This document shows, one piece after another, positions 1-15,147 of a DNA stretch of 15,147 nt. Source of the stretch: Calditrichia bacterium (GTDB lineage: Bacteria; Calditrichota; Calditrichia; RBG-13-44-9); the NCBI GenBank assembly GCA_037381445.1, contig JARRQT010000090.1, forward strand, positions 1 through 15,147. Reading direction: 5' to 3'. Positions within the stretch are counted from its first letter, which is position 1; each line of letters starts with the position of its first letter. The notes beneath the pieces are model-generated. The model saw only the letters and a program-made list of their open reading frames with translations, had not been told where the DNA came from and searched no databases. The translations under genes and the position numbers were made by a program.

Positions 1-621
1 TTGCGGAACGGCGCGGGCGGTGATTCCCATGGCAACACTGGTCAAAAAAAGCGTTACCATCGCGGGCGCCGCGATTTTAATCCCGATAACAAATACCGAT
101 GCCGATATGTGAATTATCTTATTTATTCCCAGACTTGTCATGGACCAGGTACCGATGGGCAGCAATTTGAAGCTGTAGACCACCGCCTCAATGAGAAAAT
201 GGTGTCCGTCAATCAGAACAAAAAACAGCATGGCCAGGATGTTCTTCAGACGCGCAATAACCGAAATCTGCTGCTGGAACATGGGATCGAATTCCTGCGC
301 CATGGAGAATCCCATATCCACACCAATGTATTCCCCTGCCAGTTCGATTCCGGAAAAAAGAAAATTGAAGACCATTCCGATGGTGAGCCCGGTTAAAATT
401 TCTCCCACCGTCAAGATCAGCGCATTTACGAAATTCAGTTCAAATTCCGGCGTGAACTTATCGACCATTGGAAATACCAGCATCGCCAGAACACCGGCCA
501 GCCCAATCTTGAGAATTTTGGGGATGCCCTTAATTCCAAAAACCGGCGCGGATGCAAACATGGAGGTAAAGCGCACCAGAATAAGGAAAAAAAGGAGAAT
601 TTGGTGTTCTGTGAAATTCAT
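1..621 (-). CDS. fliR: Flagellar export apparatus protein FliR (partial, runs off window start)
   Basis: Not in the ORF track; translated by hand from the ATG at 621, which overlaps the fliQ stop (TAATG): MNFTEHQILLFFLILVRFTSMFASAPVFG...GEILTGLTIGMVFNFLFSGIELAGEYIGVDMGFSMAQEFDP. Hydrophobic, with typical FliR motifs, and follows fliP-fliQ. Confidence 0.95.
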   Translation of the reverse strand, partial: MNFTEHQILLFFLILVRFTSMFASAPVFGIKGIPKILKIGLAGVLAMLVFPMVDKFTPEFELNFVNALILTVGEILTGLTIGMVFNFLFSGIELAGEYIGVDMGFSMAQEFDPMFQQQISVIARLKNILAMLFFVLIDGHHFLIEAVVYSFKLLPIGTWSMTSLGINKIIHISASVFVIGIKIAAPAMVTLFLTSVAMGITARAVPQ

Positions 622-890
622 TATCGGGCTACCATTTTGATCATATCAAAAACGTTAACGGTGTAGGACATGATGACCTGAATCATCCAGGGCAGCATGA
701 GCAGCAACAAAAAAATGACTGCCAGGATTTTGGGAATAAAAGTCAGGGTCATTTCATTTATTGAGGTCACCGCCTGAAAGATGCCCACCAGCAGCCCCAT
801 AACCAGCGTCACTACAAGAATGGGTCCGGCAATTATCATCGTCGTGTAAATCGCATCAGTAATAAATTTTATGGCAAACTGTTCATTCAT
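621..890 (-). CDS. fliQ: Flagellar export apparatus protein FliQ
   Basis: 89 aa with the signature GLLVGIFQAVTSINEMTLTFIPKI; lies between fliP and fliR. Confidence 0.97.
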   Translation of the reverse strand: MNEQFAIKFITDAIYTTMIIAGPILVVTLVMGLLVGIFQAVTSINEMTLTFIPKILAVIFLLLLMLPWMIQVIMSYTVNVFDMIKMVAR

Positions 891-901
891 TTCGCAAATC
901 C

Positions 902-1669
902 TTAAAAGCTTGTAACAATTGAGCTCACCAGCAGATACCAGCCATCAACCAGCACAAAAAGCAGAATCTTAAAGGGGAGTGATATCATCATGGGAGGCAG
1001 CATCAGCATACCCATGCTCATTAAAACACTGGCCACCACCATATCGATTATCAAAAACGGGATATACAAAATAAACCCGATCTGAAAAGCTATGCGAAGC
1101 TCACTGATGGCGAATGCCGGGATGAGCACCAGCGTCGAGACATCGGAGATATTGGCCGGTTTCTCGTCGGAAGAAAGCTTCAAAAACAGTCCAAGATCCT
1201 TTTCCCGGGTATGTTTAAACATAAATTCGCGCACCGGCTGAAGACCGCGTTCATAGGCGGCTTGCTGAGAAATTTTTCCGCTCATATAAGGCTGCAGCGC
1301 TTCACTGTTCACTTTCCCCCAGGTCGGCGCCATGATAAAGAAAGTCAGGAATAAACCCAATCCGATTAGAACCTGGTTAGGGGGAATCTGCTGCGTGCCC
1401 AGTGCCTGGCGGATAAAATGAAATACAATGATGATGCGGGTAAATGATGTCAGCATGATGAGAATGGCGGGGGCCAGCGCCAGAATGGTCATCAGAAAAA
1501 TTATCTGCAGGGTTACCGAGAAATCCTGCGGACTCTTCGCGCTGTCCACGCCCACGGTAACCTTGGGCAATGCGATGGGGTTGCTTCCCTGCTGAGCGCC
1601 GGCCAGCTCGGGGATCAGGCACAGCGTAATCAAAGCAATAATGAATAAGTGTCTTAAAACTGCTGACAT
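902..1669 (-). CDS. fliP: Flagellar export gate protein FliP
   Basis: Motifs [39 protein letters not shown] and [27 protein letters not shown]-terminal signal-peptide-like segment. Confidence 0.98.
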
Positions 1670-1709
1670 CCGTTTAACAGGCGGGATTGCCTGCCCTCCA
1701 ATAATTGAG

Positions 1710-2180
1710 TTATGATTCCAGATTCTTTTTAATCATTCCCAGAAATTTGCCCTCGTTCCAACTTCCGGGTTTTGACTGGAGTTTATCCAGATACGGTTTT
1801 ATCTTTGTTTCATCCTCGAATTCAGCAAGCGTCTGCATGGATGAATCTGTTAATCCAACCAGAAGGATGCGATCCATTACTTTGACCAGCACTAAAAATT
1901 TCTTAGGCATGATCTGAGTCTGCCCCAGGATCTGCATCCAATCGGATTGCTTTACCCCGCCGGTGGTGCCGAAAACATATTTCTTCAGCAGGTACACCGA
2001 AACAAAGATCAGGATGATGATGAATATGAGGATTGCCATGGTTTTTACCAGCAGCCAACCCATATTGACTGGTTGGGCGCCGGATGATATACCCGCAGCG
2101 CTGCTATCATCGACCGTCTGTGCCAGAACCGGCAGTGCCAACAGCAGCCAACCCAAAACCATGTAAGATCTCTTCAGCAC
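1710..2180 (-). CDS. fliO: Flagellar biogenesis protein FliO/FliZ
   Basis: Between fliN and fliP. Signal-peptide-like N-terminus, one TM helix, then a FliO-like beta region ([28 protein letters not shown]). GTG at 2180, just after the fliN stop and preceded by GGAAGGA, is preferred over the track's TTG at 2198. Confidence 0.85.
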
Positions 2181-2181
2181 G

Positions 2182-2598
2182 CTAATTTTCCTTCCCAAGA
2201 TTCTTGATTCTGTCTTCGGGATCTATCAGGTGAGTTATTCTGATGCCGAAGTGTTTATCGACGACCACCACTTCGCCTTCTGCCATTTTCTTATTGTTGA
2301 TGTAAAGGTCTACGGGTTCGCCGGCCATCTTATCCAATTCAATGATAGAGCCGCGTTCCAATTCCAATACATCTTTGACATACATCCTGGTGCGTCCCAA
2401 TTCAATGGAAACAGGCAGGACAATATCCATTATTAATTCCAGCCGGCTGCGGCTTGAACCGGAATTGCCCGGTTTTTCAAAATTTTCCAGTTTAGCCTGG
2501 CTTACTTCCGGCATTTCATTCACGTTTTCCATTTGCTCTTCCAAAAGCTCCTCTTCCGTATTGCCATCCACTGGCATTCTTTCATTTTCATCACTCAT
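2182..2598 (-). CDS. fliN: Flagellar motor switch protein FliN
   Basis: SpoA domain (LIMDIVLPVSIELGRTRM...GSIIELDKMAGEPVDLYINNKKMAEGEVVVVDKHFGIRI). Short acidic N-terminus and no CheC domain, so FliN rather than FliY. SD AAGGAG. Confidence 0.96.
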   Translation of the reverse strand: MSDENERMPVDGNTEEELLEEQMENVNEMPEVSQAKLENFEKPGNSGSSRSRLELIMDIVLPVSIELGRTRMYVKDVLELERGSIIELDKMAGEPVDLYINNKKMAEGEVVVVDKHFGIRITHLIDPEDRIKNLGKEN

Positions 2599-2615
2599 TA
2601 TTCACACTCCTTTAC

Positions 2616-3596
2616 TTATTCCCGGCTAGCATCGCTGGAAATCTTCAGAGAAATCTGGTCATTGACAATCCCGGGACGACCAAAAAATTTGAGGCGATTT
2701 GCAAGAAAGATGGGCAAATCTCCCTCGATGGTTGTATCCAACACCAGAACATCACCCAGTTCCAACGCAAGCAAATCCCTGATGCTGATTTCAGTTTTGC
2801 CCAGCAGTGCGTTAACATCCAGGGAGGTTTTTTTGAGCTGTTCGCTGATTTTATATTTGACTTTATCTTTATCTTTGGCTGTCTGGACTGTGGAATAATA
2901 CTGGACATTCAGCTTGGCGATGACCTCTTCCAGTGCAAAGGAAGGATAGCAAAGGTTCATCATGAATGAATCTTCGCCGATCTTAATCTCGAAAGACACC
3001 ACAATAACAATTTCGCTGGCCGGGGCAATCTGGACGAAATCAGGATTGCTCTCGAATCCACTGAGGCTGAAATTCAGTTTTTGTATCGGCTTCCAGGCGT
3101 TGGAAAGATTATTGAGCGCCTGAGACATCAGGGGACGCATCATCCGCTGCTCAATGGTAGTAATACTGCGATTGCTCTTCATCTTGAATCCCGAACCGCC
3201 CAGCAGACGCTCCACAATCACCAGCACCAGCTCCGGCGTCATCTCCATGACAGCCCGACCTTCGGTTTCCGAGATCTCAAAAATGTAAATACAACTGGGA
3301 TTGCTTATGGACAGAACATATTCGGAATAACGGAGCTGGTCCACGGCTATTAAATCGATGGTTGCCATGGTTTGCAGTTTGGACGCCAGATAAAAGCCGA
3401 AAATTTCCGAAAAATTTTCATGCAGGGTCCGGATTGTCTTTAATTGATCTTTTGAAACGCGGTTCGGCCGGCGGAAATCGTACTCGTAGGTATCGCGGTT
3501 TTTGCGGTATTCCCCAAGCTGATCTTCTTTAATTTCCCCCGAATTTATCCCGGATAAGAGCTGATCAATTTCCTGTTGAGAGAGAACTTCGGACAA
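2616..3596 (-). CDS. fliM: Flagellar motor switch protein FliM
   Basis: N-terminal CheY-binding motif VLSQQEIDQLL, YDFRRPNRVSKDQL, LLGG, ESNPDFVQI and a C-terminal SpoA domain; TTG start. Confidence 0.97.
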   Translation of the reverse strand: MSEVLSQQEIDQLLSGINSGEIKEDQLGEYRKNRDTYEYDFRRPNRVSKDQLKTIRTLHENFSEIFGFYLASKLQTMATIDLIAVDQLRYSEYVLSISNPSCIYIFEISETEGRAVMEMTPELVLVIVERLLGGSGFKMKSNRSITTIEQRMMRPLMSQALNNLSNAWKPIQKLNFSLSGFESNPDFVQIAPASEIVIVVSFEIKIGEDSFMMNLCYPSFALEEVIAKLNVQYYSTVQTAKDKDKVKYKISEQLKKTSLDVNALLGKTEISIRDLLALELGDVLVLDTTIEGDLPIFLANRLKFFGRPGIVNDQISLKISSDASRE

Positions 3597-3606
3597 TTCC
3601 TGCTCC

Positions 3607-4173
3607 TTACTGAATTATATAGTTCGAAAAGTAAACATGCATAAGATGCCTGGCAGGCAACAGATTTTTGAGGGATGCAATGATCTCTTTACGCAACGCT
3701 TCCTTATCTTCGGGCCCGTCCAGTTCGGGAAGGGTTTTCGCGCTTAATATCTTGATCAGAACGTCACGAATCTGGACTTCGCGATCAGCGAGCATTGTAA
3801 GGTCTTCATCTGTTTTAACCTCAAATCCAAAATTAATTAGTACAAATTGCATTCCCCTGCTCTCCGCAGGATTCACAATCACATCTTCAAGCCTAAAGAT
3901 TTTTCCGAAATCCTTTTCTTTTTCCTGTTCAACAGACTTTTCAGCTTTCGCGCCATTTTTGAAATTTTCGGTTTTGGGCGAAGAAGAATTATCCCCATAG
4001 AGACGGGGAACAATCACATTATTTGCCAGAAAATAAGCGACAAGAATCTGTATAAGAATTAAAGGTATTCCTATTTTCAACAAGCTAAACGACTTCTTCT
4101 CACCGGAATCGGTAGTTTCTCCATTTTCAGAAACATCGATATCCGTTCTCTGTTCGTCATCTAATTCAGGCAT
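3607..4173 (-). CDS. fliL: Flagellar basal body-associated protein FliL
   Basis: Single TM helix followed by LEDVIVNPA...QIRDVLIKILSAKT...VYFSNYIIQ; lies between motB and fliM. Confidence 0.93.
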   Translation of the reverse strand: MPELDDEQRTDIDVSENGETTDSGEKKSFSLLKIGIPLILIQILVAYFLANNVIVPRLYGDNSSSPKTENFKNGAKAEKSVEQEKEKDFGKIFRLEDVIVNPAESRGMQFVLINFGFEVKTDEDLTMLADREVQIRDVLIKILSAKTLPELDGPEDKEALRKEIIASLKNLLPARHLMHVYFSNYIIQ

Positions 4174-4192
4174 TCCAAATCCTTATCAATAG

Positions 4193-4927
4193 TTAGAAAG
4201 TTCTTTCCCGGAGGTTTTTCAATTTATCCTGATGGTCTATATATATTTCCACTCTTCTGTTCTTGGTTCTGTTTTCGGGTGTATCATTCGGCACCAGCGG
4301 ATGATATTCGCCATATCCCACGGCCGCCAGGCGATAGGGTTCGATATGCCCGTTATCCAAAAAGAAACGTAAAACACTTAGTGCCCTGGCGGTGGATAGC
4401 TCCCAGTTGGAAGGGAATTCAAGGGTATGAATCGGCAGGTTATCGGTATGCCCCTCAATGCGGATGCTGTTCGGCCAATCCTGGGTCATTTCCACGATTT
4501 TGTTTAGGATAGCGTATGACTGTTCCTTTAATTCCGCCTGCCCCAAATTGAATAATACAGGAGATTCGATGCGGACCAGAATACCCTTGGCAGAACTTTC
4601 CAGGGTCACGTCATTTTCCAGCCCATTCTGCTTAATCATGTTCCGCATTTCGGAGATGACTTTCTGCACCCGCTTTTGCTGGAAGTCCGTTAACTGGGGC
4701 AACAGCGGCTCCTTCTGCCACATAATCGACTGTTCTTTGGGAAGAACCCCCAACGCCCCCTTGAGGGAGCCCATTGCCTGGCGGAACTTGGTAAGTTCAA
4801 TAGAAGAAAAAGATACCAGAAGGACAAAAAAAGTCAGAAGCAAGCTCATAAGATCGCCGTAGGTGACCATCCAATCCGGGGCCCCGCCGCCACCTGCTTC
4901 TGAATTTTTTCTTTTTCTTCGTGCCAT
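4193..4927 (-). CDS. motB: Flagellar stator B subunit (MotB/PomB/MotS type)
   Basis: TM motif WMVTYGDLMSLLLTFFVLL with the conserved Asp; OmpA-like peptidoglycan-binding domain (IEGHTDN, NWELSTARA, NRRVEI). Confidence 0.96.
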   Translation of the reverse strand: MARRKRKNSEAGGGGAPDWMVTYGDLMSLLLTFFVLLVSFSSIELTKFRQAMGSLKGALGVLPKEQSIMWQKEPLLPQLTDFQQKRVQKVISEMRNMIKQNGLENDVTLESSAKGILVRIESPVLFNLGQAELKEQSYAILNKIVEMTQDWPNSIRIEGHTDNLPIHTLEFPSNWELSTARALSVLRFFLDNGHIEPYRLAAVGYGEYHPLVPNDTPENRTKNRRVEIYIDHQDKLKNLRERTF

Positions 4928-4960
4928 ATATCATACCTGCCCTTATCTATTCAAGGTGGG

Positions 4961-4975
4961 GCAAGATGTATGCCA
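4961..4975 (-). promoter_or_regulatory. Sigma54 (-24/-12) promoter upstream of motB
   Basis: Minus strand TGGCATACATCTTGC has exact GG-N10-GC spacing and closely matches TGGCAC-N5-TTGC; it ends 33 nt upstream of the motB ATG in an AT-rich gap. Confidence 0.8.
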
Positions 4976-5081
4976 CAATTTCATTTTTTTGGTAAATATG
5001 GCGAGGTGGGCTAATTACTATATATTACTGTGAATTATAAACTCACACCACAATGTGTATATATTAAAAACAATCGTGAGT

Positions 5082-5095
5082 GTCAAAAAAATGAC
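5082..5095. promoter_or_regulatory. Putative upstream activator site for a sigma54 enhancer-binding protein (FleQ-box-like palindrome)
   Basis: GTCA-AAAAAA-TGAC is a 14-bp palindrome resembling the FleQ box GTCaNTAAAtTGAC, about 135-145 bp upstream of the inferred start site. An adjacent degenerate copy (CTCGTTTTTCGAC) lies at 5095-5107. Confidence 0.55.
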
Positions 5096-5140
5096 TCGTT
5101 TTTCGACACCAAATTTTAAAAAATAGACATTGACAGATTT

Positions 5141-5932
5141 TTATCCAGATTCGTCCTCCCGGCCGTTGTTTTCCCTGAGTTTGGGTGGCAGAAAAGTTTT
5201 CAGTTTCTGTTCCACCAGCCTGGGATTGTCCCCCGACTGAATGGCCAGTATCCCCTCCATGATCATGTCGCGGACCTTTACTTCCTCTTTGGTTCTCTCC
5301 TTAAGCTTTCCCGCCAGCGGCAGAAAAATCAAATTGGCCAGAACCGCCCCGTAAAAAGTGGTAATTAATGCAACTGCCATAGCAGGCCCGATAGTTGAGG
5401 GATCTTTCATATTCTGCAACATAATCACCAGCCCGATAAGAGTTCCGATCATTCCGAAGGCGGGAGCAAAAGTGCCAAATGCCTGTAAAATTCCGTGCCC
5501 CTTCCCATGCCTGTCTTCAAGATTACCCATTTCGGTATCCAGAATTTCGCGGAGAAGTTCGGGCTCAGTTCCATCAATGGCCAACTGTAATCCATCCTTT
5601 ATGAAGTCATCATCAATTTCCCTAATGTGTTTCTCAAGCGCCAGAAGTCCTTCGCGGCGAGCTTCTTCAGCAAACTGCACGATTGTTTCTATTAATCTGG
5701 TAGGTTCCGCCGTCTTGGTCAGCAAGGTCTTGCGCATCACACCAATTACCCCCAACACATCATTTAAGGGGTATTGTACCAGCACCGCGGCAATTGTGCC
5801 CCCGACTACTACAAAGAGAGACGGAATATTGATAAAAGCGGCCAGGCCGCCGCTTACCATAATTGAAAGTAAAATTAATAAAGTGCCGCCGAATAATCCC
5901 AATAAAGTCGCAATGTCGAAAACTTTTTTCAT
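5141..5932 (-). CDS. motA: Flagellar stator A subunit (MotA/PomA/MotP type)
   Basis: Motifs ARREGLLALE, GLQLAIDG, APAFGMIGTLIGLV, IGPAMAVALITTFYG and EGILAIQSGDNPR. Confidence 0.96.
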   Translation of the reverse strand: MKKVFDIATLLGLFGGTLLILLSIMVSGGLAAFINIPSLFVVVGGTIAAVLVQYPLNDVLGVIGVMRKTLLTKTAEPTRLIETIVQFAEEARREGLLALEKHIREIDDDFIKDGLQLAIDGTEPELLREILDTEMGNLEDRHGKGHGILQAFGTFAPAFGMIGTLIGLVIMLQNMKDPSTIGPAMAVALITTFYGAVLANLIFLPLAGKLKERTKEEVKVRDMIMEGILAIQSGDNPRLVEQKLKTFLPPKLRENNGREDESG

Positions 5933-5934
5933 CG

Positions 5935-6141
5935 TTACTTTTTCACTTCAATTTTTAGGTGCTCAAAACAGCGTTGTCTGTAACGGACCACCCTCTCCAC
6001 AACTTCGTCTACAGATTCCTTCACAAAAACTTTTTTTCCGTTGGTCATTGTGATAATGGTATCCGGTGTCGATTCGATAAATTCAATCATCTCTGCATTG
6101 ATAGTAATAGGCGTATCATTAATTTTTGTTACGGTAATCAT
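5935..6141 (-). CDS. flbD: FlbD/SwrD family flagellar protein
   Basis: 68 aa, MITVTKIN...INAEMIEFIESTPDTIITMTNGKKVFVKESVDEV; conserved position between flgE and motA. Confidence 0.93.
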   Translation of the reverse strand: MITVTKINDTPITINAEMIEFIESTPDTIITMTNGKKVFVKESVDEVVERVVRYRQRCFEHLKIEVKK

Positions 6142-6169
6142 AATAATGTCCCTAATGGTTCATTATTCA

Positions 6170-6196
6170 TTATCGGGTGATTATTTATTTTTTTAA
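6170..6196 (-). promoter_or_regulatory. Sigma28 (FliA/SigD)-like promoter upstream of flbD-motA
   Basis: Minus strand TTAA-N15-CCCGATAA against the consensus TAAA-N15-GCCGATAA. It lies just downstream of the flgE hairpin and has the same geometry as the site upstream of fliK. Confidence 0.72.
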
Positions 6197-6206
6197 CCCG
6201 ATTTTT

Positions 6207-6235
6207 AAAGAGCGGTTCTATAAAAAGAACCGCTC
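6207..6235 (-). terminator. Stem-loop after flgE (weak intrinsic terminator or 3' stabiliser)
   Basis: Perfect 10-bp stem GAGCGGTTCT/AGAACCGCTC (6210-6219 / 6226-6235) with a 6-nt loop, 15 nt after the flgE stop. Only UUU follows on the minus strand. Confidence 0.65.
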
Positions 6236-6250
6236 CGATAGGCTAATTTA

Positions 6251-8347
6251 TTAACGTTTCAGATTCGTCACTTCAGAAAGCATCTCATCACTTGTGGTAA
6301 TAATCCTGGCATTTGCCTGGAATCCCCGCTGTGCGACAATCATTTTGGTAAACTCTTCCGCCATATCAACATTAGACTGCTCCAGAGCCCCGGCAATGAT
6401 ACTTGCGTTGATTCCTTCACCGGCTGTGCTGATAATCGGATCACCTGAATTGCCGGAAAGCGCGAACAGATTATCTTCAGTTCGCATCAAACCACCGGGA
6501 TTGTTGAAGCTGGCAAGAGCGAGCTGCCCAAGAACCTGCACCACGCCATTGGTGAATCCTCCGGTAATTCTGCCCGTTTGATCAATGGAGATTTGCTCCA
6601 GCGTACCCATTCCGTAACCATCCTGCGAGGTAACAAAGACCGAAGTGTTGGCGCCGGATAGCTGCGTAACACCATCAAAACCACCGTATTCACCCGGATT
6701 GATTTCGATGCTGACCACAGAATTACCGCCTGTCCCGGGATCTACCTGCAATGATGACGAACCGTCATCAAAACTGAATTCCCTCAGGGAACCGTCATCG
6801 TTGAATTCCACAAAACCGGTGCGGCCGCCCGTAACGGATGCCGGTTCCGGTACCTGGGCTTCCCAAATCCAGCGGTTGGGTTGGGTCACATCCTTGGTAT
6901 AAATCAAGGTCAGGTCGATGGGATTTCCCAGCGAGTCGTATGCCGTGATGCTGGAAGACTGTTTGACATCCTCTGCCTTTTGCAGTTCGCTGTAGTGTCC
7001 GGGAGTAGAATCGAAAATTCCGTTGAAAGTGGTGCGTGCAACGCCGGCGCCGTCCTCTGCCCGGATATCCAGTGCACTCAGTTCATAGATTTCCCCACCA
7101 TCAGCATGGATCCGTAGCCCACCGTCATTGGAATCGATTTCCACACCATCGGAGTTTGTCAGACCGAACGAAGCCTCTATCTGAGAGGCAAAATCCTGAT
7201 AGGTACTGGTCCCGGTAACAGTGAACGCATAAGGCGTTATTGCATCTCCGCCCTTCAAACCATTGATGGTAATCGCATCATTAGCATTCAATCCAAGAGA
7301 TTGCCCGTTTTCATCGCGCAGATTCACCAGAAGATCGTCAGCCTGCGCTTTATGAGAAAACTCATCGGTAAGATGCGAGGTACCGGCCGCCAGGGTATCG
7401 GTTCCGCCATGCAAGGCATTTTGTAAAATCGGATTGTTACTGGTCAGCGTAACATCTATATTTCCTGCACTGCCGTTCGTAAACTGCAAAGCTCCTCCGC
7501 CACTGAAAGAGACCGTCAGGTTCGAACCTGCAAAATCAGAATTAATTTCATCAATCAGATCCTGAAGCGTATGGAAAGCCCCATTTCCAACAACGCCGTT
7601 ATCCTCTGCCACATATTTGTAATTTCTGGTAACATCACCCGTACCATCGTTGACGGTGATACCGATTTCAGTGGAATTCGGTATCATACCTGTGATTTTA
7701 TTGTTTGCCATGCCGGTGGCCAGCAACCCGTTAATATCCGAATCGCCCATTTCAACCGCATAGACAGAATCAGTTTTCAGGATATTGCCCTGCGGAAGTG
7801 CGCTGGCATCCAGGTTCCCGGCGAGTGTGATGCTGCTGGTTGCCCGGGCCGGCTGCTTTTTACCGAATGGCAGCACGATATCTGTCAGGCGGCTTCCCGC
7901 CTCGATGACGCCTTCCGAATTCGCCAGATAACCCTGCACCTTTACGCCGCTTCCCGGCATGATGAGTGCACCATTGGCATCAAACTGGAAATTTCCGGCC
8001 CGCGTATAATGGCGGATATTCCCGTCCCTGACCACGAAGAATCCATCTCCCTGGATGGCTAAGTCGGTGGTCTGTCCGGTGGTTTCGATATTTCCCTGTC
8101 CGAATAGCGTGTCGATTGTGGACAGCGACATTCCTAATCCGACCTGCATGGGATTCGTCCCGCCCACATTTGCCAGCGGCTGGGTGGTTCCCCTTAATGT
8201 CTGGGCAAATGTCTCGCTGAAGGAGACGCGGCCCGCTTTAAATCCAATAGTATTTGCATTTGAAAGATTGTTTCCAATTACGTCCATCATTACCTGATGG
8301 TTTCGTAAGCCTGAGACACCTGCATACAATGAACGCATCAAACCCAT
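6251..8347 (-). CDS. flgE: Flagellar hook protein FlgE (long form, 698 aa)
   Basis: N-terminal SLYAGVSGL...DVIGNNLSNANTIGFK, DLAIQGDGFF, YTRAGNF and GNLD; C-terminal LEQSNVDMAEEFTKMIVAQRGFQANARIITTSDEML. SD AGGAGGA 6 nt upstream. Confidence 0.97.
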   Translation of the reverse strand: MGLMRSLYAGVSGLRNHQVMMDVIGNNLSNANTIGFKAGRVSFSETFAQTLRGTTQPLANVGGTNPMQVGLGMSLSTIDTLFGQGNIETTGQTTDLAIQGDGFFVVRDGNIRHYTRAGNFQFDANGALIMPGSGVKVQGYLANSEGVIEAGSRLTDIVLPFGKKQPARATSSITLAGNLDASALPQGNILKTDSVYAVEMGDSDINGLLATGMANNKITGMIPNSTEIGITVNDGTGDVTRNYKYVAEDNGVVGNGAFHTLQDLIDEINSDFAGSNLTVSFSGGGALQFTNGSAGNIDVTLTSNNPILQNALHGGTDTLAAGTSHLTDEFSHKAQADDLLVNLRDENGQSLGLNANDAITINGLKGGDAITPYAFTVTGTSTYQDFASQIEASFGLTNSDGVEIDSNDGGLRIHADGGEIYELSALDIRAEDGAGVARTTFNGIFDSTPGHYSELQKAEDVKQSSSITAYDSLGNPIDLTLIYTKDVTQPNRWIWEAQVPEPASVTGGRTGFVEFNDDGSLREFSFDDGSSSLQVDPGTGGNSVVSIEINPGEYGGFDGVTQLSGANTSVFVTSQDGYGMGTLEQISIDQTGRITGGFTNGVVQVLGQLALASFNNPGGLMRTEDNLFALSGNSGDPIISTAGEGINASIIAGALEQSNVDMAEEFTKMIVAQRGFQANARIITTSDEMLSEVTNLKR

Positions 8348-8386
8348 GATACATCCTCCTTGACATTTTTTCGTCCTTGTTTATGC

Positions 8387-8468
8387 GTCCCGCATCAGTC
8401 GGTCAGCGGGACCTCAGGGCTTCCTTCGGTTGTTTTTTGGAAAGGTTACAACAGGAAGGTCCAGCCCT
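8387..8468 (-). ncRNA. Candidate cis-acting structured RNA (two hairpins) in the flgE leader
   Basis: Minus strand: AGGGCU-gga-CCUUC-cu-GUUGU-[14-nt loop]-ACAAC-c-GAAGG-a-AGCCCU, then gag, then GUCCCGC-[UGACCGACUGAU]-GCGGGAC. Pairing read by eye; no U-tract follows. Confidence 0.6.
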
Positions 8469-8478
8469 TTTAAATTAG

Positions 8479-8877
8479 TCATTCTACAACAACTGCCGAA
8501 TCAATATTCGTAAAGACATTTTGCTTCATCGTGTCATTGTCAATGGCCGTAACCACGGTGCGGTTATCCAGGTTGACAATGAAAGCCACATCCGGCATCA
8601 GGATCAGAGAATCGTGACCACCCTTTCCCTGTGCCATGTTTATGGCGTTGGCCAGTTTTTCCATGCTCTCTGCGTTGAGCTCGATATTACGGCTATGAAG
8701 CCGGGTCTGCGCATGAGCGGAGAATTTTATTCTCTTTTCATCCGCCATCTTATCCAGCAATATTTTGCTGAACTCGGACTCTCCGGCAGAGGGCAGGTCA
8801 GGTTTTCGTGATGGTATTCCTCCGAGGCCACCGATGGGTATAAACGGGGGTTTCATACCATCAATCTTACCCGGCAT
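8479..8877 (-). CDS. TIGR02530-type 'flagellar operon protein', function unknown
   Basis: Motifs IKFSAHAQTRLHSRNI, KGGHDSLIL, AFIVNLDNRTVVTA and NVFTNIDSAV; sits between flgD and flgE. ATG 8877 is preferred because the track's GTG at 8886 lies inside the SD AGGAGGTG. Confidence 0.88.
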   Translation of the reverse strand: MPGKIDGMKPPFIPIGGLGGIPSRKPDLPSAGESEFSKILLDKMADEKRIKFSAHAQTRLHSRNIELNAESMEKLANAINMAQGKGGHDSLILMPDVAFIVNLDNRTVVTAIDNDTMKQNVFTNIDSAVVVE

Positions 8878-8912
8878 TTCAATCACCTCCTTTCAGCCTA
8901 TTCATAAAAGAT

Positions 8913-9593
8913 TTAACTATTCGTAATTTCATATACATCCGACATTTGAATTTCCAGATCGCCCAGCATTAATACGGCGCCGTTATTCCCATACCTCACA
9001 CCTGTGATGGTACCACAAACGTAGCTCTGGGTGGATACCGCGTTTCCGTCAGCATCGGTCGCAGTCACCCGGTAATGGTAATTTCCGTTGGGAAGTGTGA
9101 TTCCGACATTATCTTCGCCGTCCCAGAGAATCGATTGATCGCCTTTTGAAAGGTTATCCAGATTGATGGTACGCTTCACCTGATCATTTTCATCCAGAAT
9201 CTCAATTTTCACGTTCTTGGCATCGTTGCCCAGATCAAAATTCAGATAGGCTTGCTTGCTGTCGCCCAAATGAATCTGATTGCCATATGCCTTCACATCG
9301 TGTCCTATTACCGTGGACGCCATCGTATTATTGATTGAAGTAGTAAGCAGGTAGTTGGCATCGAGACTCTGCTGCAGCGATTTATCGATATTCTGCAGCT
9401 CTTCCACACTGCTGAACTGCGCCAACTGAGTTGAGAATTCTGTGCCTTCCATGGGATTCAGCGGATCCTGATAATGGAGCTGCGTGACCAGCAATTTCAG
9501 GAAATCATCTTTCCCCAGAATATTTTTTGCAGTCGCGGAACCCATATTTAATCCTAATCCCTGAACAGACATGTCCGTTGAAACATCGCTCAT
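8913..9593 (-). CDS. flgD: Flagellar hook capping protein FlgD
   Basis: LGKDDFLKLLVTQLHYQDPLNPM...QLAQFSSVE; FlgD Ig-like domain (WDGEDNVG...PNGNY); SD AGGAGGTG. Confidence 0.97.
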   Translation of the reverse strand: MSDVSTDMSVQGLGLNMGSATAKNILGKDDFLKLLVTQLHYQDPLNPMEGTEFSTQLAQFSSVEELQNIDKSLQQSLDANYLLTTSINNTMASTVIGHDVKAYGNQIHLGDSKQAYLNFDLGNDAKNVKIEILDENDQVKRTINLDNLSKGDQSILWDGEDNVGITLPNGNYHYRVTATDADGNAVSTQSYVCGTITGVRYGNNGAVLMLGDLEIQMSDVYEITNS

Positions 9594-9608
9594 TCCTATT
9601 CACCTCCT

Positions 9609-12058
9609 TTACGCAATATATTCAAATGTGCTGTTTGTAAGATTTAGCCTGTGCGGCATTTTTATATTATAATTCTCTTTGGTTTCGGTGCTGCTACCAA
9701 AATGCTGACGATATTTCCCCTGTCCGCTGGCGGTATAATGCGCGCTATTCTGTGACTGCTGGTCGGGACCGCCATTCATCAATTCGAATTCAAGATTAGA
9801 CAGATTTATATCCAACTGCTGCAGGCGCTGGGTTAATTCCTGGGTATGCTTCAGCAAAAGCTGATGAACTTCCTGCGAATTAACCTCCACCCGGCCGGAG
9901 AGATGATCATTTTCCATCTTCAGGCGGATTTTTATCAGGCCCAGATTCTCCGGGCGCAGCTGAACGGTCATTTCCTGCTTATTATTGCTCACCGCGAACT
10001 GGAACTGTTTTGCCACAGCGTTAATAAATTCAGTCGGATTTGTATTCGTAAAAATTCCCGGAAAATTTTGGTGAATGCTGAAAGAACCGTTTAACGCGGT
10101 CTTTCCAACCTGCACATGCCCCGGCATTTGAAAGCGGGAGACATCCTTTCCCGAGTTTTCACTCCATTTACTTTCTTCTCCGGAATTTTGTGGGTTACTA
10201 TTTACCGTGAATTGTTCCTCCTCGGCAGCAACCGAAATGGAGGAAGAAGCAGATTCATGAACCATTGCATCGCTCTTCCGCGACGACTGGTGTATAGAGG
10301 CGGCGCCAGCCGAGGCCTTCTCAGAATGTGAAATATTTTGGCTGGTTCCTGCCGGGTGTGATTCAGAATGATTTACATTTTCATTTGCTGCCTTGATTGG
10401 ATTTTCCGAACCGCTCAAACCTACGGATGCATGTTTACTGTGAGAAGCACCGGGTACAGTTCGATTGGCAGCATGCCGGTCCACCGGCTGGACGCTGGCG
10501 GTTGTATTCTCAACCGACGATTTCGGAGAAGCTGGTTGAGAAGAAAATTCTACTTTTGGCTGGTTGTTGTCATTTCCGGATTTTTCAGAGATATGCGGCT
10601 GCGTCTGAGAATCTAAAGTCGCCTTACCATCAGAAACAGAAAATTTTAACCTGGCTGAATCGAATGAATTAACCAATGAAACACGGTCGGAATTAGGCTC
10701 CACCCCTTGGCTATGCTGAAAAACCAGATTCGAAGCATTTTTGAATAGGATATCATTGGCATGCTGTTTTCCTGCCGAAAGGCCGCTTTCTTTACTATTC
10801 ATCTCAAGAAACGCCTGCTCTCTTGCGGTAGCAGAACCGTCGTCTGATGGCAGCAGATCCTGCTCCGTGAAAAATAAGACAGCATTTGCTGAAGTACCTT
10901 TTTCCGCAAAATGAGTATACACATCGTCATTCAGGGCCTGATGAGAATTTTGAATTTTCGAAGCACTATCCTGCACCCTGGAAATGTTCCCATCGGCTGA
11001 GTTTGGCGATGCGCCGACGTTAAAATTCTTCTGCGAGCCCGCAGAATCTATCAGGATATTTCCTTCAGAAAAGATTTCCCCTTCAGGCGCATTTTTTAAA
11101 GTACTTTCCCTGCCAATGGCAGAGATTTTTTCGTTGCTGTTATTTCCTGAATTCAGCAATGTGGTCTGATTTGCGGACCCTGAGTCGATTACCCCTTTCG
11201 GCGAAGCGGATTGGCGGGAAAAAATCCTCAAGGGATTTTCGTTGCCGGATTCAACATCTTGAGCGACAACTTGATTCTGAGTTGTGGTGATTGTCTCTTT
11301 CGTCTGTGGACCGCTATTCCCGATTGTTGCTTCAGCCTGAGAATTCAGGGGCAAACTGCTTGTTTGGCTTGCATTTTCTGCCGGAGATAAGTTAGTTGGA
11401 CTGCTCATGGAAGCATACTTCTCGCTCGAAATTCCGGAAAATTGTTGATTGTTCAACAATTTTTCATGTCCGTCTGCCGAAGCGAGTGAGATGGATAGAG
11501 TCTGGTTATCCGGATTTGCTGCTGCCATTACCAGGCTGATGACGGGAATTCCCTGGGGATTTTTACCGGTGAGTGTGAGCGAGGGCGGAAAATCGGATAT
11601 CTCTTCTTTCGCTGAAGGACTTCCACCGGTCCGGATTTTTCGAGATTTTTTCAATCCGCTGGCTTTCCCGGCACTCCAGTCCAGTTGGGATAAAATCAGC
11701 AGAGAGGCGTTATCGCCCTCTTCGGCAGGAGCAGTTTTGTTGTTGGCAGTTTCCTGAGAATACTGCTTCAAAACTTCCGGATTAATCTCAATTTTTAGGC
11801 TGTAGGACTGCGGAATGATCTTCCCATCTCTGGAAACAGCGATGATGATCTGCGCTGGATTTCTGGAAACGTCCGCTTCTTTGCCGGAGACACTCTGCTT
11901 CAGAGCGGAATCTATGGCGGTTTGCAGTTGCCCCAAAAAGGCCCCATTCCTGTAGCGGAATTACCTGATTTCATGCCCGGAAGATCTGCAAATCCCGGAT
12001 TTCCCGGAACGGATTTTTCCTGGGATCCAAAGAAGTTATTTAATGTCAAAGCGAACAT
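9609..12058 (-). CDS. fliK: Flagellar hook-length control protein FliK (main ORF 9609-11936; probable true start 12058 with an apparent 1-nt frameshift near 11931-11945)
   Basis: Long Ser/Asn/Ala-rich low-complexity body and a C-terminal FliK_C/T3S4 domain (MTVQLRPENLGLIKIRL...L...L..L); upstream of flgD. A 48-aa ORF (12058-11912) in another frame joins the main ORF if one base is added. Confidence 0.85.
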
Positions 12059-12089
12059 CCTGTCCACCAATTTTGTTCATCCTGAACAA
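12053..12089 (-). promoter_or_regulatory. Tandem CsrA/RsmA-like binding hairpins in the fliK leader
   Basis: UUGUUCA-GGA-UGAACAA (12089-12073) and GGACA-GGA-UGUUC (12065-12053). Both carry CAGGAUG with GGA at the apex, 22 nt apart; the second contains the AUG at 12058. Confidence 0.7.
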
Positions 12090-12105
12090 CCAATTATATT
12101 TATTA

Positions 12106-12132
12106 TAATCGGAATAAATTATAAAACTTTAA
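12106..12132 (-). promoter_or_regulatory. Sigma28 (FliA/SigD)-like promoter upstream of fliK
   Basis: Minus strand TTAAAGTTT...TCCGATTA, i.e. TTAA-N15-TCCGATTA, also containing the extended -35 TAAAGTTT. It overlaps the stop codon of the upstream gene. Confidence 0.7.
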
Positions 12133-12719
12133 TTAAAACTTGCCAGTTTTTTGCTGATAATCAAAGCCTTTCCGGGGTCCATGGCTGCCAGGATTTTTGC
12201 TGCCTGGCGCTCTTTCATCACAGATATAATTTCCGCGACGCGCGATTCTTCCATTCCCGCGAGGATGGTAGCGGCGTCTTCAGCCCCCATGCTTTCATAT
12301 ATTTTGGCGACCTGCTTGGCATTCGACTTTTCTGTTGCCGGCTGGGATGAATCCCTCTGAATCTCTTCCTGCAGTTCTCTTTGCAGCTTTCTATTCTCGG
12401 CCTCCATTTTGGCTAAAATCGATTTTAAACTGTCCAGCTTTTGTTCCTTTTCGCTCAGGTGTTCAATCAGCAAATTGCTGTCGACAGTAGCCGTATCGAC
12501 AGTAACCACATCTTTGTTTGCAGATGCAGTATCCGTCGAGACCTCATCTTTCATGGCCGGCTCAGGGATGACAGCTGTCGTATCCTGAACATTTGCAGCA
12601 ATTTTCCTTTCCGCCGCAACGGGACGCAAATGACCCAGGAGCAATGTCATCCCGATCAGGATAACAATGAAGCTCAGAGAGAAAAACAAGATGAATTTTA
12701 TCAGATTCTTTTTATCCAT
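12129..12719 (-). CDS. YlxF/FlbB-like flagellar protein (N-terminal TM, coiled coil, MgtE_N-like C-terminal repeats)
   Basis: N-terminal hydrophobic helix, coiled coil (KLDSLKSILAKMEAENRKLQREL), C-terminal AKIYESMGAEDAATIL...MKERQAAKILAAMDP; occupies the conserved fliJ-X-fliK position. Confidence 0.8.
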   Translation of the reverse strand: MDKKNLIKFILFFSLSFIVILIGMTLLLGHLRPVAAERKIAANVQDTTAVIPEPAMKDEVSTDTASANKDVVTVDTATVDSNLLIEHLSEKEQKLDSLKSILAKMEAENRKLQRELQEEIQRDSSQPATEKSNAKQVAKIYESMGAEDAATILAGMEESRVAEIISVMKERQAAKILAAMDPGKALIISKKLASFN

Positions 12720-12746
12720 TTCCTTTGCCTATTTCATGTTTAGACT

Positions 12747-13175
12747 TCACCGGTTTCCATGCAGTGCCATTTCATCAAGCTGTATCTGTTCTTCTTTCTC
12801 CATTTTACTGAAATATTCCGAGTAATGCTTTTCTTTTAATTTGCTTAATATCTTATGATCCTTCTGTTTTTCCAGCAACTGTCCGCGAATCTCCTCTACC
12901 TTATTTTCCAGTTGCTGCAGGCACTCTTTCTGCACCTTCAAATTATCCATCAGCTGGTAAAAATGATCATATTTCCGTCTGATTTCAGAGACCGTTTCAC
13001 TTCCGCTGGCCTGCATCTGGCGATAAAATCTTTCCAGCACGGTCTCTACCTGGTGCATTTCCTCTTGCGCTTCACATTTTTCATTTTCCGCATATGCCAG
13101 GTCGCGCTGTGCTTTCCTGAGCACCATTTCTTTCACGTCCAGCACCTTTTGCAGTCTGTACTCAAATTTTTTCAT
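12747..13175 (-). CDS. fliJ: Flagellar export protein FliJ
   Basis: MKKFEYRLQKVLDVK...coiled coil...LSKLKEK...EQIQLDE; directly after fliI. Confidence 0.93.
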   Translation of the reverse strand: MKKFEYRLQKVLDVKEMVLRKAQRDLAYAENEKCEAQEEMHQVETVLERFYRQMQASGSETVSEIRRKYDHFYQLMDNLKVQKECLQQLENKVEEIRGQLLEKQKDHKILSKLKEKHYSEYFSKMEKEEQIQLDEMALHGNR

Positions 13176-13223
13176 TTTCTTTCATCCCTGGATATTTTTT
13201 GAACTTCCCTGCCTGTTCTGCAT

Positions 13224-14510
13224 CTAATCCTTCATCAAATTCTGCAGCTGATCGAAACTGGCGGTAAGATCACTCTTTTCCTCAATGCCCTGCCGGGAAT
13301 AATCGACCTTTGGATTACTTCCTTTAACATATGCTCCAATATTAATCAAATCCTCGGCTTCCTTATAGGTTGCCAGCGTGTCCAGCAATTTGGTGGCTGC
13401 CTGGCGCTGTTCCGGCCGGGTTACGTCAGTCATGACACGGCTGATGCTTTCCAGCACATCAATGGCCGGATAATGGCCAGCAGAGGCCAGCCGCCGCGAC
13501 AGAACAATGTGACCATCCAGAATAGAACGGGCAGCATCGGCGATGGGCTCATTCATATCATCACCTTCCACCAGCACGGTGTACAAACCGGTGATACTGC
13601 CGTTCGAGGCGGTTCCGGCCCGTTCCAGCAGTTGGGGCAGAAAGGCAAAGACTGACGGCGTATATCCTTTAGTCGCCGGCGGTTCGCCCACCGTCAGACC
13701 GATTTCACGCAGCGCCATGGCCACGCGGGTGAGGGAATCCATCATGAACATTACGTTCAGTCCTTTCTCCCTGAAATATTCCGCGATGGTCGTGGCAACC
13801 AGGGAAGCTTTCACCCGGATCAGGGCCGGCTGGTCGCTGGTGGCGACCACCACCACAGAGCGCTTTAATCCCGCTTCTCCCAAATCTTTTTCGATAAAAT
13901 CGCGTACTTCACGACCGCGCTCTCCCACCAACCCGATAACATTAATATCGGCATTCGTATTTCTGGCGATCATGCCCAGCAGGGTACTTTTGCCGACGCC
14001 GCTTCCCGCAAATATGCCGACCCTTTGCCCGTTCCCGAAAGTGGTAATGGCATCAATGGCCCGGACGCCGGTAGAGAGCGGCTCTTTTATCCTTTTCCGG
14101 GTCAGCGGATCGGGTGGTTTGGCATACACGGAACGTTTGTCGCCACCGGGGAGCGGCCCAAATCCATCGATGGGTTTCCCCAGCCCGTCCAGCACTCTTC
14201 CCAGCATCGCATCACTTATTTCTATGCTAAGCTGCTCGCCGGTAGCCACAATATCGCTGCCCGGAGAAATGCCCCGCATATCCCCGAGAGACATGGAAAG
14301 TACTTTATCGCCCCGGAAACCAACCACCTCAGTCAGGTAGGGATAGTCTTCTCCCGCCGGAAAGATGTGGCAGATGTCGCCAATCGCCGACCGCGGGCCA
14401 TGGGATTCAATCAGCAGCCCGACGACTTCGCTGACTCGGCCATGAATTTTCACCGGTTCGATATAATCCAGCCGGCTGACCAGATGTTCGATTTTTGCGG
14501 CCAAATCCAT
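13224..14510 (-). CDS. fliI: Flagellar export ATPase FliI
   Basis: Walker A GIFAGSGVGKST, LVGERGREV, Walker B MFMMDSLTR, GEPPATKGYTPS, LDGHIVLSR, HYPAIDVLESISR. Confidence 0.97.
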   Translation of the reverse strand: MDLAAKIEHLVSRLDYIEPVKIHGRVSEVVGLLIESHGPRSAIGDICHIFPAGEDYPYLTEVVGFRGDKVLSMSLGDMRGISPGSDIVATGEQLSIEISDAMLGRVLDGLGKPIDGFGPLPGGDKRSVYAKPPDPLTRKRIKEPLSTGVRAIDAITTFGNGQRVGIFAGSGVGKSTLLGMIARNTNADINVIGLVGERGREVRDFIEKDLGEAGLKRSVVVVATSDQPALIRVKASLVATTIAEYFREKGLNVMFMMDSLTRVAMALREIGLTVGEPPATKGYTPSVFAFLPQLLERAGTASNGSITGLYTVLVEGDDMNEPIADAARSILDGHIVLSRRLASAGHYPAIDVLESISRVMTDVTRPEQRQAATKLLDTLATYKEAEDLINIGAYVKGSNPKVDYSRQGIEEKSDLTASFDQLQNLMKD

Positions 14511-14511
14511 C

Positions 14512-15147
14512 CTATTCGGCTCCGGTTTTGGTGGTTGCCAATTCCTTCCGCAGCTCCTGAACCAGCTTGGTTACCTGGGTCTCGATGCGGGCGTCAATTT
14601 TGCCGTTGTCCGTTTCCACGACGCAACCGCCGCGGGTAATTTTGGAATTTTCTTTAAAAGAAATTTTATCGATGCCCGGCATTCTTCTTTCAATCAGATT
14701 TTCCAGATCTTTTATGTTTTCCATATCCCCGGGATTCATATGAATCTCCACGACCGGTTCATTGCTCAAAACATTTAAAACGCGTTTGACGGACTCCTCA
14801 ATCATTCCGGGGACATATGGTGGAAGCTCTTTCAATATTTTTTCTGTCATCTTCAGAGAGAAATCAAGCAACAGATTATCGCTGTGCTGGAAGTAATGCT
14901 GCCTGGCTTTTTCAAAATTTTCAATCACCTCAGAAAATTTTGAGAACTTTTCCTCATATTCCTTTTCAATTTGTTCGACAGCAGCCCGATGACCCTCTTC
15001 AAATCCTTTCTGGAAATTTGCTTCCAGATTTTGATCGTATTCTTCTTTCGGAATTTGGATCAGCTGGTTCTTTCTTTTTCCCTTTCCGGAAGAAATATTT
15101 TCCTTGAAATCGCCCGGAGAATTTTCATCAAAATTGTCCAGCGGAAC
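14512..15147 (-). CDS. fliH: Flagellar assembly protein FliH (partial, 5' end outside window)
   Basis: The frame is open from the window edge (VPLDNFDEN...ANFQKGFEEGHRAA, a GxxxG repeat) into the tracked ORF, which ends in ITRGGCVVETDNGKIDARIETQ; directly upstream of fliI. Confidence 0.93.
   Translation of the reverse strand, partial: VPLDNFDENSPGDFKENISSGKGKRKNQLIQIPKEEYDQNLEANFQKGFEEGHRAAVEQIEKEYEEKFSKFSEVIENFEKARQHYFQHSDNLLLDFSLKMTEKILKELPPYVPGMIEESVKRVLNVLSNEPVVEIHMNPGDMENIKDLENLIERRMPGIDKISFKENSKITRGGCVVETDNGKIDARIETQVTKLVQELRKELATTKTGAE

Follow-up and report, generated by a model that had tools for sequence, protein, structure and literature searches.

Genomic context of the TIGR02530 gene

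The window, meaning the whole 15,147-nt stretch of Calditrichia bacterium DNA analysed here (contig JARRQT010000090.1, assembly GCA_037381445.1), carries on its minus strand a flagellar operon in the order fliK-flgD-TIGR02530-flgE-flbD and onward, as read from its open reading frames (ORFs) and their Pfam and NCBIfam profile matches. The TIGR02530 protein scores 112.1 bits against its family profile (TIGR02530, PF12611; curated cut-off 83.2), and its closest named homologues belong to Calditrichia. A preliminary description of this DNA had placed the gene between flgD and flgE, and the FlgD and FlgE Pfam domains of the neighbouring products confirm this. A GTG at 8886 falls inside the Shine-Dalgarno sequence (SD) of the gene, whose start was taken as the ATG at 8877. 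The spacer between its stop codon and flgE (8478-8348, minus strand, 131 nt) holds a two-hairpin RNA, formed by hairpins P1 and P2. In the direction of transcription, the features are:

8913..9593, minus strand: flgD, the hook cap gene and upstream cistron (ORF; Pfam FlgD, FlgD_ig and tudor domains)
8479..8877, minus strand: TIGR02530 gene, 132 aa (ATG at 8877, stop TGA at 8481-8479; TIGR02530 profile)
8468-8387, minus strand: whole RNA element, 82 nt (spacer fold)
8416..8468, minus strand: P1, an outer stem, a 3x1 internal loop and an inner stem of variable length (RNAfold; conserved and covarying)
8460..8462, minus strand: unpaired GGA of the P1 internal loop, opposite A8422; putative cleavage or recognition site, by analogy to RegB
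8387..8412, minus strand: P2, a 7-bp stem with a 12-nt loop of three NGAN units (RNAfold; conserved and covarying)
8374..8378, minus strand: extra AAGGA between P2 and the SD, a possible, lineage-specific CsrA site (ANGGA frequency in relatives)
8355..8361, minus strand: flgE SD, AAGGAGG, largely unpaired in the spacer fold
6251..8347, minus strand: flgE, the hook gene and downstream cistron, 698 aa (Pfam/NCBIfam; ATG at 8347)

The FlgE of the window has about 290 residues (161-455) between its D1 and D2 Pfam matches to which no family could be confidently matched, and its FliK (9609-11936) is also long, at 775 aa.

Fold of the spacer RNA

The outer stem of P1 pairs AGGGCU (8468-8463) with AGCCCU (8421-8416), and its inner stem consists of CCUUC/GAAGG and then GUUGU/ACAAC; P2 pairs GUCCCGC (8412-8406) with GCGGGAC (8393-8387) around the loop UGACCGACUGAU (8405-8394). 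The RNAfold minimum free energy and centroid structures are both exactly P1 plus P2 (-37.8 kcal/mol, z -2.61; 3 of 200 shuffled sequences fold equally well), which reproduces on the minus strand the fold, coordinates and spacer length of the preliminary description. In the spacer of the window, this fold leaves the GGA of P1 fully unpaired between two stems and the SD free. The element had been said not to be a terminator and had not been recognised as a named Rfam family; both points stand, as the minus strand at the locus has no terminator-like site and no U-tract, and Rfam gave no match at the gathering score over the whole window, nor at E <= 10 over positions 8250-8600. The alternative helix GGACCU/AGGUCC, put forward as a possible switch, was rejected: its pair probability is about 0, it costs 10.9 kcal/mol here and it can form in 1 of 88 homologues. 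With a U5 tract after the element in 1 of 113 loci and an unpaired SD, the RNA lacks the structural marks looked for in a riboswitch or attenuator (a conserved alternative structure, a terminator or a helix that sequesters the SD).

CsrA sites are A(N)GGA motifs in hairpin loops. The P1/P2 core has no such loop; an extra ANGGA stands before the SD in 14 of 18 close relatives versus 4 of 95 other loci, and among these relatives (L001-L022) a conserved CAAGGAY lies between P2 and the SD. The window genome carries two csrA genes, and a second, CsrA-based layer acting on flgE is possible in its lineage, judging from these motif frequencies.

Conservation and covariation

Two hairpins follow the TIGR02530 stop codon in all 22 loci from the order and class of the window. 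A protein-first search of species genomes gave 80 loci, the best 80 of at least 578 confirmed, with record titles from Negativicutes, Clostridia, Halanaerobiia, Geobacteraceae, Ignavibacteria/Kryptonia, Armatimonadota, Omnitrophota, Fibrobacteraceae, Bdellovibrionia and Solirubrobacterales; the RNA motif follows TIGR02530 in 80/80. Covariation of the hairpins across homologous loci, which the preliminary description had proposed as a check, was assessed on a selected set: from 129 distinct loci, a script requiring a paired P1 and the P2 loop pattern retained 97, of which 19 were removed by hand (near-duplicates, mis-anchored rows, shifted P2 register). The 78 remaining loci were aligned with MAFFT on sequence only. 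Changes on both sides were found in 13 of 14 pairs, none of 500 shuffles reached the observed scores and slid controls scored far lower. RNAalifold recovered P2 and missed P1 on this alignment, because the 3' arm of P1 is partly misregistered around a variable insert.

Since the 78 loci had been selected, the test was repeated on an independent metagenome set collected with a DNA pattern in which nothing was fixed beyond GGGC/GCCC, the loops and the innermost two pairs of P2, which returned at least 120 stretches, 112 of them distinct among the matches listed. The unconstrained P2 pairs form in 110, 110, 108, 101 and 75 of the 112 distinct sequences, the shuffle maxima for the same five pairs being 91, 65, 74, 60 and 54, and all four Watson-Crick types occur at most of these positions. 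A P1-only pattern was too loose for counting, with 41 matches in the window's own genome. Kinship inflates the counts, though a chance origin of the covariation is implausible given its spread over phyla. On the evidence of these alignments, the two-hairpin RNA is a real conserved, covarying structure across many bacterial phyla.

A covariance model built from the 78 loci finds all 80 named loci and, overall, 88 of the 89 sources; the one miss (L067) is itself a weak protein match. In the 88 homologues, the P1 loop invariably contains GG, followed by A (78), C (6) or U (4), and the base opposite is always a purine; nearly all rows having P2 keep the three GA steps of its loop. Four loci retain P1 and lack a canonical P2 (L094, L120, L130, L136), and five others have an intact P2 stem with a loop off the three-GA pattern, as natural loop variants (L108, L111, L145, L085, L117). 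Of 113 scored loci, 39 have a P1 that starts no more than 3 nt from the stop codon, and the distance from the end of P2 to the start codon ranges from 11 to 201 nt, with a median of about 30 nt. Where DNA has been inserted after the TIGR02530 stop codon, the motif stays with flgE: the inserts are a MITE-like inverted repeat of about 230 nt before P1 (L011), a tandem 7-mer hairpin (L022) and a gene (L240).

Co-occurrence of the RNA and the TIGR02530 gene

Co-occurrence of motif and gene, likewise proposed beforehand as a check, was followed in three genome samples, which include kin and incomplete genomes, so that the negatives hold for the genomes searched. In the phylum of the window (86 genomes), TIGR02530 is matched in 50 genomes, once marginally, and the RNA in 49, with one copy each; these are the same 49 that have strong TIGR02530 matches, this comparison covering the gene and the RNA in each genome. 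A sample of 150 Bacillota contains FlgD in 120 genomes, TIGR02530 in 105 and the RNA in 104 (E <= 0.05), and 101 of the 105 gene-positive genomes match the RNA model; the four misses carry weaker copies directly after the stop codon (14.7-35.3 bits). No RNA match better than E 0.04 was found in the 15 FlgD-positive, gene-negative Bacillota, which include close kin; in 14 of them, flgD is directly followed by flgE, with a spacer often of at most 30 nt and no motif. Among 100 genomes from the phylum of a Geobacter genome (G087), FlgD is present in 59 and TIGR02530 in 5, and strong RNA matches occur in exactly these 5 genomes; three weak matches (E 0.003-0.02) are in unrelated DNA and have no P2 loop. 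Taken together, the 69 FlgD-positive genomes without the gene (15 Bacillota, 54 from the phylum of G087) gave no RNA match at E < 1e-3. The sole gene-negative genome with a strong copy (G116) has its flgE cut where a contig begins, which means that flgD and TIGR02530 would fall within a gap of the assembly. TIGR02530 was also matched in none of the 14 control genomes, including E. coli and B. subtilis. In the genomes compared, the RNA tracks TIGR02530 and not flagella in general. Its loss beside flgE could be a single deletion of adjacent parts.

Several individual records deserve mention. TIGR02530 is split over two frames at G136:C56:21442-21724 (frameshift or assembly error), with an intact adjoining RNA, and a TAA falls inside the TIGR02530 match of G035 (L014). 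TIGR02530 domains within long ORFs of 371 and 382 aa (G302:C9:461396-461677 and P0164) may be fusions. An entry filed as a gut phage (MT835480.1, L068) holds TIGR02530, a divergent motif and the start of flgE, and is probably bacterial chromosome. Searches for phage versions found none by protein in viral contigs and none by the RNA pattern, and tblastn did not recover the assignment of phage G gp136 to TIGR02530.

Copies at other flagellar genes

The preliminary description had presented the RNA as a leader between TIGR02530 and flgE; it is conserved there and is not confined to that place. Genomes carry from one to four copies, for example three in Sporomusa and two in Fuchsiella, whose extra copies lie in the flgF-flgG spacer and in a second flgD-flgE spacer without an intervening TIGR02530. 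A remote copy (E < 1e-3) was counted by eye in 41 of 105 gene-positive Bacillota, mostly in the flgF-flgG spacer. Of 41 extra loci that were fetched, 31 precede an FlgG-type start, one precedes FlgE and one a flagellin at 253 nt; two (L183, L209) lie behind flgF with no rod gene after them, four lie behind flgF with no downstream gene called by the script, and the remaining two are an unclear case and a weak chance match. The remote copies retain the P1-P2 structure in a model-fitted alignment. In two genomes where flgF and flgG are split, diverged copies stand both behind flgF and before the displaced flgG (L183/L184 in G188, L209/L210 in G122). The window's own flgF-flgG spacer has no copy. 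Among the 120 matches listed in the RNA-first metagenome scan with the DNA pattern, 88 were scored behind TIGR02530 (L240 wrongly) and 19 behind flgF, and 113 precede a match to a FlgE/FlgF/FlgG reference, with a few before FlgB-like genes (as in L322). Because the motif recurs before flgG, a second flgE, flgB-like genes and a flagellin, and also behind flgF and EF-hand genes, its distribution resembles that of a target site shared by a small regulon.

Geobacteraceae have extra copies between tandem flgE genes and beside Ser-rich EF-hand proteins; in L225 and L365 the motif sits behind the EF-hand genes, whose similarity to XopAW-type secreted proteins is far below the cut-off. Ser/Gln-rich proteins adjoin motif copies at L365 1616-2497 (-), L225 1077-2516 (-), L381 1595-2484 (+), L311, L330 and L340; two of them have EF-hands and the sub-threshold XopAW similarity, and these neighbours are possibly unrecognised flagellar export substrates. 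A small ORF, labelled by eye as MerR-like helix-turn-helix, comes after the motif at L295 and L348; in L295 the next gene is flgB-like.

The flgF-flgG pairs of gene-negative genomes have no motif in 5/5 genomes checked. This loss of remote copies together with the gene, although correlative, is the best evidence that the protein may act on the RNA in trans.

Predicted fold of the TIGR02530 protein

TIGR02530 is a family of about 2,400 clusters at 50% identity, in which S53, H55, A56, R59, R63, K85, G86, T110, T123, I125 and D126 are nearly or fully invariant. S53, H55, A56 and T110 are identical in 212/212 locus proteins; in the family alignment, H55 is found in 143/144 members and T110 in 144/144. 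The AlphaFold2 model (pLDDT 86, pTM 0.65) has a strand-helix-helix-meander layout with helices 54-62 and 69-84 and strands 89-93, 97-102, 107-113 (which holds T110) and 127-130; an invariant F36 helix and a C-terminal FTNID segment lie outside the RelE core of the model. An exhaustive structural search returned, as its top 14, toxin-antitoxin toxins or Cami1, nine of them naming RelE, ParE, HigB or YafQ; the other five are presumably to be assigned to the same superfamily. The Z-scores of 4.5-5.6 are modest and below the tool's caution level of 8. Foldseek found no match at E <= 1e-3 in PDB or BFVD; a phage site-specific RNA endonuclease, which we take to be a RegB homologue, ranks fourth among viral models with a weak match (E 0.01, TM 0.38). 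PDB sequence searches gave nothing meaningful, and ESM Atlas gave only the TIGR02530 family itself. DUF4258 (PF14076) is weakly matched by 51 of 144 members at E <= 0.1 (best E 5e-4), below its gathering threshold, with no match for the window protein. Thus, of the RelE/DUF4258-like fold suggested in the preliminary description, the RelE-type ranking and the weak DUF4258 matches stand, and statistically strong structural matches were not obtained.

Features common to BECR ribonucleases, as described in the accessible text of Zhang et al. 2012 (PMC3482391), are a Ser/Thr in strand 4 and a helix at the N-terminus that often contains a His; H55 and T110 correspond to these residues, and the model fits the layout of N-terminal helices followed by a meander sheet, though at Z <= 5.6. 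DUF4258 is listed as a BECR family with unknown target in the available part of a survey (PMC11980606), which does not mention flagella. The TIGR02530 protein is thus predicted to have a RelE-like (BECR) ribonuclease fold. A comparison of protein and RNA variation found no residue that differed where the P2 loop was scored missing; it was noisy, the regular expression having mis-scored several loci.

Proposed mechanism and alternatives

We propose, with our judgement evenly divided, that TIGR02530 is a domesticated BECR ribonuclease that recognises the P1-P2 RNA and cuts the unpaired GGA of P1. Binding would involve both hairpins, with the three-GA loop of P2 presumably adding specificity, and the cut would fall in the P1 loop. 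Such a cut would leave the SD intact. The released flgE or flgG message would start with a 5'-OH and stand behind the P2 hairpin; the piece upstream, flgD-TIGR02530 or flgF, would gain a new 3' end and be exposed to decay. High-copy subunits (hook, distal rod) would then outlast their low-copy neighbours, and the nuclease would gain negative feedback on its own mRNA. In Salmonella, FlgE and FlgG are needed at about 120 and 25 copies, versus about 5 for FlgD and FlgF. Against cutting stand the modest fold match and the third P1-loop base, which is U or C in 10 of 88 homologues. Simple SD occlusion is hard to reconcile with copies located 3' of genes, which are awkward for the stoichiometry argument as well; five loci fit the logic of a downstream boost poorly, namely L183 and L209 behind flgF, L225 and L365 behind EF-hand genes, and L322 before flgB-like genes. 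Two RNA-seq runs covering a Geobacteraceae locus (L371) showed no ends or joints at depths too shallow for the purpose (215 and 102 reads), with one loose end of 4 reads at 1588. The broader proposal, to which we lean slightly less, is that a toxin-derived RelE-fold nuclease, domesticated for mRNA processing in flagellar assembly, and an RNA site copied before or behind the rod, hook or secreted-protein genes to be controlled form a compact, portable module, present in at least ten phyla and serving stoichiometry or export coupling.

The protein might instead bind without cutting and control flgE/flgG translation, by repression or activation, in a FliW-CsrA- or FlbT-like checkpoint for early substrates that unassembled rod/hook subunits perhaps relieve. 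We consider this rather unlikely, although the same co-occurrence data would follow from it and several features suit it: the three tandem GA units of the P2 loop resemble a multivalent protein site, P2 ends near the start codon (median about 30 nt, minimum 11 nt), the F36 helix and FTNID segment could mediate oligomers or partners, and the conserved His/Arg/Thr could serve binding alone. An SD left unsequestered by the conserved fold, a distance to the start codon that varies from 11 to 201 nt, the copies 3' of genes and the invariance of His55 and Thr110 at BECR active-site positions all speak against such a checkpoint. It is improbable that the RNA has another reader (CsrA, a ribosomal protein, a housekeeping RNase or a small ligand) and that TIGR02530 is merely co-inherited: the GGA in P1, the two csrA genes and the ANGGA before the SD in close relatives would suit CsrA, but the P1 GGA has CU/CC in front of it, not A-N, and also occurs as GGU/GGC, gene-negative genomes lack the remote flgG copies, the loci have no conserved expression platform (U-tract in 1/113, alternative helix in 1/88) and no Rfam family matches.

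Nearly all neighbours of the motif encode axial export substrates (FlgB, FlgE, FlgF, FlgG, flagellin), the others being the Ser-rich EF-hand proteins with sub-threshold XopAW similarity, and copies are found 5' of some genes and 3' of others, with one retained at each half of a split flgF/flgG. These facts would agree with an mRNA tag for flagellar export substrates, TIGR02530 being an adaptor that tethers messages to the export gate or couples translation to export. Most substrates (flgK, flgL, fliD, most flagellins) have no detectable copy, however, genomes in the phylum of the window as a rule have a single copy, and the XopAW similarity is far below the cut-off and may reflect EF-hands only; such a tag appears quite improbable. 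A pair akin to type III toxin-antitoxin systems, in which an RNA antitoxin neutralises the RelE-like nuclease, would explain why a toxin-like fold adjoins a structured RNA with no protein antitoxin gene alongside. Here, though, the RNA lies downstream, within a flagellar operon, and is single and not tandemly repeated, remote copies stand at rod genes, and the pair is vertically stable and essentially absent from the plasmids and phages searched, which makes this explanation highly improbable.

Through the proposed cleavage, a widespread flagellar gene that has long been uncharacterised acquires a concrete candidate substrate, and the 2012 speculation about a flagellar BECR RNase becomes a readily testable proposal. 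Known RNA-level control of flagella (CsrA/FliW, FlbT) concerns flagellin; if true, the proposal would extend post-transcriptional control to the stage of rod and hook in Clostridia, Negativicutes, Geobacteraceae, Ignavibacteria, Calditrichia and others. A site-specific RNase of 13 kDa with a 55-nt site could then also become a processing tool in hosts without TIGR02530.

Relation to known systems

CsrA-FliW acts post-transcriptionally on flagellin leaders. The present RNA resembles it as a candidate for post-transcriptional control of an axial subunit through a leader and differs in its hook and rod genes, in a core that is not an ANGGA hairpin loop and in its association with TIGR02530. Termite-flg (RF01729) is likewise a structured RNA upstream of flagellar genes; identity with it was rejected, as no match was found at the locus even at E <= 10 (a score of at least 40 bits having been set for identity), and its sequences, where given in PMC2864571, differ from the window RNA. 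Fremin and Bhatt 2021 (PMC8040213) list two candidate structured RNAs close to flgF/flgG, HMP2_12528 and HMP2_11826, of 38 and 52 nt, from Selenomonas and Oribacterium. In the accessible part of that work, they are single-genus models with no link to flgE or TIGR02530; compared by table description rather than by sequence, they may be fragments of the P1-P2 motif. The literature searched (texts and part of the supplements) held no description of the P1-P2 RNA, and mentioned TIGR02530 in one phage genome paper only. Judged by sequence and by these searches, the P1-P2 RNA is a new RNA family, and as such a new entry for Rfam.

With the RelE/ParE/HigB toxins and DUF4258, TIGR02530 shares a predicted fold and weak DUF4258 profile matches; it differs by an extra N-terminal helix, a C-terminal FTNID strand and its fixed place between flgD and flgE. 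Unlike a type II RelBE module, the gene has no adjacent antitoxin gene, its neighbours being flgD and flgE. A BECR-fold RNase consistently present in Firmicutes flagellar operons was noted by Zhang et al. 2012 (PMC3482391), who asked whether it was exported or processed flagellar RNA. Matched by description rather than by sequence, it is probably the TIGR02530 family; no RNA target is given for it in the accessible text, whereas TIGR02530 now has a candidate target RNA.

A close parallel is T4 RegB, which, in the available part of its description (PMC3014915), has a RelE/YoeB-like fold put to regulation rather than killing, controls its own mRNA, cuts by itself an unpaired GGA whose next base is constrained, and leaves a 5'-OH and a 2',3'-cyclic phosphate. 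The P1 GGA has the geometry of such a target. RegB, however, cuts many GGAG SD sites with the help of S1 and inactivates messages (PMC3014915), whereas the GG(A) of the present RNA belongs to a two-hairpin element of its own, which precedes an intact SD in a cellular housekeeping operon. TIGR02530 and the P1-P2 RNA are a probable dedicated protein-RNA module, akin to RegB-like regulatory processing.
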